Origin: Anaerolineae bacterium
Lineage (GTDB): Bacteria > Chloroflexota > Anaerolineae > B4-G1 > SLSP01
NCBI GenBank assembly: GCA_034435555.1
Contig: DAOTXC010000120.1
Span: forward strand, 3,132-67,131
Reading direction: 5' to 3'
Length of the DNA: 64,000 bases
A program made the position numbers and the translations under genes. How positions within the stretch are numbered: the stretch's first letter is position 1; each line of letters opens with the position of its first letter. The notes under the pieces were generated by a model. That model had not been told where the DNA came from. It was given only the letters and a program-made list of their open reading frames with translations, and searched no databases. Positions 1 to 64,000 of the stretch are shown here, one piece after another.

Positions 1-3
1 GCG

Positions 4-228
4 GTGACAGTGGTACTCGACAGCGGGGAGGCGCTCGCCGGCGACCTCGTGCGCAGCCAATGGTTGATCGTACCCCGCCCAGCGGCGCGGCCCTTCGTGG
101 CCTGGGATCTCGAGCGCAACGCGGCGAGCGTCCGCGCGCTGCTGGCGCGCCAACCGACGCGCATCCACGTGAGCCACGGGGGGCCTTTCGTCCCTGCCGA
201 TCTGGAAAAGCCGCACCTGACGCAATGA
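4..228 (+). CDS. 3' fragment of an unidentified gene entering from upstream of the window (hypothetical)
   Basis: ORF open to the window edge (GTG at position 4 is probably internal). No recognisable motif. GC-rich genomes produce many spurious ORFs of this size. Confidence 0.2.
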   Translation: MTVVLDSGEALAGDLVRSQWLIVPRPAARPFVAWDLERNAASVRALLARQPTRIHVSHGGPFVPADLEKPHLTQ

Positions 229-279
229 AAACGCCGCCCTCAATGCGAGGGTGGCGCGATTCAGCCAAAAGGGGACACG

Positions 280-2145
280 CTAGAGTTCGCCGCTGCGCAA
301 GCCCGTCACTTCAAAGAGCAAATCGGGTTCGCTGTGGCCCTTAACGTGGATGTACCCCAGTTCTTGGACCACCACCTCATCCCGCAACCGCTCGTAAGCC
401 AAATCGTTGATAAAAATCTTCCCCGGCCCGGCCTGATCCTGGAAGCGGGAGGCCAGATTGACGCTATCGCCGACGGCGGTGTAGTTCTGCAAGCGGGTCG
501 AGCCGATGTTGCCCACAACTGCCGAGCCGGTGACGATGCTCACGCCGAAACTCAGCCGATAGTCCGGCGGCAGCTCGTGATGGAGCTCCCTGACCCAGTT
601 CCGAATCTTGAGCGCCGCGCGCACTGCCCGTAACGAATGATCGGGTTGGGAGAGCGGCGCGTTGAAGATCGCCATCACCGCATCGCCGACGAACTTATCG
701 AGCGTGCCCTCTTCGGAGAGGACGGCCTCCGCCGCGCGGTCGAGGTGGCGGTTGAGGACATCAATCAGCACCTCCGGCACGCAGTTTTCGCTAAAGGAGG
801 TGAAGCCGCGAATGTCGGCAAAGAGGATCGAGACCTCCTGGCGCACACCGCCCAGCCGGACGCTGGTGGGATCGGAGAGCAGCTTCTCCACCACCTGCGG
901 CGGCACGTAACGCTCGAAGGTGCCGCGCACCTGCCGCATCTGCTCCTCCAGCTGCCGCCGCTCGGTGAGATCGTCCACAACGATGGCGATGCCGGTCGTG
1001 TTTTCATGGTTGTCCTTGAGCGGGCTGAGGTGCAATTGCAACACCACCTTCCCCCGCCCCGGCAAAGTAGGGTTCACCTCATGGCCCACGACCAACCTGT
1101 TTTCGCTTTTGACGGTATTGACCAGCGGTTCCAGGCTTATCCCCAGGGCAGGCAACGCGGTGGTATAGAGAATCCCCACCGTATCCTCGGCCTTCACCCC
1201 CAGGATGCGCTCCGCGGCGCGGTTCAGGATGGTGACCATATCCTCAATGTCGGTGGTGATGACGCCGCTGGCGATGCTGGCGAAGATGTTGTCCATGTAA
1301 TTCTTCATCTCCGCGATGGCGTCACGCTGCTGCTTGACGTCGGCGAAGAGGCGCGCGTTGTCAACGGCGATGGCGGCCTGCCCGGCCAGGGCCATCAAGA
1401 GCTTCTCATCATCGGCGGTGAAGATGGCGCGCTCTTCCAATCGCCCCAACACGACGAAGCCCAAAATGCGCTCGCGGGTCTTGAGCGGCGCGCAGAGGAT
1501 AAAGGCCACCGGCGTGATGGCATCGGTCAGCTGCGCAGCCGTGAGGATGCGAGGCTGTCCATCCTGCAACGCCTCCAGGAAGCAGCCCTTGGACATCTCC
1601 ACAAGATGGGTCAAGATATCTTCGCCGAAACCCGAACGGAGAATCAGGGTTTGCAGATCATCAAATAAGAACACAGCGCCACCATCCGCCTGGATCACGC
1701 GCACCGCCTCTTCCAGAACCAGATGGGGGATTTCATCGGTATCGAGGCTCGCGCTGATGGTCTCGCCGATGTTGTAGAGCAGGTTGATCTCCCGGTAGCG
1801 TTCCAGCGTCTCCTGGGCCAACGAGCGGCCCTCGGAGGCGCGCTCCATGATCTGTTGGAGCGCATCGGCCAACACGCGCAGCGCCGGTTCCGCGACGGGG
1901 GCGGACAGTCCCGGCCCTTGCGCCCTCAACACGCCCAACTGGTAGGCATCAACGCGCAGGGGCAAAGAGAGCGACGTGGCTGATGCCTCCGGCGACAACG
2001 CCTCGCCGACCTTGATCAAGGTGCGCCCCTCGATATCTTCCAATGCCAGTGCAATCCCCGGAGCAATCTCCAGAAAATCCTGGAGCAGTTTTTTGGTCTT
2101 GCGCCCACTCAACAACCGTCTCAGCGAGATGGATGGTTGCGCCAT
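280..2145 (-). CDS. GAF/PAS-domain class III adenylate/guanylate cyclase
   Basis: C-terminal cyclase homology domain (FADIRGFTSFSE ... FVGDAVMAIFNAP ... GSTRLQNYTAVGDSVNLASRF). N-terminal GAF-like region followed by a PAS-like segment. Stop is 20 nt downstream of the upstream HK gene. Confidence 0.85.
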   Translation of the reverse strand: MAQPSISLRRLLSGRKTKKLLQDFLEIAPGIALALEDIEGRTLIKVGEALSPEASATSLSLPLRVDAYQLGVLRAQGPGLSAPVAEPALRVLADALQQIMERASEGRSLAQETLERYREINLLYNIGETISASLDTDEIPHLVLEEAVRVIQADGGAVFLFDDLQTLILRSGFGEDILTHLVEMSKGCFLEALQDGQPRILTAAQLTDAITPVAFILCAPLKTRERILGFVVLGRLEERAIFTADDEKLLMALAGQAAIAVDNARLFADVKQQRDAIAEMKNYMDNIFASIASGVITTDIEDMVTILNRAAERILGVKAEDTVGILYTTALPALGISLEPLVNTVKSENRLVVGHEVNPTLPGRGKVVLQLHLSPLKDNHENTTGIAIVVDDLTERRQLEEQMRQVRGTFERYVPPQVVEKLLSDPTSVRLGGVRQEVSILFADIRGFTSFSENCVPEVLIDVLNRHLDRAAEAVLSEEGTLDKFVGDAVMAIFNAPLSQPDHSLRAVRAALKIRNWVRELHHELPPDYRLSFGVSIVTGSAVVGNIGSTRLQNYTAVGDSVNLASRFQDQAGPGKIFINDLAYERLRDEVVVQELGYIHVKGHSEPDLLFEVTGLRSGEL

Positions 2146-2165
2146 ATCCTTGCCTCCCCTTTTAT

Positions 2166-5100
2166 CTATCTCATAACCTCGAGGCGCTCACCAGCAGGCG
2201 AGGTTTCGCCCAACAGCACCACGATGGTACGATTTTGTGTTGAATCGTGAAAACGATACGCCCGCACCACGTCGCCATCCGTGTACAATTGCGCCAACAT
2301 CTCTTGCACCACCGCAGTATCCTCCAAAGGCACATCGCTGTCCAGCAGCGCCCCGCGCGGATCGTATCCCTGGACGACTTCGAAGCCTTGTTGGCCCAAG
2401 GCGCGGGTGATGAGCTCCATCGCAGAATGTTGCTCCAGGGAAGCAATCAGAGGCAGGCGCTGCGGCGCGCGCGCCAGCAACGCGGCTATTGCTGTCAACA
2501 GGTGTTCAGTATCCACAGGTTTGGTCAAGTAGGCATCGGCCCCCAGCGAAAGCCCCAGAGGACGATCTTCGATGATGGAGAGTACCAGGATGGGGATATT
2601 GGCGGTGAGCGTGTCGGACTTCAGAACTCGCAATACGTCAAAGCCCGAAAGGTCGGGCATCATAATATCGAGCAGGATCAACGCCGGGCGATGCGAGCGC
2701 GCCATCATCAGGGCTTCGGCGCCGGTGGACGCCGTGATGATTTGATAACCAACCTGCGAAAGCTCCTGCGCCAGCAGCGAACGGATGGAGGCTTCGTCAT
2801 CCACGATCAACACGAGCGGCAACACCTCCTCCAGAGGCGGCAGCGGGCCAGTGAGGCCGCGCGGGCGCGCCTCCACCGCAATTGAGGGAGCTTCCTCCAC
2901 GATGCGCATCGCCGGCTCTATCGGCAGCGTGAAATTGAAGCGCGAGCCTTCCCCTAGCACCGAATCCACCCAAATCGCACCCTTGTAATGCGCGACGATC
3001 TCCTGACAGATTGCCAATCCCAATCCTGTGCCCTTGGGCTTCTCGGTCAAGGTATCGGTGGCGAGCTGTTGGAAGCGCCGGAAAATGCGGAGCCGATCCT
3101 GCTCCACAATGCCGCTGCCGGTATCGGCCACCGTCACCAAAACCCCACCACGCGCCGGGGTTTGCCACCCGTGGAGCTCCTCGCCTGGTGCGAGCAAGCG
3201 GATGGAGACACGCACCTGCCCCTCCGCCGTAAATTTGATCGCATTGGACAAGAGGTTATCAAGCACCTGCCGGATGCGCACCGGGTCGGCCACAATGGGC
3301 GGCAGAGGCGCTGCTGGCGGATCAAAGAGCAGGGTGAGGCCCTTCTGCTGCGCCTGAACGCGCCGACGTTCGAGCGCCCGCTCGATGAGCACCGGCAATT
3401 CAAAGGGGTGATCCTGCCATTCGATCTTGCCCGCCTCCATCTTGGCGATATCGAGCACATCGTTGATCAGATCGGTGAGACGCTCGCCCTCGGTGAGGAT
3501 GATCGCCAGGTTGTCGTAGATGCGACGCGCGGCGCGCTGGACGTTGTGCTCACCGTCGGAGAGGGCGGGGAAGACATCGCGCTCGAAGGTGCGATGGATC
3601 AGCTTGGCGAACCCCAGCACCGAGGTCAATGGGGTCCGCAACTCGTGCGAGACGGTTGAGATGAACTCGGTCTTCATCCAGTCAATCTCTTTTTCGTAGG
3701 TGACGTCGCGCAGGATTGTGACCACGCCAATCAGCCGGTCGCGATCAACGATAGCCGCCGAGGAGGCTTTGAAGATGCAGTCCTTGGAGAAAGGAATCTC
3801 AGCCATAAAAGTCGAATCCGGCACGTCGAGCGTGTTGTGGATGAGTTCGCGGAGCTCCGACCTGGCGACGATGGCGCTCAGGGGTTGTCCGATCAACGTA
3901 CTGGCCGACCGCTCGAACATGCTCTCAAAGGCGGGGTTGACCAACAAAATATGATCCTGCGGATCGGTCACAATCAGGCCATCGGCGATATTGAAGAGGA
4001 TAGCGTCGAGCTTGCTCTTGTCCTCGGCGATACTGTGCGCCATCAATGCGAGCTCGTCGGCCCGCCGTTGCGCCGTGCGATAGAGGCGGGCGTTATGCAG
4101 CGCGGCAGCGATGTAGGCCCCAAAGGTCTCCGCACCTTTGACGTCAACGGAGGTGTAGAAATTCGGCTCGTGCTTATCGAGTGTAAGCAGGCCGATGCTC
4201 TGTCCCTGAACGACCAGCGGAACGCCGATCCAGGCCCGAATCTTGCCCGCCCCTTCGACATCGTCCCGCTTGCTGCCCCAGATTGGCTCGCGCTGCACAT
4301 CCGCGACCATCCGCACCTTGCCGGAGCGCATCACCTGGTAGCCTAAATTTTTCTCATTGGGCGAGAAGCTCTTGCCCACCACAGCCTCCGGATCGCGGAA
4401 GCCACGGGCCGCCACAATAGTGATGGTTTCGCTATCTTCGGTGAGCATGATGGAGGCGCTGTCGTATTCGATAATCTCAGCGATTTGCGCGAGCGCCAAA
4501 TCGAAGACCTCATCCAAATCGAGGGTAGAGACGAGCAGTTGCGCCAACCGCGCCAGGCTGGTGACCTGGAGCCGCTGCTCCTCGGCCTCGCGGTAGAGCT
4601 GCGCGTTGTGGATGGCGATGGCCGCCTGAGTCGCAACCGCGGAGAGAATTCGCACATCGCGCTCGGTGAAGGCATCGAGCTGTTGCGCCTCCACGTTGAA
4701 GACGCCGATCAACTTCCCGCTGGCGACCATAGGAACGGCTAGATCGGAACAGGTCGTATCATCAACGGGGATGTAGCCCTCGCACGCCTGCACATTCGGC
4801 ACCGATGACGGTTCACCCGTCGCTGCGACACGCCCGATGATCCCCTCCCCCACTTGCAGGCGCGTCTCTATGGAGACAGAATCGATGTATGCGGCGCGCG
4901 CGGCGATATAGAGATCGCCACGCTCAGGGTCAAGCAGGAAGATGACAGAGTTGCGATAGCCAAAGGTCTCCTCCACGTTCCGAATCAGCCCCTGGAGCAG
5001 CTGGTCGACATCCAGAATCGAGCCGAGGGTGCTGGAGACGTGCTGCAAGGCCACTAATTCGCGGCGCTCCCGCTCTAGCTGGCTTTGTTCCGCGGCGATT

Positions 5101-6317
5101 TTATCCAACAGCGCGTTGAAGGCCCGCACCAAATCGCCGACCTCATCTTGCGAAAAGACGTTGAGCTTATCCAGCTGCGGACCGGTTTCCTGAGCGAGCT
5201 GTTTGAGGCGATAGGTCACGTACTTGATGTCGCGGGTGAGATCATCGGCAACATAGTAATTGACCAGGAATGATAACCCCAGAATCCCCAATACAAAGAA
5301 GCCGTAAACCCAGATCACGGTCCGCACCAGCGGCAACATCAGCGGGTCAATCTGATAGACAAAGACCAATTGCCAGCCTTCTGGATGTCTGGCAATTGGA
5401 ACGACCAGCGCCTCACCGTTAAAGAGAGGTTGCACTCCTAGATGCAACGTTGTCGTATCGAACTGGGTAGCAAAAGCGGGCAGTCCACCACCCAGCGCCA
5501 TACCCTGCTTATCCACAATAAAGGCGTATCCCTCGCCATTCATTTTCAAATCGGAAACATAGGCCAATAGCGAAGCATCATCCAGATAAATCGCAAGGTC
5601 GTCCGAGATGCTGCGCCCCAATAAGGCGTACTTACTCCGCAGACCCTCACGGACGCTGGAGACAATCAAGTGGTAGCCTATCACGCCAAGAAAGCCGGAG
5701 ACAAGGAGGGTCAAGATGACCGAGGTGATGAATTGTCGCGTGCGAATTGCAAAGCGGAGGTCTTGGTTATCTTCCAACTCATAATCGGCAGTCACCACGA
5801 GCACATTGACCAAGATACGGCGCGCCAGGATCGAAATAACCAGCGAGGCGCACATGGCGGCAAGCACGGTCAGAATGGTGGAGGGAAAGTGACGGGAGAA
5901 ATAATAGCCCTGGATAAAGAAATGGCCCAGGATGTCGGCTGTGGTGGCAACAACCGCCACAGCCAACGGGGGGATATACAAAAAGCGCAGCGGCACCATA
6001 AAGGCAAGCCGCCGCGCGCGGGACGCTAATTCCAATGGGGGCGCAGTGGATTGCGCCAGATGATCCGCCAGCTGCGTAATCGGACGCAGGTAATAGTAGA
6101 GCCAGAACAGCAGCACCGCGATGACCAACGGGGTATACAGCACATAGTTCAAGCGCCCCATCGCTGCCAGTTCGGGAGGCATAGCACTCACGATAGGATT
6201 GATGAACATTAACAGCGCTGCGGCCCCCACAGCACTAAGCGTCACCAAGACCATCAGGTAGCGGCGCACATATCTTATCTCAGGATCCACAGCCACCTCC
6301 TCCCGCACACCAGACAA
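2166..6317 (-). CDS. Hybrid sensor histidine kinase (TM sensor, HAMP, GAF x2-3, PAS, HisKA-HATPase, two receiver domains)
   Basis: 1383 aa. N-terminal TM segments. GAF-like blocks. H-box SHELRTPL. HATPase motifs DTGSGI / GTGLGL. Two C-terminal REC domains (LIVDDEASIRSLL ... LDIMMPDLSGFD). Confidence 0.85.
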   Translation of the reverse strand: MSGVREEVAVDPEIRYVRRYLMVLVTLSAVGAAALLMFINPIVSAMPPELAAMGRLNYVLYTPLVIAVLLFWLYYYLRPITQLADHLAQSTAPPLELASRARRLAFMVPLRFLYIPPLAVAVVATTADILGHFFIQGYYFSRHFPSTILTVLAAMCASLVISILARRILVNVLVVTADYELEDNQDLRFAIRTRQFITSVILTLLVSGFLGVIGYHLIVSSVREGLRSKYALLGRSISDDLAIYLDDASLLAYVSDLKMNGEGYAFIVDKQGMALGGGLPAFATQFDTTTLHLGVQPLFNGEALVVPIARHPEGWQLVFVYQIDPLMLPLVRTVIWVYGFFVLGILGLSFLVNYYVADDLTRDIKYVTYRLKQLAQETGPQLDKLNVFSQDEVGDLVRAFNALLDKIAAEQSQLERERRELVALQHVSSTLGSILDVDQLLQGLIRNVEETFGYRNSVIFLLDPERGDLYIAARAAYIDSVSIETRLQVGEGIIGRVAATGEPSSVPNVQACEGYIPVDDTTCSDLAVPMVASGKLIGVFNVEAQQLDAFTERDVRILSAVATQAAIAIHNAQLYREAEEQRLQVTSLARLAQLLVSTLDLDEVFDLALAQIAEIIEYDSASIMLTEDSETITIVAARGFRDPEAVVGKSFSPNEKNLGYQVMRSGKVRMVADVQREPIWGSKRDDVEGAGKIRAWIGVPLVVQGQSIGLLTLDKHEPNFYTSVDVKGAETFGAYIAAALHNARLYRTAQRRADELALMAHSIAEDKSKLDAILFNIADGLIVTDPQDHILLVNPAFESMFERSASTLIGQPLSAIVARSELRELIHNTLDVPDSTFMAEIPFSKDCIFKASSAAIVDRDRLIGVVTILRDVTYEKEIDWMKTEFISTVSHELRTPLTSVLGFAKLIHRTFERDVFPALSDGEHNVQRAARRIYDNLAIILTEGERLTDLINDVLDIAKMEAGKIEWQDHPFELPVLIERALERRRVQAQQKGLTLLFDPPAAPLPPIVADPVRIRQVLDNLLSNAIKFTAEGQVRVSIRLLAPGEELHGWQTPARGGVLVTVADTGSGIVEQDRLRIFRRFQQLATDTLTEKPKGTGLGLAICQEIVAHYKGAIWVDSVLGEGSRFNFTLPIEPAMRIVEEAPSIAVEARPRGLTGPLPPLEEVLPLVLIVDDEASIRSLLAQELSQVGYQIITASTGAEALMMARSHRPALILLDIMMPDLSGFDVLRVLKSDTLTANIPILVLSIIEDRPLGLSLGADAYLTKPVDTEHLLTAIAALLARAPQRLPLIASLEQHSAMELITRALGQQGFEVVQGYDPRGALLDSDVPLEDTAVVQEMLAQLYTDGDVVRAYRFHDSTQNRTIVVLLGETSPAGERLEVMR

Positions 6318-6333
6318 TCACGTCACGCAGGCC

Positions 6334-6720
6334 CTAGAACAGCTCCACCCCCAGAATTTCCGCGGCGCGCTCCAAAATATAATCGGGATCGAACGGCTTG
6401 GTCACATACTCATCGGCCCCTACTTTTGAGCCTTGTTCCTTATCCACCGCCTGCCCCTTCGCCGTCAACAGGATCACATAGATCTGCGCATCCAGCTGTT
6501 TGACCTGCTCGCAGACCTCGTAACCGCTGAGCTTGGGCATCATCACATCCAGGAAGATCAGGTTTGGGTGCTCAGCCTCTACCAGGTCGAGGGCCTCCTG
6601 CCCATCAACGGCCTGAAGCAATTCCACCCCCTCTTCCTCTAGCTCCTCCAACGTCTGTGAGAGCAAGACACGGATAAAAGCCTCATCATCAACAATCAAC
6701 ACCTTTTTAACTTCGTTCAT
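6334..6720 (-). CDS. CheY-like single-domain response regulator
   Basis: 128 aa. KVLIVDDEAFIRVLL ... LDVMMPKLSGYEV ... LTAKGQ receiver-domain signature. First gene of the RR/HK/cyclase operon. Confidence 0.85.
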   Translation of the reverse strand: MNEVKKVLIVDDEAFIRVLLSQTLEELEEEGVELLQAVDGQEALDLVEAEHPNLIFLDVMMPKLSGYEVCEQVKQLDAQIYVILLTAKGQAVDKEQGSKVGADEYVTKPFDPDYILERAAEILGVELF

Positions 6721-6825
6721 TCTGACCTCCCCTTACAGTCCGCTATGGGTTCCCTGCGGTTCAATGAAACTTTAGCACGCTCTTGACGAATGTCAAGATA
6801 ACGCCAATGGATATAATCTCGTGTC

Positions 6826-6853
6826 TTGACGTTCACGGCGCTTATGATACAAT
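6826..6853 (+). promoter_or_regulatory. sigma70-like promoter candidate TTGACG-N16-TACAAT upstream of the EF-G gene
   Basis: Read directly from sequence. About 100-nt leader to the ATG at 6962. A second TCTTGAC palindrome lies at 6781-6798. Confidence 0.3.
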
Positions 6854-6961
6854 AGCTTTGATCTGGAAGAAGTTGTTTGCATAAGGCCCGGGCCTCGAGC
6901 GGCACACTCGCTTCGAGGCATTTTTGTTGCTACACGGCCTAAGCCAAGGATTGAGGGGAAG

Positions 6962-9082
6962 ATGAGTAAGAAAAAAGAAGCACCAATCAACAAAGTACGC
7001 ATCATTGGGATTTTTGCCCACGTGGATGCAGGAAAGACGACGACTACTGAGTCAATTTTATACTACACCGGGCGGATTCACCGCGCCGGCAACATTGACG
7101 ATGGCAACACCCAAATGGACTTCATGGAGCAGGAGCGCGAGCGCGGCATCACTATCATGTCGGCAGCGACCGCCTGCCACTGGGAAGGCCACCGCATCAA
7201 CATCATTGATACGCCCGGCCACATTGACTTCACCGCCGAGGTAATCCGCTCCATCCGCGTCATTGACGGCGCGGTGATGATCCTCTGCGGCGTCGGCGGC
7301 GTGGAACCACAGACCGAGGCGGTCTGGCTCCACGCCAACACGGAGCGCCTGCCGCGCCTCATCTTCGTGAACAAGCTCGACCGCGTCGGCGCGGATTTCG
7401 AGCGCGTACTCGGCGAGATCCACGAGCGGCTCTCGCCCAATGCCATCCCCATCACGTTGCCCGTAGGCACAGAAGAAGATTTCAGCGGCATCGTGGATCT
7501 GCTGCACGAACGGGCGCTCACCTGGCAGCCCGGCGAGGATGATCCCACCGTTGGTCCTATCCCGGAGGAGATGGCCGACGCCGTCGCCGCCGCGCGCGAG
7601 CGGCTGATTGATGCCATCTGCGAGACCGACGAAGCCCTGCTGCTCCAACGGCTTGAGGGCGAGGAAATTGACGCGGCAACGCTCCAGGCCGCGCTGCGCA
7701 CCGCCACCATCAGCAGCGACCTGATCCCCGTGCTCTGCGGCACGAGTCGCAACCGCATCGGCGTGCAACCGCTGCTGGATGCCATCATCACTTACCTCCC
7801 CGCCCCAACCGACATGCCGCCGGTGCTCGGCCATAATCCATTCAAAGAAGCAGAGATCATCGAGCGGCCTGATGATCCCACCGCCCCCTTCTGCGCCTCC
7901 GCCTTCAAAATTGTCACCGACCCACACGTCGGCCACCTCACCTGGGTGCGCGTCTTCTCCGGGCAGATGAGTGCAGGCGACACGGTTTACAATCCGCGCA
8001 CCGACGAGACCGAGCGCATCGGTCGCATCTACCGGATGCACGCCAACCGCCGCGAGCAGGTGGACACGATGTCCGCCAGCGATGTGGTGGCGATCGTCGG
8101 CATCAAAGAGGCGCTCACCGGCGATACACTCTGCGATCCTGAGCGCCCCATCACGCTGGAGCACTTCCACTTCCCGGAGCCGGTCATCGCCGTGGCCCTC
8201 GCACCTAGCGCGACGAAAGAGCGCGAGAAGCTCCATCAGGCCGTCATCCGCCTCTGCGATGAGGATCCGACGCTCGTGCAACAGGTGGATGCCGAGACGG
8301 GTGAGCTCACCCTCGCAGGGATGGGCGAGCTGCATCTGGAAGTGACCATTGACCGGCTGCGGAGCGAGTTCGGGCTGCGGCCACAGGCCAGCTCGCCACA
8401 GGTCTCCTACCGCGAGACCGTGCGCCGCCCCGTCACCCTGAAGACCACCTACAAGAAGCAGAGTGGCGGCCACGGGCACTTCGCCGAGGTCGAAATGGCT
8501 ATCGAGCCGTTGGCCCCTGAGGAGGCCGAAGAGGCGAAAGAAGGCGTCTATTTTGTCAGCGCAGCGCCGCCTGCAGATTTGCCGCGCGAGTTCTGGCGGC
8601 CCACGGAGCTGGGACTGCGACGGGCGCTGGCCCAGGGCGTGATCGCCGGCTTCCCGGTACAACAGGTCAAAGTCACGCTGACCGACGGGCGCATCCACGA
8701 GGTGGACTCCGCCAGCATGGACTTCGAGATCTGCGGCGGTATGGCGGCGCGCCAACTGGTGCGCGCAGGTCAGCCCGCCCTGCTCGAACCCATCATGCGG
8801 ATTGACATCAACGTCCCGGAGGAGTACGTGGGCAACATCGTGGCCGACATCGGGCGGCGGCGCGGGCAGGTGAACGCGATGCGCGTGCGCGGGCAACTGC
8901 GTAACGTTGATGGCGAAGTGCCCCTCGCAGAAGCACGGGGCTACGCCACTACCCTGCGCAGCATGACACAGGGACGCGGCACCTTCACGTTGGAGTTCAA
9001 GCGCTACGACGTCGTTCCCGATGAGATCGCCGAGGAGGTCATCGCCGAGCGCAAGGCCGCCGGGAAGATACCGGAGCGGTAA
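6962..9082 (+). CDS. fusA: Elongation factor G (stand-alone paralog, EF-G2-like)
   Basis: G1 motif AHVDAGKTTTTE. DTPGHIDF. NKLDR. Full five-domain length of 706 aa. Not flanked by rpsL/rpsG/tuf, so probably the second EF-G copy. Confidence 0.9.
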   Translation: MSKKKEAPINKVRIIGIFAHVDAGKTTTTESILYYTGRIHRAGNIDDGNTQMDFMEQERERGITIMSAATACHWEGHRINIIDTPGHIDFTAEVIRSIRVIDGAVMILCGVGGVEPQTEAVWLHANTERLPRLIFVNKLDRVGADFERVLGEIHERLSPNAIPITLPVGTEEDFSGIVDLLHERALTWQPGEDDPTVGPIPEEMADAVAAARERLIDAICETDEALLLQRLEGEEIDAATLQAALRTATISSDLIPVLCGTSRNRIGVQPLLDAIITYLPAPTDMPPVLGHNPFKEAEIIERPDDPTAPFCASAFKIVTDPHVGHLTWVRVFSGQMSAGDTVYNPRTDETERIGRIYRMHANRREQVDTMSASDVVAIVGIKEALTGDTLCDPERPITLEHFHFPEPVIAVALAPSATKEREKLHQAVIRLCDEDPTLVQQVDAETGELTLAGMGELHLEVTIDRLRSEFGLRPQASSPQVSYRETVRRPVTLKTTYKKQSGGHGHFAEVEMAIEPLAPEEAEEAKEGVYFVSAAPPADLPREFWRPTELGLRRALAQGVIAGFPVQQVKVTLTDGRIHEVDSASMDFEICGGMAARQLVRAGQPALLEPIMRIDINVPEEYVGNIVADIGRRRGQVNAMRVRGQLRNVDGEVPLAEARGYATTLRSMTQGRGTFTLEFKRYDVVPDEIAEEVIAERKAAGKIPER

Positions 9083-9110
9083 ATAACCTCGATCAACAAG
9101 GATAAATGAC

Positions 9111-9151
9111 CACAGATAACAAACGAACGACCACTTAATTGTGGTCGTTCG
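9111..9151 (-). terminator. Hairpin terminator (11-bp perfect stem CGAACGACCAC/GTGGTCGTTCG, loop TTAATT) with U-tract on the minus-strand side
   Basis: Inverted repeat at 9124-9134 / 9141-9151. On the minus strand it is followed by UUUGUUAUCUG. It lies between the convergent EF-G and PIN genes. Confidence 0.45.
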
Positions 9152-9254
9152 CTCATGGTCAGCGGGCTACCATACAGAGAACAACTTGCGTTAAACTAAA
9201 TTGCGCCATGCAGCGTGCGGGGGTACAATAGACCCGAACTCGCAGAATGCACCT

Positions 9255-9788
9255 TTACAACAGCTCGTCCAGCGTCTCAATAGGGGAACGATACCCTACC
9301 CTCAGCAATTGATGCAAGAGGGCATTACCTTCCGCCAAAGAAAGATACCCTTCATGAATCAAGCGCACGAGAATACCAATGGTACCGGTCAGGCGCACAT
9401 TTAGGCGGATTGCGGCGCGACGCGCTGCAAGATCATCACTGGCGAGCACCCAGCCATGATGCGCGGCCAACGCCAGGCACGCAGCTTCGCCGGAATCCAG
9501 CGCGTCTAGCAGCTGCAGATAACACGCTTGTTCGGCGGGAGTTTCCAGCGTCACAATTTCCAACCATCCTATCCCTATCGGGGGCGCAAAAGCCTGCTCG
9601 ACCTGGCGAAGAATACCATAGCCGGCAGTTAAACCACGCCGGACCTCTTCAACTACAGGCAGGGTAGTGCAGGCCCAACCTTCATAAAGTTTCTGGAGCA
9701 AAGGCAGACAAGCAATGAGAGCAAAATTAGAGAGAACAGTGGTATCGAATACTACAGTGGATGCAGGTTCAGGCGTTGTAGACATCAT
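9255..9788 (-). CDS. PIN-domain protein (DUF3368-like), putative toxin of a UPF0175/PIN pair
   Basis: N-terminal VVFDTTVLSNFA acidic PIN-like motif. Its start overlaps the stop of the upstream UPF0175-like gene. Confidence 0.55.
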   Translation of the reverse strand: MMSTTPEPASTVVFDTTVLSNFALIACLPLLQKLYEGWACTTLPVVEEVRRGLTAGYGILRQVEQAFAPPIGIGWLEIVTLETPAEQACYLQLLDALDSGEAACLALAAHHGWVLASDDLAARRAAIRLNVRLTGTIGILVRLIHEGYLSLAEGNALLHQLLRVGYRSPIETLDELL

Positions 9789-10083
9789 CTTGCAGTTCGG
9801 CGATGTGTTGAGGGCCTAGAGGGATAGTATAGCCACTCTCGCGGAGCAGGTCCTTGAACTCCTCCTGAGAAAGTCCCAGGAGCGACGCAGCGCGTCCAAG
9901 GCTGATATCGCCGTGGTCGTAGGCGCTGATGACCATCTTCTGGCGAGTTTGGGGATGGAGCTGAAACAAAGCGCGTAGGGCGCTGCGCAGGGCCGCTTGC
10001 ATGTCAGGATATTGGCCACTCTTTACCAGGTATTCGAGCTCCCAACTACCCTCGATTACTTGTGTGGGATTGCTCAATTCCAT
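9769..10083 (-). CDS. UPF0175-family protein, putative antitoxin partner
   Basis: ISLGRAASLLGLSQEEFKDLLRESGY motif typical of UPF0175. Start moved to ATG at 10083, which has an SD (AAGGAG) 6 nt upstream. The longer ORF from the track has no RBS. Confidence 0.5.
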   Translation of the reverse strand: MELSNPTQVIEGSWELEYLVKSGQYPDMQAALRSALRALFQLHPQTRQKMVISAYDHGDISLGRAASLLGLSQEEFKDLLRESGYTIPLGPQHIAELQDDVYNA

Positions 10084-10209
10084 CTCAACTCCTTGGCATA
10101 ATGTTTCTGTACTTGATTTTATTATACTCGAATAGCATATTTTAGAAAAGACTGCGGAGATCATGGGCCGTGGTCTGCAATCAAGAAAATTTCGAGAAAG
10201 GAGCACTTC

Positions 10210-11256
10210 GTGTTACCCTGGTTAGGCGAATGGTTAACCCCAGTTTTCGGGCCGTTTCGGCTGCTCACCTCGTACCTCTTTCTTGCCAGCACAGGGACGG
10301 CGCTGGCGGCCCTGGCGACCTGGCTCCTGCTCCCCCGGCTCTGGTCACACCTGCCCCGCGACGGAGGGCGCGCCTTCGCCGTGGATGGCGAGCGCAGCCG
10401 GGGCAAACCCGTGGGGGCCGGGCTGATCTTTGTGTCAATTTTCGCCATCGTCTGCCTGTTGGTGCTGCCCTTCCGGCTCTGCAATCTACAGGTTTTAGCC
10501 TGCATGTTACTGGCGATGGCGGTCGGCTTCATTGACGATAAAATCGGCGGGCTAAGCGAACTGCAATTGGGACTTGCCGACCTGGGCATCGCCTTCCTCG
10601 GCGCGCTGGCCTTCTGCGAGGCTGCCCCGGTGATGATCTGGCTGCCGCTCATCAAGACAACATTTGCCATCTCCCCGTGGCTCTTCGTCCCGCTGGCGAC
10701 GCTACTGATCTGGTTGTGCATCAACGCGACCAACTGCACCGACGGCGTAGACGGCCTGTCGGGCAGCCTGGCAACGCTGGGGTTCGTCTACCTCGGCGGC
10801 ATCCTCTACGCCATCTTGGGCCATCAAGAGATCTCCCACTACCTGCTGGTGCCGCACTACCCCGATGGGGCCAACTGGGCCATCATGGCCTTTGTGATGG
10901 CAGGCTGTCTGGCGGGCTACCTCTGGCACAACGCACATCCCAGCGCGGTACTGATGGGCGACGCCGGCTCGCGTCCGATGGGATTTTTGATTGGGCTGCT
11001 GGTGCTGGCGACAGGCAACCCGTTCATGGTGGTGGTGGTCGCCTTCATGGTGCTGGTGGATGGCGCTACGGGGCTGCTCAAAGTCGCGCTGCTCCGCTTC
11101 TTCAACATCGGCATCTTCAGGACGGTGCGCTATCCCCTGCACGACCACGTCCGCAAGGAGCTGGGCTGGTCGAATACGCAGGTGCTCGTGCGGTTTGTGC
11201 TCCTACAAACCGTTATCACCCCGCTGCTGCTGGTCTTCCTGTTCAAAGTGCGGTAA
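10210..11256 (+). CDS. MraY/WecA-family (glycosyltransferase family 4) polyprenyl-phosphate sugar-phosphate transferase; MraY-like C-terminus
   Basis: FIDDKIGG. NATNCTDGVDGL. MGDAGSRPMGF. C-terminal YPLHDHVRKELGWSNTQVLVRF resembles MraY [20 protein letters not shown]. GTG start. Not inside a dcw cluster. Confidence 0.7.
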   Translation: MLPWLGEWLTPVFGPFRLLTSYLFLASTGTALAALATWLLLPRLWSHLPRDGGRAFAVDGERSRGKPVGAGLIFVSIFAIVCLLVLPFRLCNLQVLACMLLAMAVGFIDDKIGGLSELQLGLADLGIAFLGALAFCEAAPVMIWLPLIKTTFAISPWLFVPLATLLIWLCINATNCTDGVDGLSGSLATLGFVYLGGILYAILGHQEISHYLLVPHYPDGANWAIMAFVMAGCLAGYLWHNAHPSAVLMGDAGSRPMGFLIGLLVLATGNPFMVVVVAFMVLVDGATGLLKVALLRFFNIGIFRTVRYPLHDHVRKELGWSNTQVLVRFVLLQTVITPLLLVFLFKVR

Positions 11257-11268
11257 GCGCGCGCCCTC

Positions 11269-12075
11269 TCACCCCCGCGTGGTAACGAGATTCCCCGATG
11301 CGTAGCGCCGCAAGCCCCGGTAGAAGACCCAGCGGGCCAGCAGGCATATCCCCACGGTGACGAGCGACAAGAGCGCCAGCCAGCGCACGTCGAAATCAAG
11401 CAGCAGCCGGGCCGGGACCGACCCCACAAAAGCCGACGGGATCAAGGTATAGAGCACACCCCGCACCCCAGCAGGGAAGAAGTCAATAGGATAGAGCGCA
11501 AAGGAGAGCGTGGCGTTGCGAAGTTGCATCGCCAACTCCTGGGCCTGTCCCAGCCAGAAGGCGAGCGAGCCGGTCAGCACTCCCACCGAGGCGAAGAAGA
11601 ACGCCACCAGCACCGTCAGCAGGATGAAGAGGGGCAGCCGTTGCCAGCCGGTGGGGATAGCGATCACGTAGAGGAGCAAGCCGAAGAAGATGTCCCCCCA
11701 CCCCGGCAACGTCATCCGCGAGACGAGCAGGTGTAGCAACGGATCGGCGGGCAGGACGAGGTAATAATCCAGATCGCCCCCGGCAATTAGCGCGGCGACC
11801 CAGGAGGCGTTGCCGAAGACCACAACGGAGAGGCCGAAGCCCGACGCGGCGATGGCGTAGATCGTGACGACGCCGGTGAGGTCCCAGCCATTCAACAGCG
11901 GGAAACGCTGGAAAAGCAACGTCCAGAAGAAGAGCAGCATCACGTTGTTGAGCATCATCCCCAACACCTGCATCGCGAAGGCCCCCCGGTAGGCCAGAGC
12001 CGCCATGAAATTATGGCGGACGTAATACACAATCAAGCGCCAGGCGGACTTCATATCAGCCCCCTTGCACCACAA
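11269..12075 (-). CDS. ABC-2 family transporter permease
   Basis: 268 aa, about 6 TM segments. Adjacent to a second permease and an ABC ATPase, overlapping by 20 nt. Confidence 0.6.
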   Translation of the reverse strand: MWCKGADMKSAWRLIVYYVRHNFMAALAYRGAFAMQVLGMMLNNVMLLFFWTLLFQRFPLLNGWDLTGVVTIYAIAASGFGLSVVVFGNASWVAALIAGGDLDYYLVLPADPLLHLLVSRMTLPGWGDIFFGLLLYVIAIPTGWQRLPLFILLTVLVAFFFASVGVLTGSLAFWLGQAQELAMQLRNATLSFALYPIDFFPAGVRGVLYTLIPSAFVGSVPARLLLDFDVRWLALLSLVTVGICLLARWVFYRGLRRYASGNLVTTRG

Positions 12076-12829
12076 GCCGCCGCCGCGCGCGTTGCCAAAC
12101 CCCGGCCACGATCAACGCCAGCAGGCCGATGTAGAGCAGCTGGCCCACCAACGTCTCCCGCACAAAGGCCGCGTCGTAGGCAACCCAGGCCCGCGCGGGT
12201 GCATAGGTGATGAAATTGAAAGGCAGCCAGCGCGAGAGCGTCCGCAGCCAATCGGGAAAGAACTCCAGCGGCAGGAACAGCCCGCCCACGGTGAAGAGGA
12301 GCTTCTGGTAGATCCAAAAGACGGGCACGACCTCCTCCATCCAGAAGGCCAACAGGCCGATGAGCACTGCAATCAACGCATCGAGCGGCAGCGCGGCGAG
12401 CGCGCCCGGCAGGCTCCCCACCTGGAAGCCGACGCCCAATCCCACAACAATCACAGCGGTGACGAGATTGATGGCGCAACGCGGCAGCGTTGTTCCCAGC
12501 GAATTCGCCAGTTGCAGCAGCGGATAGGGCGCGGGACGGGTGAGCGTGTAGGCCACCGCCCCGGAGCGCACCGTCTCCGCGATCTCCAGAAAGATCCGCG
12601 AGGTGGAGAGCGCAATCGTCTCGGTGATCGCCAGATACCAGAGCATGGTGGTAAGGGTGTACCCGCTGAGGCTCGTCACACCCTGCGCGGTGTAGACGGT
12701 GCGCCACAGCGCCATGAAGATGCCCATGAAGATCACCATCGAGACGGCGCGCAACACGAACTCGCTGCGATAGGTGAGCTGTTGCCGGGCCGCGATCCGG
12801 GCCATGAAGGCGTAACGCCGCAGCGCCAT
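12056..12829 (-). CDS. ABC-2 family transporter permease
   Basis: 257 aa multi-TM protein. Immediately follows the ABC ATPase gene, with overlapping stop and start. Confidence 0.6.
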   Translation of the reverse strand: MALRRYAFMARIAARQQLTYRSEFVLRAVSMVIFMGIFMALWRTVYTAQGVTSLSGYTLTTMLWYLAITETIALSTSRIFLEIAETVRSGAVAYTLTRPAPYPLLQLANSLGTTLPRCAINLVTAVIVVGLGVGFQVGSLPGALAALPLDALIAVLIGLLAFWMEEVVPVFWIYQKLLFTVGGLFLPLEFFPDWLRTLSRWLPFNFITYAPARAWVAYDAAFVRETLVGQLLYIGLLALIVAGVWQRARRRLVVQGG

Positions 12830-13915
12830 CTACGCCCCCGCGTCCTGCGCGTAAATCTGCGCGATGATCTCTTCCATCGGCGGATTGTCAATGGTGATGT
12901 CAACGATGGTGTAGCGCGACAATAACTGCGCGATCACCGCTTCGATTGAGGCCCGCGAACCATCCACCAACAATTTGACGCCGTAGCCTTTGTGTTTGAG
13001 CACCTGCACGCCGGGCGCTTCAAAGCCCTGCCAGGCTGACCCCAGTTTGAGCGACACGGTTTTGGTGCGCAGGTAGTTGTGCTTGAGATCGTTGACGCGC
13101 CCATCGTAGATGACCTCGCCGTGGTTGATGACCATCGCCCGCTGGCACAGCACCTCGACATCGCCCGCATCGTGGGAGGTGAGGAAGATCGTCACCCCCT
13201 CCGAGCGGTCGAGCTCCAGGATCAGATCCCGGATGCGCTGCTTGACGACCACATCCAGGCCGATGGTCGGCTCGTCAAGGAAAAGGATGCGCGGGCTGTG
13301 CAACAGCGAGGCCGCGATCTCACACCTCATGCGCTCCCCCAGGGAGAGCTTCCGCACGGGCGTTTCCACGTAACCACCGATGCCGAACAGCTCGATCAGA
13401 TAGGCACGGCGCTCCACGTAAGCGCGCCCATCCAGTTCGTAAATGTGAGCCAACAGATCAAAAGAATCGGCTGGGGGCAGATGATACCAGAGCTGCGACT
13501 TCTGCCCAAAGACCGTGCCGATCTTGTAGGCCAACTGCCGCCTGGCTTGCCAGGGCGTCTTCCCCAAAACCCGCGCCGTACCGCTGGTGGGATACAAAAT
13601 GCCGGTGAGCATCTTGATCGTCGTTGATTTGCCCGCCCCATTCGGCCCAATGAAGGCGAGGCGCTCGCCCATCGGCACCGTGAAAGAGATATTCTTGACC
13701 GCTTGCACCGTGCGATGCTCAGGGCGGAAGAAGGCACGCAGGCTCCCGCGCAGCCCGGCGGCCTTGTCGGCGATCTGGAAATCCTTGGTCAGCCCCTCAA
13801 CCTCGATAACGTTCAATGGCGTCCCCCGTGTAGAAAGATACTCGCCAGACATTGTATCCCCCTTTGGAACAGAACGCAAAGGCGCGTGTCGGGGCATTGA
13901 TAAAACGCTCCCCAA
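12830..13915 (-). CDS. ABC transporter ATP-binding protein with C-terminal extension
   Basis: Walker A GPNGAGKST. ABC signature LSLGERMR. Walker B LFLDEP. H-loop TSHD. Confidence 0.85.
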   Translation of the reverse strand: MGSVLSMPRHAPLRSVPKGDTMSGEYLSTRGTPLNVIEVEGLTKDFQIADKAAGLRGSLRAFFRPEHRTVQAVKNISFTVPMGERLAFIGPNGAGKSTTIKMLTGILYPTSGTARVLGKTPWQARRQLAYKIGTVFGQKSQLWYHLPPADSFDLLAHIYELDGRAYVERRAYLIELFGIGGYVETPVRKLSLGERMRCEIAASLLHSPRILFLDEPTIGLDVVVKQRIRDLILELDRSEGVTIFLTSHDAGDVEVLCQRAMVINHGEVIYDGRVNDLKHNYLRTKTVSLKLGSAWQGFEAPGVQVLKHKGYGVKLLVDGSRASIEAVIAQLLSRYTIVDITIDNPPMEEIIAQIYAQDAGA

Positions 13916-13975
13916 AAAAATCAGGGAGCCTTATCGGCTCCCCAATCATTGGTCACACAAGTAACCTGCCAGCAC

Positions 13976-14188
13976 TCACCCGTAGCGCTGGCGTCGCGCC
14001 ATACGGCGGCGACGCTGCCGCGCCTTGCGGATACCCTTGCGCTTAGCGATGCGCTCCTGCTCACCCTTGGTGATGAAGTAGCGGCGCTTCTTCAATTCGC
14101 TAAAAATGCGATCCTGTGTTACCTTGCGGCGAAACCGTTTGATCAGGCTCTCAGCTGATTCACCAGCACGCAATTCTACAATCGTCAC
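13976..14188 (-). CDS. rpsU: 30S ribosomal protein S21
   Basis: 70-73 aa basic protein (LIKRFRRKV ... RRYFITKGEQERIAKRKG ... RQRRRRMARRQRYG) aligning along E. coli S21. GTG start at 14188 is preferred because a GGAGG lies 8 nt upstream. The track ORF extends to 14197. Confidence 0.85.
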   Translation of the reverse strand: MTIVELRAGESAESLIKRFRRKVTQDRIFSELKKRRYFITKGEQERIAKRKGIRKARQRRRRMARRQRYG

Positions 14189-14557
14189 GAATGTCACCTC
14201 CTCTTGATATTATAAGCACGCCGTCCCAAAAAGGGCGGCAATTCCACAACAAAAAAACCTGGGACTCCGCCACCGGCGTTCCCAGGTTCACAAGGCCTAA
14301 TTACAGCGCGTCAAATCATCGGACGCGCATCCTTATGCGTGATAACGTCTCCGCGCACACCCCGGTGCGCCTCGCTATGCACAGCCTCCCTATCTACTCG
14401 TTACTCTTCCAAATCACGTAACCCAGAGGCACTCCTGAGATGCGCTCTTAACTCCCACATCTCCTTACTACTCGTATTCTACCCCGAAAACACGATCTTG
14501 TCAAAATCGAATTGATGTTCACAAAAATTATGGCGCGCACAGCCCCAGAGCCAACCC

Positions 14558-15820
14558 CTACTGAGCCGCTCGATCTGCTTGCCCCGCCCACAGGGTAGCG
14601 AGGCGCGCACAGACCTCGACAGCCTGGCCCATATCCTGCAAGCTGATCCACTCCAGGGGGCCGTGAAGGTTCTGCATCCCGGTAAAAAGGTTCGGCGTCG
14701 GCACACCGCGCGCGGTCAGGCGCGCGCCATCGGTGCCGCCCCGCACCGAATAGAGGTACGGCTCAAGCCCACAGTCCCTCACAGCCTGGACCGCCAGCTC
14801 CACCGGCAGCGGATCTTTCTCGAGCCAGTAGCGCATGTTGCGATATTGCTCCACAAATTCGCAGGTGACCCGAGCGCGCGGCTCGATAGTCTGCACCGTC
14901 TCTGCCAACGATTGCAAAACGGCGCGGTGGGCGGCCAGACCCTCCAGCTCGAAGTCGCGGAGGATGAAGTGCAACTCTGCCCGCTCCGTCCGCCCCTGCA
15001 TCTGATAGAGATGAATGAAGCCCTCGCGCCCCTCGGTTACTTCAGGGCTGCAGGTGGATTGCGGCAAACAGCTGATGAACTTGGCGGCGAGTTGCAGCGC
15101 GTTGACGAGCTGCCCGCGCGCGGTTCCGGTGTGCGCCGGCACGCCCTCAATCGTTACCACCGCCTTATCCGCGGAGAAGGTCTCACCCGTGACTTCGCCC
15201 GGCAGCCCGCCATCGAGGGTGTAGGCCACATCGGCGCGCAGATCTTCCAGCCGCAGATGCTTGACCCCGCGCCCGATCTCCTCGTCCGGCGTGAAGACCA
15301 GCCGCAGCTCGCCGTGGGGGATTTCGGGATGCTCTAGCAACCATTGCGCCAGCGTCATCATGATGGCAACACCGGCCTTGTCGTCCGCGCCCAGCAGCGT
15401 CGCGCCGCTCGCGGTGATGATGTCGTGGCCGATTCGCGCCTGCAATGCGGGCAGCGTCTGGGGATCGAGCACCCGGCGCGGATCGTCGGGTAGCGCGATG
15501 GGCCGGCCATCGTAGGCGCGATGCACCAGCGGCTTGACTTCCGCCCCGCTGGTGTCGGGGGAGGTATCCACATGCGCCAGAAATGCAACGGTCGGCGCGG
15601 ATTTATCCACGGTAGCGGGCAAGGTGGCGAAAAGTGTCGCGTAGTCCGTGAGCGCGATCTCCTCCGCCCCCAACACTTCCAGCTCCTGCGCGAGCAGCCG
15701 CAAGAGCTCATACTGCTTCTCCGTGCTGGGCACCGCCAGCGATGATTCCTGGCTCTGCGTATCAATCTGGACGTAGCGCAAAAAACGCGCCTCCAAAGCT
15801 TGAAGATATTTTTGTTCCAA
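14558..15820 (-). CDS. pepT: Peptidase T (tripeptide aminopeptidase, M20B family)
   Basis: HVDTSPDTSG metal-binding motif. Length 420 aa. M20 catalytic/dimerisation organisation. Confidence 0.8.
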   Translation of the reverse strand: MEQKYLQALEARFLRYVQIDTQSQESSLAVPSTEKQYELLRLLAQELEVLGAEEIALTDYATLFATLPATVDKSAPTVAFLAHVDTSPDTSGAEVKPLVHRAYDGRPIALPDDPRRVLDPQTLPALQARIGHDIITASGATLLGADDKAGVAIMMTLAQWLLEHPEIPHGELRLVFTPDEEIGRGVKHLRLEDLRADVAYTLDGGLPGEVTGETFSADKAVVTIEGVPAHTGTARGQLVNALQLAAKFISCLPQSTCSPEVTEGREGFIHLYQMQGRTERAELHFILRDFELEGLAAHRAVLQSLAETVQTIEPRARVTCEFVEQYRNMRYWLEKDPLPVELAVQAVRDCGLEPYLYSVRGGTDGARLTARGVPTPNLFTGMQNLHGPLEWISLQDMGQAVEVCARLATLWAGQADRAAQ

Positions 15821-16108
15821 GTGCTTACTCCCTCAGAAAATAGCCACCAAGAACACAGAGTTCACAGAGAAAAAGAAAAACTCAGCGTGCTCTATGATCT
15901 CTATGGCTTAAATTTTAATCCTCGTTTTCACAACTCTCTCTAGCCCTATTGTAGACCCAAAGCACAATCTCGCCAAGGTGTCAGCTCTCCTCCAAGCCGT
16001 TACAAAATGACACAAAAATCGCCTTGCCTATCGCCCCATAATGTGGTATCTTTAGCCCCACGAGGCGCACGGTGTGCCTCCGATCACCTCAGGTCAAGGA
16101 GTTTGATT

Positions 16109-16768
16109 ATGACTGTTGCGGTATCAGCGGATAAACGCCGCGATCAAAACACACCGGTTCCGTTCACGCGGGCCGGTGTTATCGTTGTAGCGGCCTACAT
16201 TGCTGCTCAAATGCTGGCCGACATCGGCAGCCTGAAGATCGCCCTGGTCGGCGGCTTTAGCATTGACGGCGGCACCTTCATCTATCCCCTCACCTTCACA
16301 TTGCGGGATATGGTGCATAAGATCCTGGGCGCCCGCGCCGCACGTACCGTGATCATCACGGCGGCGCTGATCAACATGCTGATGGTGTTCTACTTCGTCT
16401 TCATCGCCTGGTTGCCCGCCGATCCCAGCTGGGAGCTGCAGGATGCCTTTACCGCCGTCCTCACCCCTGTCTGGCGGATTGTCGTCGCCAGCATCATCGC
16501 CGAGGTCATCAGCGAGCTGCTGGATACCGAAATTTACGAACTCTGGGTCACGCGCGTGACGCGGCGGTACGAGTGGAGCCGCGTTCTGGTCAGCAATGCC
16601 TTCGGCATCCCCGTGGATAGCCTCATCTTCTGCTGGCTGGCCTTCGGGGGCCTGTACCCCAACGCCGTCGTCTGGTCTATCTTCTGGGCCAATGTGCTGG
16701 TCAAGATGATCACCGCGGTGATCAGCATGCCCGGCATCTATCTGGTCAAAGAGCCGCCTAACACATAA
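16109..16768 (+). CDS. yhhQ: YhhQ-family (DUF165) queuosine-precursor transporter
   Basis: 219 aa. 6 TM segments. IYPLTFTLRDMV motif. ATG at 16109 has a GGAG 9 nt upstream. Lies next to era and convergent with tgt. Confidence 0.7.
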   Translation: MTVAVSADKRRDQNTPVPFTRAGVIVVAAYIAAQMLADIGSLKIALVGGFSIDGGTFIYPLTFTLRDMVHKILGARAARTVIITAALINMLMVFYFVFIAWLPADPSWELQDAFTAVLTPVWRIVVASIIAEVISELLDTEIYELWVTRVTRRYEWSRVLVSNAFGIPVDSLIFCWLAFGGLYPNAVVWSIFWANVLVKMITAVISMPGIYLVKEPPNT

Positions 16769-16780
16769 AGAGAGCAAACA

Positions 16781-17806
16781 ATGACAGAAAAAGAAACGTC
16801 CGACATCAACCAGGAAAGCCTGGAACTCATCAAGACCTTCCTTTCCGAGACCGGGGCCACACCGGAGGTAGGGGGAGATGCACTGGACTGGCATACCGAG
16901 CCGCTGCCGGAGGATCATCGCTCCGGCTTCATCGCGCTGATTGGACGGCCCAACGTGGGCAAGTCCACCTTGCTCAACGCGCTCCTGGGCCAGAAGGTGA
17001 GCATCGTCTCCAAGAAGCCCCAGACCACACGGCAGCGCGTCCAGGGGATCCTGACGCTGCCCACCTACCAAGCCATCTTCATTGACACGCCCGGCATCCA
17101 CGCCCGGCCCCATCTGCGCATCGGCGAGAGGATGGTCGAGAGCGCCGTCTCCGCCATCCCCGAAGCAGACATCATCCTCTTCGTTGTGGATGTCTCCGTC
17201 GCTCCGCACGAAGATGACCAGCGCATCGCGGCATTGCTGGCGGGAAAAGCCCCAGAGTGTCCGGTGATCTTCGTGCTCAACAAGATGGATCAGCTGCAAT
17301 TGGAGGAGGCAGAGGAGCGGATTGAAGCTTACTGGGCGCTCTTGCCCAGCTATGCCGACTCCATGCCCACCAGCGCAACGCGGGGCACGAACGTCCTCAA
17401 GTTACGCGAGCATCTGGTAGCCCAGCTCCCCCTCGGCCCGCGCTATTATCCCCACCATCAGGTGACGGATCAGACCGACCGCCAGATCGCCGCCGAGCTG
17501 ATCCGCGAGGGCGTGCTGCGCTACACGCACCAGGAGGTGCCCCACGCCGCCGCCGTCCTGATCAACGAATACGAGGAGCATGAGAACCACGTCATCTACA
17601 TTGACGCAACGCTCTGGGTGGAGCGCGAGTCGCAGAAGGGGATTGTCATCGGCAAGCAGGGGCAGATGCTCAAGAAGATCGGCGCGGCAGCCCGGCAACA
17701 GTTGGAGCGGATGTTGGGACAGCGCGTCTATTTGGACCTGTACGTCAAAGTCCGCACCAAGTGGCGCGAGCGCGAGCAGGATCTCCGCGAGCTGGGGCTA
17801 ACGTAA
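16781..17806 (+). CDS. era: GTPase Era (with about 40-aa N-terminal extension)
   Basis: G1 GRPNVGKST. DTPG. NKMD. C-terminal KH domain (VERESQKGIVIGKQGQMLKKIG). Confidence 0.9.
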   Translation: MTEKETSDINQESLELIKTFLSETGATPEVGGDALDWHTEPLPEDHRSGFIALIGRPNVGKSTLLNALLGQKVSIVSKKPQTTRQRVQGILTLPTYQAIFIDTPGIHARPHLRIGERMVESAVSAIPEADIILFVVDVSVAPHEDDQRIAALLAGKAPECPVIFVLNKMDQLQLEEAEERIEAYWALLPSYADSMPTSATRGTNVLKLREHLVAQLPLGPRYYPHHQVTDQTDRQIAAELIREGVLRYTHQEVPHAAAVLINEYEEHENHVIYIDATLWVERESQKGIVIGKQGQMLKKIGAAARQQLERMLGQRVYLDLYVKVRTKWREREQDLRELGLT

Positions 17807-17811
17807 GCGAG

Positions 17812-19002
<1,191 letters not shown>

Positions 19003-19188
19003 TCAGTAGATCGAAAAACGCTCCAAGGGGATCGCCAGATCCCCGCTTCAGGTCTGGATCTGATGATCCAGACCGAGCAAAATCACTTGGTGGCGAACTG
19101 GCGCGGACTCAAGCGCGCCCTCCTCCCGACACGCGAACCGCCCACCCGCTAGCCTCCCACCGGGTGGGCGGGGTGTTATACGACAGTC

Positions 19189-20085
19189 TTACGGAGCCGG
19201 CGGCGTGGGCAGTGGGGAGAGTGCCGGTTCCGGCGCTTCCGGGGCCACGGTCTCTTGCAACAGCGGCTCCAGCGGCGTGACCAGCTCCATCACCGAGGCC
19301 CACAGCGCCTCGAGCTCCGGCCCGACGCGGAACGAATTGGTCGCAATGAGCGCATCCAGGGCCTCGATCCGGGTCTGGAGCGCCTCCAACGTCTCGGCCT
19401 CCTCAGGCAATGCCGCGCGCGCCTGCTCCAGGTGCGCCACAGCGACCGGTAGCATCTCACGGGCCAGGCGCGGGTTATCCTCCAACAGCAATAGCCGCAC
19501 CTTCAGCAAATCCTGCGCCGTCTGCAAAAGCATCATCCGCCCGGAAAGCGTCCCGACCAGCTGGCGCGTATCCCGGGTCTCCGCCAGCCCGGCACTGAGC
19601 TCCACGTTGAGCGTCTCGAGCTCGCGGAGATTCGCCTCCTGAGCGGCGAGCAGCGTCTCCAGATCCGCGAGCGCCTGCGTCAGCTCGTCGAGTTGCGCCT
19701 CAGTATCTGCGATACGCGCCAGCGCCGCTGCGCTCTCCTCGCCGTAAGCGACCAGCTCCTCGCGGGAGGCGGCGAGCTCCGCCAGCTCCGTCAACTGCAC
19801 CTCCAGGCTGGTGATACGCGATTGCAGGGCCTCGACCTGCTCCTGCTCGCGGAGTTGCGTCTGCTCCAGACGCTGCTCCAAGACGGTGATGCGCGCGCGG
19901 TTATCCTGCACCGGTTGTACCAGGGTGCGGTAGCCCCAGGGGATGCCCCAGTAGAGCGCCAGTCCCAGGCCCGCGCCGATGATGAGCACAAACGTCAGGC
20001 GCAACAAGAACTTAAAAATCTTACCCAACGTCTCTCCAGCTACCTGCCATCCCGAACGCCGGGGCGTCGTCGTTTCCTGTGTCAT
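19189..20085 (-). CDS. Hypothetical membrane-anchored coiled-coil protein
   Basis: One N-terminal TM segment, then about 200 aa of heptad-rich Ala/Leu/Glu coiled coil, then a Pro-rich tail. No enzymatic motif. Confidence 0.5.
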   Translation of the reverse strand: MTQETTTPRRSGWQVAGETLGKIFKFLLRLTFVLIIGAGLGLALYWGIPWGYRTLVQPVQDNRARITVLEQRLEQTQLREQEQVEALQSRITSLEVQLTELAELAASREELVAYGEESAAALARIADTEAQLDELTQALADLETLLAAQEANLRELETLNVELSAGLAETRDTRQLVGTLSGRMMLLQTAQDLLKVRLLLLEDNPRLAREMLPVAVAHLEQARAALPEEAETLEALQTRIEALDALIATNSFRVGPELEALWASVMELVTPLEPLLQETVAPEAPEPALSPLPTPPAP

Positions 20086-20096
20086 CTGTTACCTCC

Positions 20097-21023
20097 TCAT
20101 TCACCTGAGGCCGGGGGCGTTTGCGGCCCCTCGCCAAAGATTTCTTGCAAAAGTTCCTGTAGCCGCTCGAAGAAGCGTTGCCCCCGCTCGGCCTGCGACT
20201 GGACGGTCTCCAATTCTGTGGAGAAGACGCCCAGCTGCGCATCAACGGCGTCAGCGTGTTCTTCCAGCGCCAGGGTCTGCTCGCGCAGGGCGGCGACCTC
20301 GGACTCGGCGGCCTGCATCCGCACGGTGAGGCCCTCCAGGGTATCGAGCCGCTGCCGCAGGCTGGTGGCATCGCTGCGCAAGATGGCGATCTGCCCTGCC
20401 AGCGCCTCGGATTGGCTGCGCAGATCCAGCACCGCCTCGCTGTGGTTGATGTCCAGTGAGCCGTTGATGCCGGAAAGCACCAGGAGCGTAAAGACCATGC
20501 CCAGCAGCGCCCCCGCCAACGAGGCCCACAGCCACGCCCAGAAGCTGCTGTTGTTGGTGCTAGCGACCACCGGTGTCGGGGATGTATCAGGAGCGACGGG
20601 CGGTTCAGGTTCGGGGGCCGGTTCAGACTCCAGTTCGGGCAAGGGATCGAAGGTAGGCGCAGCCGGGGGGTTGAGATGCAAGGGGTCTGGGAAGAGCGTC
20701 TCGAGTACAGGGGTAGGTTCCGGCTCATCTTCTGGCTCAGCAGCAGCGACCGGCTCCACTTGCAGGCGCGACGCCCAACGTTCATACAGCACCTCACCGA
20801 TACCGGGGACCTCTTTGAGTATCGCAGGGGACTCAAAGGGGCCTTGCATCTCGCGGTAGGCCAGGATGCGCTGGGCCAATGTCGGGCCAACGCCCTCCAA
20901 CGTCATCAGCTCCGCCTCAGTTGCCCGGTTCAGGTCTACCAGAGGCAACACCGTCGTTTCTTTTTGTGCTTCCAGATTCAAATCTGGCGCGACTTCAAAA
21001 TCCACCTGGTTTTCAGTCTCCAT
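20097..21023 (-). CDS. ComEA-like helix-hairpin-helix protein with central TM segment and C-terminal coiled coil
   Basis: N-terminal LNRATEAELMTLEGVGPTLAQRILAYRE (ComEA HhH motif). Acidic Pro-rich linker. TM FWAWLWASLAGALLGMVFTLLVL. Coiled coil. Confidence 0.6.
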   Translation of the reverse strand: METENQVDFEVAPDLNLEAQKETTVLPLVDLNRATEAELMTLEGVGPTLAQRILAYREMQGPFESPAILKEVPGIGEVLYERWASRLQVEPVAAAEPEDEPEPTPVLETLFPDPLHLNPPAAPTFDPLPELESEPAPEPEPPVAPDTSPTPVVASTNNSSFWAWLWASLAGALLGMVFTLLVLSGINGSLDINHSEAVLDLRSQSEALAGQIAILRSDATSLRQRLDTLEGLTVRMQAAESEVAALREQTLALEEHADAVDAQLGVFSTELETVQSQAERGQRFFERLQELLQEIFGEGPQTPPASGE

Positions 21024-21192
21024 CCTCCACCTCCTCTCTCAAATCAGCAAATCAAAAAATCAGCGAAATAGCAACACTCTTTATTATACGCGCCCCGCCG
21101 CCAGAGTGCAAATCACCGAGAGAAGAAAGAGGTGAAGCGGCTCATCCGCGCATCGGGTCAGCCGCTATATTGTTCAAACGTGCAAATCCCTA

Positions 21193-21483
21193 TCACGATC
21201 CCTTTTTCAAGAGTTGTTGCAACAAGTCACCCAGGTCAGATTCCATCACGATCCCCGGCGTGCCCTGGAAGTTGATGGTGAGGTTCTCGATGACGACGGA
21301 CGCCCCACCTTCGATACCCTCCAACGGAATTCGAGCGGTGATCGGTTGCGACGCGGGTGGTGGCGGCGCTTCAGGTTCGCGCACGGGAGGCGGCGTAACC
21401 TGCGGCGGCGCTTCCAGCGGTGGGTCGGATTGAGCAACGGGTTCGGCTTGCCTGCCTCCGGCCCGGAGGGGCGCTACCACCAC
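21193..21483 (-). CDS. Hypothetical Pro-rich protein (uncertain)
   Basis: Third consecutive minus-strand ORF upstream of the ComEA-like gene. Low complexity, no motif. Confidence 0.25.
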   Translation of the reverse strand: MVVAPLRAGGRQAEPVAQSDPPLEAPPQVTPPPVREPEAPPPPASQPITARIPLEGIEGGASVVIENLTINFQGTPGIVMESDLGDLLQQLLKKGS

Positions 21484-21658
21484 GATCTCGTTCCGCTAGG
21501 GATAGCGGCAAGTCACAAGGGATATTTCGCGTCTGGCGTGCAACTTTCACGCTGTAATTCCGTAATACACTTACAGAGAATGTGACTCATTCGCGCCACG
21601 TGCGCTACGTAAGTGATTTTTGGATTTGCTGATTTGCAGATTTTTACGGAGGTGTATG

Positions 21659-21880
21659 ATGATTGACACGAGTAAAATTCATTGGCTGTTGTGGCCGTTT
21701 GCCGCGCTGTGGAACCTGCTCTGCTGGATTCTGCAGGTGACCGGACGCCTGATCGCAGCAATTTTGGGGCTGGTCATCTTCATCGTCGGGATTGTGCTGA
21801 CGCTGACCGTGATTGGCGCGATTGTGGGCATCCCGCTGGCGATCTTCGGCCTGTTGCTGATGGTGCGGGCGATCTTCTAG
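21659..21880 (+). CDS. Small hydrophobic membrane protein (two TM), hypothetical
   Basis: 74 aa. GGAGG lies 6 nt before the ATG at 21659. The track ORF begins at a TTG inside the GATTT repeat element and is probably too long. Confidence 0.5.
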   Translation: MIDTSKIHWLLWPFAALWNLLCWILQVTGRLIAAILGLVIFIVGIVLTLTVIGAIVGIPLAIFGLLLMVRAIF

Positions 21881-21958
21881 ACCAAAGCACAGAAACCACA
21901 AAAAAGCGTGGGGCGCGTCCATTTTCAGGACGCGCCCCACGTTATCGCCAGGACAGCG

Positions 21959-24547
<2,589 letters not shown>

Positions 24548-24652
24548 CCCCCCTCAAAAATCAGTAAAATCGCCATGCTACTTTCATTCTAACCGATTCA
24601 CATTAGAAGCCCATTAACGCCATATAAGAAGCATCTTTGCGCCGGGCAGATG

Positions 24653-24680
24653 TTGACCAAACCGGGGAACAGGCTATAAT
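24653..24680 (+). promoter_or_regulatory. sigma70-like promoter candidate TTGACC-N16-TATAAT for the TPR gene
   Basis: Read directly. It implies use of the second ATG (24702) as start, given the SD AAAGGA at 24688-93. Confidence 0.3.
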
Positions 24681-24695
24681 CCGCTCAGAAAGGAT

Positions 24696-25235
24696 ATGAG
24701 CATGGAGATTATTCCGGCCAACAGCCCGACATTTGAAATCGTCCACATCAACGCCCAACGCTGCGATTGCGGAGGGCGTTATCAGATTCACGGCCAACAG
24801 TTGTTAGAAGTTGATGGGAATCCTATTGACCGCATCCGCACCAGCTGCGAGCGGTGCGAGGAAGAACGGGCCTTTTTCTTCGCTGTGCGGGGAGAGGCCG
24901 CTGACGACCACTTCGAGCGGACGGAAGCGAGCCTGCGCGCGGCACTGGATGCCATCCACGCGCAGGATTGGCCACTGGCAGAGGCGCAATTGCGCCAGGC
25001 GCTCGATCCGCAGCATGGCGAGCCGGCCTTCTGCTGGGCGCACTATCATCTGGGGATGGTGCTCCTGGCCCAGCAGCGGCCCGCCGAGGCGCTGGCCTTC
25101 CTCCGCCAGGCGGCGCTCCTCAGCCCCAACGAGGCGGAATTTTACCGGGGACTGGCAAAGGCATTGACCCTCACCGGAGAGCCGGAGCTCGCCGCCGATG
25201 TGCAAGCCACTTACAAAGCTTTACAGACCTTATAA
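24696..25235 (+). CDS. TPR-repeat protein
   Basis: C-terminal TPR-like helices (WAHYHLGMVLLAQQRPAEALAFLRQAALLSPNEAEFYRGLAKAL). The start may be 24702. Confidence 0.5.
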   Translation: MSMEIIPANSPTFEIVHINAQRCDCGGRYQIHGQQLLEVDGNPIDRIRTSCERCEEERAFFFAVRGEAADDHFERTEASLRAALDAIHAQDWPLAEAQLRQALDPQHGEPAFCWAHYHLGMVLLAQQRPAEALAFLRQAALLSPNEAEFYRGLAKALTLTGEPELAADVQATYKALQTL

Positions 25236-25252
25236 CGCAAAAGGAGTTATCC

Positions 25253-26413
25253 ATGACCGGCAAACTCACCCTCACGCCCGTGACCACACCCGCAGAGCGC
25301 GAAGAATTTATCCGCTTTCAGTGGGAGATCTATCGTAACGACCCCGACTGGGTTCCGCCGCTCCTCTCCGAGCGACGGGAGTTTATGGACCCGGCGCGCC
25401 ATCCCTTCCACGAACACGCCGAGGTACAGTCCTACATCGCGCGGCGCGATGGCCGCCCGGTGGGCCGCATCAGCGCCATCATCAACCACCGCCACAACGA
25501 GCACTGGAACGAGCGCGTGGGCTTCTTCGGCCTCTACGAGGTCGTCGAGGGCGAGCACGAGGCCTCCAAGGCGCTCCTGGCCGCCGCCGAGGACTACGTC
25601 CGCGACGCCGGGATGACGGCGATCCGCGGGCCAATGAACTTCTCGACCAACGAGGAGATCGGCCTGCTGGTGGAGGGATGGAACGGCCCCCCCGTGGTGA
25701 TGATGACCTACAACCCGCGCTATTACGTGGAGTACATCGAGGCCGCCGGTTACGCTAAAGCCATGGATGTGTTCGCCTACCTCGCCGACCTGCGCAACCT
25801 GCGTGAGGATGGCACGGGCATGAATCCCAGGCTGCTGCGCGTGGCCCAGAAGGTGCAGGAACGGTACAACTTCACCGTGCGCCCCATCAACATGCGCAAC
25901 TTCGATGAGGAAAAACAGCGTGTCAAGCAGGTCTACAACGCCGCCTGGGCCAAAAACTGGGGCTTCGTGCCGCTCACCGTACATGAAATGGACCACCTGG
26001 GCGAGGCCATCAAGACGATGATTGACCCCAAGACCGTCTTCTTCGCCGAGAAAGATGGTGAGCCGATTGCCTTTATGATCCCCTTCCTGGATCTGTGCCA
26101 ACCGCTGCTCAAAGCCTATCCGCGGCCCGGCGTTCCCGAATGGTGGACGCTGCTCAAGTTGGGCTATTGGTGGAAGGTGCGCAAGAATGTGACCCGGCTG
26201 CGCGCCGCCGTCGGCGGGATCATCGAGGAGTATCGCGGGCGCGGCGTGGATGCGGTGCTTTTTATGGAGACGCTCAAGGCCGGCATCCGTGGCGGGTACG
26301 AGGAATTCGAGATCTCCTGGGTTTTGGAAAACAACATCCCAATGCGCCAAACGGCGGAGAACTTCGGCGGGGAGCAGTACCGCACCTACCGCATCTACGA
26401 AAAGAGCTTGTAA
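25253..26413 (+). CDS. GNAT-fold acyltransferase-like protein (about 386 aa, hypothetical)
   Basis: AAGGAG 6 nt before the ATG at 25253. FQWEIYRNDPDWVPP N-terminal motif seen in a widespread family of GNAT/FemAB-fold proteins. Function unknown. Confidence 0.55.
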   Translation: MTGKLTLTPVTTPAEREEFIRFQWEIYRNDPDWVPPLLSERREFMDPARHPFHEHAEVQSYIARRDGRPVGRISAIINHRHNEHWNERVGFFGLYEVVEGEHEASKALLAAAEDYVRDAGMTAIRGPMNFSTNEEIGLLVEGWNGPPVVMMTYNPRYYVEYIEAAGYAKAMDVFAYLADLRNLREDGTGMNPRLLRVAQKVQERYNFTVRPINMRNFDEEKQRVKQVYNAAWAKNWGFVPLTVHEMDHLGEAIKTMIDPKTVFFAEKDGEPIAFMIPFLDLCQPLLKAYPRPGVPEWWTLLKLGYWWKVRKNVTRLRAAVGGIIEEYRGRGVDAVLFMETLKAGIRGGYEEFEISWVLENNIPMRQTAENFGGEQYRTYRIYEKSL

Positions 26414-26416
26414 TCC

Positions 26417-27715
26417 TTGACCCGAAAGGACGGCAACGCAGAGCGTAACGCCACCCTCAAGCTGCTGGCCCAGAACCCGGATTTTCTGCGCCTGTGGCTA
26501 GGGCAATTGCTCTCACAGATTGGCGATCGGGCCTTTCTGATCGCTACGCTCCAGCTGGTGAACCAGATGAGCGATTCGGTGACGGCGCTCCTGATTCCTG
26601 CGCTGGCGTTCGCCCTGCCGCAGGTGCTCTTCGGGCTGGTGGGCGGGGTGATGGCCGACCGCTGGAACCGCAAGCACACGATGATAATCTCCGAAGTTAC
26701 CCGTGGGTTGATCGTGCTGAGCCTGCTAACCATCCAGTATCACCGCCAACTCTGGATTCTCTACCTGGGCGTGGCGGCATTGGCCTTCGTGGGAGTCTTC
26801 TTCTACCCGGCGCGTAACGCGCTGCTCCCCAACATCGTCTCTGTAGGCGATCTCTGGAGCGCCAATACGCTCATTCAAGGCAGCGCCATGATCGCGATGG
26901 TCTTCGGGCCGGCGCTGGCGGGGATCGCGGTGGGCCTTTGGGGGGTGGGCTTCGCCTTCATCTTCGACGCCGTCACGTTCTTCCTCTCGGCGACCGCAAT
27001 TGCTTCGTTACAATCAAGCGGCCAGGTCGCACTTGTGGAGGGCGCCCAGCCGCGCTCCAACCTGCGCCAGGAGATGCACGATGGCCTCAAGTACATCATG
27101 GGCCACCAACTGCTCAAGCGCGTACTCGCGCTCATTGCCATGGCGACGTTGGGGATCGCCTCGATTGTGCTGCTGTCGGTGCGGCATCTGGATGAGGCGC
27201 TGGGCGTGGGCGCGACCGGCTACGGCTTCACGCTGACGGTGCTCGGCATCGGCGCGCTGCTCGGCGGACTGAGCGCCAGCCGGCTCAATCGCGTGCTGAA
27301 GGTGCGCCCGCTGGTCAGCGTCATGTTGCTCATCGCGGGCGTGGCGATCATCGGCTTTGCTTACGCGCCGACCTACGCCATCGTGCTGGTCTGCGTCGCG
27401 CTGTTGGGGATGAGCGTTGTAACCGCGCGCGGCGCGCTGGATACGATCACACAGGTGCTCGCGCCTGACGAGATGCGCGGGCGCGTCCAGGCCGCGGTGA
27501 ATCTGATCATCAGCGCAGCCACCGCCCTCGCGGAGGGGATGTCCGCGCTGTTGGGCGATCTCTTGGGGCTGCGGGTTGTCTTCACCGGCGCGGGGATTAT
27601 CACCTTACTGGCCGGGTTCGCGGGTTGGCGGATTTTGCGCGCTTTCAGCGCCGCTCCCCAACACGGACGCGCTGAAGAAAGCACGGCCATCGCTTCCCCA
27701 AAAAGCAGGGCGTGA
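26417..27715 (+). CDS. MFS transporter
   Basis: 12 predicted TM segments. MFS motif-A-like GxxxDRWNRK. TTG start 4 nt after the preceding stop. Confidence 0.75.
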   Translation: MTRKDGNAERNATLKLLAQNPDFLRLWLGQLLSQIGDRAFLIATLQLVNQMSDSVTALLIPALAFALPQVLFGLVGGVMADRWNRKHTMIISEVTRGLIVLSLLTIQYHRQLWILYLGVAALAFVGVFFYPARNALLPNIVSVGDLWSANTLIQGSAMIAMVFGPALAGIAVGLWGVGFAFIFDAVTFFLSATAIASLQSSGQVALVEGAQPRSNLRQEMHDGLKYIMGHQLLKRVLALIAMATLGIASIVLLSVRHLDEALGVGATGYGFTLTVLGIGALLGGLSASRLNRVLKVRPLVSVMLLIAGVAIIGFAYAPTYAIVLVCVALLGMSVVTARGALDTITQVLAPDEMRGRVQAAVNLIISAATALAEGMSALLGDLLGLRVVFTGAGIITLLAGFAGWRILRAFSAAPQHGRAEESTAIASPKSRA

Positions 27716-27753
27716 CCTCGCGGTCACGCCCTGAAAACTGGCTCGGTGAGCGG

Positions 27754-28566
27754 TTAGTACTTGCGCACGATGGCGCGGTACGCGCCCGGCTGCCGCGCCA
27801 GAATGATCTGGCTGTCCTCGCGCACCTGCCGCACCTCGTCCATATCCAGCCGCACCATGACGTAGCCTTCCTCCGGCTCCTCGAGGGCAGCGAGCACCTC
27901 GCCACGGGGGCTGAGCACCGCGCTCTGCCCGGCGAAGGTGTACGAGGGTTCCTCGCCGATGCGGTTGGCCGCCGCGACAAAGACGCCGTTTTCGTAGGCG
28001 CGGGAGACCAGCAGCGTGCGCCACATATCGGACTCCTGGGCCTGCCAGGCCGCCGGCACAACCAGCACCTCCGCGCCCTCAAGGACCAGATTGCGCGCAA
28101 CCTCCGGGAAGGCGAGGTCCCATCCCAGCACCACACCGATGACGCCCACTTCGGTCTCGATGGGAGCGATTTTGTAGCCGGGGCGGAAGACCAACCGCTC
28201 CTCCGCCGGGAGGTGAACCTTGCGGTAGGTGCCCACGGGCGCACCATCCGGCCCAATCAGGACCGCGCTGTTGTACAACACCGTCTCAACCTTCTCCTTC
28301 TCCGCCATCCCGATGAGGACGTAGATACCGAATTCGCTGGCGTGTTGCCCCAGGATGTTGGTCACAGCGCCGGGGACCCGCTGCGCAAATTGCGAGAAGC
28401 GCGAGCCGCCCTCGCAACCGGTCACGGAGAGTTCGGGGAAGACGATCAGATCCACGGCTTGCTGCGTGGCGATGTTGGCGATCATGTCGGCCATTTTGCC
28501 GACATTGGCCTCCAGTTTGCCCAACTGGGGTTCCATCTGGACAACGGCAATGTTCAATTGACGCAT
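27754..28566 (-). CDS. Carbon-nitrogen hydrolase (nitrilase superfamily)
   Basis: Catalytic triad context: FPEL (Glu), RK (Lys), LGWDLAFPE (the catalytic Cys position is replaced, checked by alignment only). 270 aa. Confidence 0.8.
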   Translation of the reverse strand: MRQLNIAVVQMEPQLGKLEANVGKMADMIANIATQQAVDLIVFPELSVTGCEGGSRFSQFAQRVPGAVTNILGQHASEFGIYVLIGMAEKEKVETVLYNSAVLIGPDGAPVGTYRKVHLPAEERLVFRPGYKIAPIETEVGVIGVVLGWDLAFPEVARNLVLEGAEVLVVPAAWQAQESDMWRTLLVSRAYENGVFVAAANRIGEEPSYTFAGQSAVLSPRGEVLAALEEPEEGYVMVRLDMDEVRQVREDSQIILARQPGAYRAIVRKY

Positions 28567-28576
28567 AGTTTTATCT

Positions 28577-28611
28577 CCTTGAAAATCTGAAAATCAGCAA
28601 ATCTAAAAATC
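28577..28611 (-). promoter_or_regulatory. Leader element: four tandem 8-nt GATTTNNN repeats abutting the SD of the CN-hydrolase gene
   Basis: mRNA sense: GATTTTTA GATTTGCT GATTTTCA GATTTTCA AGGAG ATAAAACT AUG. A near-identical element lies at 21614-21646. Confidence 0.5.
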
Positions 28612-28663
28612 GCCAGAATGTGCTTCTATTTAGGTTGGCTACGCTCTAAAACAGGCTACAGAT

Positions 28664-29608
28664 TTAAGAGCTTTTGGGGCGGGTCAAGTAGCGCAAGATG
28701 CCCTGCAGATCCGCCGGGAGCTGTGATTCGACAGGCTGTATGGTCGCCGTCTCTGGATGGGGAAATTCCAACCGGCTGAGATGCAAAAAGAGACGGTAGT
28801 CGAGCAACGGCTGAAAGCGGGAGCCGTACCAGCGGTCGCCGACGACGGGATAGCCATACCAGGCCAGGTGCGCCCGGATTTGGTGGCGACGCGATCCCTC
28901 CGGCGTGACCTCCAGCAGGGAGTAAGTGCGCGTCTGATCCCTGTAGCGTCGCAGGACGCGGTACGCGGTGCGGGCAGGGCGTCCCTCCCGCGCGATGATA
29001 GTGCGCCCGCGTTCGTGCGAGGCGCTGCCCAGTGGAGCCTCGATGACCTCCGTGCCGCTGGCCTCCCCTTCGACCAACACTGAGAAGCGCCGGATCACCC
29101 GCTGGCGTTTGACCTCCCGTTGCAGCGTGCGGTAGGCGGCCTTGGTGCGCGCCACGAGCACCAGCCCGGAGCTCTCCGCATCAAGCTGTTGCACGATGCC
29201 CGCCCGTTCCGCCCCGCCGACATGCGCGAGATCAGGAGCATATTCGTACAACTGCTGGGCCAACGTGGGCACGTCACGGTGTCGCCGCGAGGGATAGATC
29301 GGCAGGCAGGCGGGCTTATCCACCACCAACACGACCTCGTCAGCGTAGACGATAGCCAGGTCGGGAATCAGCGATGGCGGTTGCACCCCTACGACGTTTT
29401 CCGACGCGGCCTCTGGCACGGCGACATCGAGCAGATCGCCTATCTCCACGTACTGCCCGGCCTTGCGCGCCGGTTGTCCATTGACCAGAACCGCGCCCTC
29501 TTGGATCAACTGCCGGATCTCCAGGCGGCCCAGGTCCGGCCACGCCTCGAGCAACGCCTGATCAAGACGCTGCCCCTGCGTCACCTGTACGTGAGAACGA
29601 TCAGACAT
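28664..29608 (-). CDS. RluA-family 23S rRNA pseudouridine synthase (RluD-like, with S4 domain)
   Basis: N-terminal S4 (RLDQALLE ... EIRQLIQEGAVLVNGQP). Catalytic HRLDxxTSG-like motif (YVDKPACLPI ... RTKAAY). Confidence 0.85.
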   Translation of the reverse strand: MSDRSHVQVTQGQRLDQALLEAWPDLGRLEIRQLIQEGAVLVNGQPARKAGQYVEIGDLLDVAVPEAASENVVGVQPPSLIPDLAIVYADEVVLVVDKPACLPIYPSRRHRDVPTLAQQLYEYAPDLAHVGGAERAGIVQQLDAESSGLVLVARTKAAYRTLQREVKRQRVIRRFSVLVEGEASGTEVIEAPLGSASHERGRTIIAREGRPARTAYRVLRRYRDQTRTYSLLEVTPEGSRRHQIRAHLAWYGYPVVGDRWYGSRFQPLLDYRLFLHLSRLEFPHPETATIQPVESQLPADLQGILRYLTRPKSS

Positions 29609-30137
29609 CGGCGGAGCACTCCTGCTGTGACAATTTCTGCTGCTGCACCTCTCGCCGCTGCTCCAGGTAGGTCGCCAGGATCAACAGGGCAACGCCCACC
29701 ACGATGGCAGAATCGGCCAGATTGAAAATAGGGAAGTTATGAAAGGGCCAAAAATTGGCATCCAAAAAGTCAATGACCGCCCCGCCATGTTGCAGGCGAT
29801 CCACGAGATTGCCCAAAGCTCCGCCCACCTGCAAACCCAGGGCCAGATGCATCAGCCAGTCATCCACGGGCAGGGTCCGGTAGAAGAAGAAGATCAGCAT
29901 CACCACCAATACAGCCAACATGACAAACAATCCGCTCAGTTGAGGGAAGAGGCCAAAGGCCGCGCCGGTATTTTTAACGTAAGTGAAGGAAAGGATCGGG
30001 CGCAACCAGGGGATTACATCAACGGGGACCTGCTCAGGCAGTGTCGTCACTACCCAGTACTTTGATAGTTGATCGGCAGCCAGGACTACCGCCGCGCCTC
30101 CCAGTAACAGGAGACGACTGCGGAGCGCAACCCTCAT
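29601..30137 (-). CDS. lspA: Lipoprotein signal peptidase (signal peptidase II)
   Basis: FLDANFWPFHNFPIFNLADSAI conserved LspA block. 4 TM segments. 178 aa. Confidence 0.9.
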   Translation of the reverse strand: MRVALRSRLLLLGGAAVVLAADQLSKYWVVTTLPEQVPVDVIPWLRPILSFTYVKNTGAAFGLFPQLSGLFVMLAVLVVMLIFFFYRTLPVDDWLMHLALGLQVGGALGNLVDRLQHGGAVIDFLDANFWPFHNFPIFNLADSAIVVGVALLILATYLEQRREVQQQKLSQQECSADV

Positions 30138-30481
30138 CGCTTACCTTCGATGCGCGTCTGGCAGCGAACACAATGGCGTGCAGCGGGCATCGCTTCCAGA
30201 CGAGCGATCTCAATAGCGCCACCGCAGGATTCGCAAAGGCCGTAGGTGCCCTCCCCGAATTTCTGAAGCGCGCGCTGCACATCATCCAAGGAGCGGGCCA
30301 ACTGCCGCCGCAGGGAGACGTCGCGCGCCTGCTCGAAGACCTCGCTGCCCGCATCGGCCATGTGATTGCTATAGCCTACCCCTTCCTCGCGCACCTCATT
30401 GGTGATGGTCTCAAGTTGCTCTTCCAACTCGGGCGCCAATTCCAGAAGTCGTTGGTGTAGTTCATCGTAAGTTAACGGCAT
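30134..30481 (-). CDS. DksA/TraR-family C4 zinc-finger protein
   Basis: CESCGGAIEIARLEAMPAARHCVRCQ C4 finger preceded by a coiled-coil region. Overlaps the lspA start by 4 nt. Confidence 0.8.
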   Translation of the reverse strand: MPLTYDELHQRLLELAPELEEQLETITNEVREEGVGYSNHMADAGSEVFEQARDVSLRRQLARSLDDVQRALQKFGEGTYGLCESCGGAIEIARLEAMPAARHCVRCQTRIEGKR

Positions 30482-30685
30482 ATCTGATCTCTCTATCTCA
30501 CGTTATGATCCTCTGCATTTTACCCGGCTTTACAAAAAAGACAAGGGTTTGTTACAGCAGCGTTCTTGTAACGGCGCTGTAATACCACTTTGCGGAAATT
30601 TAGGCTATAATAAAAAGTGGGCGAAGAAAGATGGGCCACAACTTGTCCCATCACCACTTACTATTTCTGAGAGGAGGTTATACCC

Positions 30686-31141
30686 ATGAAACTGAGACTT
30701 GGCCTGCTGGTACTCTTCCTGTTGGCGCTGCTCGCGCCCACGCCCGTCCTTGCAAATGGCGGCGCGGTGAATTGCAACAATGTGCAGGGAACCCACATCG
30801 TGCGCACGGGCGAGACGCTCTACTCCATCGGACGCGCCTATGCGACCAACCCCTTCGCAATTGCCACCTGCAACGGCATCGCCAATCCTAATCGTCTGGC
30901 GATTGGAACCGCGCTGGCGATCCCGGTCGCGCCCTGGTCGCCTGTGCCGCCCGGCCCAACGGCCATCCGGCAATTTGGCGATCCCTCACCGACCTGTCGC
31001 TACCATCACACCGTGCTCTATGGCGAGACGCTGATCGCCATTGGCCTGCGGTACAATGTGAGTATCTGGGACATCGCCGCCGCGAACAACATCTACAACC
31101 TCAACCTGATTTACGCCGGGCGCGTGCTCTGCATCCCTTAG
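30686..31141 (+). CDS. Secreted protein with two LysM domains
   Basis: Signal peptide. Two LysM-like blocks (GETLYSIGRAYATNPFAIATCNGI ... GETLIAIGLRYNVSIWDIAAANNI). GAGGAGG lies 8 nt before the ATG. Confidence 0.75.
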   Translation: MKLRLGLLVLFLLALLAPTPVLANGGAVNCNNVQGTHIVRTGETLYSIGRAYATNPFAIATCNGIANPNRLAIGTALAIPVAPWSPVPPGPTAIRQFGDPSPTCRYHHTVLYGETLIAIGLRYNVSIWDIAAANNIYNLNLIYAGRVLCIP

Positions 31142-31142
31142 A

Positions 31143-32633
31143 TCACGGGAAGGTATAGTGATAGAGATCAACTCTGTGGAAGTGCGCCTCATCTACCAAC
31201 GTCCCGTGGATGTCAAGCCAGTTCTTCACCAACTCACGCTCATCCCATAGCACGACCTCGGAATAGACCAGCCACAGTTCACGCGCATCAGCGGTGAGCG
31301 CGCGTAGCTGTGTGTCAACGTAGCCTGCCCCTACCTCGTAGCCGCCCTCGGGCGTGCGCCAATTGGTGAAGGGGGCGGCAACGGCGGTCGCGGGGAGCTC
31401 CGGCGCGTAGTAGTCAATCATCCGCTGATTGTAGGGGATCTGGTACAGCAGCAAGGTCGGCGCGGAGGTGACATCCACCAGATAAGCCGCAGCCTCACGA
31501 AACTGCGGCTTGATGGGTTGCGCTGCCTGCCGCGCCAGGTTCACGCCGGAGATGAGCAACAACACTGCGATCAGCAGCGGCATCGCCGCACGCGCCAGAC
31601 CTTTGAACGTATCTAGCCCCACCGCGATCAACACTAGAAACGCCGGCAGCGACCAGATGAGATAGCGGTCGGTGAACAGGGGGCCGCGCAGCACAGAGAC
31701 CGTCCAGACGCCCAACAGCGGCAACGTGAGCCAGACCCACAACGCCGCCAGCCGTCGAGGTGCGCGAAGCAATAAGGTCAGCGCGCCCAACAAAGCCACG
31801 CCTGCGTACAGCGCCATCGCCCACACGCCCCCCCACCCTGTGATGCCGGTGCTCCAACCGTTGAGCAACACTACGATCATCTGCCTCAACGTGTAATTCG
31901 GGTAGCCGGTCTCTGCCTGCACCTGCATCAACAGGGGAAACTGCCAGAGCAACAGCGGTACATAGGGGAGCGTCAGCAACGCCAGCACGACGCCCCCGCG
32001 CATCCAGGAGCCAGGCGCACGCCGGGGATGCAGCAGGAACCAGAGCGCCAACACAGGGATCAGCAGCGCCGCCAGGATGTGGCTGTAGAAGGCCAGCGTG
32101 GTCGCCACGAGGACGCCCCACCACCAGCGCCACGCCATCTCGACGCAGGCGCGTTCCAGGGCGTAGCAGGCCAGCAGCGCCAACAACGTCATCCAGGCGT
32201 ACATCTTGGCATCTTGCGCGTACCAGACGAGATAGGGCGCAAAGGTCAAGAGCGTAGCTGTCAAGAGGCCAGCATCACGCCCCAGCAAGCGTCGGCTCAA
32301 GCAGTATCCCACCGGAATGGAGAGGACGCCGCACAGGAGCGCGAAGTAGCGCAACGCGAAGGCGGTCTCTCCCGTGAGGGCAATCCAACCGCGCAACAAC
32401 AGAAAGTAAAACGGACCATTCCAGCCGGGCCGGGTGAAATTTTCCGCCAGTTGCTCCAAGGGCGCTTGGGCAAAGAGCAGTGCGTCCACCTCGTCGCGCC
32501 ATAGCCCTTGCGCATCCAGGGTCAAAGCGCGCACGGCAAAGCCCAGCCAGAGCAACATCAAAAGCGCCAGCAGGCCCCAATCCTGGCGGGATATTCGACG
32601 CTGTTTATCGTGATGTTCTAGTATTGCAATCAT
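31143..32633 (-). CDS. GT39/ArnT-like membrane glycosyltransferase (PMT/ArnT fold), hypothetical
   Basis: 496 aa. More than 10 TM segments. N-terminal DE-containing loop (LWRDEVDALLFAQ) as in the GT-C family. No further specificity can be called. Confidence 0.55.
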   Translation of the reverse strand: MIAILEHHDKQRRISRQDWGLLALLMLLWLGFAVRALTLDAQGLWRDEVDALLFAQAPLEQLAENFTRPGWNGPFYFLLLRGWIALTGETAFALRYFALLCGVLSIPVGYCLSRRLLGRDAGLLTATLLTFAPYLVWYAQDAKMYAWMTLLALLACYALERACVEMAWRWWWGVLVATTLAFYSHILAALLIPVLALWFLLHPRRAPGSWMRGGVVLALLTLPYVPLLLWQFPLLMQVQAETGYPNYTLRQMIVVLLNGWSTGITGWGGVWAMALYAGVALLGALTLLLRAPRRLAALWVWLTLPLLGVWTVSVLRGPLFTDRYLIWSLPAFLVLIAVGLDTFKGLARAAMPLLIAVLLLISGVNLARQAAQPIKPQFREAAAYLVDVTSAPTLLLYQIPYNQRMIDYYAPELPATAVAAPFTNWRTPEGGYEVGAGYVDTQLRALTADARELWLVYSEVVLWDERELVKNWLDIHGTLVDEAHFHRVDLYHYTFP

Positions 32634-32694
32634 CTTCCGGTTAGACTATAGTATCAAATGGGGATTTTGGCAATTCGAGCAAACAAATCCGCCT

Positions 32695-32722
32695 TTGGAT
32701 TTCGCTGTCCCTATGCTACAAT
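32695..32722 (+). promoter_or_regulatory. sigma70-like promoter TTGGAT-N16-TACAAT upstream of the ferredoxin-AOR operon
   Basis: Read directly. About 40-nt leader with AAGGGAGAGAG SD before the ATG at 32765. Confidence 0.35.
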
Positions 32723-32764
32723 AGTAGCACAGGTTACACTCAAGATTCGGAAGGGAGAGAGATT

Positions 32765-33184
32765 ATGAAAGTATTGGCCTTCAATGCTGATCTTTGCACG
32801 GGCGCGCGCGAGTGCGAGGCCGCCTGCGCTCAGACATGGTTCAAGGTGCAAGACGCCGCCAAATCCAGCATCCGCATCAGCACGAAAGATAACGGCTTCA
32901 GCGCCGCGTTCTGCATTCAGTGCGGCAAGTGCATCGAGGTTTGCCCCACCGAGGCGCTTTACTACAACAAGCAGGGTGTCGTCCTGCTGAAGAAAGACCT
33001 GTGCGTGGGCTGTATGTCGTGTGTGGGCTTCTGCCCCTACGACGTGATGTACTTCGCGCCGGAAGAGGCCATCGCCTTCAAGTGCGTCGCCTGCGGGCAG
33101 TGCGTCAAAGCGTGCCCAAATGACGCGCTGAAGATCGTGGAGGTCGAAGAGGCTTCTACAGATGTGTGGAATTTGCGATTTTAG
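32765..33184 (+). CDS. Poly-ferredoxin (three or four 4Fe-4S cluster motifs), probable electron partner of AOR
   Basis: CIQCGKCIEVCP. CVGCMSCVGFCP. CVACGQCVKACP cluster motifs. 139 aa. Confidence 0.8.
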   Translation: MKVLAFNADLCTGARECEAACAQTWFKVQDAAKSSIRISTKDNGFSAAFCIQCGKCIEVCPTEALYYNKQGVVLLKKDLCVGCMSCVGFCPYDVMYFAPEEAIAFKCVACGQCVKACPNDALKIVEVEEASTDVWNLRF

Positions 33185-33236
33185 ATTTGGGAGATTTCAC
33201 CGCAAAGACGCAAAGATTTCAGAGAGGGCTTGACGA

Positions 33237-33557
33237 TTGGAACACATAACAATTCTGAAACAAATTCAGCAGCAGACCATTACCGAACAGCTGCGCCTTA
33301 CACAACACGCCCAACAGGAAATGGTCGAAGAGGACATTGTCTTGGATGATGTCCTTGAAGCAATCGCCACAGGCCAAATTCTGGAATACTATCCGGAGTA
33401 TCGGCGCGGAGCCTGTTGCCTATTAGGCGGTTATACATATACGGGGCGTGCGCTACACATCGTATGTACCACAGCAAATCCAATCTTGATTATTATCACC
33501 GTTTATGTTCCCTTACCGCCTAAGTGGGTCACACCAACACAGAGGAGCGAGACATGA
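33237..33557 (+). CDS. DUF4258-family protein (toxin-like component)
   Basis: Small protein with a C-terminal hydrophobic beta-rich block typical of DUF4258. TTG start preceded by AGAGAGGG. Overlaps the next gene by 4 nt. Confidence 0.5.
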   Translation: MEHITILKQIQQQTITEQLRLTQHAQQEMVEEDIVLDDVLEAIATGQILEYYPEYRRGACCLLGGYTYTGRALHIVCTTANPILIIITVYVPLPPKWVTPTQRSET

Positions 33558-33784
33558 ACATGAAATGTAGCTTTGAGGGTTGTCCTGGCGAGTATGAGCA
33601 CCAGGAAATCATCCATGCAGTAAGACACAGAGGAGAAATCGTGGTGATTGACCATGTGCCCGCCGAGGTTTGCTCCGTATGTGGCGATGTACTACTGCAC
33701 CCTGAAATTGTGCGTCAAATCGAAACGCTGCTGCAAGAAGAACAACCTGCTCCAAAGATGGCACCCTTGTATGAATATGCCTGA
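33554..33784 (+). CDS. YgiT-type (MqsA N-terminal-like) zinc-finger protein, antitoxin-like
   Basis: CSFEGCPGEY ... VIDHVPAEVCSVCGDVLL is the YgiT-type Zn-ribbon pattern (TIGR03831-like). Start set to MNMKC (33554), overlapping the DUF4258 stop. Confidence 0.55.
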   Translation: MNMKCSFEGCPGEYEHQEIIHAVRHRGEIVVIDHVPAEVCSVCGDVLLHPEIVRQIETLLQEEQPAPKMAPLYEYA

Positions 33785-33814
33785 TCAATCTAATTTGCTT
33801 TAGGGAGAAAATCT

Positions 33815-35956
33815 ATGACTGAAAAATTTACCCGTAAGATCCTCGCGGAATTTCCGTATGTCGCGCCCCAGGTGGAGCGCGGTTATACCAACCAGACCCT
33901 CTACGTCAACGTCGGCACGGGCGAAATCAAGGCCAAACCCGTGTCCGAGGAGATGAAGCTGCAGTTCACCGGCGGCAAGGGCTTCGATCTGTGGCTGCTG
34001 TGGCATGCGGTCAACGATGACACGAAGTGGGACTCGCCCGAAAACGAAATCGTCATCTCCAGCGGGCCGTGCGGCGGCGTGACGCAGTACCCCGGATCCG
34101 GCAAGTCGCTCATCACCACCATCTCCCCCATCACCGAGATCGTCACCGACTGCAACGCGGGCGGGCACTTCGGGCCGCTGCTCAAGTTCAGCGGCTGGGA
34201 CGCTATCGAAGTGCAGGGCATCGCCGAGAAAGACGTAGTGGTGATTGTGGACGCCATCGAGGGCAAAGTCACCCTCGAGGAGCTGCCCGATGCGCCGGAT
34301 GACACCCACATCCTGGGCGCGTGGCTCTATGACGCGCTCGCCGAGAAGCCGGAAGAGAAACATTACATCGCTGTAGTTTCCGCCGGGACGGGCGCGGAGC
34401 ATTCGCTGCTCGGCTGCCTCAACTTCAGCCTGTACGACCGTAAGCGGCAGGATGTGCGCTACAAGCAGGGCGCGCGCGGCGGCCCCGGCACTGTCCTGCG
34501 GCAGAAGCGCATCAAGGCGCTGGTGGTGCGCGCGAAGCCGTTCAAGGGTGACGCGAACCATCCCGCCGACCCGGAGCGCATCGCGCGCGTGGGTGCGGAT
34601 ATGCAGAAGGAAGTCGCCACCTGGGACCCCGTCCAGAACCGGATGCGCAATCGCGGCACGCCCTATCTGGTGGGCATCATGAGCGATTACGACCTGCTGC
34701 CGGTCAACAACTTCAAGTTTGGCGCGCACCCCAAAGCGCATGACATCAACGGCGCGTATTGGGAATCGCGCCTGACGCAAGGGCTGCCCGATGGCTGCTG
34801 GTATGGCTGCACCATCGCCTGCGCCCACGCCGTGGACGGCTTCGAGCTGCAAACCGGCCCGTACAAGGGGCAGAAGGTCATCGTGGATGGGCCGGAGTAC
34901 GAAACGGTCGGCGCGGTCGGCTCGACCTGCGGCATCTTCGATGCGGACGCCATCCTGGAGCTGAACTTCTACTGTGACACCTACGGCGTGGACACCATTT
35001 CCTACGGCAACACCATCGGCTTCCTCATGGAATGCTACGAAGCGGGGATTCTCGACAAAGAGAAGACCGGGGGGCTAGAGCTCACCTTCGGCAACGCGGC
35101 AGCCTCGCTGGAGATTCTGCATCAGCTGGCGCGCGGCGAGGGCCTGGGCAAGCTGGCCGGGCTGGGCGTCCACAAGCTCAAGGCCATCATGGTGGAGCAG
35201 TACGGGGCCGATCCGCAGTTCATGCAGGACATCGGCATGGAGAACAAGGGCATGGAGTACTCCATGTACATGGCGAAGGAATCGCTGGCGCAGCAGGGCG
35301 GCTACGCGCTCACCAACAAAGGCCCGCAACACGATGAAGCCTGGCTCATCTTCATGGACATGGTCAACAACCAGCTGCCCACCTTCGAGGATAAGGCCGA
35401 GGCGCTGCACTACTTCCCCATGTGGCGCACCTGGTTTGGGCTGTGCGGTTTCTGCAAGCTGCCGTGGAACGATGTGGTAGATCCCAAGAACGCGGAAAGC
35501 GACGAGCCGGCCAAAATCCCGCATCACGTCCAGAACTATGTGGACATTTTCTCCGCCGTGACGGGCCGCGAGGTCACCAAAGAGGATATTATCATCATGT
35601 CGGAGCGCGTCTATAACTTCCAGCGCGTGTTCAACATCCGCCTGGGCAAGGGCCTGCGCGAGCACGACTACCCACCCTATCGCGGGATGGGACCGGTGAC
35701 GGAAGAGGAGTACGAGTCGCGCCAGGAGCGCTACGACGGGCAATTGCGCGAGTGGGGCCACGATCCTGAGACGATGACGCTCCAGGAGAAGATGGCGGCA
35801 CATCGCAGACACCGGATGGAGCGCTACGAGCAGCTCATGGATGCGGTCTACGAACGGCGCGGCTGGACAAAGAACGGCGTCCCGACGATGGAGAAGCTCC
35901 AGGCGTTGGGCATTGATTACCCGGACATGCTCGCGGTAGTCGAAAAGCATCTGTAA
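33815..35956 (+). CDS. Aldehyde:ferredoxin oxidoreductase (tungsten/molybdopterin AOR family)
   Basis: 713 aa. AOR N-terminal domain and the cofactor-binding motifs of the AOR family (GGKGF ... cluster Cys in CGFCK). Confidence 0.9.
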   Translation: MTEKFTRKILAEFPYVAPQVERGYTNQTLYVNVGTGEIKAKPVSEEMKLQFTGGKGFDLWLLWHAVNDDTKWDSPENEIVISSGPCGGVTQYPGSGKSLITTISPITEIVTDCNAGGHFGPLLKFSGWDAIEVQGIAEKDVVVIVDAIEGKVTLEELPDAPDDTHILGAWLYDALAEKPEEKHYIAVVSAGTGAEHSLLGCLNFSLYDRKRQDVRYKQGARGGPGTVLRQKRIKALVVRAKPFKGDANHPADPERIARVGADMQKEVATWDPVQNRMRNRGTPYLVGIMSDYDLLPVNNFKFGAHPKAHDINGAYWESRLTQGLPDGCWYGCTIACAHAVDGFELQTGPYKGQKVIVDGPEYETVGAVGSTCGIFDADAILELNFYCDTYGVDTISYGNTIGFLMECYEAGILDKEKTGGLELTFGNAAASLEILHQLARGEGLGKLAGLGVHKLKAIMVEQYGADPQFMQDIGMENKGMEYSMYMAKESLAQQGGYALTNKGPQHDEAWLIFMDMVNNQLPTFEDKAEALHYFPMWRTWFGLCGFCKLPWNDVVDPKNAESDEPAKIPHHVQNYVDIFSAVTGREVTKEDIIIMSERVYNFQRVFNIRLGKGLREHDYPPYRGMGPVTEEEYESRQERYDGQLREWGHDPETMTLQEKMAAHRRHRMERYEQLMDAVYERRGWTKNGVPTMEKLQALGIDYPDMLAVVEKHL

Positions 35957-35985
35957 GCATCTTAATGTTTTTAGCCACAAATTTG

Positions 35986-36037
35986 CACGAATTTGACGAA
36001 TTTTTTGAAAATATGTGAGAATTCGTGGAATTCGTGG
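35986..36037. promoter_or_regulatory. Operator-like 2x2 repeat site: two direct ACGAATTT units and two direct AATTCGTGG units in inverted orientation
   Basis: CACGAATTTGACGAATTTTTTG ... GAGAATTCGTGGAATTCGTGG. Lies between the AOR stop and the MoaD-like gene. Confidence 0.4.
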
Positions 36038-36049
36038 CAAAGTAAAACA

Positions 36050-36250
36050 ATGATTACCATTAATAAACGCGAACCATTCAACTGGCATGAGGGGCTGACC
36101 GTCGCGGAACTGCTTGCGGCGAAGACCTACACCTACCCGCACATCATCGTCTCCATCAACGGGACGGTGGTGCCGCACGACACCTACGCGGAGACGCTCA
36201 TCCCTGATGAGGCGGACGTGCGGGTGATTCACCTCATCGCAGGCGGATAG
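36050..36250 (+). CDS. ThiS/MoaD-family sulfur-carrier protein (C-terminal GG)
   Basis: 66 aa ending ...HLIAGG*. Ubiquitin-like fold pattern. Start codon uncertain (weak SD). Confidence 0.55.
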   Translation: MITINKREPFNWHEGLTVAELLAAKTYTYPHIIVSINGTVVPHDTYAETLIPDEADVRVIHLIAGG

Positions 36251-36268
36251 GCTCAACAATCAAAGAGA

Positions 36269-36302
36269 GGCCCCCGATGCAGTGATACCACCATCGGGGG
36301 CC
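36269..36302. terminator. Bidirectional hairpin terminator (11-bp perfect stem GGCCCCCGATG/CATCGGGGGCC, 12-nt loop)
   Basis: Lies between the convergent MoaD-like and YeiH-like genes. Confidence 0.45.
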
Positions 36303-36325
36303 TGGTATTCAGGAAATCCCCGACG

Positions 36326-37498
36326 CTATCCCCCAACCAACAAGGTGATCGCAGCAATGCTGATCCCCCCGACCGTTAGCGCCGCGATCAATCCCACAAC
36401 GAAGGGCTTGAAGCCCAGCCCTTTGAAAGCGCTGAAGCGCGTGCTCAAGCCCACCCCGGCCAGCGCCACCGCCAGAAAGTTCACTGCCCACTGGTTAAGC
36501 GTGCCGTGCAAACCCCGCCAGGTCACTGCATCCCACAGCCACCAGGCCCTGCCCGTCGCAGCGAGGGCCGCGTCCCCCAACGTGCGCACGGCTGCCAAAG
36601 CCAAAAATCCAAGGATAAAGAAGGGTATCAGCTTGCAGACATCCGTCTTGCATGATCCCTCCTCAGAGGTCGTGCGCGCATAGTGCAGCGCCATCAGCGG
36701 AACCACGAGAACCAGAAAGACGTTGCGCACCAGCTTCGTCACCGTCGCCACGTCGAGTACCTGCGGCGCGGCGAAAAGATCGGCGTAGACCAATCCTGCA
36801 CCGGTGACCTGAGAGGTATCGTGAATCGCCGTTCCCAAAAACAACCCCGTCCGCACCGGATCGCCGCCGAACAGCCAATGCGCCAGGTAGGGATAGAGCA
36901 GCGTCGCCACGATACCGAAGACTGTGATCACCGCCACGGCATACGCGACCTCTTCCTCCTCCGCGTCAATGGCCGGCGCGGTTGCCAAAATTGCGCTCAC
37001 CCCGCAGATTGAGCTCCCCACCGCGATCAAAGCGCCCAGACGCGCGGGGAGTTTCAGCCAGCGGGTGGCCGCCGTGGTAAAGAGCAGCGCCCCAACGATA
37101 CAGGCCACGACAATCGGAAGGCCCTGGCCGCCCAACTGCAAAACCTCGAAAAGGCTCAACCGAATGCCCAGCAGGATGATGCCCACGCGCAGCAACTTCT
37201 TCACTGCAAATTTGAGGCCCGGTTTGAGTCGCGCGGGCACGGTGAACAGATTGCCGGCCAACAATCCCAACACAATTGCCATCATCACACTGGAAACAGG
37301 CGACTTCTCAAAGCCCATCCAGCGCACCCCAATCACCTCGCTAAGCCAGATACTCAAGATCGCCACCAGCACCGCCAGCAGCAGCCCCGGCCACACCTGC
37401 ATCCCAATCTGCCACGGTTTGAGCATGACCGCGAGACGTGTCGCTCTTTCCGCCTTGATGCTACGTTCCATTCCCAGCACCTCCTCGATTTTAATCAC
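36326..37498 (-). CDS. YeiH/UPF0324-family membrane protein (putative sulfate exporter family)
   Basis: About 10 TM segments. Family-like blocks LSEVIGVRWMGF ... SSVMMAIVLGLLAGN. True start may be internal. Confidence 0.55.
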   Translation of the reverse strand: MIKIEEVLGMERSIKAERATRLAVMLKPWQIGMQVWPGLLLAVLVAILSIWLSEVIGVRWMGFEKSPVSSVMMAIVLGLLAGNLFTVPARLKPGLKFAVKKLLRVGIILLGIRLSLFEVLQLGGQGLPIVVACIVGALLFTTAATRWLKLPARLGALIAVGSSICGVSAILATAPAIDAEEEEVAYAVAVITVFGIVATLLYPYLAHWLFGGDPVRTGLFLGTAIHDTSQVTGAGLVYADLFAAPQVLDVATVTKLVRNVFLVLVVPLMALHYARTTSEEGSCKTDVCKLIPFFILGFLALAAVRTLGDAALAATGRAWWLWDAVTWRGLHGTLNQWAVNFLAVALAGVGLSTRFSAFKGLGFKPFVVGLIAALTVGGISIAAITLLVGG

Positions 37499-37612
37499 AC
37501 TCTAGCACACAAATCGTAAAAAGACAATTTATAAAAGAAGTTGAAAAATTAAATCGCGCATTTCCCATTTGGATATTTAGAAGTACAATTGTGTAGTTAC
37601 TTCTAATCTGTG

Positions 37613-37630
37613 AAATCCGTGTCAATCCGT
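37613..37630 (+). promoter_or_regulatory. Direct repeat AATCCGTG x2 (10-bp period) 20 nt upstream of the pyrG SD
   Basis: GAAATCCGTGTCAATCCGTGAGCC read directly. Function unknown. Confidence 0.25.
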
Positions 37631-37653
37631 GAGCCGTTTTGGAAGGAGCGCAC

Positions 37654-39270
<1,617 letters not shown>

Positions 39271-39326
39271 CGCCCCACTTCGCCAACGTCTCCGCGGAAC
39301 TTTTACCCAATTGTAACGCGGCGCAT

Positions 39327-39355
39327 TTGACAGCAAAATAAATTTAAGGTAGACT
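39327..39355 (+). promoter_or_regulatory. sigma70-like promoter TTGACA-N17-TAGACT upstream of the histidine kinase gene
   Basis: Read directly. About 40-nt leader to the ATG at 39398. Confidence 0.4.
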
Positions 39356-39397
39356 GGTAACATCAGTTTAACCTAACCATCATGCGAAGCAACCGCT

Positions 39398-40714
39398 ATG
39401 ACCACGGAACCCGCCAAAAAGATCTTCGAAGCGAATGAGATTGACGAGGCCCAAGACCTGCGCAGCACCTTCTACTTTGCCGGGCTGCTGATACTGGGAT
39501 TGGCCGCGCTGATACTCACCTCCAGCAACCGCATTGCCGCGCTGCAAATTCCGCCCACAGAGCTGGGCCTGATCGTCATCGCAGCACTCGCCATCACCAC
39601 CTGCGGGCTGATTGCTCTGCAAATGGGCGTCGCGGTGCGCCTCGTCTCATGGTGCAGCCTGACGCTCTACACCATCATCCTCACCTTTGCTGTCCACTAC
39701 ACTGGCGGCCCGCAGACCCCCTTCCCGGCAGTCTATCTCGTGATCGTGCTGGGCGCTTCTTTCTTGCTAGGGCGCAAAGGGGCCACCATGATCGCCCTCC
39801 TCAGCGTCCTCTGCTACGCAGCGGTGCTTTATCTTGAGTACAAAGGGATCTTGCCCATGATCCAAATCTGGGGGATGCAGTTCTCACCTCAGGAACGGGG
39901 GTCGCTGCTCATCATCAACTGGATCACCCTGAGCATCCCCACCCTCATCACCTCGCAGTTGGCAGGATCATTGGCCGAGCGGCTCCGGCAGACCAACAGC
40001 AACCTACGCGAATCGGAGCGCCTCCGCGACAACCTCTCCCACATGATCGTCCACGACCTGCGCAACCCCATCACCGCCCTGATGGGTGGGTTAGACATCC
40101 TGCGCATGACGCTGCTTGACAAGATGAACGATGACCAGAAGCAACTACTCGAAAATGCGCGGCGCAGCGGGCACGTTCTCATCGGCCTGGTGGGTGAGAT
40201 TTTGGACATCAGCAAGATGGAGGCAGGGAAATTCAAACTCAATATTGAGCCGGTCAACCTCTGCAAACTCATCGAAGAGAGCGTTGATGGCAACCGCGCC
40301 CTCGCCGAAATCGAGGATATCAGCCTGGAAATCACAACTTGTAGCGCGGCCAACGCCATCCCCTGCGACCGGCAGCTGATCAGCCGCGTCCTTGCCAACC
40401 TGATCTCCAACGCCATCAAGCACACCCCCGCTGAAGGCACAATCACCGTCTCCGCCAACCACATCCCCAGCACAGAGCAGGTCATCGTGAGCGTGAGCGA
40501 TACCGGCGTGGGTATCCCGCCGGAATACCAAAAACTGATCTTCGAGAAGTTTGGGCAGGTACAGCGTCAGGGCGGACGGCAGGGAACCGGTCTGGGACTG
40601 ACCTTTTGCAAAATGACGGTCGAGGAACATGGCGGGGAAATCTGGGTCGAGAGCCAGGTGGGACAGGGCAGCACCTTCTCCTTCAGCCTGCCGCTGAAGC
40701 AACTCGCCAACTAA
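39398..40714 (+). CDS. Membrane sensor histidine kinase (5-6 TM N-terminal domain, HisKA, HATPase)
   Basis: H-box IVHDLRNPI. N-box ISNAIKHT. G-boxes DTGVGI / GTGLGL. No cognate RR adjacent. Confidence 0.85.
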   Translation: MTTEPAKKIFEANEIDEAQDLRSTFYFAGLLILGLAALILTSSNRIAALQIPPTELGLIVIAALAITTCGLIALQMGVAVRLVSWCSLTLYTIILTFAVHYTGGPQTPFPAVYLVIVLGASFLLGRKGATMIALLSVLCYAAVLYLEYKGILPMIQIWGMQFSPQERGSLLIINWITLSIPTLITSQLAGSLAERLRQTNSNLRESERLRDNLSHMIVHDLRNPITALMGGLDILRMTLLDKMNDDQKQLLENARRSGHVLIGLVGEILDISKMEAGKFKLNIEPVNLCKLIEESVDGNRALAEIEDISLEITTCSAANAIPCDRQLISRVLANLISNAIKHTPAEGTITVSANHIPSTEQVIVSVSDTGVGIPPEYQKLIFEKFGQVQRQGGRQGTGLGLTFCKMTVEEHGGEIWVESQVGQGSTFSFSLPLKQLAN

Positions 40715-40775
40715 AGGCAGCTTAACCACGCGCCCCAAGCATGGCTTGAGGCGCGTCTCTTTTGTCTATCGCCCG

Positions 40776-41819
40776 TCAGCCGCTCAAGCCATAGCGCGCC
40801 AACGCAAGCGCCAGAATCTCGTTGATGAGCGTCGCGTGCGAGACGCCCTCCGCGCGCGAGATGATGCACATGTCGCTCACCGCCGGGTTCAGGCCCGGCA
40901 GCGTGTTGATCTCGATCAAATAGGGACGCCCCTCCGCATCCAGGCGAAAATCAACCCGCGCTACGTCAAAGGCCTCGAGCGCCTCGAAGGCGGCTATCGC
41001 CAACGTCCCCAGCTCCGTCGCCAGGGCGTCGGGGATGTCGGCAGGGCAGAGATAGAGCGGCGCTTCGGGATCGTCCAGCGCAAAGGACTTCGCCAGCGCG
41101 TTGTAGACGCCGCCGCTAGCGCCCGCGCTGGCATCCACCTCGAGGACAGGGAAGATGTGATAGCCCTGCGCGTTATAGACGAGCGCGCAGCCCGGCGCAG
41201 GGTCCAGACCCGCATTGCCCACCAATCCCACAGTGAACTCGCGCCCCGGCAGGTACGTCTCCACCAGCGCCGCCTGGCGATAGGTCTCGATCACCCAACG
41301 CACCTGGGCGCGCAACTCGGCCTCGTCGTGGACGACGGAGCGCGCGTTGATGCCCATGCCGGACCCTTCGCGGACCGGCTTCACAAAGAGCGGGAAGGTA
41401 AGTCGCGGGTTCAGCGCCGCTTCGGGGCTGCGAAAACGCTGGAAGGGCGCGGTTGGCAGGCCGGCATCGCGCCAGAGGCCCTTGCAAGCGGCTTTATCGA
41501 GCGAGAGCGCGTTGGTAAGCACTTGGGAACCGGTGTAGGGGATCTTCAACAGCTCCAACAGGGCCGGGACGTGCGACTCGCGCGCGTCACCCGTGATCCC
41601 CTCGGCGATGTTGAAGCAGATGTCCGGCTGCTCGCGGCGGATGGTATCTAGCAACGTGCTATCCGCCTCCAGGAAGAGCGTCTCGTGGCCGGCGGATTCC
41701 AGCGCCGTGCGGATAGCCTGGACGGTCTCCTCGGCGTCATACTCAGCCAGAGCATCCTCCGGCGCGCCGGGCAAGAGTGGTAGACTATGTTTGAGGTTAG
41801 CAATGACCGCGACGCGCAT
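40776..41819 (-). CDS. D-Ala-D-Ala-ligase-family ATP-grasp ligase with non-canonical N-terminus
   Basis: ESHVPALLELLKIPYTGS ... SLDKAACKGLWRDAGLPTAPF ... ATP-grasp C-terminal Mg/ATP residues (EINTLPG). Lacks the Ddl N-terminal GGxSxEHxVS motif. Start at 41819 is 1 nt from the KamA stop. Confidence 0.7.
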   Translation of the reverse strand: MRVAVIANLKHSLPLLPGAPEDALAEYDAEETVQAIRTALESAGHETLFLEADSTLLDTIRREQPDICFNIAEGITGDARESHVPALLELLKIPYTGSQVLTNALSLDKAACKGLWRDAGLPTAPFQRFRSPEAALNPRLTFPLFVKPVREGSGMGINARSVVHDEAELRAQVRWVIETYRQAALVETYLPGREFTVGLVGNAGLDPAPGCALVYNAQGYHIFPVLEVDASAGASGGVYNALAKSFALDDPEAPLYLCPADIPDALATELGTLAIAAFEALEAFDVARVDFRLDAEGRPYLIEINTLPGLNPAVSDMCIISRAEGVSHATLINEILALALARYGLSG

Positions 41820-41820
41820 C

Positions 41821-43140
<1,320 letters not shown>

Positions 43141-43170
43141 TGCTTCTCCCTCCTAGCCGCTCAGGCTCGC

Positions 43171-43200
43171 AAAGATAAACGCCTGTTGCGCAAACAGGCG
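43171..43200 (-). terminator. Intrinsic terminator (8-bp stem GCCTGTT(G)/AACAGGC(G), loop GCGCA) followed by UUUAUCUUU on the minus strand
   Basis: Sits 95 nt downstream of the last gene of the ftsH-kinase operon. Confidence 0.5.
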
Positions 43201-43295
43201 CTTGTTAGACGAGGAGACATGATACCTGAAACATGTCCCAAAAGCATCCCAAAGGGCTTGCAATGGCATCGCAAAGCCGGGAAAGTGTGTGGCTT

Positions 43296-43676
43296 CTAGG
43301 ACATACCACCCCCTGGGGGGAGGAGCAACAGCGCGGCTTGCGAGCCGCCGGAGTGAAAATCGAGCACCTGCTGCACCTCTGTGAGCGTGCAGCCAAGTAG
43401 AAGTTTGAGCTCCACATCACGCTTGACCAGATCCACCGTACACACCAGCGCCGTGAGCCGGCGCTGCGGCAAGCTGCCGATCCAGATGTCAACGCCATCG
43501 CCATCTGCGGCAGTCGTCCCGGCGATGTAGCCATAATCCAGGGGATAGATGCGCTCCGGGTAACGGGGATGGGCGGAACCCGCCGGGCGGTCAATCACCC
43601 ATTCGCCGCTTGCCAGCAGGGTCTCCACGTAGTCCCAGAAATGGGGCGCGGCGAAGTGTCTATCCAAGGCTGACAA
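43296..43676 (-). CDS. Short inorganic-pyrophosphatase-like protein (degenerate or truncated family-I PPase fold)
   Basis: VIDRPAGSAHPRYPE ... YPLDYGYIAGTTAADGDGVDIWIG parallels PPase EIPAGSRNKYE ... YPANYGFIP..DGDPLDVLV. Only 126 aa, so the C-terminal half of a canonical PPase is missing. Confidence 0.4.
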   Translation of the reverse strand: MSALDRHFAAPHFWDYVETLLASGEWVIDRPAGSAHPRYPERIYPLDYGYIAGTTAADGDGVDIWIGSLPQRRLTALVCTVDLVKRDVELKLLLGCTLTEVQQVLDFHSGGSQAALLLLPPGGGMS

Positions 43677-43701
43677 AGACTGAAAGCGTTGACTGACGTG
43701 A

Positions 43702-45375
43702 CTACGGCGCTACGTACACCGTGAAGTTGTCGAAGGCGACCTCGGCATCACGGTCATCGGCAGCGATAAGCCCCAGGGCAACATCGCCAGAGGAGAGGGA
43801 GGTGTCGGTGACATCAAAAAGCATATCGCCGTTGATGGAAAATCGGATATTCGAACCATCGCACTCCAGTTCGACGCGGTTTACCACGTCACGCCCCTGC
43901 AAGATGCTGGCCGAGGTCTCCGGTTCCACCAAGAGCGTTAGCTTGTCATTAAAAATCACAAAGGCGGCATAGGAACCATCGGCGCTGAAAGCCGCCGCAT
44001 AGTAGTTGCTAGGATCGTTATAGCGACAGAGGAAGAGTTGCCAGCTGGAAAGGCTGCCCGCGACCTGCTGTGTGGTCACTTCAAAGCGCGCATCGGAGAA
44101 AGATTGTCCGGGCATACTGTAGATAAAGTCAGGCGCATCTGCGTAGTGGAGGATGTAAAGGGCATCGTTCTGATAACTCACTTTGCCGTAGACATCATCT
44201 TGTAGCCGCCACCCGCCGCTCGTGTTGGAGAAACTGTCGGAAAAAGCCACTGTGTTGAAACGCCCGGCGGTCATGTTCGACGGCCCGGCAGTCGGAGATC
44301 CCCCGCCCTCAAGCCCCAGCAGAAAGAGGCCGCCTATGCTCAGTACCAGGCACAACACCGCTCCCACAGCCAACCCGATCCATAAGCGGGCGGACTTCTT
44401 CTTGGCGGGCGGGGCGTACATCCCCTGGGGCGGGCGGGTGGAAGGACGCGGGGGTTGCGTCGAACGGCGCGGCGGCTGGGTGGAGGGGCGTGAGACTGCC
44501 ACAGGCGGAATAACCTGGGTAGGCGCAATCACCGGCGACGGCGCAGCTTTGACGTTGCGCAGGGCGTTGGCCATCTCCTGGGCGCTCTGATAACGCTGCC
44601 CCATCGCCACCGACATGGCCCGCAAGATAACGGCCTCCACGCCGGAGCTGATGCCACTGTTGATCTGTCTCGGCGGCGTGAAGGAGACCGGGTTCGCCAT
44701 GCGCTGCGTGGCTGTGGGGGGTGTCTTTCCGGTAGCAGCGTGGTAGAGCGTCGCGCCCACGCTGTAGATGTCGGTGCGCGGGTCGGTGTGCCCTAGCCCC
44801 ATATCATACTGCTCCGGCGGCGCGTACTCCGGCGTCCCCGCGCCGCGCATTACAGTGCGCGTCTGCGGATCGGTAGGGTCCCACAACTTCACCAGCCCGA
44901 AATCTACCAGCTTGACCCCGCCCTCCGGCGTGATGATGATATTTTGCGGCTTGATATCGCGGTGCAAGACCCCCCGCTGATGACAATAGGCCAGGCCCGC
45001 CAGCAATTGCGCCGCCCACTTGAGGAGGTCCGCCTCTGGTTGCGGGCCTTGCCGCTGGATCCGAGATGCGAGATTTTCCCCCTCCACAAAATCCATCACC
45101 AGATATTCGTTGCCTTCCCACTCAAAGTAGTCCGTCACCCGCACCAGATTGATGTGGTTCAACGTAGCCAGAACGCGCGCCTCGGCAGCGAACTGATCCT
45201 GCAGGGCCTTGAGCACCTCAGGATCCAAACCGGGCTGCGGGCACATCTCTTTGAGCGCCACGGCCTGATTCAGGCGCGTATCCCAGGCCTGATAGACCGC
45301 GCCCATCCCCCCTTTGCCCAGTAGTTTGATGATGCGATAGCGATTGTCAACCAGCTGCGTGCTCTCAAGTACCAT
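43702..45375 (-). CDS. Ser/Thr protein kinase with TM and C-terminal extracytoplasmic beta-sandwich (LamG/DUF1080-like) domain
   Basis: Hanks motifs GKGGMGAVY, VALK, HRDIKPQN, DFG, TPEYAPPE. Pro-rich linker. TM segment. 190-aa ectodomain. Confidence 0.9.
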   Translation of the reverse strand: MVLESTQLVDNRYRIIKLLGKGGMGAVYQAWDTRLNQAVALKEMCPQPGLDPEVLKALQDQFAAEARVLATLNHINLVRVTDYFEWEGNEYLVMDFVEGENLASRIQRQGPQPEADLLKWAAQLLAGLAYCHQRGVLHRDIKPQNIIITPEGGVKLVDFGLVKLWDPTDPQTRTVMRGAGTPEYAPPEQYDMGLGHTDPRTDIYSVGATLYHAATGKTPPTATQRMANPVSFTPPRQINSGISSGVEAVILRAMSVAMGQRYQSAQEMANALRNVKAAPSPVIAPTQVIPPVAVSRPSTQPPRRSTQPPRPSTRPPQGMYAPPAKKKSARLWIGLAVGAVLCLVLSIGGLFLLGLEGGGSPTAGPSNMTAGRFNTVAFSDSFSNTSGGWRLQDDVYGKVSYQNDALYILHYADAPDFIYSMPGQSFSDARFEVTTQQVAGSLSSWQLFLCRYNDPSNYYAAAFSADGSYAAFVIFNDKLTLLVEPETSASILQGRDVVNRVELECDGSNIRFSINGDMLFDVTDTSLSSGDVALGLIAADDRDAEVAFDNFTVYVAP

Positions 45376-45389
45376 TTTGCCCCCTCAAT

Positions 45390-48176
45390 TCAACGCCGAT
45401 CATCCAAATCGGTCACGTTATTGGAAAATGTATTGTTGCCCAAAGTTGGATTGGCATCCGCTGCTATATAGATACCCCATCTGTTCTCGACGAGCACATT
45501 GTCAATCGCCTGGCCGCCGCTTGAGCCAAAGTAAGCAATACCGGCTTCCACATTGACGGTACACGTATTGGCCTCCAACAGCGGGGCGGCTTCGTCGGTG
45601 ACATGGATCCCGTGAGAGCCATTGCCCAAGAAGGTATTGCCGCGCACGACGCCCCCCGCGTTCCCATAAAAGGAGATACCGCTGTTCGTGTTGTAATTGG
45701 AGACATTGTTTTCCAGGGTCGGTTGTGCGGATTCGCGCACACTGATGCCTGATAGCCCATTGCCTGTGCATTCGTTATCCGTCGCTACGGCGATCACCTC
45801 ACCCGAGAAACGCATCCCCACCTGCTCATTATCCGAACAGATATTGCCCATCACGATGGGATTGGCGTTGTCGTAGAGACCAATGCCATGATAGCCATTC
45901 TCCATTGATTGGTTATAGCGCAAAATCCCACCCGCGTTACCAAAGTAGACAATGCCGCTCTGCTCGCTACCCTGCACGGTGTTGCTCTCCACGGTTGGTG
46001 TCGCATCGTTGCGGATGATGATGCCCGATAAGCTGTTCTCGATTATTTCGTTCTCGCGCACGGAGCCGGTGGAGTTTCCACTTAAGCGAATGCCCACCTG
46101 CCCATTGTTGGCGCTCGTGTTCCCTACGAGGGTCACATTGGCATCGTCGGTGACATCAATGCCATGCAGGCCATTGCGCAAGAACTCATTTTCACGCGCC
46201 TCGCCCCCGGCATTATCGCGATAGATGAGGCCATCTTGCTCGTTGTCTGTGACGATGTTCGATTCGATTAGCGGGGCCGCGTTATCATTCACTGCGATGC
46301 CGTGCAGGCCGCTGCCTGTCACACGGTTGCCGCGCGCGATGCCCGTGGCGCTGCCCCAATAGCCGATCCCCAACTGGTCATTGTCTGTGATGATGTTATC
46401 CACAAAAGTGGGCGTGGCATTGCCGCTGGCCCCCAGGCCCGCCAGGCCATTATTGCGACAGGTGTTTCCCTCCGCCGATCCCTGCGAGGAATCCCTGAAG
46501 TTGATGCCGATCTCCACATTTTCAGCGGCGATGTTGTTGCGCAAGGTCACGTTGGCATTGTCCTCCAGGCGGAAGCCATTCACATCGTTGCCGGTCGCCT
46601 CGCACTGCTCAACCCTACCCGTCGTGCTGCCGGACATGCGCAGACCGGCGCGCACGGCAACATCATCGGCCCACACTGCGCCGGTGAAGCGACAGCGGGT
46701 GAAGCGCACCTCCCCATCAACGATCCAGACCACATCCGCCGGTTGGTCGCCGGTATGCCGGAAGGTGATCCCGTCAGCGGCGAAACGTCCCGTCCCTTCA
46801 TAGCTCACCACATACCCAGATGCCGCACTGCGGATTTCGGTGAGCTCCATGCCAGCGCCCACCAATGTGAGCGGCTTGTCAATATCTAAGGGCCGCGCGA
46901 GCACGTAGTCGCCCGCCGCCAGCCGGATGGTCCCGCCGGGAGCGATGGCCGCCACCGCCGCCGGGAGGTCCGCATACTCGCCCGTACCATCGGCGTTGAG
47001 CGCGATCTCCGTAGGCGCGCCCATGGGTGTCGCAGTGGGCGTCTCGGTAATCTGCGCCACGTCGCCATTGGGGGGCATGGGCGTTGGCGTGACTTGCCCC
47101 AGCAAGTAGAGCAATCCCCCGCCCCCCACGCCTACCAGCCCACACATGAACAAGCCCGCCACGATCCACACCCACGGCGCGCGCCGCCGTGAAACCGGCG
47201 GAGACGCTGCGTCAGGATAGACGGGCATTGGAGAAATAGGCGTCGGAGCGACCGCGCGCGGCGGGCCAGGCGCAACTGCCGTTTGTTCACGTCTGGGCGA
47301 AGCGGGTTCGGGCCGCGGCTGCGCCGGCGCGCTGGTCGAGAAGCCCGGCCACGGCGGGCGCAGCGCCAGCGCGAATTGCTCCGCCGTCTGGAAACGGCTG
47401 GACATTGAAACCGACATCGCCTTGAGGATGGCGGTCTCCACATCGTCGCTCACCGTCCCCTTGATCTGCCGTGGCGGCGTGAAACTCGCGGGATTGGCGA
47501 TCCGCTGCGTTGCCGAAGGGGGCGCCTGTCCGGTCAGCGCGTGGTAGAGCGTCGCACCGAGGCTGTAGATGTCACTGCGGGCATCGGTATGCCCCGTCCC
47601 CGTGTCGTACTGCTCCGGTGGCGCGTACTCCGGCGTCCCCGCCCCGCGCATCACCGTCTTCGTGTAGGGGTCGGCAGGGTCCCACAGCTTCACCAGCCCA
47701 AAATCCACCAGCACCGCGTCCTCATCCGGCGTGATGATGATGTTGTGGGGCTTGATATCACGGTGCAAGATGCCGCGTTTGTGGCAATAGGTCAGCGCGC
47801 CGAGCAGTTGCACCGCCCACTGCACGACCAGCTCCTCAGATTGCGCCCCCAGTCGCGCGATGCGCTGGCCCAGGCTCTCCCCTTCGACGAAGTCCATCAC
47901 CAGGTACTGGCTCTCTTCCCACATAAAGTAATCGGTCACGCGCACCAGATGGGGATGCGCGAAGGTCGCCAGCACCCGCGCCTCTTCCTGGAACTGCTGC
48001 CCCAACCCCTCCAGCACCTCCGCGGAGAGTCCCGGCTGCGGCGTCATCTCCTTGAGCGCCACGGGCGTGTTCAAACGCATATCCCACGCGCGATAGACGG
48101 CCCCCATCCCCCCACGGCCCAGGAGCTTGACCACGCGGTAACGATTATCAACAATCTGCCCGATCTCCAGCGGCAT
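45390..48176 (-). CDS. Receptor-type Ser/Thr protein kinase with extracytoplasmic right-handed parallel beta-helix (PbH1/NosD-like) repeat domain
   Basis: Kinase domain paralogous to the downstream STPK. TM segment. More than 20 tandem ~22-aa repeats of the pattern GNxxxxNxxxGIxx. Confidence 0.9.
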   Translation of the reverse strand: MPLEIGQIVDNRYRVVKLLGRGGMGAVYRAWDMRLNTPVALKEMTPQPGLSAEVLEGLGQQFQEEARVLATFAHPHLVRVTDYFMWEESQYLVMDFVEGESLGQRIARLGAQSEELVVQWAVQLLGALTYCHKRGILHRDIKPHNIIITPDEDAVLVDFGLVKLWDPADPYTKTVMRGAGTPEYAPPEQYDTGTGHTDARSDIYSLGATLYHALTGQAPPSATQRIANPASFTPPRQIKGTVSDDVETAILKAMSVSMSSRFQTAEQFALALRPPWPGFSTSAPAQPRPEPASPRREQTAVAPGPPRAVAPTPISPMPVYPDAASPPVSRRRAPWVWIVAGLFMCGLVGVGGGGLLYLLGQVTPTPMPPNGDVAQITETPTATPMGAPTEIALNADGTGEYADLPAAVAAIAPGGTIRLAAGDYVLARPLDIDKPLTLVGAGMELTEIRSAASGYVVSYEGTGRFAADGITFRHTGDQPADVVWIVDGEVRFTRCRFTGAVWADDVAVRAGLRMSGSTTGRVEQCEATGNDVNGFRLEDNANVTLRNNIAAENVEIGINFRDSSQGSAEGNTCRNNGLAGLGASGNATPTFVDNIITDNDQLGIGYWGSATGIARGNRVTGSGLHGIAVNDNAAPLIESNIVTDNEQDGLIYRDNAGGEARENEFLRNGLHGIDVTDDANVTLVGNTSANNGQVGIRLSGNSTGSVRENEIIENSLSGIIIRNDATPTVESNTVQGSEQSGIVYFGNAGGILRYNQSMENGYHGIGLYDNANPIVMGNICSDNEQVGMRFSGEVIAVATDNECTGNGLSGISVRESAQPTLENNVSNYNTNSGISFYGNAGGVVRGNTFLGNGSHGIHVTDEAAPLLEANTCTVNVEAGIAYFGSSGGQAIDNVLVENRWGIYIAADANPTLGNNTFSNNVTDLDDRR

Positions 48177-48184
48177 AACTCCCC

Positions 48185-51094
48185 CTATATCAAATCCTTA
48201 CGGCGCAAAACGAACGCAGTGATGGCAACATACAACAGCCCGAAGCCCCCCAACAACGCCCACGTCCCCAGAAGATGGCCCACCGAGCGATCGTAGTTGA
48301 TCTGGAAGGTCTCCTGAGTCGAGATGTCTAACGGGTCGGGCGTCACGGTGAAGGTCTCCGAAAGCGTCTCAGTGACCGTGACCATGGGATTCTCCGTCAC
48401 CTGCGGCACCGAGATCGGCACCGTCTGTACCAGCCCTGGCTGGATCGGGATGTCAATCTTCTGCGTCACCGTCACCACCGTCACCGGCTCCCAATCATCG
48501 GCGGGCCGCTCCACATCGAAGAAGACCTCTTCCGTGACCGGGTCCGGCTGGAAGCGCGTCCGCGTGAGCGTGTTCAGGTAGTCCACGTCAGTCGTCGCGC
48601 CCAGCCCCTCGACCGACCAGCGCATCAGCGTGAGATTCGAGAGCGGCTGCGCCAGACCAGGCAGATCGAAGAGGACGCCCGCAAAGATGAACTGGAAGAA
48701 GAGCAACAAGAAGACGATGTAGATGACCGAGTTGACGTTGGGCACAATCGCCGAGACGATCAGGCCCATCGCAATCGCCGCCAGCGTCCCGATGACCAGC
48801 GTGATGTAGATCTCTATCGGGCCGGGCAACAACACCCCCTGTCGAGGCAGATCCACCTTCAGACTGATGACCAGCAGCAACAGAAAACACTGGATAAACG
48901 CAAAGCCACCCAGCACCAGCATTTTCGAGCCTAAGTAGGGCAAGATGCGCAATGTGACCATCCGCTCCCGCCGGTAGACCGAGCGTTCCTTGACGATTTC
49001 ATAGACCGAGGCAAACAAGCCCAACAAAATCGAAGCCAGAGACATGGTAAAGAGGAGCACCTGACTTTCATAGACGATGCTATAAGCGGCGCTCGTCCCA
49101 TCGGCGGCGAGATCCGCTGCCAGCTGGCGCTCGATCTCCGGGATCGTGTTGCCTACCAGCCAGTTCGAGTCAGAGACCAACAGCACCAACGCCCCGATAA
49201 TCGGCATCACCGCCATTAATACGGTGAGGAGCATCTTATCGCGGAAAACCAGGTCGATGTAACGACGGGTCAAGACCAAGAATTGCCGCAACACGTTGAC
49301 CTTAGGGCGGGCGCGCTGCGCTTGCGTGGTCTGCGCCTGCTGTTGGATTTGCGGCAATTTCTGTTGGCGGCGGGCCACATATTGCTGATAGTACGACGAG
49401 GCGCGAAAACGTTCCTCCCAGTCGCGCGCCTTCTGCTGCGCTATTTGGGGATCGGGATCGTCTAACTTGCCGTAGACATCGGCGAAGTCCCCGCTCGTCA
49501 CCTCGAAGAAGTCCAACACATCCGTTGGAGGGCCAAAGAAGACCATCCGCCCTTGCGAGAGGAAGCAGACGTGATCGCACTGCACGATGTTCGCCGTGGC
49601 GTGCGTCACCAAGACCACCGTGCGCCCGCCATCGGCGAGACGGCGCATCGTCAACATCATCTTCTTTTCCAATCCCGGATCTAACCCCGAAGTCGGCTCA
49701 TCGAGGAAGAAGAGGTTAGGCTCGGCCAGAAGCTCCACCGCGATGCTCACGCGCTTGCGCTGCCCACCGCTCAAGCTGCTCACCGGCTGATCCTTCTGTG
49801 CCACCATCTCCACCTGCTCCAACACGTCATCAACGCGCCGCTCGATCTCGTCCGCGGAGGTGTCGGGCGGCAGGCGCAAGCGCGCTGCGTAACGCAGGGC
49901 ATTGGCAACGACAAGATCGCGGTGGATGATGTCATCCTGCGGCACGTAGCCGACCATCGTGCGGTAGAGATCGAAGTGCTGGTAGAGATTATCGCCATTG
50001 ACCAAGACCTGCCCATCGGCGCGGGCAAAGCCATTGAGCGCCATCATCAGCGTGGACTTCCCCGCCCCACTCGTCCCCACCAGGGCGACAAATTCCCGTG
50101 GCGTGATGGAGATACTGATATCCTTGAGGATTTGCTTGCGGCGATTGGCCGGGCCAACCTCGCGCACCAGATGGAGACCATCGAGGCGCACGCCACCCGT
50201 CGTCGCGTACTGCTGCAACTGCTCGGCGGTGTAGACCAAGGTGAACGGGCCAATTTGCACCACATCCCCCTCCTGCAAGGGCTGGGGCCGCGTCACCCGC
50301 TCGCCGTTGACATAGGTGCCATTGGTGCTGCCGAGATCAACCAGCAGCGCCCCGTGATCGCTGCGATCCAGGCGCGCGTGTTGCCACGAGATAATGGGCG
50401 CTTGCAGAGGAATGTCACAGCGCGGATCGCGCCCGATGGTCAATGACCTGACCTGACGCAGCGAGGTGGACCCCATCATCACCGTGCCGTAGGCCGCCTC
50501 CAACGCGGGCGTCTCGCTTGGCAATTCAAAGGTGATGCTCACCGAATTGCCCTGGAGATCGCCGATGCGCAGGATGTCGTTGTTTTGCAGCACGGCCTGC
50601 TTGCCTTTGCGCCCGTTGATGTACGTGCCGTTGGTGCTATCCAAATCCACGTAGTGCCAGGCCCCATCTTTGTACTCCAGCACCCCATGATGGCCGGAGA
50701 CATACAGCTCGGTCAGCACCACATCATTATCCGGCAAACGACCAATCGTGAAGCGCACACCATCCAGAGGAACGCGCCGCTCAGTCCCCTCCCCAGGCAC
50801 ACGAATGACGAGAGACGGCCTGGCGGATTTGGACTTGGCTGGCTGTTCGGGGCGCGCTTCTGGAGCTAACTCAATTCCACAAACCGGACAAAAACGGTCC
50901 TGATCCGTTAATACTTCACCACAACTATGACATCTGCGGGCCATTGGACACCCCCCCTTGATAATCGGATAAGAGGCCACTGCTATGTTTAGTATACCCT
51001 CAACTAAGTTCGTGTCAAAGCTTTTATGGATGCGCATCATCGAGGTAATGCAAAACCGCCGGATCATCAAGTCCGGCGGTTCAAAAAGCGTCAC
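48185..51094 (-). CDS. FHA-domain-containing ABC transporter (Zn-ribbon, FHA, FHA, ABC ATPase, ABC-2/ABCG-type permease)
   Basis: N-terminal CxxC...CxxC ribbon. Two FHA cores (GR..x..D..L......SxxHarL). Walker A GTSGAGKST. LSGGQRKRV. Walker B FFLDEP. 6 TM. C-terminal extracytoplasmic VTVT-rich segment and a final TM. Confidence 0.85.
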   Translation of the reverse strand: MTLFEPPDLMIRRFCITSMMRIHKSFDTNLVEGILNIAVASYPIIKGGCPMARRCHSCGEVLTDQDRFCPVCGIELAPEARPEQPAKSKSARPSLVIRVPGEGTERRVPLDGVRFTIGRLPDNDVVLTELYVSGHHGVLEYKDGAWHYVDLDSTNGTYINGRKGKQAVLQNNDILRIGDLQGNSVSITFELPSETPALEAAYGTVMMGSTSLRQVRSLTIGRDPRCDIPLQAPIISWQHARLDRSDHGALLVDLGSTNGTYVNGERVTRPQPLQEGDVVQIGPFTLVYTAEQLQQYATTGGVRLDGLHLVREVGPANRRKQILKDISISITPREFVALVGTSGAGKSTLMMALNGFARADGQVLVNGDNLYQHFDLYRTMVGYVPQDDIIHRDLVVANALRYAARLRLPPDTSADEIERRVDDVLEQVEMVAQKDQPVSSLSGGQRKRVSIAVELLAEPNLFFLDEPTSGLDPGLEKKMMLTMRRLADGGRTVVLVTHATANIVQCDHVCFLSQGRMVFFGPPTDVLDFFEVTSGDFADVYGKLDDPDPQIAQQKARDWEERFRASSYYQQYVARRQQKLPQIQQQAQTTQAQRARPKVNVLRQFLVLTRRYIDLVFRDKMLLTVLMAVMPIIGALVLLVSDSNWLVGNTIPEIERQLAADLAADGTSAAYSIVYESQVLLFTMSLASILLGLFASVYEIVKERSVYRRERMVTLRILPYLGSKMLVLGGFAFIQCFLLLLVISLKVDLPRQGVLLPGPIEIYITLVIGTLAAIAMGLIVSAIVPNVNSVIYIVFLLLFFQFIFAGVLFDLPGLAQPLSNLTLMRWSVEGLGATTDVDYLNTLTRTRFQPDPVTEEVFFDVERPADDWEPVTVVTVTQKIDIPIQPGLVQTVPISVPQVTENPMVTVTETLSETFTVTPDPLDISTQETFQINYDRSVGHLLGTWALLGGFGLLYVAITAFVLRRKDLI

Positions 51095-51097
51095 AAC

Positions 51098-51409
51098 TCA
51101 GCGCTTCAATAGGAGCAGGATGCCCGCAGCCAGCGCCAACACGCCCCGGACAATGCCTAGCCCAGAGAAAGAGAGCGCCAACAGCATGACCAATCCTTCC
51201 AGAATCAGCCAAATGCCAAGCAACAACAGCGCCAGACTGTTCTTAAACTTCAGCCTTGCGCCGCTCAGCAGCAACACACCGGCGGCGAGCGCCAGCAACC
51301 CCAACACCACGCCGCTGCCTGTAAAGCTGATGCTCAGCAACGACAACAACGCCGACAGAATCAACCACACGGCCAACAAAACTTCCCCAAGTCGCTTGTC
51401 AATCTTCAT
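51098..51409 (-). CDS. Small membrane protein with internal duplication (DUF3096-like)
   Basis: Two ~50-aa repeats, each with 2 TM (LxxxWLILxxLxxLLSISFTGSGVVLGLLALAAGVLLL). 3-nt gap to the ABC gene and 2-nt gap to ftsH. Confidence 0.5.
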   Translation of the reverse strand: MKIDKRLGEVLLAVWLILSALLSLLSISFTGSGVVLGLLALAAGVLLLSGARLKFKNSLALLLLGIWLILEGLVMLLALSFSGLGIVRGVLALAAGILLLLKR

Positions 51410-51411
51410 CT

Positions 51412-53253
51412 CTATCCCTCCTCGGATTCACGTTCGGACTCTACAATGCGGCAGATTTCAGCGCCGCTGATGACCTCTTTGGTGAACAGAATGCGCGCGA
51501 TCTCGTGCAACGCACCGAGATTCTCGGTCAAGAGCTCCTCTGCGCGCGCTTCCGCCGCCTCCACGATGCGCCGGGTCTCCTGGTCAATCAGGCGCGCCGT
51601 CTCCGGGCTGAGGTCTTGACGCACGCCAGTGACACGCCCCAAATACTCCTCACCCGCCTTGGGTGCATAGCGCAACGGCCCCAACGCCTCCGTCATACCG
51701 AACTCCGTGACCATCCGCCGGGCAATGTCGGTGACGCGCTCGAGATCATTGGCCGCGCCGGTGGAACGGTCGTGGAGGACGACCCACTCGGCAGCGCGCC
51801 CCCCCAACATCACCGAGAGCTGCTGCTCCAGCTCCTCTTTGCTGAGCAGATAGATGTCCTCTTCGGGCATCTGCATCGTGTAGCCCAGCGCGCCCTTGGC
51901 AGTGGGGATAATACTCACCTTATGCACGGGATCGGTCGTCGGGAGAAGCTGCGCCACCAGCGCATGTCCGCCCTCGTGATAGGCCACGCGCTTCTTCAGC
52001 TCCGGCTTGAGCGTCATCTTGCGCTGCAAACCCGCGACGACCCGCTCAATCGCCAGATCGAAGTCATCCATCGTGACCCGCTCGCGATCTTCGCGCACGG
52101 CCAACAGGGCCGCCTCGTTGACGATGTTCGCCAGATCCGCGCCGGAGAAGCCCGCTGTCACCTGCGCCAGCCGTTCCAAGCGCACATCGGAAGCCAGTGG
52201 CACCCCGCGCGTGTGGATTTGCAAAATCTCCCGGCGGCCCGCCTCAGTGGGCAACACGACCTGTATCTGCCGGTCGAAGCGCCCCGGTCGCAACAGCGCA
52301 GAATCAAGCACCTCCGGGCGGTTCGTCGCCGCCATGATGATGACGCCATTGTTCGGCTCGAAGCCGTCCATCTGGCTGAGTAACTGGTTGAGCGTCTGTT
52401 CTTGCTCGCTGTGACCGCCCATGGTGGTCACGGTAGAGCGCGCCTGCCCGATGGCATCAATTTCGTCAATGAAGATGATACAGGGGGCGCGGCGTTTGGC
52501 CTGCTCAAAGAGATCGCGTACGCGGGCCGCTCCCACGCCCACAAACATCTCCACAAAATCGGAGCCGCTGATGGAGAAGAAGGGAGCGCCCGCCTCGCCT
52601 GCGGTCGCCTTTGCCAACAAGGTCTTGCCCGTGCCCGGCGGCCCGACCAGCAGCACCCCCTTGGGCAACTTCGCCCCCAGGCGCGTGAATCGGTCGGGAT
52701 CTTCGAGGAACTCGATAATCTCCTTGAGCTCCACTTCGACCTCATCCATCCCGCCGACATCCTTGAACTTGACGCCCGTCAGCTCGCCCTGGATCTCCTT
52801 GGCCTTGCTCTTGCCGATGGACATCACCCCCGCGCCGCCCTGTTGCATCCGCCGAAAGACAAAGAACCAGATGAGGGCGAAGGGCAAGATGGGCAACACC
52901 CACGCGAGGATCAGCTCCAGGAAGCCGGTCTCGGAAGGCTCGGCAGAAAAGGTGACGCCGGCATCGGTCAGGCGCGCGATCAGATCGGGATCATCCACGC
53001 GCACCACGTTGTACGTCTGGAACAGTCGCTCTTCTTGCTCCTGCACCAGCGTGTAGACAATCCGCGTAGGGCCGAGGTTCACCTCATCAATTTCACCCCG
53101 CTCAAGAGTGGTCAGAAACTCGCTGTAAGTCACCTCGGTCTCGCGTATAAACAATGGCTCCAACACCAAATTCTGGAACAACAAGATCAATACCAAGACG
53201 ATCAAGAAATATCCCAGGGAAAATCCCATGCGCTTTTTTTGATTCTTATCCAT
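51412..53253 (-). CDS. ftsH: ATP-dependent zinc metalloprotease FtsH
   Basis: AAA Walker [12 protein letters not shown]. Zn-binding HEGGH. Two N-terminal TM segments. Confidence 0.95.
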
Positions 53254-53325
53254 GCATGACTCCTTTCGCGGTCAGCCCACTGGTACCATTATCGCACATA
53301 AGTGTTAGCAGGACATTAGCGACAA

Positions 53326-53353
53326 TTGACATCTGCACCTTCCACCATAGAAT
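53326..53353 (+). promoter_or_regulatory. sigma70-like promoter TTGACA-N16-TAGAAT upstream of the MFS gene
   Basis: Read directly, in the divergent region between ftsH and the MFS gene. Confidence 0.4.
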
Positions 53354-53382
53354 GCTACCGCAAAACTAACCAAACGAGGTGA

Positions 53383-54582
53383 ATGTTGGATCAGACAAAG
53401 ACAAGCAGCCTGATTCCCTGGGCGCGCCTGGGCGGCTACTACGCCAGCTTCATCATGCTAGGGATGACCGGCGCGGTGCTGGGGCCGACGCTGCCCGCGC
53501 TGGCGGAGCACACAGGCGTCACGCTCAACGCGATCGGCCTGCTCTTCACCGCCCGCTCGCTGGGCTTCCTGCTCGGCGCGGTCCAGGCAGGGCGACTCTA
53601 CGACAGCCAGCCGGGCCATCGCGTCCTCACGCTGGGGCTGCTCATCTCCGCCGGCATGACCGCCCTGACCCCCATCGCGCCGCAGCTCTGGCTGCTGTGG
53701 CTGATCTCGTTGGCGGCGGGGGTGGCGCAATCCACCATTGATGTAGGCGGCAACACGATGCTCATCTGGACTTTCCAAGACGACGTCGGCCCCTTCATGA
53801 ACGGGATGCACTTTTGCTTTGGCGTCGGCTCCCTGCTGGCGCCGCTCATCGTTGCGCGGGCCATCATCGTGACCGGGGATGTGACGTGGGGCTACTGGGT
53901 GCTCGCGTTGGCGATTCTGCCGGTGGCGGCATGGTTGGCGCGCCAGCCAAGCCCTCGCCGCGACGCGACCTCCGACGAAGAAAACACCCTCACCCACCCC
54001 CAACAACGGCTCATTTTGCTCATTGCCTGCTTCTTCTTCCTTTACGTGGGCGCGGAGATCAGCTTCGGCGGCTGGATCTACACCTATGCACTGACGCTGG
54101 GCGTGGCGACCGTGACCACCGCAGCCTACCTCAACTCCGCGTTCTGGGCGGCGCTGACCGCCGGGCGGTTGCTCTCGATCCCCCTGGCGAATCGCCTGCG
54201 GCCCAGCCTCCTGTTGCAAATTGCGCTGGCGGGTTCCCTGCTCAGCGGGGGGATCGTCGTGCTGGGCGGAGCGCGGGTGCTCCCCTTGTGGGTGGGAACG
54301 GTGGGCATGGGCCTCTCGATGGCGACGGTCTTCCCCACAACGCTGGCCCTGGCCGAGCGCCGCTTGCACATCACCGGCAAAATGATGTCCCAGTTCTTCG
54401 TGGGCGCGAGCCTGGGGTCTATGACCTTGCCCTCGCTCATTGGGCAACTCTTCGAGAGCCTGGGCGCGCGGGCTGGAATGATAACCCTCGTCGCAGATTT
54501 GGGATTGACCGCTCTGATGCTTTACGCGCTGCTGGCATACAGTCGCACCGCCGCGCCCGTGATCGCGCAGGATCGCGTTTGA
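53383..54582 (+). CDS. MFS transporter
   Basis: 12 TM segments. Characteristic G-rich loops. 399 aa. Confidence 0.8.
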   Translation: MLDQTKTSSLIPWARLGGYYASFIMLGMTGAVLGPTLPALAEHTGVTLNAIGLLFTARSLGFLLGAVQAGRLYDSQPGHRVLTLGLLISAGMTALTPIAPQLWLLWLISLAAGVAQSTIDVGGNTMLIWTFQDDVGPFMNGMHFCFGVGSLLAPLIVARAIIVTGDVTWGYWVLALAILPVAAWLARQPSPRRDATSDEENTLTHPQQRLILLIACFFFLYVGAEISFGGWIYTYALTLGVATVTTAAYLNSAFWAALTAGRLLSIPLANRLRPSLLLQIALAGSLLSGGIVVLGGARVLPLWVGTVGMGLSMATVFPTTLALAERRLHITGKMMSQFFVGASLGSMTLPSLIGQLFESLGARAGMITLVADLGLTALMLYALLAYSRTAAPVIAQDRV

Positions 54583-54606
54583 CAAGTTCGTAAGTTCGCG
54601 TATAAT
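54579..54606 (+). promoter_or_regulatory. Consensus sigma70 promoter TTGACA-N16-TATAAT driving the tRNA-Leu gene
   Basis: Perfect hexamers. The -10 ends 13 nt before the tRNA 5' end. The -35 overlaps the MFS stop codon. Confidence 0.55.
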
Positions 54607-54619
54607 GGCCCTTGTGCTT

Positions 54620-54702
54620 GCCCCAGTGGTGGAATTGGCATACACAGCAGGTTGAGGGCCTGTGCTCGAAAGGGCGTGGAGGTTCGAGTCCTCCCTGGGG
54701 CA
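54620..54702 (+). tRNA. tRNA-Leu (anticodon GAG), type II with long variable arm
   Basis: Manual fold. Acceptor GCCCCAG/CTGGGGC. Anticodon stem GCAGG/CCTGT with loop TTGAGGG (anticodon GAG). Variable stem-loop GCTCgaaaGGGC. T-arm GGAGG-TTCGAGT-CCTCC. Discriminator A. CCA not encoded. Confidence 0.8.
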
Positions 54703-54712
54703 TTCACCCGCA

Positions 54713-54741
54713 AACATCCCCCGGCATGACCGGGGGATGTT
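54713..54741 (+). terminator. Hairpin (12-bp stem AACATCCCCCGG/CCGGGGGATGTT) immediately after the tRNA
   Basis: Perfect inverted repeat. Weak U-tract (CCAUUACC). Confidence 0.4.
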
Positions 54742-54998
54742 CCATTACCGGCCTGACGGTCAATCCTCACGTCACTTTGACCTCTCCCGATTTTCCCTTA
54801 TCCTATCTCAGGATGCAAAAAAGCGCCACATCAGCGCGCCCACGGTGTTTGCAAAGGCCCAGGCCCCGCGTGTATGATTGCTTCTCCAAGGAAAGGAGCC
54901 TCAGCGCGAAATGCGCTACGGGACGACGTGTGCCTCGCAGCCGGTTGCATCCCTGGCGTTGGTATAGTGTCGGATTTCAACAAACATGAGGAGGAAAT

Positions 54999-56156
54999 AT
55001 GGCTGAGAAACTATTAACGTTAGGTGTGATTGGTACATCAAGCAAGGAAAATGAGCATCGGCTGCCCATCCATCCAGAGCATCTACCCAGAATCGAACCC
55101 CATCTAAGCCCGCAGATTTTCGTGGAAACGGGCTATGGAAACCGTTTCGGCGCAGACGAGGACTATTTGCGCGCCCACACCGGCGGCATCCGCTCGCGCG
55201 AGGCGCTCTTCGAGCAGTGCGATATCATCCTGCTGCCCAAACCTACCCCAGAGGACTTTCCCTACTTCCGCGAGGGGCAAATCCTGTGGGGCTGGCCGCA
55301 CTGCGTGCAGGGCAAGGCCATCACCCAACTGGGCATTGACAAGCGGCTCACGATGATCGCCTGGGAAGCGATGTACGTCTGGCGGAGCGAGCAGACCCCC
55401 GGAATGCACACCTTCTACAAGAACAACGAGCTGGCGGGCTACGGCAGCACCCTCCACGCCCTCCAGTTGCAGGGCATCACCGGGCATTACGGCCCCCACA
55501 AGCGCGCCGCTGTGATCAGCTTCGGCTCCACCGGACGCGGGGCGGTCTATGCCCTGCGCGGAATGGGCTACACCGACATCACCATCTACACGCAGCGCCC
55601 CTCGCACGCGGTACACAACCAGATCCCGGCGTTGGGCTATCGCCGCTACAAGCGCGCTACCCCTAATGGCGCGGATGTGGTCGCCGGGCGGCGCGGCACA
55701 AGAACGATGGCCGAGGAGCTGGGCAAATACGACATCATCGTCAACTGTGTGCTGCAGGATACCGACCGCCCGCTGATGTTCATCCGCAACGCCGAACTCG
55801 ACCACCTGCGGCCCGGCACGCTTATCATTGACGTGAGCTGCGACCACGGCATGGGCTTCGAGTTCGCTCGCCCCACCTCCTTCGAGTCGCCCACCTTCGA
55901 GGTCGGCGACCGTGTGTGCTACTACGCGGTTGATCACTCGCCCTCCTACCTGTGGAACGCTGCCACCGACGTCATCAGCGAGTCGGTGCTGCCCTACCTG
56001 CCCACCGTGATGGGCGGCCCTGACGCCTGGGCGCAAAACCGCACCATCCGTAAAGCCATCGAAATCCGCGAGGGCGTGACCCAAAACCCCAAGATTCTGC
56101 ACTTCCAGAAGCGCGCGGAGACCTACCCCCATCCCATCCGCAACGACGCCAAGTGA
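54999..56156 (+). CDS. Alanine-dehydrogenase/PNT-family NAD(P) dehydrogenase (N5-carboxyethyl-ornithine synthase / saccharopine dehydrogenase-like)
   Basis: N-terminal LGVIGTSSKENEHRLPIHPEH AlaDH/PNT N-domain pattern. Rossmann segment VISFGSTGRG. 385 aa. Substrate not assignable. Confidence 0.65.
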   Translation: MAEKLLTLGVIGTSSKENEHRLPIHPEHLPRIEPHLSPQIFVETGYGNRFGADEDYLRAHTGGIRSREALFEQCDIILLPKPTPEDFPYFREGQILWGWPHCVQGKAITQLGIDKRLTMIAWEAMYVWRSEQTPGMHTFYKNNELAGYGSTLHALQLQGITGHYGPHKRAAVISFGSTGRGAVYALRGMGYTDITIYTQRPSHAVHNQIPALGYRRYKRATPNGADVVAGRRGTRTMAEELGKYDIIVNCVLQDTDRPLMFIRNAELDHLRPGTLIIDVSCDHGMGFEFARPTSFESPTFEVGDRVCYYAVDHSPSYLWNAATDVISESVLPYLPTVMGGPDAWAQNRTIRKAIEIREGVTQNPKILHFQKRAETYPHPIRNDAK

Positions 56157-56479
56157 GATCGCTACACATCATAGGACTTACGCCATCACGCGGCCTCAAC
56201 ATCTTCAACCGCAGAGCGCGCAAAGGACGCAGAGTTTTTTGTTAAAAACCCGCCGACGTTGCTCAAAAAGACGGTTTTTGTTGTGCCAAGATGTTGAGAA
56301 AGTACTTTATAAAAATTCTCTTTGCGCTCTCTGCGTACTCTGCGGTTAGGTTCTCGATACTTGCGTAAGTCCTGATCAGAAAAGCCAGGGTTGGAACAGA
56401 TTCCTGCTTGTTCATGGAACAAATATGCCGGTTCCTACGTCTTTAAGATGTAGGCAAAACAGGAAAACAGAAGGAGGAT

Positions 56480-57061
56480 GTGGAAATGAAAACCCAACTG
56501 GTCAGCCTGATATTGGCAGTGTTGGTCATCGTAGTGGCCGGCTGTGCTAGAACGGATAATAGCACCGAGGTGGGGCTACCCAATCCCGCATCGGTCTATT
56601 GCGAAGAGCAGGGCGGCAAGCTGGAGATCCGCGAGGGCGAAGACGGCCAATACGGCATCTGCGTCTTCGACGACGGCAGCGAATGTGAGGAATGGGCCTT
56701 CTACCGGGGCGAGTGCGCGCCGGGCGTGGGAACGCTCCCCACCAATGGCGAAGCAACGCTCGTTCATGTGGACGAACTGACCCTGAACATCATGGAGTCG
56801 TTCCCCGTACAGGTGAACGCGGTGGTTCGCGGCAATCTGGCTGACGGCTGCGTCATTCTCGACGGCATCGAAGCCACCCGCGAGGGCAACATCTTCACTC
56901 TGGAGATCAACGCCCGCAGCGAGGGCGAAATATGCACAATGGCGCTCGTTCCCTTCAAGGAGATCGTCAGCCTCGAGGTCGAGGGATTGCCCGCCGGCGT
57001 CTACACCGTCGTCATCGAGGATCTAAGCGCGACCTTCACCTTCGACGTGGATAACGGCTGA
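56480..57061 (+). CDS. DUF333-family lipoprotein (putative hemolysin-like domain) with extra C-terminal domain
   Basis: Lipobox VVAGC. NPASVYCEEQGGK...GICVFDDGSECEEWAFYRGEC DUF333 signature. GGAGG SD. Confidence 0.7.
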   Translation: MEMKTQLVSLILAVLVIVVAGCARTDNSTEVGLPNPASVYCEEQGGKLEIREGEDGQYGICVFDDGSECEEWAFYRGECAPGVGTLPTNGEATLVHVDELTLNIMESFPVQVNAVVRGNLADGCVILDGIEATREGNIFTLEINARSEGEICTMALVPFKEIVSLEVEGLPAGVYTVVIEDLSATFTFDVDNG

Positions 57062-57149
57062 GCCGCAAAGACAGTTCACCATCAGGCCCCTCAAATGAGG
57101 GGTCTTTTTTCGTGCCGGTAGATGTCACGGGCGGGAAGCGTGGTATACT

Positions 57150-57827
57150 GTGGCAAATACTGACCGGGAAGTGACGCAGATGACCATGACCATCAAAGAC
57201 GAAGGTGTCTGGCGCGAGGAAATCGTCCGCGTGACGCGGCAATGCACCGCCCAGGGCCTCATCCGCTCCAGCGACGGCAACCTCTCCGTCCGGCTCGCCC
57301 CCGACCGCTATCTCATCACGCCCAGCGGCATCTACAAGGCCACGCTCCAGCCCGCCGACCTCCTGCTCATTGACGCTGAAGCCAACGTCATCGCCGGGCC
57401 GTCTGGCCTGCGCCCCACCTCCGAGACCCGGCTCCATCTGGAGGTCTACCGCCGCCGCTCCGACGTGCGCGCCGTCCTCCACGCCCATCCGCCCTACGCC
57501 ACCGCCCTCACCCTCATCGGGGTGACGCTGCCCGTCAACCTGATCCCCGAAGTGCTCCTCACGCTCGGCGATGTGCCCACCGCGCCCTACGCCACGCCCG
57601 GCACCGCTGAACTCGCCGCCAGCATCCGCCCCTATATCGCCACCCACGACGCACTCCTGCTGAGCCACCACGGAAGCCTCACCATCGGGCCGGACCTGGA
57701 GACCGCGCTCATCGCCCTTGAACGCATCGAACATACCGCGCGCATCTACGCACTGGCCCACGCGCTCGGCACGCCGCAGCCTCTCCCCGCCGCAGAAGTC
57801 GCACGGCTGCGCCGTCTGGGACAATAA
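57150..57827 (+). CDS. Class II aldolase/adducin-family protein (fuculose-phosphate aldolase / MTRu-1-P dehydratase-like)
   Basis: Zn/His motifs HAHPPYATALT ... LLSHHGSLTIGPDLETA. Stop overlaps the ECF ATPase start. Confidence 0.8.
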   Translation: MANTDREVTQMTMTIKDEGVWREEIVRVTRQCTAQGLIRSSDGNLSVRLAPDRYLITPSGIYKATLQPADLLLIDAEANVIAGPSGLRPTSETRLHLEVYRRRSDVRAVLHAHPPYATALTLIGVTLPVNLIPEVLLTLGDVPTAPYATPGTAELAASIRPYIATHDALLLSHHGSLTIGPDLETALIALERIEHTARIYALAHALGTPQPLPAAEVARLRRLGQ

Positions 57828-59563
57828 TGACCGCTCTGTTCATCAGCGAGCACCTTCACTACGCCTACCCCACCCCGCGAGGCGAGCCGCGACCGGCGCT
57901 GTGCGACCTCTCGTTCACCATCGCGGAGGGCGAATACGTCGCCATCGTCGGGGCGAACGGCTCCGGCAAATCCACGCTGGCCCGACACTTCAACGCACTC
58001 CTGCGCCCCACACAGGGCAGCCTGCACGTCGCCGGGATGGACACCCGCGAGGTCAAAGCGCACCGCGACATTCGCCAGCTCGTGGGGATGGTCTTCCAGC
58101 GCCCCGAAGATCAACTGGTCGCCTCCATCGTCGCGGATGATGTGGCCTTCGGGTTGGAGAACCTGAGGCTGCCCGCCATGGAGACCCAGCGCCGCGTTTA
58201 CGAGGCATTGCTCGCGGTAGACCTCTGGGACGAGCGCGACCGTCCCACGCACCTCCTCTCCGCCGGGCAGCTCCAGCGTGCGGCCTTCGCCGGCATCCTC
58301 GCCATGCGCCCGCGCTGCATCGTCTGCGACGAAGTCACCGCCATGCTCGACCCGCGCGGGCGCGAGGATGTGCTCGCGCTTCTGCGCCAGCTCCACGCCG
58401 ACGGGCTGACCATCGTGACCATCACGCACTTCATGACCGAAGCCGCGCAGGCCGACCGGGTGATCGTGCTCGACCACGGGCGGATCGCGCTAGATGGCCC
58501 GCCGCAAGAGATTTTCTCCCGCGACCAGGCGACGCTTCAGGCATTGGCCCTCGATCTACCGCCCGCCGCCGCGCTGAATCACCTGCTACGCCCCCACTTC
58601 CCCACCCTGCCCACCGGCCTGCTCACCGTGGACGACCTGGCCGCCGCGCTCGATGCGACCGTGCCCCAACCGCAGCGCCCGAAGGTCAGCAGCGCCCCGC
58701 CTGTTACGTGGCGCGAAGGCCCGCTGCACATCGAGGTCAACGAACTCGGCCACGTCTACTTGCAAGGGACGCCCCTGGAACGCCGCGCGCTCATCGGCAT
58801 TGACCTGGAGGTCGTCGCCGGCGCGGCGCACGGCCTGCTCGGCGCGACCGGCTCCGGCAAATCCACGCTGATGCAGCACCTCAATGGGCTGTACCGCCCG
58901 CAAGAAGGGCTGGTCCGCGTGGCCGGCTACAATCTCCGCTACGCCGACACCGATGTGCGCGAGGTGCGCCGCCGTGTGGGGCTGGCCTTCCAGCAACCGG
59001 AGCTGCAGATTTTCGAGCAATACGTGGGCGACGAGATCGCCTACGGCCCGCGCCTGCAAGACCTCGAGCGCGCCGCGCTGCGCGAGCGGGTGCGTTGGGC
59101 GATGTCCCTCGTCGGGCTGGAATTCGAGGCGTTCAAGGATCGGCTCACCTTCACGCTGAGCGGCGGCGAGCGGCGCAAAGTGGCGCTGGCTGCGGTACTC
59201 GCACTGCGCCCGGAGATCCTCCTGCTGGATGAGCCAACCGCCGGCCTCGACCCCGCCTCCCGCGCCGACCTCCTCACGCGCTTGCAGGCGCTCCGCGAGA
59301 GCGGCATGACCCTGGCTATCTCCTCCCATCAGATGGAAGACCTCGCCCTGTTGACAGAAAAGCTGACCATCCTGAGCGAGGGCGCGGTCGCCATGACCGG
59401 CCCCACCCGCGAAGTCTTTGCCCAGGGCGAAGTGTTGCGCCGTCACGGGCTGGCCCTGCCGACGATTTCGACGCTGGTGGCCTTGTTGCGCTCCCGTGGC
59501 TGGGCGCTGCCCCCCACACTGATCACCCCCGCCGAGTTCATGGCCGCACTGGGGCTGACATGA
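57827..59563 (+). CDS. ecfA: ECF transporter fused tandem ATPase (EcfA1-EcfA2)
   Basis: Two complete ABC cassettes (GANGSGKST ... LSAGQLQRAAFAG ... CDEVTAMLD ; GATGSGKST ... LSGGERRKVALAA ... LLLDEPTAGLD). Confidence 0.85.
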   Translation: MTALFISEHLHYAYPTPRGEPRPALCDLSFTIAEGEYVAIVGANGSGKSTLARHFNALLRPTQGSLHVAGMDTREVKAHRDIRQLVGMVFQRPEDQLVASIVADDVAFGLENLRLPAMETQRRVYEALLAVDLWDERDRPTHLLSAGQLQRAAFAGILAMRPRCIVCDEVTAMLDPRGREDVLALLRQLHADGLTIVTITHFMTEAAQADRVIVLDHGRIALDGPPQEIFSRDQATLQALALDLPPAAALNHLLRPHFPTLPTGLLTVDDLAAALDATVPQPQRPKVSSAPPVTWREGPLHIEVNELGHVYLQGTPLERRALIGIDLEVVAGAAHGLLGATGSGKSTLMQHLNGLYRPQEGLVRVAGYNLRYADTDVREVRRRVGLAFQQPELQIFEQYVGDEIAYGPRLQDLERAALRERVRWAMSLVGLEFEAFKDRLTFTLSGGERRKVALAAVLALRPEILLLDEPTAGLDPASRADLLTRLQALRESGMTLAISSHQMEDLALLTEKLTILSEGAVAMTGPTREVFAQGEVLRRHGLALPTISTLVALLRSRGWALPPTLITPAEFMAALGLT

Positions 59564-60381
59564 GCGACTTCGAGTTCTCGCGCTACGTGACGATTGGGCA
59601 ACATCTGCCCACCGGCTCTATCATCCACCGGCTCGATCCGCGCGCGCGTTTGCTCAGCGGGCTGGCGCTGCTGGTGGCGATCACCTTTGCGCGGCATCTC
59701 CTGGGACTGGGGATCGCGGTGGTAGGGCTGCTGGTGCTGCTACGAATCGCGCGCATTCCGGGCGGTTTTGCGCTCCGCGGGTTGCTCCCGCCGCTGCCGA
59801 TTTTGCTCCTGCTCGCAGCCTTCCAGGTCTTCTTCGGGCCACAGACGCAGGCGGGCGTCCTGCTCTCTGCGTGGGGGCCGATAAAAATCTCAACAGCGAG
59901 CCTGCTCGCGGGCGGCATCCTGCTGCTGCGCTTCGCCGCCCTCATCCTGGCGTTGAGCCTGATCTCGTTCACGCTGGCAACCACCGAGCTCGTGCGCGGT
60001 CTGGAGGCGTTACTACGTCCCCTCACCCGGCTGGGACTGCCCACGCAGGACTTCATCCTGTTGATCCAGGTCGCGCTGCGCTTCCAACCGCTGCTGGCCC
60101 GCGAGGCCGAGCGGATCGCCAAGGCGCAAGCCTCGCGCGGCGCAGATTGGGGCACCGGGCGCGGCAGCATTCTGCGCCGGGTGCGACAGCTGTTTCCCCT
60201 CCTAATCCCGCTCTTTTTGATTGGACTCCAGCGCGCCGAGCAACTGGCGCTGGCAATGGTGGCGCGCGGCTATCAGAGCCGAGGGCAACGCTCTTCGATG
60301 GTGGAATTACACTTTACCAGAGCGGATACGCTTGCCGTATTGTTGACAGGCATCCTATCCGGCCTGATTTTGGGGCTGTGA
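59560..60381 (+). CDS. ecfT: ECF transporter transmembrane (T) component
   Basis: 5-6 TM. Conserved ARG motifs (AxxARG: AKAQASRGADW ... LAMVARGYQS). Overlaps the ecfA stop by 4 nt. No S-component gene adjacent. Confidence 0.8.
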   Translation: MSDFEFSRYVTIGQHLPTGSIIHRLDPRARLLSGLALLVAITFARHLLGLGIAVVGLLVLLRIARIPGGFALRGLLPPLPILLLLAAFQVFFGPQTQAGVLLSAWGPIKISTASLLAGGILLLRFAALILALSLISFTLATTELVRGLEALLRPLTRLGLPTQDFILLIQVALRFQPLLAREAERIAKAQASRGADWGTGRGSILRRVRQLFPLLIPLFLIGLQRAEQLALAMVARGYQSRGQRSSMVELHFTRADTLAVLLTGILSGLILGL

Positions 60382-60412
60382 AGCAAGGCGGATGACGCCC
60401 TCCGCTTCGAAT

Positions 60413-61063
60413 TCAGTGCAGGCAAGCGGCCAGCCGCCGTTCCATCTCAACAATGTGACGCCGCTTGCCGCCGCCACGGAGGATACGGGCGGCGTTAGTG
60501 AAGTACATGTGGTTGCGCAGAAACTGTAACTGATGGGTATACCATTGCGCATCGGTGAAATCCATCCCCAACGCCGCTACCTCAGCGTGTAGAGCCTGGT
60601 TGCGTTTCCAAAAATCGCACCGCCCCAACACATCGAGATCGGCATCCGCCACGATTGCCTCTAGCAACGTGCGCGGCTGCTGCGGGATACTCGTCGCCAA
60701 AATCATCCCCACGATGAGCGAGACCTGGGTCGCGGTATAGCCAAAATGCGGCAACACCTCTGCGGCCAGCTGCGCGCCCACCGCCTCGTGATCCTGAGGT
60801 TGCTGCACAAAGCCAATATCGTGGAAACAGGCCGCGGTGCGCATCAGCTGTAGCGGCTCGCCTGTGACGCCTTCCAGAGCAGCCAGACGCTCCACAGCGG
60901 GGAGTACTTCATCGCGGGTATGCACCAGAGAATGGTAGGTCAACTGAGGGGACAACTCGTGAGACAATCGGTCGAGAGCATAAAGATGCGCCCTCTCAAA
61001 ATCGCGTATCTGCAAAAACGGATATGCCATCAACGGATGCTGTTCCAACCTCAAATCCACCAT
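60413..61063 (-). CDS. HD-domain phosphohydrolase
   Basis: H...HD motif (HSLVHT ... ACFHDIGF). Confidence 0.7.
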   Translation of the reverse strand: MVDLRLEQHPLMAYPFLQIRDFERAHLYALDRLSHELSPQLTYHSLVHTRDEVLPAVERLAALEGVTGEPLQLMRTAACFHDIGFVQQPQDHEAVGAQLAAEVLPHFGYTATQVSLIVGMILATSIPQQPRTLLEAIVADADLDVLGRCDFWKRNQALHAEVAALGMDFTDAQWYTHQLQFLRNHMYFTNAARILRGGGKRRHIVEMERRLAACLH

Positions 61064-61155
61064 TTTTCACCTGTCCTGAGTGGCTTTTACAACATACACC
61101 ATAGTATACTACCTTTTTACACCGAGCAAGGTTCAAAAAAGGGCCTTCCAAAATA

Positions 61156-61186
61156 ACGTAAGACGGGTTGGCAACCCGGCTTACGT
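61156..61186. promoter_or_regulatory. 31-nt near-perfect palindrome ACGTAAGaCGGGTTG-G-CAACCCGgCTTACGT (candidate operator) between the HD and lat genes
   Basis: 14 of 15 positions are symmetric. Read directly. Confidence 0.35.
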
Positions 61187-61332
61187 TGTCAGCCTTTACA
61201 TTCTGCAGGGGAATCATAGACACTTATCAGAGCTACCCCCTTGCAAATCAGGCTATAATGGGAGTGAGCGCGTCCCTAAAAGACGACCCGGCGCGATTTC
61301 ACCATGCGCCAAAAAATCTATTGGAGGCACAA

Positions 61333-62676
61333 ATGCAACCGCATCAGGTACATGAAACCATTGGTAAGTGTATGCTTGCCGACGGGGACCCCCTCGTCGT
61401 TGATCTCAAACGCTCTCACGGCTCCTACATCGTGGACGCCGTGACGGGTCGGGAGTATCTCGATTTCTTTGCCTATTTCGGCAGCCTGCCCATCGGACAC
61501 AACCATCCGCGTATGCACGAACCGGAGTTTTTGGATGAACTCACCACGGCGGCGCGGACCAAGCCATCCAGCTCGGACTTCTACACCCTGCCGATGGCTA
61601 ATTTTGTAGCGACGTTCGAGCGCGTGGCGCTCCCCGACTACATGCGCCATCTCTTCCTGGTGTGCGGTGGCGCGCTGGCCGTGGAAAACGCCCTCAAGAC
61701 TGCTTTCGATTGGAAATTCCGCCACAACGTCGAGCGGCTTCAGGCAGCGCAGGATGCCAGCTGGCAATATCAGATTGAAGGCTGGGGCAGCAAAATCATC
61801 CACTTCCAACAGGCCTTCCACGGGCGCTCAGGTTACACCCTCTCACTCACCAACACCTCCGACCCGCGCAAATACATGCACTTCCCCAAATTCGATTGGC
61901 CCCGCATCATCAATCCCAAACTGCGCTTTCCCCTCACGCCGGAGGGCATCGCCGAAACCCAACGCATCGAAGAGATGGCGATTGACGAGATCGAGCGGGC
62001 CGTCAGGCGTTATCCTGGCGACATCGCGGCGCTGATCATCGAGCCGATCCAGGCCGAAGGCGGCGACAACCACTTCCGCCCAGAGTTCATGCGCGAGCTG
62101 CGCCGCCTGGCCGATGAGCACGAATTCCTCTTCATCCTCGACGAGGTGCAGACCGGATTGGGCCTCACCGGCAAGATGTGGGCCATTGAGCACACCGATG
62201 TGCGGCCTGACATCATCGCCTTTGGGAAGAAGACCCAGGTGTGCGGCATCCTCGCCGGCCCGCGCGTGGATCAGGTTGAAAACAACGTCTTCCAGGAATC
62301 GAGCCGCATCAACTCAACGTGGGGCGGCAACCTGGTTGACATGGTACGCAGCGCCCAGTATCTCCGCATCATCGAAGAGGAAAATCTAGTGAAAAACGCC
62401 GAGGTAATGGGCGAGCGAATGCTCAACGGCCTGCTCGGCATTGCGGAGCGTTCGCAAGGCGTCGTCACCAACGTGCGCGGCAAGGGCCTGATGATCGCCT
62501 TCGATCTGCCAACGCCCGAAAAGCGCACCAAGATGCACCAAACGCTCAAGAGTAACGGCCTCTACGCCCTCATCTGCGGCGACCGTTCCATCCGCTTCCG
62601 CCCCACCCTCGACGTGCCCGCCGAGGTGATTGATCAGGCACTCGACATCATCGAGAACAGCCTGGTGGAACTGTAG
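61333..62676 (+). CDS. lat: L-lysine 6-aminotransferase (class-III PLP aminotransferase, LAT-like)
   Basis: N-terminal DGDPLVVDLKRSHGSYIVDAVTGREYLDFFAYFGSLPIGHNHP matches the LAT family block. PLP lysine region. GGAGG SD before the ATG at 61333. Confidence 0.75.
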   Translation: MQPHQVHETIGKCMLADGDPLVVDLKRSHGSYIVDAVTGREYLDFFAYFGSLPIGHNHPRMHEPEFLDELTTAARTKPSSSDFYTLPMANFVATFERVALPDYMRHLFLVCGGALAVENALKTAFDWKFRHNVERLQAAQDASWQYQIEGWGSKIIHFQQAFHGRSGYTLSLTNTSDPRKYMHFPKFDWPRIINPKLRFPLTPEGIAETQRIEEMAIDEIERAVRRYPGDIAALIIEPIQAEGGDNHFRPEFMRELRRLADEHEFLFILDEVQTGLGLTGKMWAIEHTDVRPDIIAFGKKTQVCGILAGPRVDQVENNVFQESSRINSTWGGNLVDMVRSAQYLRIIEEENLVKNAEVMGERMLNGLLGIAERSQGVVTNVRGKGLMIAFDLPTPEKRTKMHQTLKSNGLYALICGDRSIRFRPTLDVPAEVIDQALDIIENSLVEL

Positions 62677-62693
62677 CTGCCTCTCAAAAGCAA

Positions 62694-62741
62694 GTACCGC
62701 GAACTTCAGAGCGCCAGGGTGCGCACTAAAGTTCGCGGTAC
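62694..62741. terminator. Bidirectional hairpin (13-bp perfect stem GTACCGCGAACTT/AAGTTCGCGGTAC, 22-nt loop) between convergent genes
   Basis: Read directly. Flanked by T-rich runs on both strands. Confidence 0.45.
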
Positions 62742-62757
62742 AACTTTGTTAAACGGT

Positions 62758-63996
62758 TTACAACTCCAACCGCTGAAAAAGCGTATCCAAATACCGGGAT
62801 TTGACCTGCCGGCTAGCTAAGACGCGCTGCAACGGCGTGAGCTGTAACAACGCCCCCAACAGGCTCGCCAACGCCCGCTGGCTCCACAACACCCGATTGT
62901 CGAAGATCAAGTCCTGGAGCTTTCCCCGCTCGATGGCCATCATCACGATGCGATGGACCGAGTTCGCCGGCGTGATGACCCGCTCGGCGCGGGGCGTCAT
63001 CTGCAAGCAACCCGGAGCGCAGGTGCGCACGCATACCCCGCACCCCAGGCACGCCTCCGGATCGAGTTTGATGCGCTTGCGCTGTGGACGCGCGCCATCG
63101 TGCGCCGAGACCAACGTCAGCGCCTCAACAGGGCAAGTCGCCACGCATTGCCCGCAGCCCGTGCAATGCTCCACATCCACGGTGACGATGAAGTTGGTCG
63201 TGTGGATGGGACGCGCGTAGCCGAAGCGCCGCCCCGCAATCAACGCCTCGCAACAACAGCCGCAACAGTTGCAGATGAAGGTCACGACCTCGCGCGCGTT
63301 CTCCCCGAACTGCACCAGCTTGTGATCGTAGGCCAGCTACAACAGATCAAGCCCCTCGGCTACATCCACCTCCCGCGCAAAGCCGTGCTTCGCCAGCGAT
63401 GCCGCCGCGCCGCCAAAGGTCATGCAGATGTCCTGGGGCGCATCGCAGCCCAACCCCACCCGCTCCGCCTTGGTGCGGCAGTAGCACAGGCTAATCCCAC
63501 GATGCGTGGCCGTGCGGATCACCTCACTGGCCCGCTCGTAATCCAACACCTGCACCTCCGGCGGGATGACCGGCTCGTTGATGAAGACGCGCCCCATCTG
63601 CGTCTCGCCGCCGGAGAAAAGCCCGTACATGAAGTCATCCTCGATGGTGCAATACTGCTGATATAATTCCGCCAACATCTGCTGATCCACATCGTCGCGC
63701 AGCCGCATCATCGAAAACTCGAAGAACCCCGCCATCGGCGGCGGCAGCGTATAAGTGAGCTCGCCATCCTTCTCCACATCAATCAACAGCACCCGCGCCG
63801 CCAATGCCTCCAGAACTTGACGCGCCTCGGCGAGCTCCATGCCCCAGATGCGCGCCGCCTGCGCCGCTGTGAAGGGCTTGATGGGCAATAAGGCCACCAG
63901 ACCGGCCTCACGCTCGCTAAAGAGAATCTCCAAAATCTTGTAGAGTGCCTCCGTGGGCGGCGCGCCCTGCGGAAAACGATTCAACCGCGCGACCAA
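62758..63996 (-). pseudogene. Winged-helix + multi-[4Fe-4S] ferredoxin-domain protein split by a single in-frame TAG (63337-63339); 5' end at or beyond the window edge
   Basis: ORFs 63337..63996 and 62758..63315 are in the same frame, separated by one stop plus 7 sense codons. The downstream part has no ATG and no SD (GTG only). Cys motifs CNCCGCCC, CTGCGQCVATCP, CLGCGVCVRTCAPGC. If not an error, these are two genes. Confidence 0.4.
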
Positions 63997-64000
63997 ACGT

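Follow-up and report, generated by a model that had tools for sequence, protein, structure and literature searches.

Tandem GATTT repeats adjoining the Shine-Dalgarno sequences of unrelated genes in an Anaerolineae genome

At least four to five copies of a short tandem repeat built on a GATTT core are present in the 64-kb window (the whole stretch of Anaerolineae DNA analysed here, 64,000 nucleotides), where they stand immediately before the Shine-Dalgarno (SD) sequences of genes. The repeat is real and non-random. With dinucleotide-preserving shuffles of the window (61% G+C) as the null model, GATTTNNNGATTT has 8 matches against 0.07 expected, GATTTGCTGATTTG with up to two mismatches has 6 against 0.48, and the three-unit pattern with up to three mismatches has 10 against 0.62; independent evidence comes from Tandem Repeats Finder (TRF), which calls arrays of period 8 at 21040-21074, 21623-21643 and 28580-28611, with 2.6-4.4 copies and 75-92% matches. 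The reading that we tentatively favour is that these arrays form a lineage-specific repeat family of 5' leaders, which would offer a U-rich, single-stranded tract upstream of the SD and exert a generic effect on translation initiation or mRNA decay.

Array C and the HHH_3 gene

Array C (21041..21061, minus strand) reads GATTTTTT GATTTGCT GATTT, in which the GATTT core comes three times with period 8 (21061->21041); its tandem unit, GATTTNNN, repeated three times, is an imperfect octamer that is written GAUUUGCU as RNA. In the reverse complement of 21021-21066, GCTGATTTTTTGATTTGCTGATTTGAGAGAGGAGGTGGAGGATG, a GCT lies 5' of GATTTTTT GATTTGCT GATTT GAGAGAGGAGGTGGAGG ATG, in which GAGAGAGGAGGTGGAGG is an extended SD (21024..21040, minus strand, 21040->21024) abutting the array, and the ATG (21023-21021, minus strand) is the start codon of a gene for a 308-aa protein (20097..21023, minus strand) that is also called in the public annotations of L001 and L129. 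The protein has an HHH_3 domain at its N-terminus (Pfam PF12836, E=8.4e-19), and the initial annotation, which had placed three GATTT units directly before the SD of a ComEA-like gene, is borne out by the sequence as quoted and by this Pfam match. A sigma-70-like promoter, TTTGCA-18 nt-TATAAT (21083..21112, minus strand), matches the consensus at 10/12 positions and predicts a transcription start at ~21076, a 5' untranslated region (UTR) of ~52 nt and a beginning of array C at ~+15; as the promoter is a consensus match only, array C should be regarded as a predicted, not an observed, part of the 5' UTR.

In the HHH_3 protein the HHH domain is followed by a Pro-rich linker, then by a hydrophobic segment, and the tail is coiled-coil-like. 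Both in the window (19189-21023) and at loci L124-L128 its gene is always followed next by a gene for a ~290-aa protein, which has no strong Pfam match, and the two genes are a conserved module among Anaerolineae relatives. Relative to the ENA assembly L129, the HHH_3 gene of the window has a 12-nt in-frame indel at 20601, in the Pro/Glu-rich linker (308 versus 312 aa), and at four clustered substitutions (19630-19636) L001 and L129 agree with each other against the window.

It had been noted that a second copy lies about 550 bp away on the opposite strand and that two divergent genes therefore each carry their own. The second copy is array B, with 551 nt between the arms, and both genes do have an array; they do not, however, directly adjoin each other. 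The interval contains a 96-aa open reading frame (ORF) (21193..21483, minus strand), a 13-bp terminator-like hairpin 3' of this ORF (21136..21166, minus strand, found by inverted-repeat search), which parts the ORF from the promoter of the HHH_3 gene, and that promoter-like site itself, so the pair does not share a control region. A shared device that co-regulates a divergent pair is not supported, in view of these intervening elements and of the same array preceding the CN_hydrolase, tgt and clpB genes too. The 96-aa ORF, located between arrays B and C, is a called gene in two public annotations and its N-terminal half is Pro-rich, yet it has neither a Pfam match nor a homologue beyond its own species among 5.8 billion proteins searched; it is possibly an orphan gene, or else no gene.

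Arrays B and C together constitute an inverted pair, with 23-nt arms that are 96% complementary and 551 nt apart. This geometry is what two leaders pointing away from each other would produce, and since the remaining copies are solitary we regard the pair as a by-product.

Other copies in the window

Array B (21615..21643, plus strand) has four units, GATTTTTG GATTTGCT GATTTGCA GATTT, followed by TTAC-GGAGG-N4-ATG and a gene for a 74-aa hydrophobic small membrane protein (21656..21880, plus strand). Array A (28583..28611, minus strand), likewise of four units, GATTTTTA GATTTGCT GATTTTCA GATTT, continues with TCA-AGGAG into a CN_hydrolase gene (27754..28566, minus strand; Pfam E=4.5e-59). Array D (18982..19002, minus strand) is degenerate, GATTTGCT GATTCACA GCTTT, and lies upstream of the SD of tgt (17812-18960, minus strand), while array E (24556..24571, minus strand) has two units with a spacing of 9, GATTTTAC-T-GATTTTT, and abuts the SD GAGGGGGG of clpB (ATG at 24541, minus strand). 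A possible degenerate copy, GGAATTTGC GATTTTA GATTTGGGA GATTTCA (33168..33199, plus strand), comes after a ferredoxin gene; no confirmed gene start adjoins it.

The copies resemble one another beyond the core. Arrays A and B are identical at 29 of 32 positions, and A, B and C have the same order of unit variants, namely a T-rich unit, a GCT unit and a K-C/A-R unit; across the copies GATTT is almost invariant and the three spacer bases vary. All five arrays are sense-oriented, with the last core 0-6 nt from the SD of a gene, and each is followed by a strong SD (GGAGG, AGGAG, GAGGAG or GAGGGG). The five leaders are the most U-rich in the window (20-22 U per 50 nt before the start), and the five genes, encoding the HHH_3 protein, the small membrane protein, CN_hydrolase, Tgt and ClpB, are functionally unrelated. 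The similarity ends at the array edge, the upstream flanks being unalignable; the copies share nothing beyond the array, and we therefore rejected the notion that they are copies of a mobile element.

Further intergenic repeats with other units are found in the window at 33201-33216, 35976-36003, 36019-36037, ~37575-37600, 56318-56344 and ~15860-15930, their units being CGCAAAGA x2, CACGAATTTG x2.9, GAATTCGTG x2.1, AATCCGTG x2, CTCTCTGCG x3 and CACAGAG/CTCTATG. The CGCAAAGA repeat occupies the spacer between ferredoxin and AFOR, and the orthologous L132 spacer contains a corresponding repeat, GCGCAAAG x2.9.

RNA structure and leader tests

Several specific roles for the arrays were considered and rejected. 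A structured cis-regulatory RNA is disfavoured because Rfam gives no match at the gathering threshold in the whole 64-kb window, and even a permissive search (E<=10) near the arrays returned chance-level matches only, none of which overlapped an array; four array leaders fold no more stably than their shuffles (z = -0.27, -1.52, +1.05 and +0.58, none significant), and their minimum-free-energy (MFE) shapes differ, with no common fold. A role of the array in keeping the ribosome-binding site (RBS) unpaired was dismissed since no consistent gain in opening energy was seen against 150 random and 150 shuffled replacements; in the leader of array C the predicted opening of the RBS is even costlier than with random replacements (10.2 versus 7.8 kcal/mol). 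A three-frame stop cassette, conceivable from the TGA in each unit, was discarded because stops in all frames occur in three of five array leaders versus 9 of 24 others. Direct-repeat operators of the OmpR/PhoB or ToxR type lie at or upstream of the -35 element, are phased at ~10-11 bp and serve functionally linked genes; this type was rejected because array C lies downstream of the predicted -10 element, has a period of 8 and is one of a set that serves unrelated genes.

The clpB leader (24518-24600, minus strand) is an exception in its folding, with -23.3 kcal/mol, z = -3.9 and none of 200 shuffles as stable, and with the start codon region paired. It is a candidate for a thermometer-like or otherwise regulated leader, as far as the folding model goes.

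Conservation and turnover

By the names of near-identical EF-G sequences and of CN_hydrolase homologues, the window comes from an uncultured member of the Anaerolineae (Chloroflexota). Two other assemblies of the same species are 99.87-99.89% identical to the window, of which L129 covers five arrays and L001 three. The arrays that they cover are unchanged with a single exception: in one strain-level relative the first unit of array C has T7 in place of T6 at 21053, one of only two indels in 21 kb, which shifts the unit spacing from 8 to 9. Unit number is equal in the three ~99.9% identical assemblies, this 1-nt T-run indel being the sole change in array C. The indel indicates that the site of array C is slippage-prone and that a spacing of 8 or 9 is tolerated, which implies that exact phasing is not essential.

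Beyond the species the arrays are soon lost from view. Five loci with HHH orthologues (37-47% identity) have no GATTT array at the leader, and five syntenic loci with CN_hydrolase orthologues (80-84% identity) have none in the leader or in the rest of the 64 kb that these loci cover; taken together, the two sets of loci have no GATTT array in ~110 kb. The gene order dksA-lspA-rluD-CN_hydrolase is conserved in the CN_hydrolase relatives. Their intergenic regions contain many other tandem repeats of period 7 or 8, varied in composition and sometimes A-rich, and the leader repeats among these show no consistent U-richness on the sense strand; these other 7-8-nt repeats are in keeping with a mutational habit, not with selection for a U-rich signal. 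In L134, whose CN_hydrolase is 80% identical, an AACTTTC repeat (x4.4, 9950-9980) stands right before the SD of the orthologous leader, in the same leader position as array A and with a different unit. A metagenome scan with the HHH protein yielded two distant, uninformative loci only.

The initial annotation had named lack of conservation and simple AT slippage as grounds on which the motif might be set aside. The first holds in part, in that orthologous leaders of the nearest relatives are without the array; as to the second, the arrays do belong to a slippage-type repeat class, but their sense orientation and SD adjacency exceed what random slippage would give. Judged from sequence comparison, the element would be classed as a slippage-generated short tandem repeat that turns over quickly.

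Occurrence in other genomes

A scan for GATTTNNNGATTTGCTGATTT with one genome per species gave at least 120 stretches. Among the 80 matches listed, ~27 are from metagenome-assembled genomes (MAGs) of Chloroflexota/Anaerolineae with 56-66% G+C and ~35 from Bacteroidota. Arrays of the octamer GATTTGCY recur in many Chloroflexota/Anaerolineae MAGs; in the matching genomes they range from 3 to 30 units, the units drift (GCT, GCC, GTT and others), and neighbouring arrays are often built of quite different 7-8-nt units. At the GC-rich loci among the matches listed, 12-13 sense arrays end 11-54 nt before a start codon, 11 of them at 11-31 nt, and at most three antisense arrays lie within 20 nt of a start. 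The Pfam-confirmed genes after sense arrays are again unrelated: patatin, phosphoglycerate kinase (PGK), NurA, CydB (cytochrome bd subunit II), 6-phosphogluconate dehydrogenase (6PGD, twice) and a LiaF-like protein. In eight cases outside the window an SD adjoins the array, and here, as with all five copies in the window, 0-6 nt (mostly 1-4) separate the final core from the SD; the SD stands approximately where the following array unit would fall. Some arrays fill the spacer between co-directional genes and must therefore be transcribed.

One case points to retention of an array at the same gene. Three MAGs have octamer arrays, of 30, 4 and 2+2 units, in the gnd leader, and the gnd proteins of the two that were compared (L033 and L060) are 56% identical; on these sequences it would count as one positive case. 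Given the strict strand and SD position, the conserved core and the recurrence across Chloroflexota lineages, the GATTT family is above noise.

Genes for PF05635 proteins (23S_rRNA_IVP, bAvd-like four-helix bundle) are found between short tandem arrays at L060 2337-2875 (Pfam match at 2427-2831, E=8e-15), L033 ~1761-2525, L064 27-560 and L132 2594-3061. Three Chloroflexota MAGs have the succession antisense AAATC array, IVP gene, sense GATTT array, SD and gnd, and in L132 the IVP gene sits between AFOR and ThiS with heptamer arrays on both flanks. This suggests a PF05635 cassette associated with the repeats.

Possible origin and role of the arrays

We propose, with due reserve, that the arrays arise by slipped-strand expansion, a habit of a clade rich in intergenic 7-8-nt repeats, and that leaders may retain them as U-rich tracts, essentially single-stranded, located at about -18 to -50. 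There the mRNA would meet the 30S platform together with ribosomal protein S1, or else a cold-shock-domain protein or another binder of single-stranded RNA, and the outcome would be a generic tuning of translation initiation and/or mRNA stability rather than a gene-specific switch. The feature expected of a U-rich enhancer, a U-rich tract with no stable predicted fold directly 5' of the SD, is present. Counting against the proposal are the orthologous leaders without the array, the differently composed 7-8-nt repeats of the relatives, the RBS opening that is not consistently eased and the spacing indel in array C. The Anaerolineae are abundant and mostly uncultured, and to our knowledge their gene regulation is almost unstudied; if the arrays act on translation or decay, they would represent a simple and fast-evolving way of retuning arbitrary genes in this class.

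The main rival is neutrality with positional tolerance, the other three alternatives being lesser ones. In this somewhat unlikely explanation the arrays are functionless simple-sequence repeats, produced by the slippage habit of the clade and tolerated between promoter and SD. Several findings agree with it: unrelated period-7/8 repeats are intergenic both in the relatives and in the window, other MAGs have long perfect arrays, their units drifting, in numerous contexts, unit number varies between species in the gnd leaders and in the Spirochaetota loci L002 and L003, array C has its T6/T7 indel, orthologous leaders go without the array, and predicted RBS accessibility is unaffected. What neutrality does not predict is that five out of five arrays in the window are sense-oriented and reach to within 0-6 nt of the SD, that other Chloroflexota have a sense bias, that the GATTT core stays constant with varying spacers, and that A, B and C follow the same unit order. 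If the arrays are nonetheless neutral, they are slippage hotspots relevant to assembly and annotation and could serve as strain markers.

The suggestion that the arrays are binding sites for a trans-acting regulator, generalised from the divergent pair to a regulon of all array-bearing genes, appears improbable to us. The regulator could be an RNA-binding protein, a small RNA (sRNA) with AAAUC repeats or a DNA-binding roadblock. A 5-nt conserved core that recurs at a fixed period, its spacers being free, is what marks a multimeric binding site, the unit order is common to the copies, the SD adjacency would be ideal for translational repression or activation, and a like proposal exists for the TAACTGA repeats (PMC4679880). 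However, the downstream genes are functionally unrelated, the 8-bp period misfits the helical phasing of double-stranded DNA binders and units may be spaced 8 or 9 apart, array C lies downstream of the -10 element and not at the promoter, and no AAATC-type sRNA candidate was found in the window; moreover, the nearest relatives are without the sites, so that any dedicated regulator would need to have arisen very recently.

To a bolder extension of our preferred reading we likewise give little weight. It supposes a Chloroflexota-wide post-transcriptional code, in which translation or decay of a lineage-specific gene set would be governed by a dedicated binder (an S1 variant, a cold-shock-domain protein or another OB-fold protein) that reads the periodic GAUUU cores beside the SD; the arrays would be seeded and turned over by a repeat-generating process that is possibly PF05635-linked.

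The classical preference of RNase E is R-A-U-U-W. Each GAUUU fits it, the tract is U-rich and predicted to be single-stranded with no stable fold, and some MAG arrays lie inside operons, for example before cydB or in a stop-start gap of 51 nt; judging purely by motif resemblance, the arrays might conceivably be endonuclease entry or processing sites that set mRNA half-life or split cistrons 5' of the SD, which we consider very unlikely.

Almost no credence is due to the view that the arrays at 21040-21062 and 21614-21636 are inverted arms of one unit (a promoter segment able to invert, a small mobile element with its terminal inverted repeats, or a long RNA stem around the 96-aa ORF): the complementary arms of a MITE or invertible segment are there, a promoter-like site lies inside near one arm, and the succession of antisense array, small ORF, sense array, SD and gene recurs around PF05635 and gnd in three MAGs, but A, D and E are solitary with the same relation to the SD, so that a pair of leaders in opposite orientation is enough to explain the geometry, the flanks show no target-site duplication, and the segment between B and C has one orientation in three independent assemblies.

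Comparison with known repeats

A literature search found no description of GATTT-type octamer arrays, and nothing specific came from a search for surveys of repeats in Chloroflexi. By analogy, the closest described system would be the TAACTGA heptamer repeats of Beggiatoaceae. These direct repeats occur in marine Beggiatoaceae, some Cyanobacteria and Bacteroidetes (MacGregor 2015, PMC4679880), where two to six forward copies stand a few nucleotides upstream of the starts of unrelated genes; in the Beggiatoa genome, in which a canonical SD is rare, they overlap or replace the ribosome-binding site, and S1, Csp or CsrA-type binders have been proposed for them (PMC4679880). The GATTT arrays are alike in having 2-4 sense units near the starts of five unrelated genes, a patchy phylogeny with longer arrays elsewhere in other taxa, and no predicted structure. 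They differ in that their octamer unit combines a 5-nt conserved core with a free spacer and is no perfect heptamer, that they stop before a strong canonical SD which is retained, and that the phylum is Chloroflexota. If they act, they would be a second, independent example of start-codon-proximal repeats next to those of Beggiatoaceae and cyanobacteria, and a more tractable one, owing to the retained SD and the defined core motif.

The cyanobacterial STRR heptamers are comparable short tandem repeats. In a wider sense the GATTT arrays belong to the class of simple-sequence repeats (SSRs) with 5-11-nt units, of which long examples are reported in prokaryotes (Mrazek et al. 2007, as related in PMC4679880 and PMC4060949). 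The likeness to this class, as far as those accounts portray it, lies in short tandem units that are sporadic across lineages, occur chiefly in non-coding DNA and are gained and lost by slippage; the head-to-tail GATTT copies are longer than chance and differ in unit number between species. Unlike the repeats portrayed there, the window copies are short (3-4 units), imperfect and tied to strand and SD position.

The AU- or U-rich translational enhancers of E. coli mRNAs, attributed to work by Boni and Komarova, are reportedly S1-binding sites 5' of the SD. As in those, an unstructured U-rich tract stands just upstream of the SD in the region of the 30S platform. The E. coli enhancers, in contrast, are not periodic repeats with a conserved pentamer, and the GATTT arrays bring no predicted gain in RBS accessibility.

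Contingency loci are phase-variable SSRs in promoters or coding regions. Unlike these, the window arrays lie between promoter and SD, where a change of units affects neither a reading frame nor the -35/-10 spacing, and they show no unit-number polymorphism among the three assemblies. The same octamer does behave like a contingency locus in Spirochaetota, where it is antisense in the 5' coding end of a lipoprotein-like ORF (L002 ~2990-3100 and L003 ~380-440): with 4 units the frame is open for at least 200 aa through the lipobox (FGC), and with 9 units it meets a stop after 46 aa, which, from the two sequences, looks like classical repeat-mediated phase variation.

Follow-up and report, generated by a model that had tools for sequence, protein, structure and literature searches.

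Introduction

Leaders built of repeated short motifs are acted upon by proteins such as TRAP (GAG/UAG, 11 repeats), HutP (UAG repeats) and CsrA (GGA). As in the element described here, short conserved cores are separated in these leaders by short variable spacers, and the sites overlap or abut the ribosome-binding site (RBS). Other leaders rely on base composition: A/U-rich sequences located 5′ of the Shine-Dalgarno (SD) sequence have been described as the class of translational enhancers that is most abundant in bacteria (PMC2176067), and a 5′ tail without structure can be used by ribosomes as a standby site (PMC5934652). In filamentous cyanobacteria, heptamer repeats termed STRR have been described, the function of which is still unknown (PMC2670836).

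The DNA analyzed here is a stretch of 64,000 nucleotides from a member of the Anaerolineae (hereafter the window, to which coordinates refer unless a locus is named). It includes, in front of a small membrane-protein gene, an octamer array for which the STRR heptamer repeats of filamentous cyanobacteria are the closest described phenomenon. Both are made of short (7-8 nt) units arranged head to tail, lie in intergenic regions or leaders, occur in many dispersed copies and often as inverted pairs, and have unit sequences that are specific to a lineage. Unlike STRR, the units in the window are of 8 nt and not of 7, the arrays are short, heterogeneous, fused to an SD and oriented in sense only, the host belongs to the Anaerolineae (Chloroflexota) and is not a heterocystous or filamentous cyanobacterium, and the repeat family is also found in Bacteroidota. 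With the A/U-rich enhancers and standby sites of E. coli, which depend on bS1, the array shares the location of an A/U-rich tract directly 5′ of the SD in a leader predicted to be transcribed, the association with unrelated genes and the lack of a conserved secondary structure. It differs from them in its invariant GAUUU core, which recurs in phase every 8 nt, in forming a near-identical dispersed module in one lineage, and in that the computed RBS accessibility is not improved by its presence. From the TRAP, HutP and CsrA leaders it differs in core and period; in addition, the genes located behind it have no pathway in common, and leaders of orthologous genes do not conserve it.

Results

An octamer array directly precedes the SD of a conserved small membrane-protein gene

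The array (21615-21647, + strand) is an imperfect tandem of the octamer GATTTKNN, about 32 nt long. Its four units, as read from the sequence, are GATTTTTG (at 21615), GATTTGCT (21623), GATTTGCA (21631) and GATTTTTAC (21639). The program TRF calls a period of 8 at 21623-21643, and also at 21040-21074 and 28580-28611. The SD GGAGG (21648-21652, + strand) follows directly after the last unit, and is in turn followed by three nucleotides (tgt) and by two consecutive start codons, ATG 21656 and ATG 21659. The initial annotation had reported a GATTT array in front of a small membrane-protein gene, and our reading of array, GGAGG and ATGATG agrees with it. When chance occurrence was evaluated in the 64-kb window, the three-unit pattern GATTTNNNGATTTNNNGATTT (at most one mismatch) had five matches vs 0.00 expected from 100 shuffles, and the two-unit pattern GATTTNNNGATTT had eight vs 0.07 expected from shuffles. 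A phased four-unit score of at least 16/20 was reached in none of 20 shuffles of the window. The array is far beyond chance, and the original observation is confirmed.

The ORF downstream of the array (21656-21880, + strand) is a real and conserved small membrane-protein gene. It encodes a hydrophobic protein of 73-74 aa, with a coding log-odds of 0.49 per codon and a GC3 of 0.81. The protein has 289 homologues, which among the matches listed are mostly of 73-78 aa, and the few of them with a named source come from Anaerolineae or Chloroflexi. The Pfam family DUF5362 matches it with 19.8 bits (E 7.5e-4), under the 25-bit gathering threshold, and some homologues carry a precomputed PF17319 match.

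The list of ORFs includes an in-frame ORF that runs from TTG 21620 to 21880 and is open through the repeat. This open frame favors the view that translation includes the repeat and extends the membrane protein at its N terminus, a view which we nevertheless find hardly credible. The listed homologues, mostly of 73-78 aa, begin at the ATG. When 28 small-protein sequences were aligned, 23 of them begin at the aligned Met, the closest relatives beginning with MIDT, and the upstream extensions of the other five (4-20 residues) are unrelated to the peptide that the repeat would encode. GGAGG is located 3-6 nt before the ATGs, no SD lies in front of TTG 21620, and the orthologues are entirely devoid of the repeat. 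The suggestion that the TTG 21620 extension is an artefact is hence well founded, both on the 23 of 28 sequences starting at the aligned Met and on the lack of an SD before the TTG. It had also been proposed that translation starts at 21659. Public records do call ATG 21659 and not the TTG, among them a 73-aa homologue (P0001) that is 100% identical to the protein of the window; ATG 21656 is equally compatible, and the proposal stands with respect to the TTG but not as a choice between the two ATGs. The exact 74-aa protein is absent from public records because public gene calls begin at 21659. For gene callers, it is of practical relevance that repeats of this kind can be open in frame, as in this case, and can then give rise to false N-terminal extensions.

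Beyond the stop codon, a strong GC-rich hairpin of 14 bp (21907-21941) separates the small-protein gene from clpB, which converges on it, and a T-run is present on the clpB side only. It may be a terminator shared by both genes.

Copies of the array and its SD precede unrelated genes

A sibling module is present on the opposite strand (28575-28611, - strand). It reads GATTTTTA GATTTGCT GATTTTCA GATTTTC AAGGAG, and ATG 28566 of a CN-hydrolase gene follows after 8 nt. Considering array plus GGAG, the modules 21615-21651 and 28575-28611 are both of 37 nt and identical at 33 of 37 positions (89%), and they form the second-longest inverted pair in the window. By direct reading, the four differences (positions 8, 22, 31 and 33) all lie outside the GATTT cores. 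That the layout is the same as the one at 28577 was already claimed in the initial annotation and is borne out by these arms, 89% complementary to each other and with units, SD and start in the same order.

Further copies, which the initial annotation of this array did not list, were found in front of other genes; their arrays lie at 21041-21061, 18979-19002 and 24556-24571 (all - strand). A three-unit copy (21030-21061, - strand), GATTTTTT GATTTGCT GATTTGAG, is followed by AGGAGG and by ATG 21023 of an HHH/ComEA-like gene (hereafter HHH). A decayed copy (18971-19002, - strand), GATTTGCT GATTCACA GCTTTTCC AAGAGGAG, precedes ATG 18960 of tgt, and a two-unit copy (24548-24571, - strand), GATTTTACT GATTTTT GAGGGGGG, precedes ATG 24541 of clpB, a gene called at 860 aa. 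A weak GATTT-type leader (33169-33228, + strand) extends over the 3′ end of a ferredoxin gene. In that part of the window (32765-33556), a toxin-like DUF4258 gene with an apparent start at TTG 33237 comes next to the gene for the 4Fe-4S ferredoxin, on its downstream side, and its leader overlaps the ferredoxin stop codon.

All five to six copies of the window are in sense orientation and end within 0-5 nt of an SD. When leaders are aligned, likeness between copies is confined to the array and the SD, the flanks being unlike. The arrangement of two units, SD and start has seven overlapping matches in four leaders of the window, and its antisense type has none. GATTT cores are intact in 11 of the 11 units of the three good copies, a figure that partly reflects ascertainment, and differences occur only in the spacers. 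At positions -60 to -6 of 39 SD-led starts, GATTT is the top pentamer (20 occurrences, 8.9-fold enriched) and outnumbers AGGAG; its complement AAATC occurs there 7 times. The order of the unlike units (GATTTTTN, GATTTGCT, GATTTKNN) is kept between copies, therefore pointing to a block that was copied whole and not to independent slippage at each site.

The distribution of the copies is uneven. Between 18.9 and 28.7 kb the array is present at five of the six SD-led starts vs 0-1 of 33 in the remainder of the window (Fisher p about 1e-5, for a region picked post hoc), that is, at least five such leaders within about 10 kb. It is absent at rpsU and at a 706-aa gene (6962-9082), which we take to be EF-G. 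The genes located behind the arrays code for unrelated products (membrane protein, CN hydrolase, HHH protein, Tgt and ClpB), and this fits a generic expression module and not a riboswitch. They are not obviously highly expressed, which counts against reading the array as an enhancer.

The features of these copies raise the question of a specific trans-acting factor, either an RNA-binding protein recognizing GAUUU every 8 nt or an sRNA with AAAUC repeats, by which the neighboring genes would be joined in one post-transcriptional regulon. Such a protein could act in the manner of TRAP, HutP or CsrA, or be a cold-shock-domain, Hfq or four-helix-bundle protein. A conserved 5-nt core with variable 3-nt spacers, a unit order that is fixed across copies, the presence at five of six neighboring SD-led starts and a constant location at the SD, from which a bound factor would govern initiation, are all consistent with such a factor, and the same octamer arrays elsewhere bracket TIGR02436/PF05635 (Avd-like) genes, a hint of a protein partner. 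We consider this explanation unlikely, as the window includes neither a candidate factor nor an antisense array, the genes lack a functional link, their orthologues in relatives lack the site, and the conservation of the core is partly built into the search for copies.

Several known signals were also compared with the array and rejected. Chi- or KOPS-like polar signals do not agree with copies on both strands and a monotonic GC skew; the NusG pause motif TTNTTT was found in one copy only; the elemental pause consensus is out of register; and extended pairing with the anti-SD is not expected from upstream bases that are U-rich and not A-rich. GAUUU presumably fits the RNase E consensus (RN↓WUU).

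The array is tied to the ribosome-binding site and not to the promoter

Motif comparison revealed a predicted ECF-sigma-type promoter upstream of the array (21539-21564, + strand), with a -35 element TGCAACTTT (21539-21547), 13 nt of spacer and a -10 element CGTA (21561-21564). Its core can be written as TGCAAC-N16-CGTA. We compared it with 80 metagenomic loci orthologous for the small protein (L122-L201), which yielded 42 distinct upstream regions. The motif TG[CA]AAC[CT]-N15-CGTA, with identical spacing, is found in the window and in 18 of these 42 regions. The window motif fits the ECF consensus tGAAACnTTTt / CGTA (PMC5758882) in its -35 AAC plus T-tract, its spacer of ~16 nt and its -10 CGT(A/C). 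The small-protein gene is predicted to be driven by this conserved ECF-sigma-type promoter, and the small membrane-protein family probably belongs to an envelope-stress regulon in Anaerolineae. From the promoter, we infer a putative transcription start site near 21571, so that the array would cover approximately +45 to +77 in a 5′ UTR of ~85 nt.

Some further features of these upstream regions can be mentioned. In several orthologues of the small protein, CGTA lies within a short palindrome, e.g., CACGTAATTGAATTACGTG in L122. In locus L205, an ECF sigma gene is located ~2 kb downstream. An internal promoter predicted inside the array (TTTGCA-16-TATGAT) was discarded as an artefact, its "-10" being the start codon. 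Back-to-back divergent promoters are present between clpB and a TPR-acetyltransferase-MFS operon (24653-24680, + strand; 24591-24586, - strand). The one on the TPR side is a near-consensus TTGACC-16-TATAAT followed by a short leader without array, among the few array-free units in 18.9-28.7 kb.

For the HHH gene, a promoter TTTGCA-18-TATAAT (21112-21083) puts the array at about +16, and for clpB a -10-like TAGAAT (24591-24586) puts it at about +9. The predicted distance between promoter and array is thus ~+9, ~+16 and ~+45, and the distance between array and SD is 0-5 nt throughout. With the SD distance fixed and the promoter distance variable, the array appears tied to the ribosome-binding site, which argues for an association at the level of translation or RNA and not for an operator.

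This bears directly on the proposal of a DNA-level operator or roadblock, with a repressor or nucleoid protein sitting on direct repeats past the promoters. Such a protein would find repeats that are direct and that follow the predicted -10 elements, and a unit that resembles a -35-like TTTGCA, and the wider repeat family, described below, shows no orientation preference. It would however have to act from ~+9 to ~+45 relative to promoters of different sigma classes (ECF-type and sigma-70-type) while keeping its distance to the SD constant, and with a period of 8 bp successive sites fall on different helix faces. Neither is there a match to the CtsR heptad operator, which has a 10-bp period and the sequence GGTCAAA, the array having another period and another core. 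We regard an operator as improbable.

The leaders do not share a common fold

A search of the whole window against Rfam 15 at the gathering threshold gave no match, and when E values up to 10 were accepted for 21480-21720, a spurious snoRNA match of 11.5 bits was the only result. Folding of the leaders of four copies gave z-scores of -1.43, +0.61, -0.45 and +1.06, none of them significant, and the MFE structures differ from each other; folds computed at 37°C and 60°C did not reveal a structure common to the copies either. In these MFE folds the SD is paired in the small-protein leader, with upstream sequence outside the array, and in the HHH and clpB leaders, with U-rich leader sequence that includes in part array units.

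We also computed the cost of opening the RBS in five leaders. In none of them did the native array reduce this cost relative to controls in which it was shuffled or replaced by random genomic sequence, the fraction of controls with a dG(open) at or below the native one being 0.18-0.83. As the native cost lies within the controls, the version of the hypothesis in which the array keeps the RBS open is without computational support. The array lacks the features of a structured riboregulator: there is neither a common fold nor conservation in orthologous leaders.

The folds also allow the evaluation of a fourU-type RNA thermometer, in which U tracts would pair with the purine-rich SD in the cold and melt upon heat or stress. 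Such a device would suit clpB, a heat-shock gene, as well as an ECF-controlled gene, and the clpB and HHH folds, in which the SD region is paired with U-rich, partly array sequence, largely melt at 60°C. The copies, however, have no hairpin architecture in common, and the SD of the small-protein gene pairs with upstream sequence that is not part of the array. Furthermore, none of the fold z-scores reaches significance, the energies of opening do not set the native leaders apart from controls, and neither tgt nor the CN-hydrolase gene is a stress gene. A thermometer is very improbable.

The array is absent from relatives and kept within the species

Conservation was checked in the 80 metagenomic orthologous loci and by looking up the closest homologues, and the array was seen only in contigs of the same species. 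None of the 42 distinct orthologous small-protein leaders (53-74% protein identity) carries it; many of them are short, with the SD within about 10 nt of CGTA. The closest other species, L205 (81%) and L207/L208 (79%), have syntenic leaders without the array. L208 is syntenic for the small protein, clpB, the acetyltransferase and the CN hydrolase, and the array is present in none of its three orthologous leaders. In an unbiased set of 298 kb of other Anaerolineae DNA, neither arrays of three units (scoring at least 14/15) nor arrays of the leader type were present, and only four phased GATTT pairs were found in it vs 10 in the 64-kb window. Judged from these comparisons, the array is lineage-specific and most likely a young gain, and not a conserved riboregulator.

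In contigs of the same species from other samples (99.9-100% identical) every copy is kept. Between the window and contig L202, of the same species and from another sample (99.88% identical), the five leaders compared differ solely by an additional T within the T-run of the HHH array (window 21049-21056). As no more than two indels occur in 20 kb, this one included, the arrays are prone to indels.

The divergent intergenic region of 551 nt between the HHH and small-protein genes (21062-21614) is flanked by an inverted array pair (21041-21061 / 21615-21646; 23 nt, 96% complementary). A 96-aa proline-rich ORF in this region (21193-21483, - strand), although publicly called, has a log-odds of 0.08 per codon, i.e., it is barely coding, and no family match. 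We considered and rejected the inverted pair as the TIRs of a mobile cassette: the inner 551 nt include the own promoters of both genes, and one of these promoters is also conserved where orthologues have no array; the inner ORFs score as non-coding, without family matches and without a four-helix-bundle homologue.

The array belongs to a wider family of octamer repeats

A scan for GATTTNNNGATTTGCTGATTT with one genome per species gave at least 120 loci (L001-L120), mostly from Anaerolineae/Chloroflexota MAGs (GC about 0.6) and from Bacteroidota. Among the matches listed, arrays have 3-30 units and are mostly (GATTTGCY)n. The junction of array and SD found in the window recurs in the Chloroflexota MAGs L008, L023, L059, L072, L086 and L099. 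Arrays located 5′ of genes are, among the matches listed, 17 in sense vs 15 in antisense, and this lack of orientation preference is more readily reconciled with a repeat at the DNA level than with a specific signal in RNA. Apart from the seed arrays, the 374 kb of DNA around the seed matches yielded only two further arrays. By its sequence, the array of the window is a member of the (GATTTGCY)n family of octamer short tandem repeats, which occurs patchily in some Chloroflexota and Bacteroidota; hence, two distant phyla share an STRR-like repeat family. We found neither a paper in which the repeat sequence appears nor one on octamer repeats.

In Bacteroidota (Capnocytophaga, Saprospiraceae, Flavobacteriia; e.g., L005, L016, L033, L049 and L068), arrays of the type (GATTTGCT/GATTTGTC/AATTTGCC)n are common, and the same octamer arrays occur in a few presumed Bacteroidota phages (viral loci L220-L222, L226 and L232). 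Octamer arrays often adjoin other arrays of 7-8-mers, such as CATTGGCT and GATGTGCT, or CCCTGAT in the Anaerolineae locus L006. The 26 matches of a scan of viral contigs were set aside as uninformative, being either coding coincidences in an AT-rich phage gene family or arrays of the Bacteroidota type.

At seven of the at least 120 loci, the immediate neighbor of the array is a four-helix-bundle gene of the TIGR02436/PF05635 type (Avd / 23S-IVS-protein-like). Inverted octamer arrays bracket such a gene in L059 (2337-2867), L032 (1793-2500) and L063 (1-560), and an array is found beside one in L014, L049, L100 and L111 as well. Three Chloroflexota MAGs have in common the order larA-like gene, (AAATCNGC)n, four-helix-bundle gene, (GATTTGCY)n and SD-gnd; the downstream arm at these loci comprises 2-30 units, the last of which reaches the SD of gnd. 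This larA-4HB-gnd arrangement resembles a cassette, the arms of which could form a long stem. The window has the same octamer arrays as these 23S rRNA IVS / four-helix-bundle cassettes, where they are inverted (L059, L032, L063) and where, too, an arm ends at an SD. It differs in lacking the gene: jackhmmer detected no four-helix-bundle homologue in the window, and the best tblastn E value was 0.24. With this gene missing and the region between the inverted pair being non-coding, the arrays of the window are solo, and the link is circumstantial. No paper tying four-helix-bundle genes to flanking repeats was found; the octamer arms beside these genes provide a lead on the role of a very common family.

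A broader version of the trans-acting hypothesis, also unlikely, can be formulated with these loci in mind. The GAUUU-octamer leader would be a genuine cis signal through which some Chloroflexota and Bacteroidota exert a hitherto undescribed kind of post-transcriptional control, forming a multivalent platform on the RBS of several neighboring genes. The reader bound every 8 nt might be an Avd-like four-helix-bundle protein, an sRNA, or a cold-shock-domain or Hfq-type protein, and the platform would move between leaders as a copy-and-paste module of array and SD.

Discussion

The interpretation that we favor, with a probability of about 0.4, is that of a recently and locally copied module made of a U-rich leader and an SD, which, if functional, would be a putative A/U-rich standby or enhancer site. 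The octamer array would be transcribed within the 5′ UTR of the small membrane-protein gene, ~45 nt past the ECF-type promoter and abutting GGAGG. Array and SD would constitute a portable module of ~37 nt, copied before at least four other unrelated first genes within ~10 kb. The U-rich stretch 5′ of the SD may serve as an A/U-rich translational enhancer or as a standby site for the 30S subunit (bS1). Local copying, by gene conversion or template switching, plus slippage may have spread the module, which would be retained where A/U-rich sequence is tolerated or favored. Among the possibilities considered, an enhancer or standby site fits best a transcribed, sense-oriented, U-rich block that lies on the SD of unrelated genes. 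It is weakened by the lack of a gain in RBS access, by the evolutionary dispensability of the array and by the lack of orientation preference in the wider family.

Nearly as likely, although tentative as well, is that the array is a neutral or selfish short tandem repeat, free of function, which is found near SDs through tolerance of A/T-rich sequence and spreads by gene conversion and slippage. This would account for the array missing in the nearest species and in every orthologous leader, for the patchy, genome-specific distribution and for the arrays of 3-30 units that other MAGs show in both orientations relative to genes. It would also account for one of the two indels in 20 kb between 99.88% identical strains hitting an array T-run, for the lack of a gain in accessibility and for the clustering of copies in 10 kb, and the STRR 7-mers of cyanobacteria are a precedent (PMC2670836). 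Less easily explained by a neutral repeat are the copies of the window being all in sense and all at 5 nt or less from an SD, the SD being part of the module, and the three good copies having an intact GATTT core in each of their 11 units, in part an effect of ascertainment. If the repeat were neutral, the window would provide a clean bacterial case of microsatellite-like DNA homing to the last nucleotides before the Shine-Dalgarno sequence.

If, as in the interpretation that we favor, initiation is enhanced or gated by the module, the Chloroflexota would possess a ribosome-binding leader that is made of repeats and portable by nature, in a phylum whose gene expression signals are almost unstudied. 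It would mean that regulatory 5′ UTRs can be made and spread within one genome over very short evolutionary time, and that array length, 3-30 units elsewhere, could be a simple evolutionary tuning knob.

What the first reader, a model, noticed from the sequence alone, without database searches (positions are those of the whole stretch)
28577..28611. Family of tandem 8-nt GATTTNNN repeats fused to the Shine-Dalgarno of unrelated genes
Immediately upstream of the CN-hydrolase start the mRNA reads GAUUUUUA GAUUUGCU GAUUUUCA GAUUUUCA-AGGAG-N8-AUG.
- Near-identical arrays precede four other genes with no common function, always in the sense orientation of the downstream gene and always ending at the SD: 21614-21646, 21038-21066, 18986-19010, 33170-33228.
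- These AT-rich islands stand out in a 63% GC genome.
- An 8-nt period is not a DNA helical repeat. That argues for an RNA-level element (S1/Hfq/CsrA-type protein site, translational enhancer or sRNA target) or a tandemly binding DNA regulator.
- I know of no described element with this architecture.
Basis: seen in the sequence. Interest (0 to 1): 0.75.

Follow-up and report, generated by a model that had tools for sequence, protein, structure and literature searches.

The report
Octamer repeat arrays abutting ribosome-binding sites
Several unrelated genes in this Anaerolineae (Chloroflexota) genome carry two to four tandem copies of an 8-base GATTT+3 unit directly in front of their ribosome-binding site; the pattern is real and non-random, it resembles uncharacterised repeat sets already reported in other bacteria, and its function is unproven.

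Summary
GATTY-N3-GATTY occurs 9 times in 64 kb (0.5 expected). All 9 matches lie in four leaders, all in the sense of the downstream gene, and in three of the four the array ends 3-4 nt before a strong SD (13 nt at tgt). I found a fifth, 2-unit site before clpB. The 33170-33228 site is only a loose relative.

- **Organism:** an Anaerolineae bacterium.
- **Constraint:** the GATTT core is almost invariant while the 3-nt spacer varies freely. Orthologous CN-hydrolase leaders in one related clade carry period-7 RACT+N3 arrays at the same spot, with the same core/spacer asymmetry.
- **Not deeply conserved:** six other sampled lineages (73-84% protein identity) have no array at this leader. Units differ between genomes whose CN-hydrolases are 97-98% identical. 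Relatives also carry arrays in 3' spacers, in antisense orientation, and as long pure satellites.
- **Negative results:** no Rfam match, no shared RNA fold, no predicted gain in RBS accessibility, no copy-number polymorphism.

Best reading (about 0.4): a tandemly amplified U-rich pre-SD box in the 5'UTR that serves as a platform for OB-fold single-strand RNA binders (S1 or Csp). The main rival is a slippage-born satellite of little function.

It is not unprecedented. TAACTGA heptamers in Beggiatoaceae (MacGregor 2015), Nostoc heptamers and Vibrio ctx heptads are close analogues.

The parts
28580..28611 (-). Four 8-nt units GATTTTTA GATTTGCT GATTTTCA GATTTTCA in the leader of the CN-hydrolase gene (27754..28566 -)
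   Evidence: Pfam CN_hydrolase
28564..28579 (-). SD AGGAG (28579->28575), 8-nt spacer, ATG (28566->28564) of the CN-hydrolase
21615..21646 (+). Four units GATTTTTG GATTTGCT GATTTGCA GATTTTTA, followed by C-GGAGG (21648-21652) and ATG 21656 of a conserved 74-aa membrane protein
21038..21069 (-). One degenerate unit plus three units (ATTTCGCT GATTTTTT GATTTGCT GATTTGAG) running into SD GAGGAGGTGGAGG (21036->21024) and ATG 21023 of an HHH/ComEA-like gene
21083..21112 (-). Sigma-70-like promoter TTTGCA-18-TATAAT (10/12). Its -10 hexamer ends 13 nt 5' of the array region defined above (21069->21038), about 21 nt before the first perfect GATTT unit, so it places the array in the 5'UTR (prediction only)
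18979..19002 (-). Weaker array GATTTGCT GATTCACA GCTTTTCC, then AA-GAGGAG (18977->18972) and ATG 18960 of tgt
24556..24571 (-). Two units GATTTTACT GATTTTT directly 5' of SD GAGGGGGG (24555->24548) and ATG 24541 of clpB.
33170..33228 (+). Loose relative: GATTT x4 at irregular spacing, interrupted by ACGCAAAG x2. It overlaps the end of a Fer4 gene and precedes GAGAGGG and the TTG start 33237 of a DUF4258 gene

Best explanation
The arrays are RNA-level cis elements in short 5'UTRs. I propose that a U-rich box which normally sits just 5' of the SD in this bacterial group was tandemly duplicated by replication slippage into 2-4 units. Each unit has a conserved core (GAUUU here, RACU in a sister clade) and 3 free nucleotides, giving a 7-8-nt period. 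I infer that each unit is one binding site for an OB-fold single-strand RNA binder, either the RNA-binding domains of ribosomal protein S1 or a cold-shock protein (Csp). The array would then recruit or hold 30S subunits next to the SD, or let a Csp-type protein tune initiation.

**Shown:** non-randomness, sense orientation, SD abutment, core/spacer asymmetry, recurrence in other Anaerolineae, lineage restriction.

**Inferred:** that the arrays are transcribed, the identity of the binding partner, and the direction of any effect on expression.
For: 1. **Strand and position in the window.** 9/9 two-unit matches lie in four leaders, all sense. Together with the 2-unit clpB site, four of the five arrays end 2-4 nt before the SD and tgt ends 13 nt before it. 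Both arrays of the 633-nt divergent spacer sit at its two extreme ends.
2. **Transcribed position.** A sigma-70-like promoter lies just upstream of one array.
3. **Constraint on a core.** Within-array departures per position are [0,0,0,0,1,5,5,5] over 13 units here (core versus spacer, Fisher p=6e-7). In 47 units of clade-A arrays, which were found by protein homology and not by motif, they are [1,1,0,3,12,14,24] (chi-square p=1e-11).
4. **Recurrence.** The same GATTT+N3-to-SD junction appears in other Anaerolineae MAGs: L023, L059, L072 (twice), L086 and L099. Among arrays with an SD plus start codon within 45 nt, 13 are sense and 5 antisense outside the window.
5. **Retention.** All sampled members of clade A keep an array at the orthologous leader.
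6. **Ancestral box.** Most array-less orthologues (L122, L123, L202/L203) still have a single U-rich box (ATTTTT/TATTTTT) directly 5' of the SD; it is weak in L204 and absent in L205/L206. The SD-proximal unit of the arrays looks like that box, which suggests amplification of a pre-existing enhancer.
7. **Matching footprint.**
   - The 7-8-nt period fits an OB-fold footprint.
   - Clade-A units GACTTTG/GACTTTT match the B. subtilis CspB consensus GTCTTTG/T at 6 of 7 positions (PMC1904285 abstract).
   - Anaerolineae encode Csp, for example the CSD gene in L210.
8. **Precedents.** A/U-rich pre-SD enhancers, S1 dependence and unstructured standby tails are established in E. coli (PMC2176067, PMC5934652, bioRxiv 10.1101/808485).
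9. **Single-stranded.** There is no common fold. Folding z-scores range from -2.25 to +1.37 and there is no Rfam hit.
Against: - There is no transcript or expression data.
- Only one of the five sites has a convincing upstream promoter.
- Modelled RBS-opening energy is no better with the native arrays than with shuffled or genome-composition replacements, and is worse for clpB and the ComEA-like gene. A simple 'keeps the SD open' role is therefore not supported.
- Arrays are absent from the same leaders in six other lineages and from about 54 leaders in L205, L210 and L211.
- Units turn over between genomes whose CN-hydrolases are 97-98% identical.
- In relatives the same kind of array sits in 3'-3' convergent spacers, abuts the SD in antisense orientation (L103, L032), and forms pure arrays of up to 30 copies (L032).
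- The S1 and Csp resemblance is a resemblance only. It was not tested.
Confidence: 0.4

Rival explanations
1. The arrays are slippage-born micro/minisatellites typical of certain lineages, like cyanobacterial STRR or the Chloroflexus (GATAGRA)n satellites. They have little or no function and survive mainly where they do no harm, such as AT-rich spacers just outside coding sequence.
For: - **Patchy distribution:** 0 arrays in about 54 leaders of L205, L210 and L211, against 5 of about 46 in the window and 3 of 17 in L207.
- **Fast, concerted turnover:** GACTAAA, AACTTTC and GACTTTT occur in genomes with 97-98% identical CN-hydrolases.
- **Other locations:** arrays lie in 3'-3' spacers, in antisense orientation, and as pure runs of up to 30 copies in other MAGs.
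- **Cross-phylum spread:** the same GATTTGCT unit forms arrays in Bacteroidota, Spirochaetota and others.
- **Other families in the window:** other short tandem or inverted repeat families fill other spacers.
- **Literature:** scattered heptamer satellites are known in Chloroflexus aurantiacus (PMC6749651).
Against: - A neutral satellite should decay evenly across the unit, but variation is confined to 3 of 7-8 positions.
- All five sites in the window are sense, and four of them end 2-4 nt before the SD. My rough estimate for random placement in their spacers is about 1e-8.
- Degenerate arrays are retained in all sampled clade-A members.
- No copy-number polymorphism was seen. The window and L121 differ at 11 of 6813 nt with an identical array, and L126, L208 and L209 are identical.
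Confidence: 0.3
2. A dedicated sequence-specific oligomeric RNA-binding regulator, working on the logic of TRAP or HutP, reads one GAYU core per subunit. Because the array abuts the SD, binding would occlude or expose the SD and define a post-transcriptional regulon.
For: - The architecture of a conserved short core plus non-conserved spacers at fixed period is what TRAP sites (11 (G/U)AG repeats, PMC3064811) and HutP sites (XAG-rich regions, PMC2425495) look like.
- Orientation is sense and the array abuts the SD.
- Each lineage has its own core next to a shared upstream hairpin element: GATTT in the window tgt leader and GACTA in the L207 LiaF-like leader.
Against: - No candidate protein has been identified.
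- The target genes have no common function.
- Unit sequences differ between very close relatives, which is hard to reconcile with a specific protein interface beyond the 4-nt core.
- The array-bearing gene set is not conserved across lineages.
Confidence: 0.15
3. It is a DNA-level element: tandem sites for a transcription factor or nucleoid protein (as ToxR/H-NS act on the GATTTTT heptads of Vibrio ctxAB), or part of the promoter itself.
For: - T-rich tandem heptads nearly identical in sequence (TTTTGAT = GATTTTT) act at the DNA level in the ctxAB promoter (abstract seen).
- The arrays are AT-rich islands in a 61% GC genome.
- In Nostoc, deleting heptamer repeats altered reporter output and the response to NtcA and LexA.
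Against: - Strict sense orientation and direct fusion to the SD are not needed for a DNA site.
- At the ComEA-like gene the array lies downstream of the predicted -10 box, whereas the ctx heptads lie upstream of the core promoter (position from my own knowledge, not checked here).
- No acceptable -35/-10 pair lies within the arrays. The only hit, 21633-21660, would start transcription inside the ORF.
- The 8-bp period puts successive sites on different faces of the helix.
Confidence: 0.1
4. The array is a target for antisense pairing, either with a trans sRNA carrying (AAAUC)n or with a cis inverted copy, forming a regulatory hairpin next to the SD.
For: - In other genomes a sense array next to the SD is preceded by its inverted copy (L057 pgk leader).
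- The window's ThiS-like leader has inverted tandem arrays with 17-nt arms, 88% complementary.
- A variable leader repeat targeted by an sRNA is known for H. pylori RepG (PMC8295292 abstract).
Against: No antisense (AAATC-N3)n copy exists anywhere in the 64-kb window outside the leaders themselves. The GATTT leaders show no shared hairpin.
Confidence: 0.05

Closest known systems
TAACTGA direct-repeat sets of marine Beggiatoaceae (MacGregor 2015, Front Microbiol 6:1397; PMC4679880)
   Same: - 2-6 contiguous short direct repeats.
- Mostly 'forward' toward the start codon and ending a few nt upstream of it.
- Dispersed in front of functionally unrelated genes.
- Patchy, lineage-specific distribution, with long arrays in some Bacteroidetes and Cyanobacteria.
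- No experimental function. S1, Csp and CsrA were proposed as binders.
   Different: - The unit is TAACTGA, repeated near-exactly (36 of the 169 sets are split by related heptamers), at period 7. Here the unit is a GATTT core plus 3 variable nt at period 8.
- In BOGUAY the repeats overlap and replace the RBS, and only about 10% of the repeat-containing intergenic regions have an SD. Here every array is fused to a strong canonical SD.
- The phyla differ: Gammaproteobacteria versus Chloroflexota.
A/U-rich translational enhancers and ribosome standby tails (S1-dependent) in E. coli (PMC2176067; PMC5934652; bioRxiv 10.1101/808485)
   Same: A single-stranded A/U-rich tract directly 5' of the SD. 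The proposed action is through 30S/S1 binding. Most array-less orthologues keep a single U-rich box at the same place.
   Different: Known enhancers are not tandem arrays with a conserved core and fixed period.
TRAP and HutP binding sites in Bacillus subtilis (PMC3064811; PMC2425495)
   Same: A short conserved RNA core repeated at a fixed small period with non-conserved spacers, placed in a leader.
   Different: The core (GAYU versus NAG) and the period differ. No TRAP or HutP homologue was sought or found. Those systems control one pathway, whereas the targets here are unrelated.
TTTTGAT heptad repeats of the Vibrio cholerae ctxAB promoter
   Same: A nearly identical T-rich unit (GATTTTT) in tandem in front of a gene. 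The heptads matter for expression and the preprint studies how their copy number relates to promoter activity (abstract).
   Different: They act on DNA by recruiting transcriptional regulators, at period 7 and at a single locus. Their position upstream of the core promoter and the identity of the binders (ToxR, H-NS) are from my own knowledge. Here the array sits between the predicted -10 box and the SD, at several loci.
Cyanobacterial STRR/heptamer repeats and prokaryotic satellites (Nostoc (TTTTGAA)3, bioRxiv 10.1101/2022.06.06.494920; Chloroflexus (GATAGRA)n, PMC6749651)
   Same: Short-period tandem repeats scattered through intergenic regions of particular, often filamentous, lineages. In Nostoc they are often within 100 nt of start codons or promoters.
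   Different: Different units. For those elements no strict SD abutment or core/spacer asymmetry has been reported in the text I read.

Membership tests
Start-codon-proximal short direct-repeat sets (TAACTGA type, MacGregor 2015) | Two or more contiguous direct repeats of a short unit, dispersed at many loci | tested here: met
   Four leaders carry 2-4 period-8 units each, and a fifth 2-unit site lies before clpB.
Start-codon-proximal short direct-repeat sets (TAACTGA type, MacGregor 2015) | Forward orientation toward the start codon, ending a few nt upstream of the translation start region | tested here: met
   All five sites are sense. They end 2-13 nt before the SD and 11-31 nt before the ATG.
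Start-codon-proximal short direct-repeat sets (TAACTGA type, MacGregor 2015) | Downstream genes have no common function | tested here: met
   The downstream genes are CN_hydrolase, an HHH/ComEA-like protein, TGT, ClpB and a small membrane protein.
Start-codon-proximal short direct-repeat sets (TAACTGA type, MacGregor 2015) | The unit is the heptamer TAACTGA | tested here: not met
   The unit is GATTT+N3 at period 8. The sister clade has RACT+N3 at period 7.
Start-codon-proximal short direct-repeat sets (TAACTGA type, MacGregor 2015) | The repeats take the place of the SD | tested here: not met
   Every array is followed by a strong SD: AGGAG, GGAGG, GAGGAGG, GAGGAG or GAGGGGGG.
A/U-rich pre-SD translational enhancer / S1 standby site | An A/U-rich tract directly 5' of the SD without stable structure | tested here: met
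   The arrays are 23-31% GC. There is no shared fold, with z-scores from -2.25 to +1.37.
A/U-rich pre-SD translational enhancer / S1 standby site | Lies within the transcript | tested here: inconclusive
   Only the ComEA-like site has a good sigma-70-like promoter upstream. No transcript data are available.
A/U-rich pre-SD translational enhancer / S1 standby site | Raises translation in an S1-dependent manner | not testable with these tools
   This needs reporters or in vitro translation. The thermodynamic proxy (RBS opening energy) showed no advantage of native arrays.
TRAP/HutP-type oligomeric RNA-binding-protein site | A conserved short core repeated with non-conserved spacers | tested here: met
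   Core versus spacer departures are 1/65 versus 15/39 in the window and 5/188 versus 50/141 in clade A.
TRAP/HutP-type oligomeric RNA-binding-protein site | A cognate oligomeric binding protein is encoded in the genome | not tested
   The trans-factor need not lie in the 64-kb window. No Csp motif was found in the window.
ctxAB-type DNA heptad repeats (ToxR/H-NS sites) | The tandem repeats lie upstream of the core promoter | tested here: not met
   At 21038-21069 the array is downstream of the predicted -10 box. At all sites it touches the SD.
Phase-variable simple-sequence contingency locus | Copy number differs between near-identical strains | tested here: not met
   The window and L121 are 99.8% identical with the same array. 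L126, L208 and L209 have identical leaders. This rests on only two comparisons.
Any Rfam family | A match to a curated covariance model | tested here: not met
   There are 0 matches at gathering score over the whole window. Nothing relevant appears at E<=1 over 18800-29000.

The most novel reading that the evidence does not exclude
In some Anaerolineae lineages, (GAYU-N3-4)n arrays fused to the SD are the operators of a so far unknown post-transcriptional network. A multimeric or cooperatively binding single-strand RNA protein, Csp-like or new, would read one core per subunit and set the translation of dozens of unrelated genes. Sites would be created and lost rapidly by slippage. This would be the same solution as the Beggiatoaceae TAACTGA sets, reached independently.
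Probability: 0.15. Interest if true: 0.8.

Novelty: new variant of a known kind. Interest (0 to 1): 0.5.

Why it matters
Short tandem repeats placed right at translation starts have now been seen independently in Beggiatoaceae, cyanobacteria, Bacteroidetes and, here, Anaerolineae. Nobody knows what they do.

This case adds two things:
- **A clear signature of constraint.** The core is invariant, the spacer is free and the period is fixed. This signature was also recovered without motif bias, from orthologous leaders.
- **A natural comparative series.** Closely related genomes differ in having 4-6 units, different units, or none at the same leader.

That series makes the question testable with reporters carrying 0 to 6 units, RNA pull-downs, and phyletic profiling of array-rich against array-free genomes. 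If the arrays prove functional, they would be a simple, evolvable way to tune translation and a compact part for UTR engineering. If they do not, they are a clean example of how satellites settle next to ribosome-binding sites.

Tried and rejected
- **Rfam.** The gathering-score scan of the whole window and the E<=1 scan of 18.8-29 kb found nothing relevant.
- **Common RNA structure.** The five leaders folded with z-scores from -2.25 to +1.37 and share no fold. Rejected.
- **'The array keeps the RBS open'.** Native arrays were compared with shuffled, random-composition and deleted versions. There was no consistent advantage. Not supported.
- **Promoter inside the array.** The only sigma-70-like hit overlapping an array (21633-21660) would start transcription inside the ORF. 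Rejected.
- **Deep conservation at orthologous leaders.** Rejected. Arrays are present in the window lineage and clade A only, and absent in L122, L123, L136-L138, L202-L206, L210 and L211.
- **Conservation of the array-bearing gene set.** The clpB and small-protein leaders of L205, L207, L210 and L211 have no such arrays.
- **Hypermutable copy number.** No variation was seen in two comparisons.
- **Strict sense rule across Anaerolineae.** Only a bias was found, 13 sense against 5 antisense. Clear antisense cases abut the SD (L103 hisF, L032).
- **Csp gene in the window.** None.
- **Source genome in the genome-contig scan.** No genome-wide census was therefore possible.
- **Literature search for an Anaerolineae-specific description.** None was found.
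Full report
**1. What is in the sequence**

On the minus strand, 28611->28564 reads GATTTTTA GATTTGCT GATTTTCA GATTTTCA AGGAG ATAAAACT ATG. The ATG opens a 270-aa CN_hydrolase (Pfam E=4.5e-59). The same kind of array occurs at four further sites:

| Site | Strand | Sequence | Downstream gene |
|---|---|---|---|
| 21615-21646 | + | GATTTTTG GATTTGCT GATTTGCA GATTTTTA C GGAGG TGT ATG | 74-aa membrane protein, 66% identical to its syntenic orthologue |
| 21069->21038 | - | ATTTCGCT GATTTTTT GATTTGCT GATTTGAG A GAGGAGGTGGAGG ATG | HHH/ComEA-like protein |
| 19002->18979 | - | GATTTGCT GATTCACA GCTTTTCC AA GAGGAG | tgt |

It is interrupted by ACGCAAAG x2 and overlaps the end of a ferredoxin gene. 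I treat it as a loose relative.

**2. Is it more than chance?**

- GATTYNNNGATTY has 9 matches against 0.50 expected. The best of 100 dinucleotide shuffles gave 2. All 9 lie in the four leaders and all are in the sense of the downstream gene.
- The three-unit pattern has 5 matches against 0.00 expected.
- TRF calls three of the arrays independently of any motif.
- The arrays are 23-31% GC in a window of about 61% GC.
- In the 633-nt divergent spacer 21024-21655, the two arrays sit at the two extreme ends, each against its own SD.
- My rough estimate for random placement and orientation inside the four spacers is of the order of 1e-8. This is my own arithmetic from the spacer lengths, not a tool result.

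**3. Whose genome**

The CN-hydrolase is 100% identical to a protein on a 67.6-kb ENA contig. Its relatives are named 'Anaerolineae bacterium' by their sources. A JGI contig (L121) is 99.8% identical over 6.8 kb.

**4. Related sequences**

*Other genomes carrying the motif.*
Many are Anaerolineae/Chloroflexota MAGs of 57-66% GC. Many others are Bacteroidota, especially Saprospiraceae.
- In several Anaerolineae the same junction recurs: L086 GATTTTGA GATTTGCT GATTTTCAGAGGAGG..ATG, L099 ..GATTTGCT GATTTTCCAGGAGGG..ATG, and also L023, L059 and L072 twice.
- Other arrays in that set are long and pure, for example (GATTTGCY)30 in L032, lie far from any start, or abut an SD in the antisense orientation (L103 hisF, L032).
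- Counting arrays with an SD plus start within 45 nt gives 13 sense against 5 antisense outside the window. That is a bias, not a rule.

*Orthologous leaders.*
- A metagenome scan with the CN-hydrolase gave 20 orthologues of 68-82% identity.
- Thirteen of them form a tight clade, clade A, with 87-98% identity among themselves.
- Nearly all clade-A members carry a tandem array at exactly the same place. It has period 7 and different units:
  - GACTAAC/GACTAAA in L124 and L127.
  - AACTTTC/AACTTTG in L126, L128 and L133.
  - GACTTTC/GACTTTG in L129, L131, L132 and L139.
- Each of these arrays ends in ..ACTATTTT-GGAGG.
- The other lineages have no array and often only a 28-54-nt spacer. These are L122, L123 and L136-L138, the nearest relatives L202-L206 at 82-84%, and L210 and L211 at 77-79%.
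- About 54 leaders in L205, L210 and L211 show none.
- L207 (clade A, 20.8 kb) has same-family arrays at three leaders. It also has one in the 3'-3' spacer after the CN-hydrolase terminator.

*Summary of the comparison.* The trait is lineage-restricted and turns over quickly. L124 and L126 have 97% identical proteins but GACTAAA versus AACTTTC units. Within clade A the array is nevertheless retained in all sampled members.

**5. Signature of constraint**

I counted, for each position of the unit, how often a unit departs from the majority base of its own array.
- Window: [0,0,0,0,1,5,5,5] over 13 units.
- Clade A: [1,1,0,3,12,14,24] over 47 units. These arrays were ascertained by protein homology only.
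- Core versus spacer gives Fisher p=6e-7 and p=5e-16 respectively.

The units are related by descent, and badly mutated end units are not counted, so the p-values are indicative only. A neutrally decaying satellite should still not keep 4-5 positions fixed while 3 vary freely. The shared core across lineages is GAYU or RAYU.

**6. Structure, accessibility, polymorphism**

- There is no Rfam match.
- The five leaders share no fold, with z-scores from -2.25 to +1.37.
- The energy needed to open the SD and start region is not lower with the native array than with shuffled or genome-composition replacements. The fraction of controls at or below the native value ranges from 0.18 to 0.99. The arrays are therefore not explained simply as structure-breakers.
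- Copy number did not differ in the two near-identical comparisons available.

**7. Transcribed or not**

Only the ComEA-like site has a convincing sigma-70-like promoter, TTTGCA-18-TATAAT at 21112->21083 (10/12 matches). It lies just 5' of the array and would put the array in a roughly 50-nt 5'UTR. For the CN-hydrolase, the array lies in the spacer after rluD within a same-strand gene string (dksA-like, lspA, rluD), so it may be intercistronic.

**8. Origin**

Most array-less orthologues still have one U-rich box right before the SD:
- L122: catattttttcaAGGAGG
- L123: cttatttttcaaagaAGGAG
- L202: ctatttttggtAAGGAG

The SD-proximal unit of the arrays (GATTTTCA-AGGAG, GACTATTTT-GGAGG) looks like that box. 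I infer that the arrays arose by tandem duplication of a pre-existing U-rich pre-SD element.

**9. Mechanism**

- *Best reading (confidence about 0.4):* an RNA-level platform in the 5'UTR for OB-fold single-strand binders.
  - The 7-8-nt period equals the footprint of such a domain.
  - B. subtilis CspB prefers GTCTTTG/T (PMC1904285), which clade-A units GACTTTG/GACTTTT match at 6 of 7 positions.
  - A/U-rich pre-SD enhancers acting through S1, and unstructured standby tails, are established in E. coli (PMC2176067, PMC5934652, bioRxiv 10.1101/808485).
  - These are resemblances, not tests.
- *Main rival (0.3):* a lineage-specific slippage satellite with little function. The patchy distribution, the turnover, the non-leader copies and the many other short tandem or inverted repeat families in these genomes all support it.
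- *Other rivals:*
  - A dedicated TRAP/HutP-like regulator (0.15).
  - A DNA-level site as in the Vibrio ctx heptads (0.1).
  - An antisense pairing target (0.05).

**10. Comparison with what is known**

- The closest precedent is MacGregor 2015 (PMC4679880).
  - It describes 169 sets of 2-6 TAACTGA heptamers in Cand. Maribeggiatoa.
  - They are mostly forward-oriented, within a few nt of start codons of unrelated ORFs, and patchily distributed.
  - S1, Csp and CsrA were proposed as binders, and nothing was tested.
- The differences here are an 8-nt unit with a degenerate spacer, a different phylum, and fusion to a canonical SD. In BOGUAY the repeats usually replace the SD, and only about 10% of the repeat-containing intergenic regions have one.
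- Nostoc (TTTTGAA)3 repeats near start codons have some reporter evidence.
- Chloroflexus aurantiacus has (GATAGRA)n satellites.
- I found no description for Anaerolineae.

**11. Verdict**

The feature is real and non-random. It is a new variant (octamer, SD-fused, Chloroflexota) of an already noticed but uncharacterised kind of element. Interest is moderate at 0.5. It is not categorically new. However, the constraint signature and the natural series of array-bearing and array-less orthologous leaders make an open question testable.

Noticed in passing
window 19020-19075 (- strand, tgt leader); L207 about 17940-18060: Two GATC-containing hairpins (GGTCTGGATC-N4-GATCCAGACC and GGGGATCTGGCGATCCCC) are followed by TTGGAGCGTTTTT..TCTACTGA. 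A near-identical element of about 75 nt precedes a LiaF-like gene in a genome whose CN-hydrolase is only about 80% identical to the window's. Each time it is followed by that lineage's own array (GATTT.. here, GACTA.. there). It looks like a dispersed REP/MITE-like or regulatory element.
   Followed up: partly
window 35976-36037: The spacer between the aldehyde:ferredoxin oxidoreductase stop and a ThiS-like ORF (ATG 36050, no SD) is built of CACGAATTTG x3 followed by the inverted GAATTCGTG x2 (17-nt arms, 88% complementary). Clade-A genomes (L207, L209) have inverted tandem arrays of different units in the same spacer.
   Followed up: partly
window 56207-56347: A 42-nt imperfect inverted repeat made of CGCAGAG/CGCAAAG 9-mers flanks a 57-nt centre downstream of the 385-aa ORF ending at 56156. 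Similar GACGCAGAG-type units occur at window 33201-33216 and in the L134 and L135 leaders.
   Followed up: partly
window 24502-24600 (- strand): The clpB leader folds more stably than shuffles (z=-2.25, 3 of 200 shuffles as good), with a hairpin covering the AUG and part of the SD. This could be a thermosensor-like element for this heat-shock gene.
   Followed up: no
window 37585-37626: AATCCGTG occurs twice at a 10-nt period in the leader of the 538-aa ORF starting at 37654. It is another short tandem repeat next to an SD but with an unrelated unit.
   Followed up: no
window 21070-21614: A 633-nt divergent spacer lies between the ComEA-like gene and the small membrane-protein gene. It contains GC3-rich ORFs (for example 21217-21585 +) that may be an unannotated gene. 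If that gene is real, the 21615 array would be intercistronic.
   Followed up: no
L022, L071, L109 (Saprospiraceae MAGs): The sequence following (GATTTGCT)n arrays at three loci is the same: cgaccgaaggctaacgaagtgagtcccgattgaaaatcggggg. This suggests a dispersed element that carries or attracts the array in Bacteroidota.
   Followed up: no
L210 16997-17206: A cold-shock-domain gene sits directly downstream of clpB in an array-free Anaerolineae relative. It shows that Csp is encoded in the group.
   Followed up: no

Follow-up and report, generated by a model that had tools for sequence, protein, structure and literature searches.

In Mycobacterium tuberculosis, the ABC transporter Rv1747 and the kinase PknF are the characterised analogue of an FHA-ABC transporter combined with a Ser/Thr kinase (STPK), and the logic of this system is established: the kinase makes phospho-threonine, the FHA domains read it and the transporter is modulated (PMC3138270). 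The function of Rv1747 requires the FHA domains and linker threonines, and the regulation is positive (PMC3138270). Rv1747 is a putative exporter of a glycolipid (PIM), and its FHA-1 domain binds a non-kinase partner, the stress protein Rv2623 (PMC5549992). VWA-STPK-FHA-PP2C signalling operons are also described, for example DRA0331-0334 of Deinococcus radiodurans (bioRxiv 10.64898/2026.01.23.701218).

Here we analysed a 64-kb stretch of Chloroflexota DNA (hereafter, the window). A first-pass annotation had placed six co-directional genes on the minus strand at 43296-53253, described them as one operon with 2-25-nt gaps and a single terminator at the end, and named Rv1747/PknF as the only characterised analogue. 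All six ORFs are present at these coordinates with roughly the domains assigned to them, and the Rv1747/PknF analogy is appropriate. However, the six genes probably form two transcription units. Unit 1 would consist of ftsH and a small four-helix membrane protein, closed by a hairpin terminator. Unit 2 would start from its own strong promoter and encode four proteins: a Zn-ribbon-FHA-FHA-ABC half-transporter, two receptor kinases (K1 and K2) and a passenger pyrophosphatase-like protein. We consider it likely that these are two adjacent co-directional units, that unit 2 is a kinase-regulated FHA-FHA-ABC exporter of the Rv1747/PknF type and that the position of ftsH is incidental. The analysis established directly which genes are present, that their functional motifs are intact, which signals are predicted between the units and how far the neighbourhood is conserved.

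The division depends on the start codon of the ABC gene. About 120 full-length homologues (913-930 aa) among the matches listed indicate that the gene starts at ATG 50944, not at GTG 51094, and homologues among these matches span 100% of the 919-aa form beginning at ATG 50944. Therefore, the real gap between the small membrane protein gene and the ABC gene is 153 nt, not 3 nt. The GTG 51094 start was a product of longest-ORF choice; the 50-codon extension has a GC3 of 0.60, as compared with 0.74-0.80 in the six genes. The 153-nt spacer is AT-richer (GC 0.477). At 51052..51082 (minus strand), 16 nt past the stop codon of the small membrane protein gene, there is a terminator-like hairpin with the stem AACCGCCGGA-loop-TCCGGCGGTT followed by TTGCATT. 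Its RNA fold has an energy of -24.7 kcal/mol as compared with a shuffle mean of -12.2 (z -5.0), and 0 of 200 shuffles were equally stable. A simple terminator scan did not pick up this hairpin, presumably because the stem can extend into the tail by pairing two of its T residues. Downstream of the hairpin, at 50991..51018 (minus strand) and 46 nt upstream of the ABC start codon, lies a near-consensus sigma-70-type promoter, TTGACA-16 nt-TATACT, which matches the consensus at 11 of 12 positions. Only four sites with at most one mismatch occur in the 64-kb window, where 0.05 are expected. According to the ORF maps, all four are intergenic, lie between long same-strand ORFs and face the downstream ORF. 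A promoter-like element is also present upstream of the ABC gene in two orthologous loci, with a clear -35 in only one of them: L082 has TTGACT-16-TATACT, and L081 has an aligned TATACT -10 and a weak -35. Because the spacer carries its own hairpin, T-tract and promoter match, a single terminator at the end of the six genes is not supported. A terminator after the last gene was correctly described: a terminator-like hairpin at 43170..43203 (minus strand; 11-bp stem, loop UGCGC, then UUUAUCUUUG) ends the downstream unit, with a fold of -24.5 kcal/mol and a z of -3.7. The next gene after it, a radical-SAM/LAM_C gene at 41821-43140, has its own Shine-Dalgarno sequence, GGAGGGAG.

The ftsH gene (51412..53253, minus strand; 613 aa) had been identified correctly. 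The product contains Pfam Peptidase_M41, AAA, AAA_lid_3 and FtsH_ext, and scores 762 bits against TIGR01241 (cut-off, 600). Walker A (GPPGTGKT), Walker B (IIFIDE) and HEGGH are all present. Judging from these motifs, it is a complete and apparently active AAA+/M41 protease. With its full domain set, equivalog-level score and intact ATPase and HEXXH motifs, it does not differ as a protein from housekeeping FtsH; what is unusual is its position beside an ABC-kinase unit, in one species only. The small membrane protein gene (51098..51409, minus strand; 103 aa) begins 2 nt past the ftsH stop codon. An internal repeat alignment and hydropathy predict two repeats of about 50 aa, each a two-helix hairpin, and thus four transmembrane helices. 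The protein had been called a DUF3096-like duplicated membrane protein. The duplication is real; the DUF3096 assignment has no Pfam support for the protein itself, which matched nothing at E<=10 beyond DUF4225, DUF308 and SPW noise. Its family comprises 363 cluster representatives at E<=1e-3, with members of one, two or three repeats. Among 25 members, 13 showed a weak match to DUF308 and 6 to DUF3096, all sub-threshold.

The conservation of the neighbourhood was surveyed in 153 non-redundant related ABC loci (2.5 Mb in total). Matches to FtsH, the small membrane protein or the pyrophosphatase-like protein were found beside the ABC gene in none of the 153. In other genomes, FtsH orthologues with 74-75% identity are encoded by monocistronic genes, and neither the small membrane protein gene nor the ABC gene adjoins these. 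Outside the window, all six genes in this layout were seen only in contigs from the same species. It could be argued that all six genes form one operon coupling FtsH proteolysis or quality control functionally to a phospho-regulated exporter, because the genes are co-directional and closely spaced, and four samples of the species show the same arrangement. However, these samples are 99.8-99.9% identical to the window and therefore count as a single observation, and an operon link between FtsH and STPK/FHA proteins was not found in the literature searched. Together with the spacer signals and the survey, this makes the one-operon explanation very improbable. Intrinsic terminators can leak and the terminator and promoter are predictions, so transcription may to some extent continue from ftsH into the ABC gene. 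The ftsH gene belongs to the upstream transcription unit, outside the kinase-ABC module, and its place beside unit 2, which had been flagged as a novel coupling, is an accident of gene order peculiar to this species.

Unit 2 begins with the ABC gene (48185..50944, minus strand; 919 aa), which encodes a Zn-ribbon-FHA-FHA-NBD-ABC2 permease half-transporter. The domain order proposed in the first-pass annotation is borne out by Pfam (Zn_ribbon, two FHA, ABC_tran and ABC2_membrane). On the minus strand, the Zn ribbon (C5/C8/C19/C22) is encoded at 50876-50932, FHA1 (residues ~47-130) at 50555-50806 and FHA2 (residues ~166-240) at 50225-50449; the NBD occupies residues ~273-419 and contains Walker A, LSGGQ, Walker B and the H-loop. 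Six transmembrane segments are predicted (~569-765 and 894-914), with an extracytoplasmic segment of about 125 aa ahead of the last helix. The best NCBIfam match is TIGR00955 (ABCG/White-type), under its cut-off. Both FHA domains retain the Gly-Arg / Ser-x-x-His / Asn set that binds phospho-threonine: G68, R69, S83, H86 and N105 of FHA1 are conserved in at least 105 of 113 family members, and G171, R172, S186, H189, S206 and N208 of FHA2 in at least 111. The N-terminal region matches FHA structures in the PDB, among them the Rv1747 FHA chains (6cah, E 1.9e-9; 6ccd, E 3.3e-5). The inter-FHA linker has about 28 residues, including T145, T154 and T160, and no linker threonine is conserved across the 113 family members.

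The ABC gene, K1 and K2 form a tight unit. An 8-nt gap with a Shine-Dalgarno-like GGGGGAG separates the ABC stop codon from K1, and a 14-nt gap with GAGGGGG separates K1 from K2. K1 (45390..48176, minus strand; 928 aa) is a receptor Ser/Thr kinase with a Hanks kinase domain (Pkinase, 150 bits), a single transmembrane helix at ~332-360 and a right-handed beta-helix ectodomain of about 530 aa. The beta-helix, already recognised in the first-pass annotation, is clear from Beta_helix (265 bits in 5 stretches), NosD (132 bits) and six NCBIfam para_beta_helix repeats. The Gly-loop, K42, HRD and DFG are intact, and the catalytic motifs of K2 are likewise intact. K2 (43702..45375, minus strand; 557 aa; Pkinase, 160 bits; single transmembrane helix at ~327-359) is a tandem paralogue of K1, with 69% identity across 273 kinase-domain residues. 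Its small C-terminal ectodomain (about 200 aa) had been described as a beta-sandwich. On sequence similarity, a concanavalin-A-like beta-sandwich is probable: the match to 3keto-disac_hyd reaches 20 bits, under the 26.8 cut-off, and a relative in locus L001 (30% identical) clears the cut-offs for 3keto-disac_hyd and Laminin_G_3. A single-sequence AF2 model of K2 was unusable (pLDDT 36). The juxtamembrane region of K2 contains P-T286-Q-V-I and three ST[QR]PP repeats. A juxtamembrane T-[QR]-x-[IVM] occurs in 8 of the 18 listed kinases of the K1/K2 subfamily (two of them duplicate proteins), and by our estimate about half of such linkers would contain a bare T-x-x-hydrophobic motif by chance. The kinases bearing this motif are mutually related.

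Across relatives, the conserved part is the Zn-ribbon-FHA-FHA-ABC gene with one or more Ser/Thr kinases. Thus, of the neighbourhood that had been expected to be conserved, the ABC-kinase core is retained and the six-gene module is not; the original observation is confirmed in part, and its interpretation is partly supported. The 69%-identical orthologue (L082/L099) has the identical three-gene core with both ectodomain types, and in L082 the K1 orthologue occupies the matching position. Kinase enrichment beside ABC orthologues was found in Chloroflexota, Cyanobacteria and Myxococcota. By identity class, a kinase lies within 3 kb of the ABC gene in 8/16, 10/28 and 31/92 loci. Because this is only about one-third to one-half of the ABC orthologues, and the closest relative (84% identity) stands alone with no kinase within 3 kb, the ABC-kinase coupling is facultative, and the transporter could be under the control of other kinases. 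This raises an alternative: the genes may be adjacent, and perhaps co-transcribed, while the kinases mainly phosphorylate other targets and the FHA domains read phospho-threonines of other kinases or partners, as in the case of Rv2623 and Rv1747. The L083 locus, where the ABC orthologue lies within a cluster of FHA, PP2C, VWA, Zn-ribbon-FHA, STPK and STPK-FHA genes, also suggests a wider network. However, in each of the three identity classes, kinase density is maximal beside the ABC gene and decays outward; it drops from 2.2 to 0.5 per 10 kb for close orthologues and from 0.83 to 0.08 per 10 kb for distant ones. Moreover, the adjoining kinases belong to one subfamily (58-71% identical kinase domains) despite their differing ectodomains, which argues for a cognate relationship. 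We regard the alternative as rather unlikely, although it deserves consideration.

An anti-phage role was also considered, with the kinases and the ABC ATPase acting as, for example, a PD-T4-6-like kinase or a kinase-containing MADS. PADLOC PD-T4-6 and mad6 match both kinase domains, mad3/mad8 match the ABC ATPase domain and NCBIfam antiphage_MADS6 matches at 144-160 bits. However, these matches are limited to generic kinase and ATPase domains and fall far short of the curated threshold (for MADS6, 460 bits). Both kinases are membrane receptors bearing large ectodomains, the genes annotated nearby encode no methyltransferase, nuclease or other domain recognisably linked to defence, and the ABC family is widespread (at least 8000 homologues), with housekeeping-like contexts. 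A defence function is thus scarcely credible.

The last gene (43296..43676, minus strand) encodes a pyrophosphatase-like protein of 126 aa and starts at TTG 43676 or 43667, with no clear Shine-Dalgarno sequence. It is probably co-transcribed with the kinase unit here. It is an incidental neighbour without a functional link to the kinase-ABC module; in the three relatives examined, neither a kinase nor an ABC gene lies in the vicinity. The match to InPase PF18823 is 24.0 bits (cut-off, 26.8), and the protein has YPxDYGY and DGDxxD-like motifs. In the AF2 model (pLDDT 90), the predicted fold matches only pyrophosphatases, the top PDB matches all being family-I enzymes. By motif reading, the invariant residues R30, Y44, Y48, D58, D63, D82, E89 and K91 look equivalent to R43, Y51, Y55, D65, D70, D97, D102 and K104 of E. 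coli pyrophosphatase. In contrast to family-I enzymes, the protein is about 50 residues shorter, appears from its motifs to lack the N-terminal Glu/Lys and C-terminal Tyr/Lys active-site residues, and does not conserve the middle Asp of DxDxxD. The earlier description as pyrophosphatase-like is sound, but "degenerate" is misleading, since the family is well conserved, with 999 homologues, many of them named inorganic pyrophosphatase.

For the reading that we favour, a kinase-regulated exporter, we propose a mechanism by analogy with Rv1747/PknF, from which we infer the kinase-substrate pairing, the direction of regulation and the transported substrate. K1 and K2 would each sense an extracytoplasmic ligand. 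Beta-helix and concanavalin-A-like folds typically bind carbohydrate; therefore, the ligand is probably a glycan or an envelope component. The kinases may then autophosphorylate at candidate juxtamembrane threonines, for example T286 of K2 in P-T-Q-V-I, and/or phosphorylate T145, T154 and T160 in the inter-FHA linker of the transporter. The two FHA domains would bind these phospho-threonines, and the binding would alter how active the exporter is or how it clusters. Its cargo is probably a glycolipid or glycan of the envelope.

The L083 locus shares its toolkit of Ser/Thr signalling parts with the Deinococcus DRA0331-0334 operon. In contrast, that operon has no ABC transporter, and the 64-kb window contains no PP2C, VWA or stand-alone FHA gene. 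The likeness to Rv1747/PknF is closer: a single polypeptide joins an ATPase and an ABC-2-type permease to two N-terminal FHA domains whose phospho-threonine-binding residues are intact, and the gene for a Hanks-type membrane Ser/Thr kinase directly adjoins the ABC gene on the same strand. However, pknF lies upstream in the actinobacterial system, whereas the kinases lie downstream here, and the transporter here has an additional N-terminal Zn ribbon. The Rv1747 linker has about 100 disordered residues with T152/T210. Because the linker here is short and has no family-conserved threonine, the linker-phosphorylation mechanism of Rv1747 may not transfer directly. The module itself is already known from mycobacteria, and the locus described here is probably a new, Chloroflexota member of the same kind. 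In place of the single kinase, it has two tandem paralogous receptor kinases with large and different ectodomains.

Six minus-strand open reading frames occupy positions 43296-53253, and the ORF map and Pfam searches showed that their inventory and domains had been essentially correctly given in the first-pass annotation. ftsH (51412-53253, minus strand) encodes Peptidase_M41, AAA, AAA_lid_3 and FtsH_ext domains (Pfam), and its product scores 762 bits against NCBIfam TIGR01241, above the cut-off of 600. Walker A and B and HEGGH are intact; in other words, the AAA and HEXXH motifs are both present. The gene for a small membrane protein of 103 aa (51098-51409, minus strand) begins 2 nt past the ftsH stop codon. 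Then come the ABC transporter gene (48185-50944, minus strand), the genes for two receptor Ser/Thr kinases, K1 (45390-48176, minus strand) and K2 (43702-45375, minus strand), and the gene for a pyrophosphatase (PPase)-like protein of 126 aa (43296-43676, minus strand).

The ABC gene had been reported to follow the small membrane gene after a gap of 3 nt. This gap is an artefact of ORF extension, and the true spacer is 153 nt. The start of the longest ORF, GTG 51094, was ruled out by the lengths and coverage of homologues and by codon-position GC. A search with the 919-aa form, which starts at ATG 50944, yielded at least 8000 homologues: the best approximately 120 were mostly 913-930 aa in length and covered 100% of this form. 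When 16 of these homologues were aligned, their N-termini lined up at the zinc-ribbon Met-x-Arg-x-Cys. The GC3 of the 50-codon extension upstream of ATG 50944 is 0.60, as compared with 0.74-0.80 in all six genes, and the GC content of the 153-nt stretch 5′ of the start codon is 0.477, as compared with 0.57-0.63 in the genes. A Shine-Dalgarno-like run, AAGGGGGGG, precedes ATG 50944.

The spacer contains a hairpin (AACCGCCGGA/TCCGGCGGTT) with a T-rich tail, 16 nt past the stop codon of the small membrane gene. Its folding energy was calculated to be -24.7 kcal/mol, as compared with -12.2 ± 2.5 for shuffled sequences (z -5.0). The spacer also carries TTGACA-16 nt-TATACT, which matches the sigma-70 consensus at 11 of 12 positions. 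Sites that match TTGACA-N16-TATAAT with no more than one mismatch occur only four times in the 64-kb window (0.05 expected from shuffles), at 24653-24680 (plus strand), 50991-51018 (minus strand), 53326-53353 (plus strand) and 54579-54606 (plus strand). On the ORF maps, each of the four is flanked by long ORFs of the same strand and faces a downstream ORF. Therefore, these motifs appear to be genuine promoters in the source organism, and near-consensus sigma-70 promoters look usable as gene-start markers in this Chloroflexota genome. Similar elements were found in related loci: TTGACT-16-TATACT lies just 5′ of the ABC gene in L082 (69% ABC identity), and an aligned TATACT -10 element with a weak -35 element lies 5′ of that in L081 (84% ABC identity). 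Rfam models had no match in 42500-54000 at E<=1, and no riboswitch or leader RNA was found in the spacer.

The ABC/K1 junction (8 nt) and the K1/K2 junction (14 nt) carry the Shine-Dalgarno motifs GGGGGAG and GAGGGGG, respectively, and no promoter- or terminator-like site was found when they were scanned. The PPase-like gene follows K2 after 25 nt, with no obvious Shine-Dalgarno sequence, and a second hairpin with a T-tract (z -3.7 by RNA folding) follows the PPase-like gene, which is the last. The idea of a single operon with very short gaps throughout and with neither an internal terminator nor an internal promoter is thus contradicted by the 153-nt gap with its hairpin and promoter. Because this spacer carries both elements and the other junctions are tight, two transcription units are predicted: ftsH with the small membrane gene, and then the ABC, K1, K2 and PPase-like genes. 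Co-transcription of the kinases with the transporter is likewise only a prediction, from the short gaps, the Shine-Dalgarno motifs and the signal-free junctions. Directly downstream (40776-43140, minus strand), a 439-aa radical-SAM/LAM_C (lysine-2,3-aminomutase-like) protein and a 347-aa protein with a D-Ala-D-Ala-ligase C domain are encoded with their own Shine-Dalgarno sequence. These may be a beta-lysine-related pair, and they are unrelated to the kinase-ABC unit.

We compared the neighbourhood of the genes in 80 loci that surround ABC relatives in species-representative genomes, 80 from metagenomes and eight around close homologues. All the fetched loci were searched with the window proteins, and 153 of them (2.5 Mb) were non-redundant after exclusion of the source contig. 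Neither FtsH, the small membrane protein nor the PPase-like protein had a single match in these 153 loci. In the closest ABC relative (84% identity, GCA_015657915.1), the ABC gene stands alone among unrelated genes. In three FtsH orthologue loci (74-75% identity), ftsH is followed by a convergent HD-domain gene, and neither the small membrane gene nor the ABC gene is present. For the PPase-like gene, three relatives with 55-62% identity were examined, and neither a kinase nor an ABC gene lies close to any of them. The full layout (a divergent MFS gene, ftsH, the small membrane gene, ABC, K1 and K2) recurs in four samples with 99.8-99.95% DNA identity to the window; therefore, these samples represent the same species. 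Samples in which the organism occurs include ENA ERZ27245514, JGI 3300022547, JGI 3300010291 and SRR7787018. Thus, the six-gene neighbourhood is not conserved in relatives, and the proposed coupling of FtsH to the kinases and transporter fails both on the predicted transcription signals and on conservation. Had it held, the FtsH link would have been the surprising part of the arrangement; it is not supported by the evidence. A literature search for an operon of FtsH, a Ser/Thr kinase and FHA domains found no precedent.

Positions 43100-53400 were also compared with the near-identical loci L173-L176. An ENA contig that encodes the same proteins has 23 mismatches to the window in 10.3 kb, and the two are thus not identical. 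JGI and Logan assemblies share the layout, with 99.8-99.95% identity. One assembly encodes a small membrane protein of 104 aa rather than 103. These differences look like strain-level microdiversity of one population in several samples.

The small membrane protein consists of two repeats of approximately 50 aa, each with two hydrophobic helices. Its family (363 cluster representatives at E<=1e-3) is unnamed; the members have one, two or three two-helix hairpins of approximately 50 aa and sizes of approximately 51, 101-105 or 150-157 aa. No Pfam family matched the protein or its relatives at threshold. DUF3096 (PF11295) gave no match to the window protein at E<=10. The description "DUF3096-like" is not supported: DUF3096 matched six of 25 relatives weakly (best E 0.019), and DUF308 was the commoner match, also weak (13 of 25).

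The PPase-like protein scores 24.0 bits against PF18823 (InPase; cut-off, 26.8), and many close homologues carry a PF18823 match. The family is common in Chloroflexota (999 matches, 113-135 aa, often named inorganic pyrophosphatase). YPxDYGY and D58, D63, D82, E89 and K91 are invariant, the middle Asp of DxDxxD is variable, and the N-terminal Glu and Lys active-site residues are missing. The predicted structure (pLDDT 90) matches only family-I pyrophosphatases, with TM scores of 0.45-0.56. Because the family is conserved and the PPase-like model is confident, the protein is regarded as conserved, and not as degenerate as had been supposed in the first-pass annotation.

In the transporter, a zinc ribbon of the form CxxC-x10-CxxC is followed by two FHA domains, and Pfam also identifies ABC_tran (104 bits) and ABC2_membrane (57.5 bits); ATPase and permease are thus in one polypeptide. 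The Walker A and B, LSGGQ and H-loop motifs are present, together with six hydrophobic segments, and the best NCBIfam match is an ABCG/White-type model, well under its cut-off. By these features, the protein is a predicted half-transporter of the exporter-like type. A segment of approximately 125 aa lies between the fifth and last predicted transmembrane helices (residues ~766-890; window 48275-48649). This segment is Thr/Val-rich and beta-strand-like, with repeated VTVVTxTQ and VPISVPxVT motifs. It is kept in orthologues, and is enlarged by an internal duplication in homologues P0069 and P0086 (alignment columns ~920-990). It is possibly an extracytoplasmic domain that contacts substrate or wall.

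Pfam FHA matches the N-terminal region in two stretches (143 bits), and both domains keep the phospho-threonine-binding residues Gly-Arg, Ser-x-x-His and Asn-Gly. G68, R69, S83, H86 and N105 of FHA1 and G171, R172, S186, H189 and N208 of FHA2 are invariant in 16 orthologues. Among 113 family N-termini, the FHA1 residues are kept in 113 (G68), 106 (R69), 106 (S83), 105 (H86) and 106 (N105) sequences, and the FHA2 residues in 113 (G171), 113 (R172), 112 (S186), 112 (H189), 112 (S206) and 111 (N208). The N-terminal 262 residues match PDB FHA domains of Ki-67, OdhI and GarA and both FHA chains of Rv1747 (6cah, 1.9e-9; 6ccd, 3.3e-5), the FHA-FHA-ABC exporter of Mycobacterium tuberculosis. The inter-FHA linker (approximately 28 residues, F139 to L168) is not conserved. 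T145, T154 and T160 are present in it; Thr occurs in each of these columns in 14-25 of the 113 family sequences, and none of the linker threonines is a conserved phospho-acceptor among them. The Rv1747 pT208 peptide is "ATSMM" (PMC3138270). The linker sequence "GT154VMM" resembles this peptide locally and is not conserved in the family.

K1 is a Hanks kinase with one transmembrane helix, and its large ectodomain is a right-handed beta-helix (Pfam Beta_helix, 265 bits; NosD, 132 bits). K2, which has one transmembrane helix and an ectodomain of approximately 200 aa, is its tandem paralogue, with 69% identity over 273 kinase-domain residues. Pkinase scores are 150 and 160 bits for the two kinases, and both keep G[RK]GGMG, VALK, HRDIKP.N and DFG. 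Thus, K1 and K2 carry the motifs expected of an active Hanks-type Ser/Thr kinase. The K2 ectodomain scores 20.1 bits against the concanavalin-A-like family 3keto-disac_hyd (cut-off, 26.8), and a 30%-identical relative in locus L001 passes the cut-off (34 and 36 bits). A single-sequence AF2 model of this ectodomain was unusable (pLDDT 36).

The adjacency of a same-strand kinase held in relatives, as judged from the core in L082/L099 and from enrichment within 3 kb in all identity classes. In L082/L099 (69% ABC identity), the ABC gene is followed by a kinase with Beta_helix/NosD (944 aa) and then by a kinase with a weak 3keto-disac_hyd match (575 aa); the two ectodomains share 47% and 42% identity with those of K1 and K2, respectively. 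A kinase lies within 3 kb of the ABC gene in 8 of 16 loci with at least 55% ABC identity, in 10 of 28 loci with 42-55% and in 31 of 92 loci with less than 42%, a class that takes in cyanobacterial and myxobacterial loci. The density of kinase starts per 10 kb falls from 2.2 (within 1 kb of ABC) to 0.5 (7.5-10 kb) in the close class, and from 0.83 near ABC to 0.08 far from it in the distant class. These frequencies indicate that the ABC-kinase link is conserved but facultative (approximately 35-50% of loci).

The kinases beside close ABC orthologues form one subfamily, with kinase domains that are 58-71% identical, and their ectodomains differ. For example, two concanavalin-A-like/3keto-disac_hyd domains occur in L001, N_BRCA1_IG with an LGFP-like Cys-rich domain in L002, and an LGFP-like domain alone in L005. 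A PD40 beta-propeller and, by eye, a similar Cys-rich domain occur in L096. FlaA-like and PD40 domains were found in L091; L092 is identical, and L093 is similar by eye. Pro-rich tails occur in L005 and L092. The sensor types beside ABC orthologues thus include beta-helix, concanavalin-A-like, Ig-like/LGFP-like, beta-propeller and Pro-rich forms.

FHA domains classically prefer pT-x-x-hydrophobic, and a juxtamembrane motif of the kinases fits this preference. T-[QR]-x-[I/V/M] was found in eight of 18 listed subfamily kinases, two of which are duplicate proteins. The juxtamembrane region of K2 (44446-44520, residues ~286-310) reads P-T286-Q-V-I, followed by three ST[QR]PP repeats (PSTQPPRRSTQPPRPSTRPP), and the K1 orthologue in L082 has P-T-Q-L-I. 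A bare T-x-x-hydrophobic motif is expected by chance in an estimated half of such linkers, and the motif-bearing sequences are related. We regard these juxtamembrane motifs as candidate FHA docking sites, as a lead only.

In L083 (3166-17351; JGI Ga0315532_1000043), an ABC orthologue (66% identity) is part of a more extensive Ser/Thr signalling cluster, which encodes, in order, an FHA protein, a Zn-ribbon-PP2C phosphatase, a VWA protein, a Zn-ribbon-FHA protein and ABC, followed by a kinase with two concanavalin-A-like domains, an STPK-FHA fusion, a 109-aa ORF and an S8 peptidase with Zn ribbons. L001 and L094 have the same cluster layout. When the 64-kb window was searched by tblastn with the L083 proteins, it yielded no gene for a PP2C, a VWA protein or a further FHA protein.

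Kinases and an ABC ATPase side by side might also be read as an anti-phage kinase system such as PD-T4-6 or MADS, and matches to defence models were indeed obtained. However, those to MADS6 reach 144-160 bits, where the cut-off is 460, NCBIfam defence matches are to generic domains only, PADLOC defence matches are confined to generic domains, and none of the annotated neighbours has a recognisable companion-gene domain of such systems. An anti-phage role is thus not supported. By analogy with Rv1747 and its kinase PknF, the receptor kinases would respond to extracytoplasmic ligands and would phosphorylate their own threonines, those of the N-terminal module of the transporter, or both. Recognition of these phospho-threonines by the two FHA domains would in turn modulate export or clustering. 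Glycan binding is typical of beta-helix and concanavalin-A-like folds. From these sensor folds and the ABC-2/ABCG-like permease, our guess for the substrate is an envelope glycolipid or glycan. Glycolipid (PIM) export has been linked to Rv1747, whose FHA-1 domain has the stress protein Rv2623 as a further binding partner (PMC5549992). The regulatory module of Rv1747 is driven towards condensation and clustering when it is phosphorylated (reviewed in bioRxiv 10.1101/2020.08.05.239012).

The FHA-FHA-ABC family is widespread in Chloroflexota and is also found in Cyanobacteria and Myxococcota; no relevant paper on FHA-ABC in Chloroflexi emerged from a literature search. A bolder proposal, which we put forward tentatively and consider rather unlikely, is that the family is a general "phospho-threonine-gated exporter". 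Its cognate kinases would keep the catalytic and juxtamembrane P-T-[QR]-x-[IVM] docking regions and freely swap extracellular sensors, and in the present locus two paralogous kinases with different sensors would both act on the FHA pair of a single transporter as a two-input gate on envelope export. To our knowledge, no such two-input arrangement has been described for Rv1747/PknF. If the module works as proposed, the Rv1747/PknF principle, in which a kinase controls an exporter through built-in phospho-threonine readers, reaches beyond mycobacteria into a large family with mostly uncultured hosts. The module also offers natural variants that could be of use in dissecting FHA gating of ABC transporters, namely a short inter-FHA linker, two kinases per transporter and swapped ectodomains. 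The remaining value of the locus lies in the correction of its annotation and in a lead for comparing kinases that swap their sensors around an apparently FHA-gated, widespread exporter.

As judged from its domains, the downstream unit belongs to the Rv1747/PknF kind and is not a new kind of system. The likeness consists of two N-terminal FHA domains fused to an ATPase and an ABC-2-type permease, with an adjacent same-strand kinase; the match to Rv1747 was made via the PDB chains of its FHA domains only. In contrast to Rv1747/PknF, the genes stand in the reverse order, the transporter has an additional zinc ribbon, and the inter-FHA linker is short (approximately 28 residues) instead of a long disordered phospho-acceptor linker. 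Moreover, the window has two paralogous kinases with large and different ectodomains.
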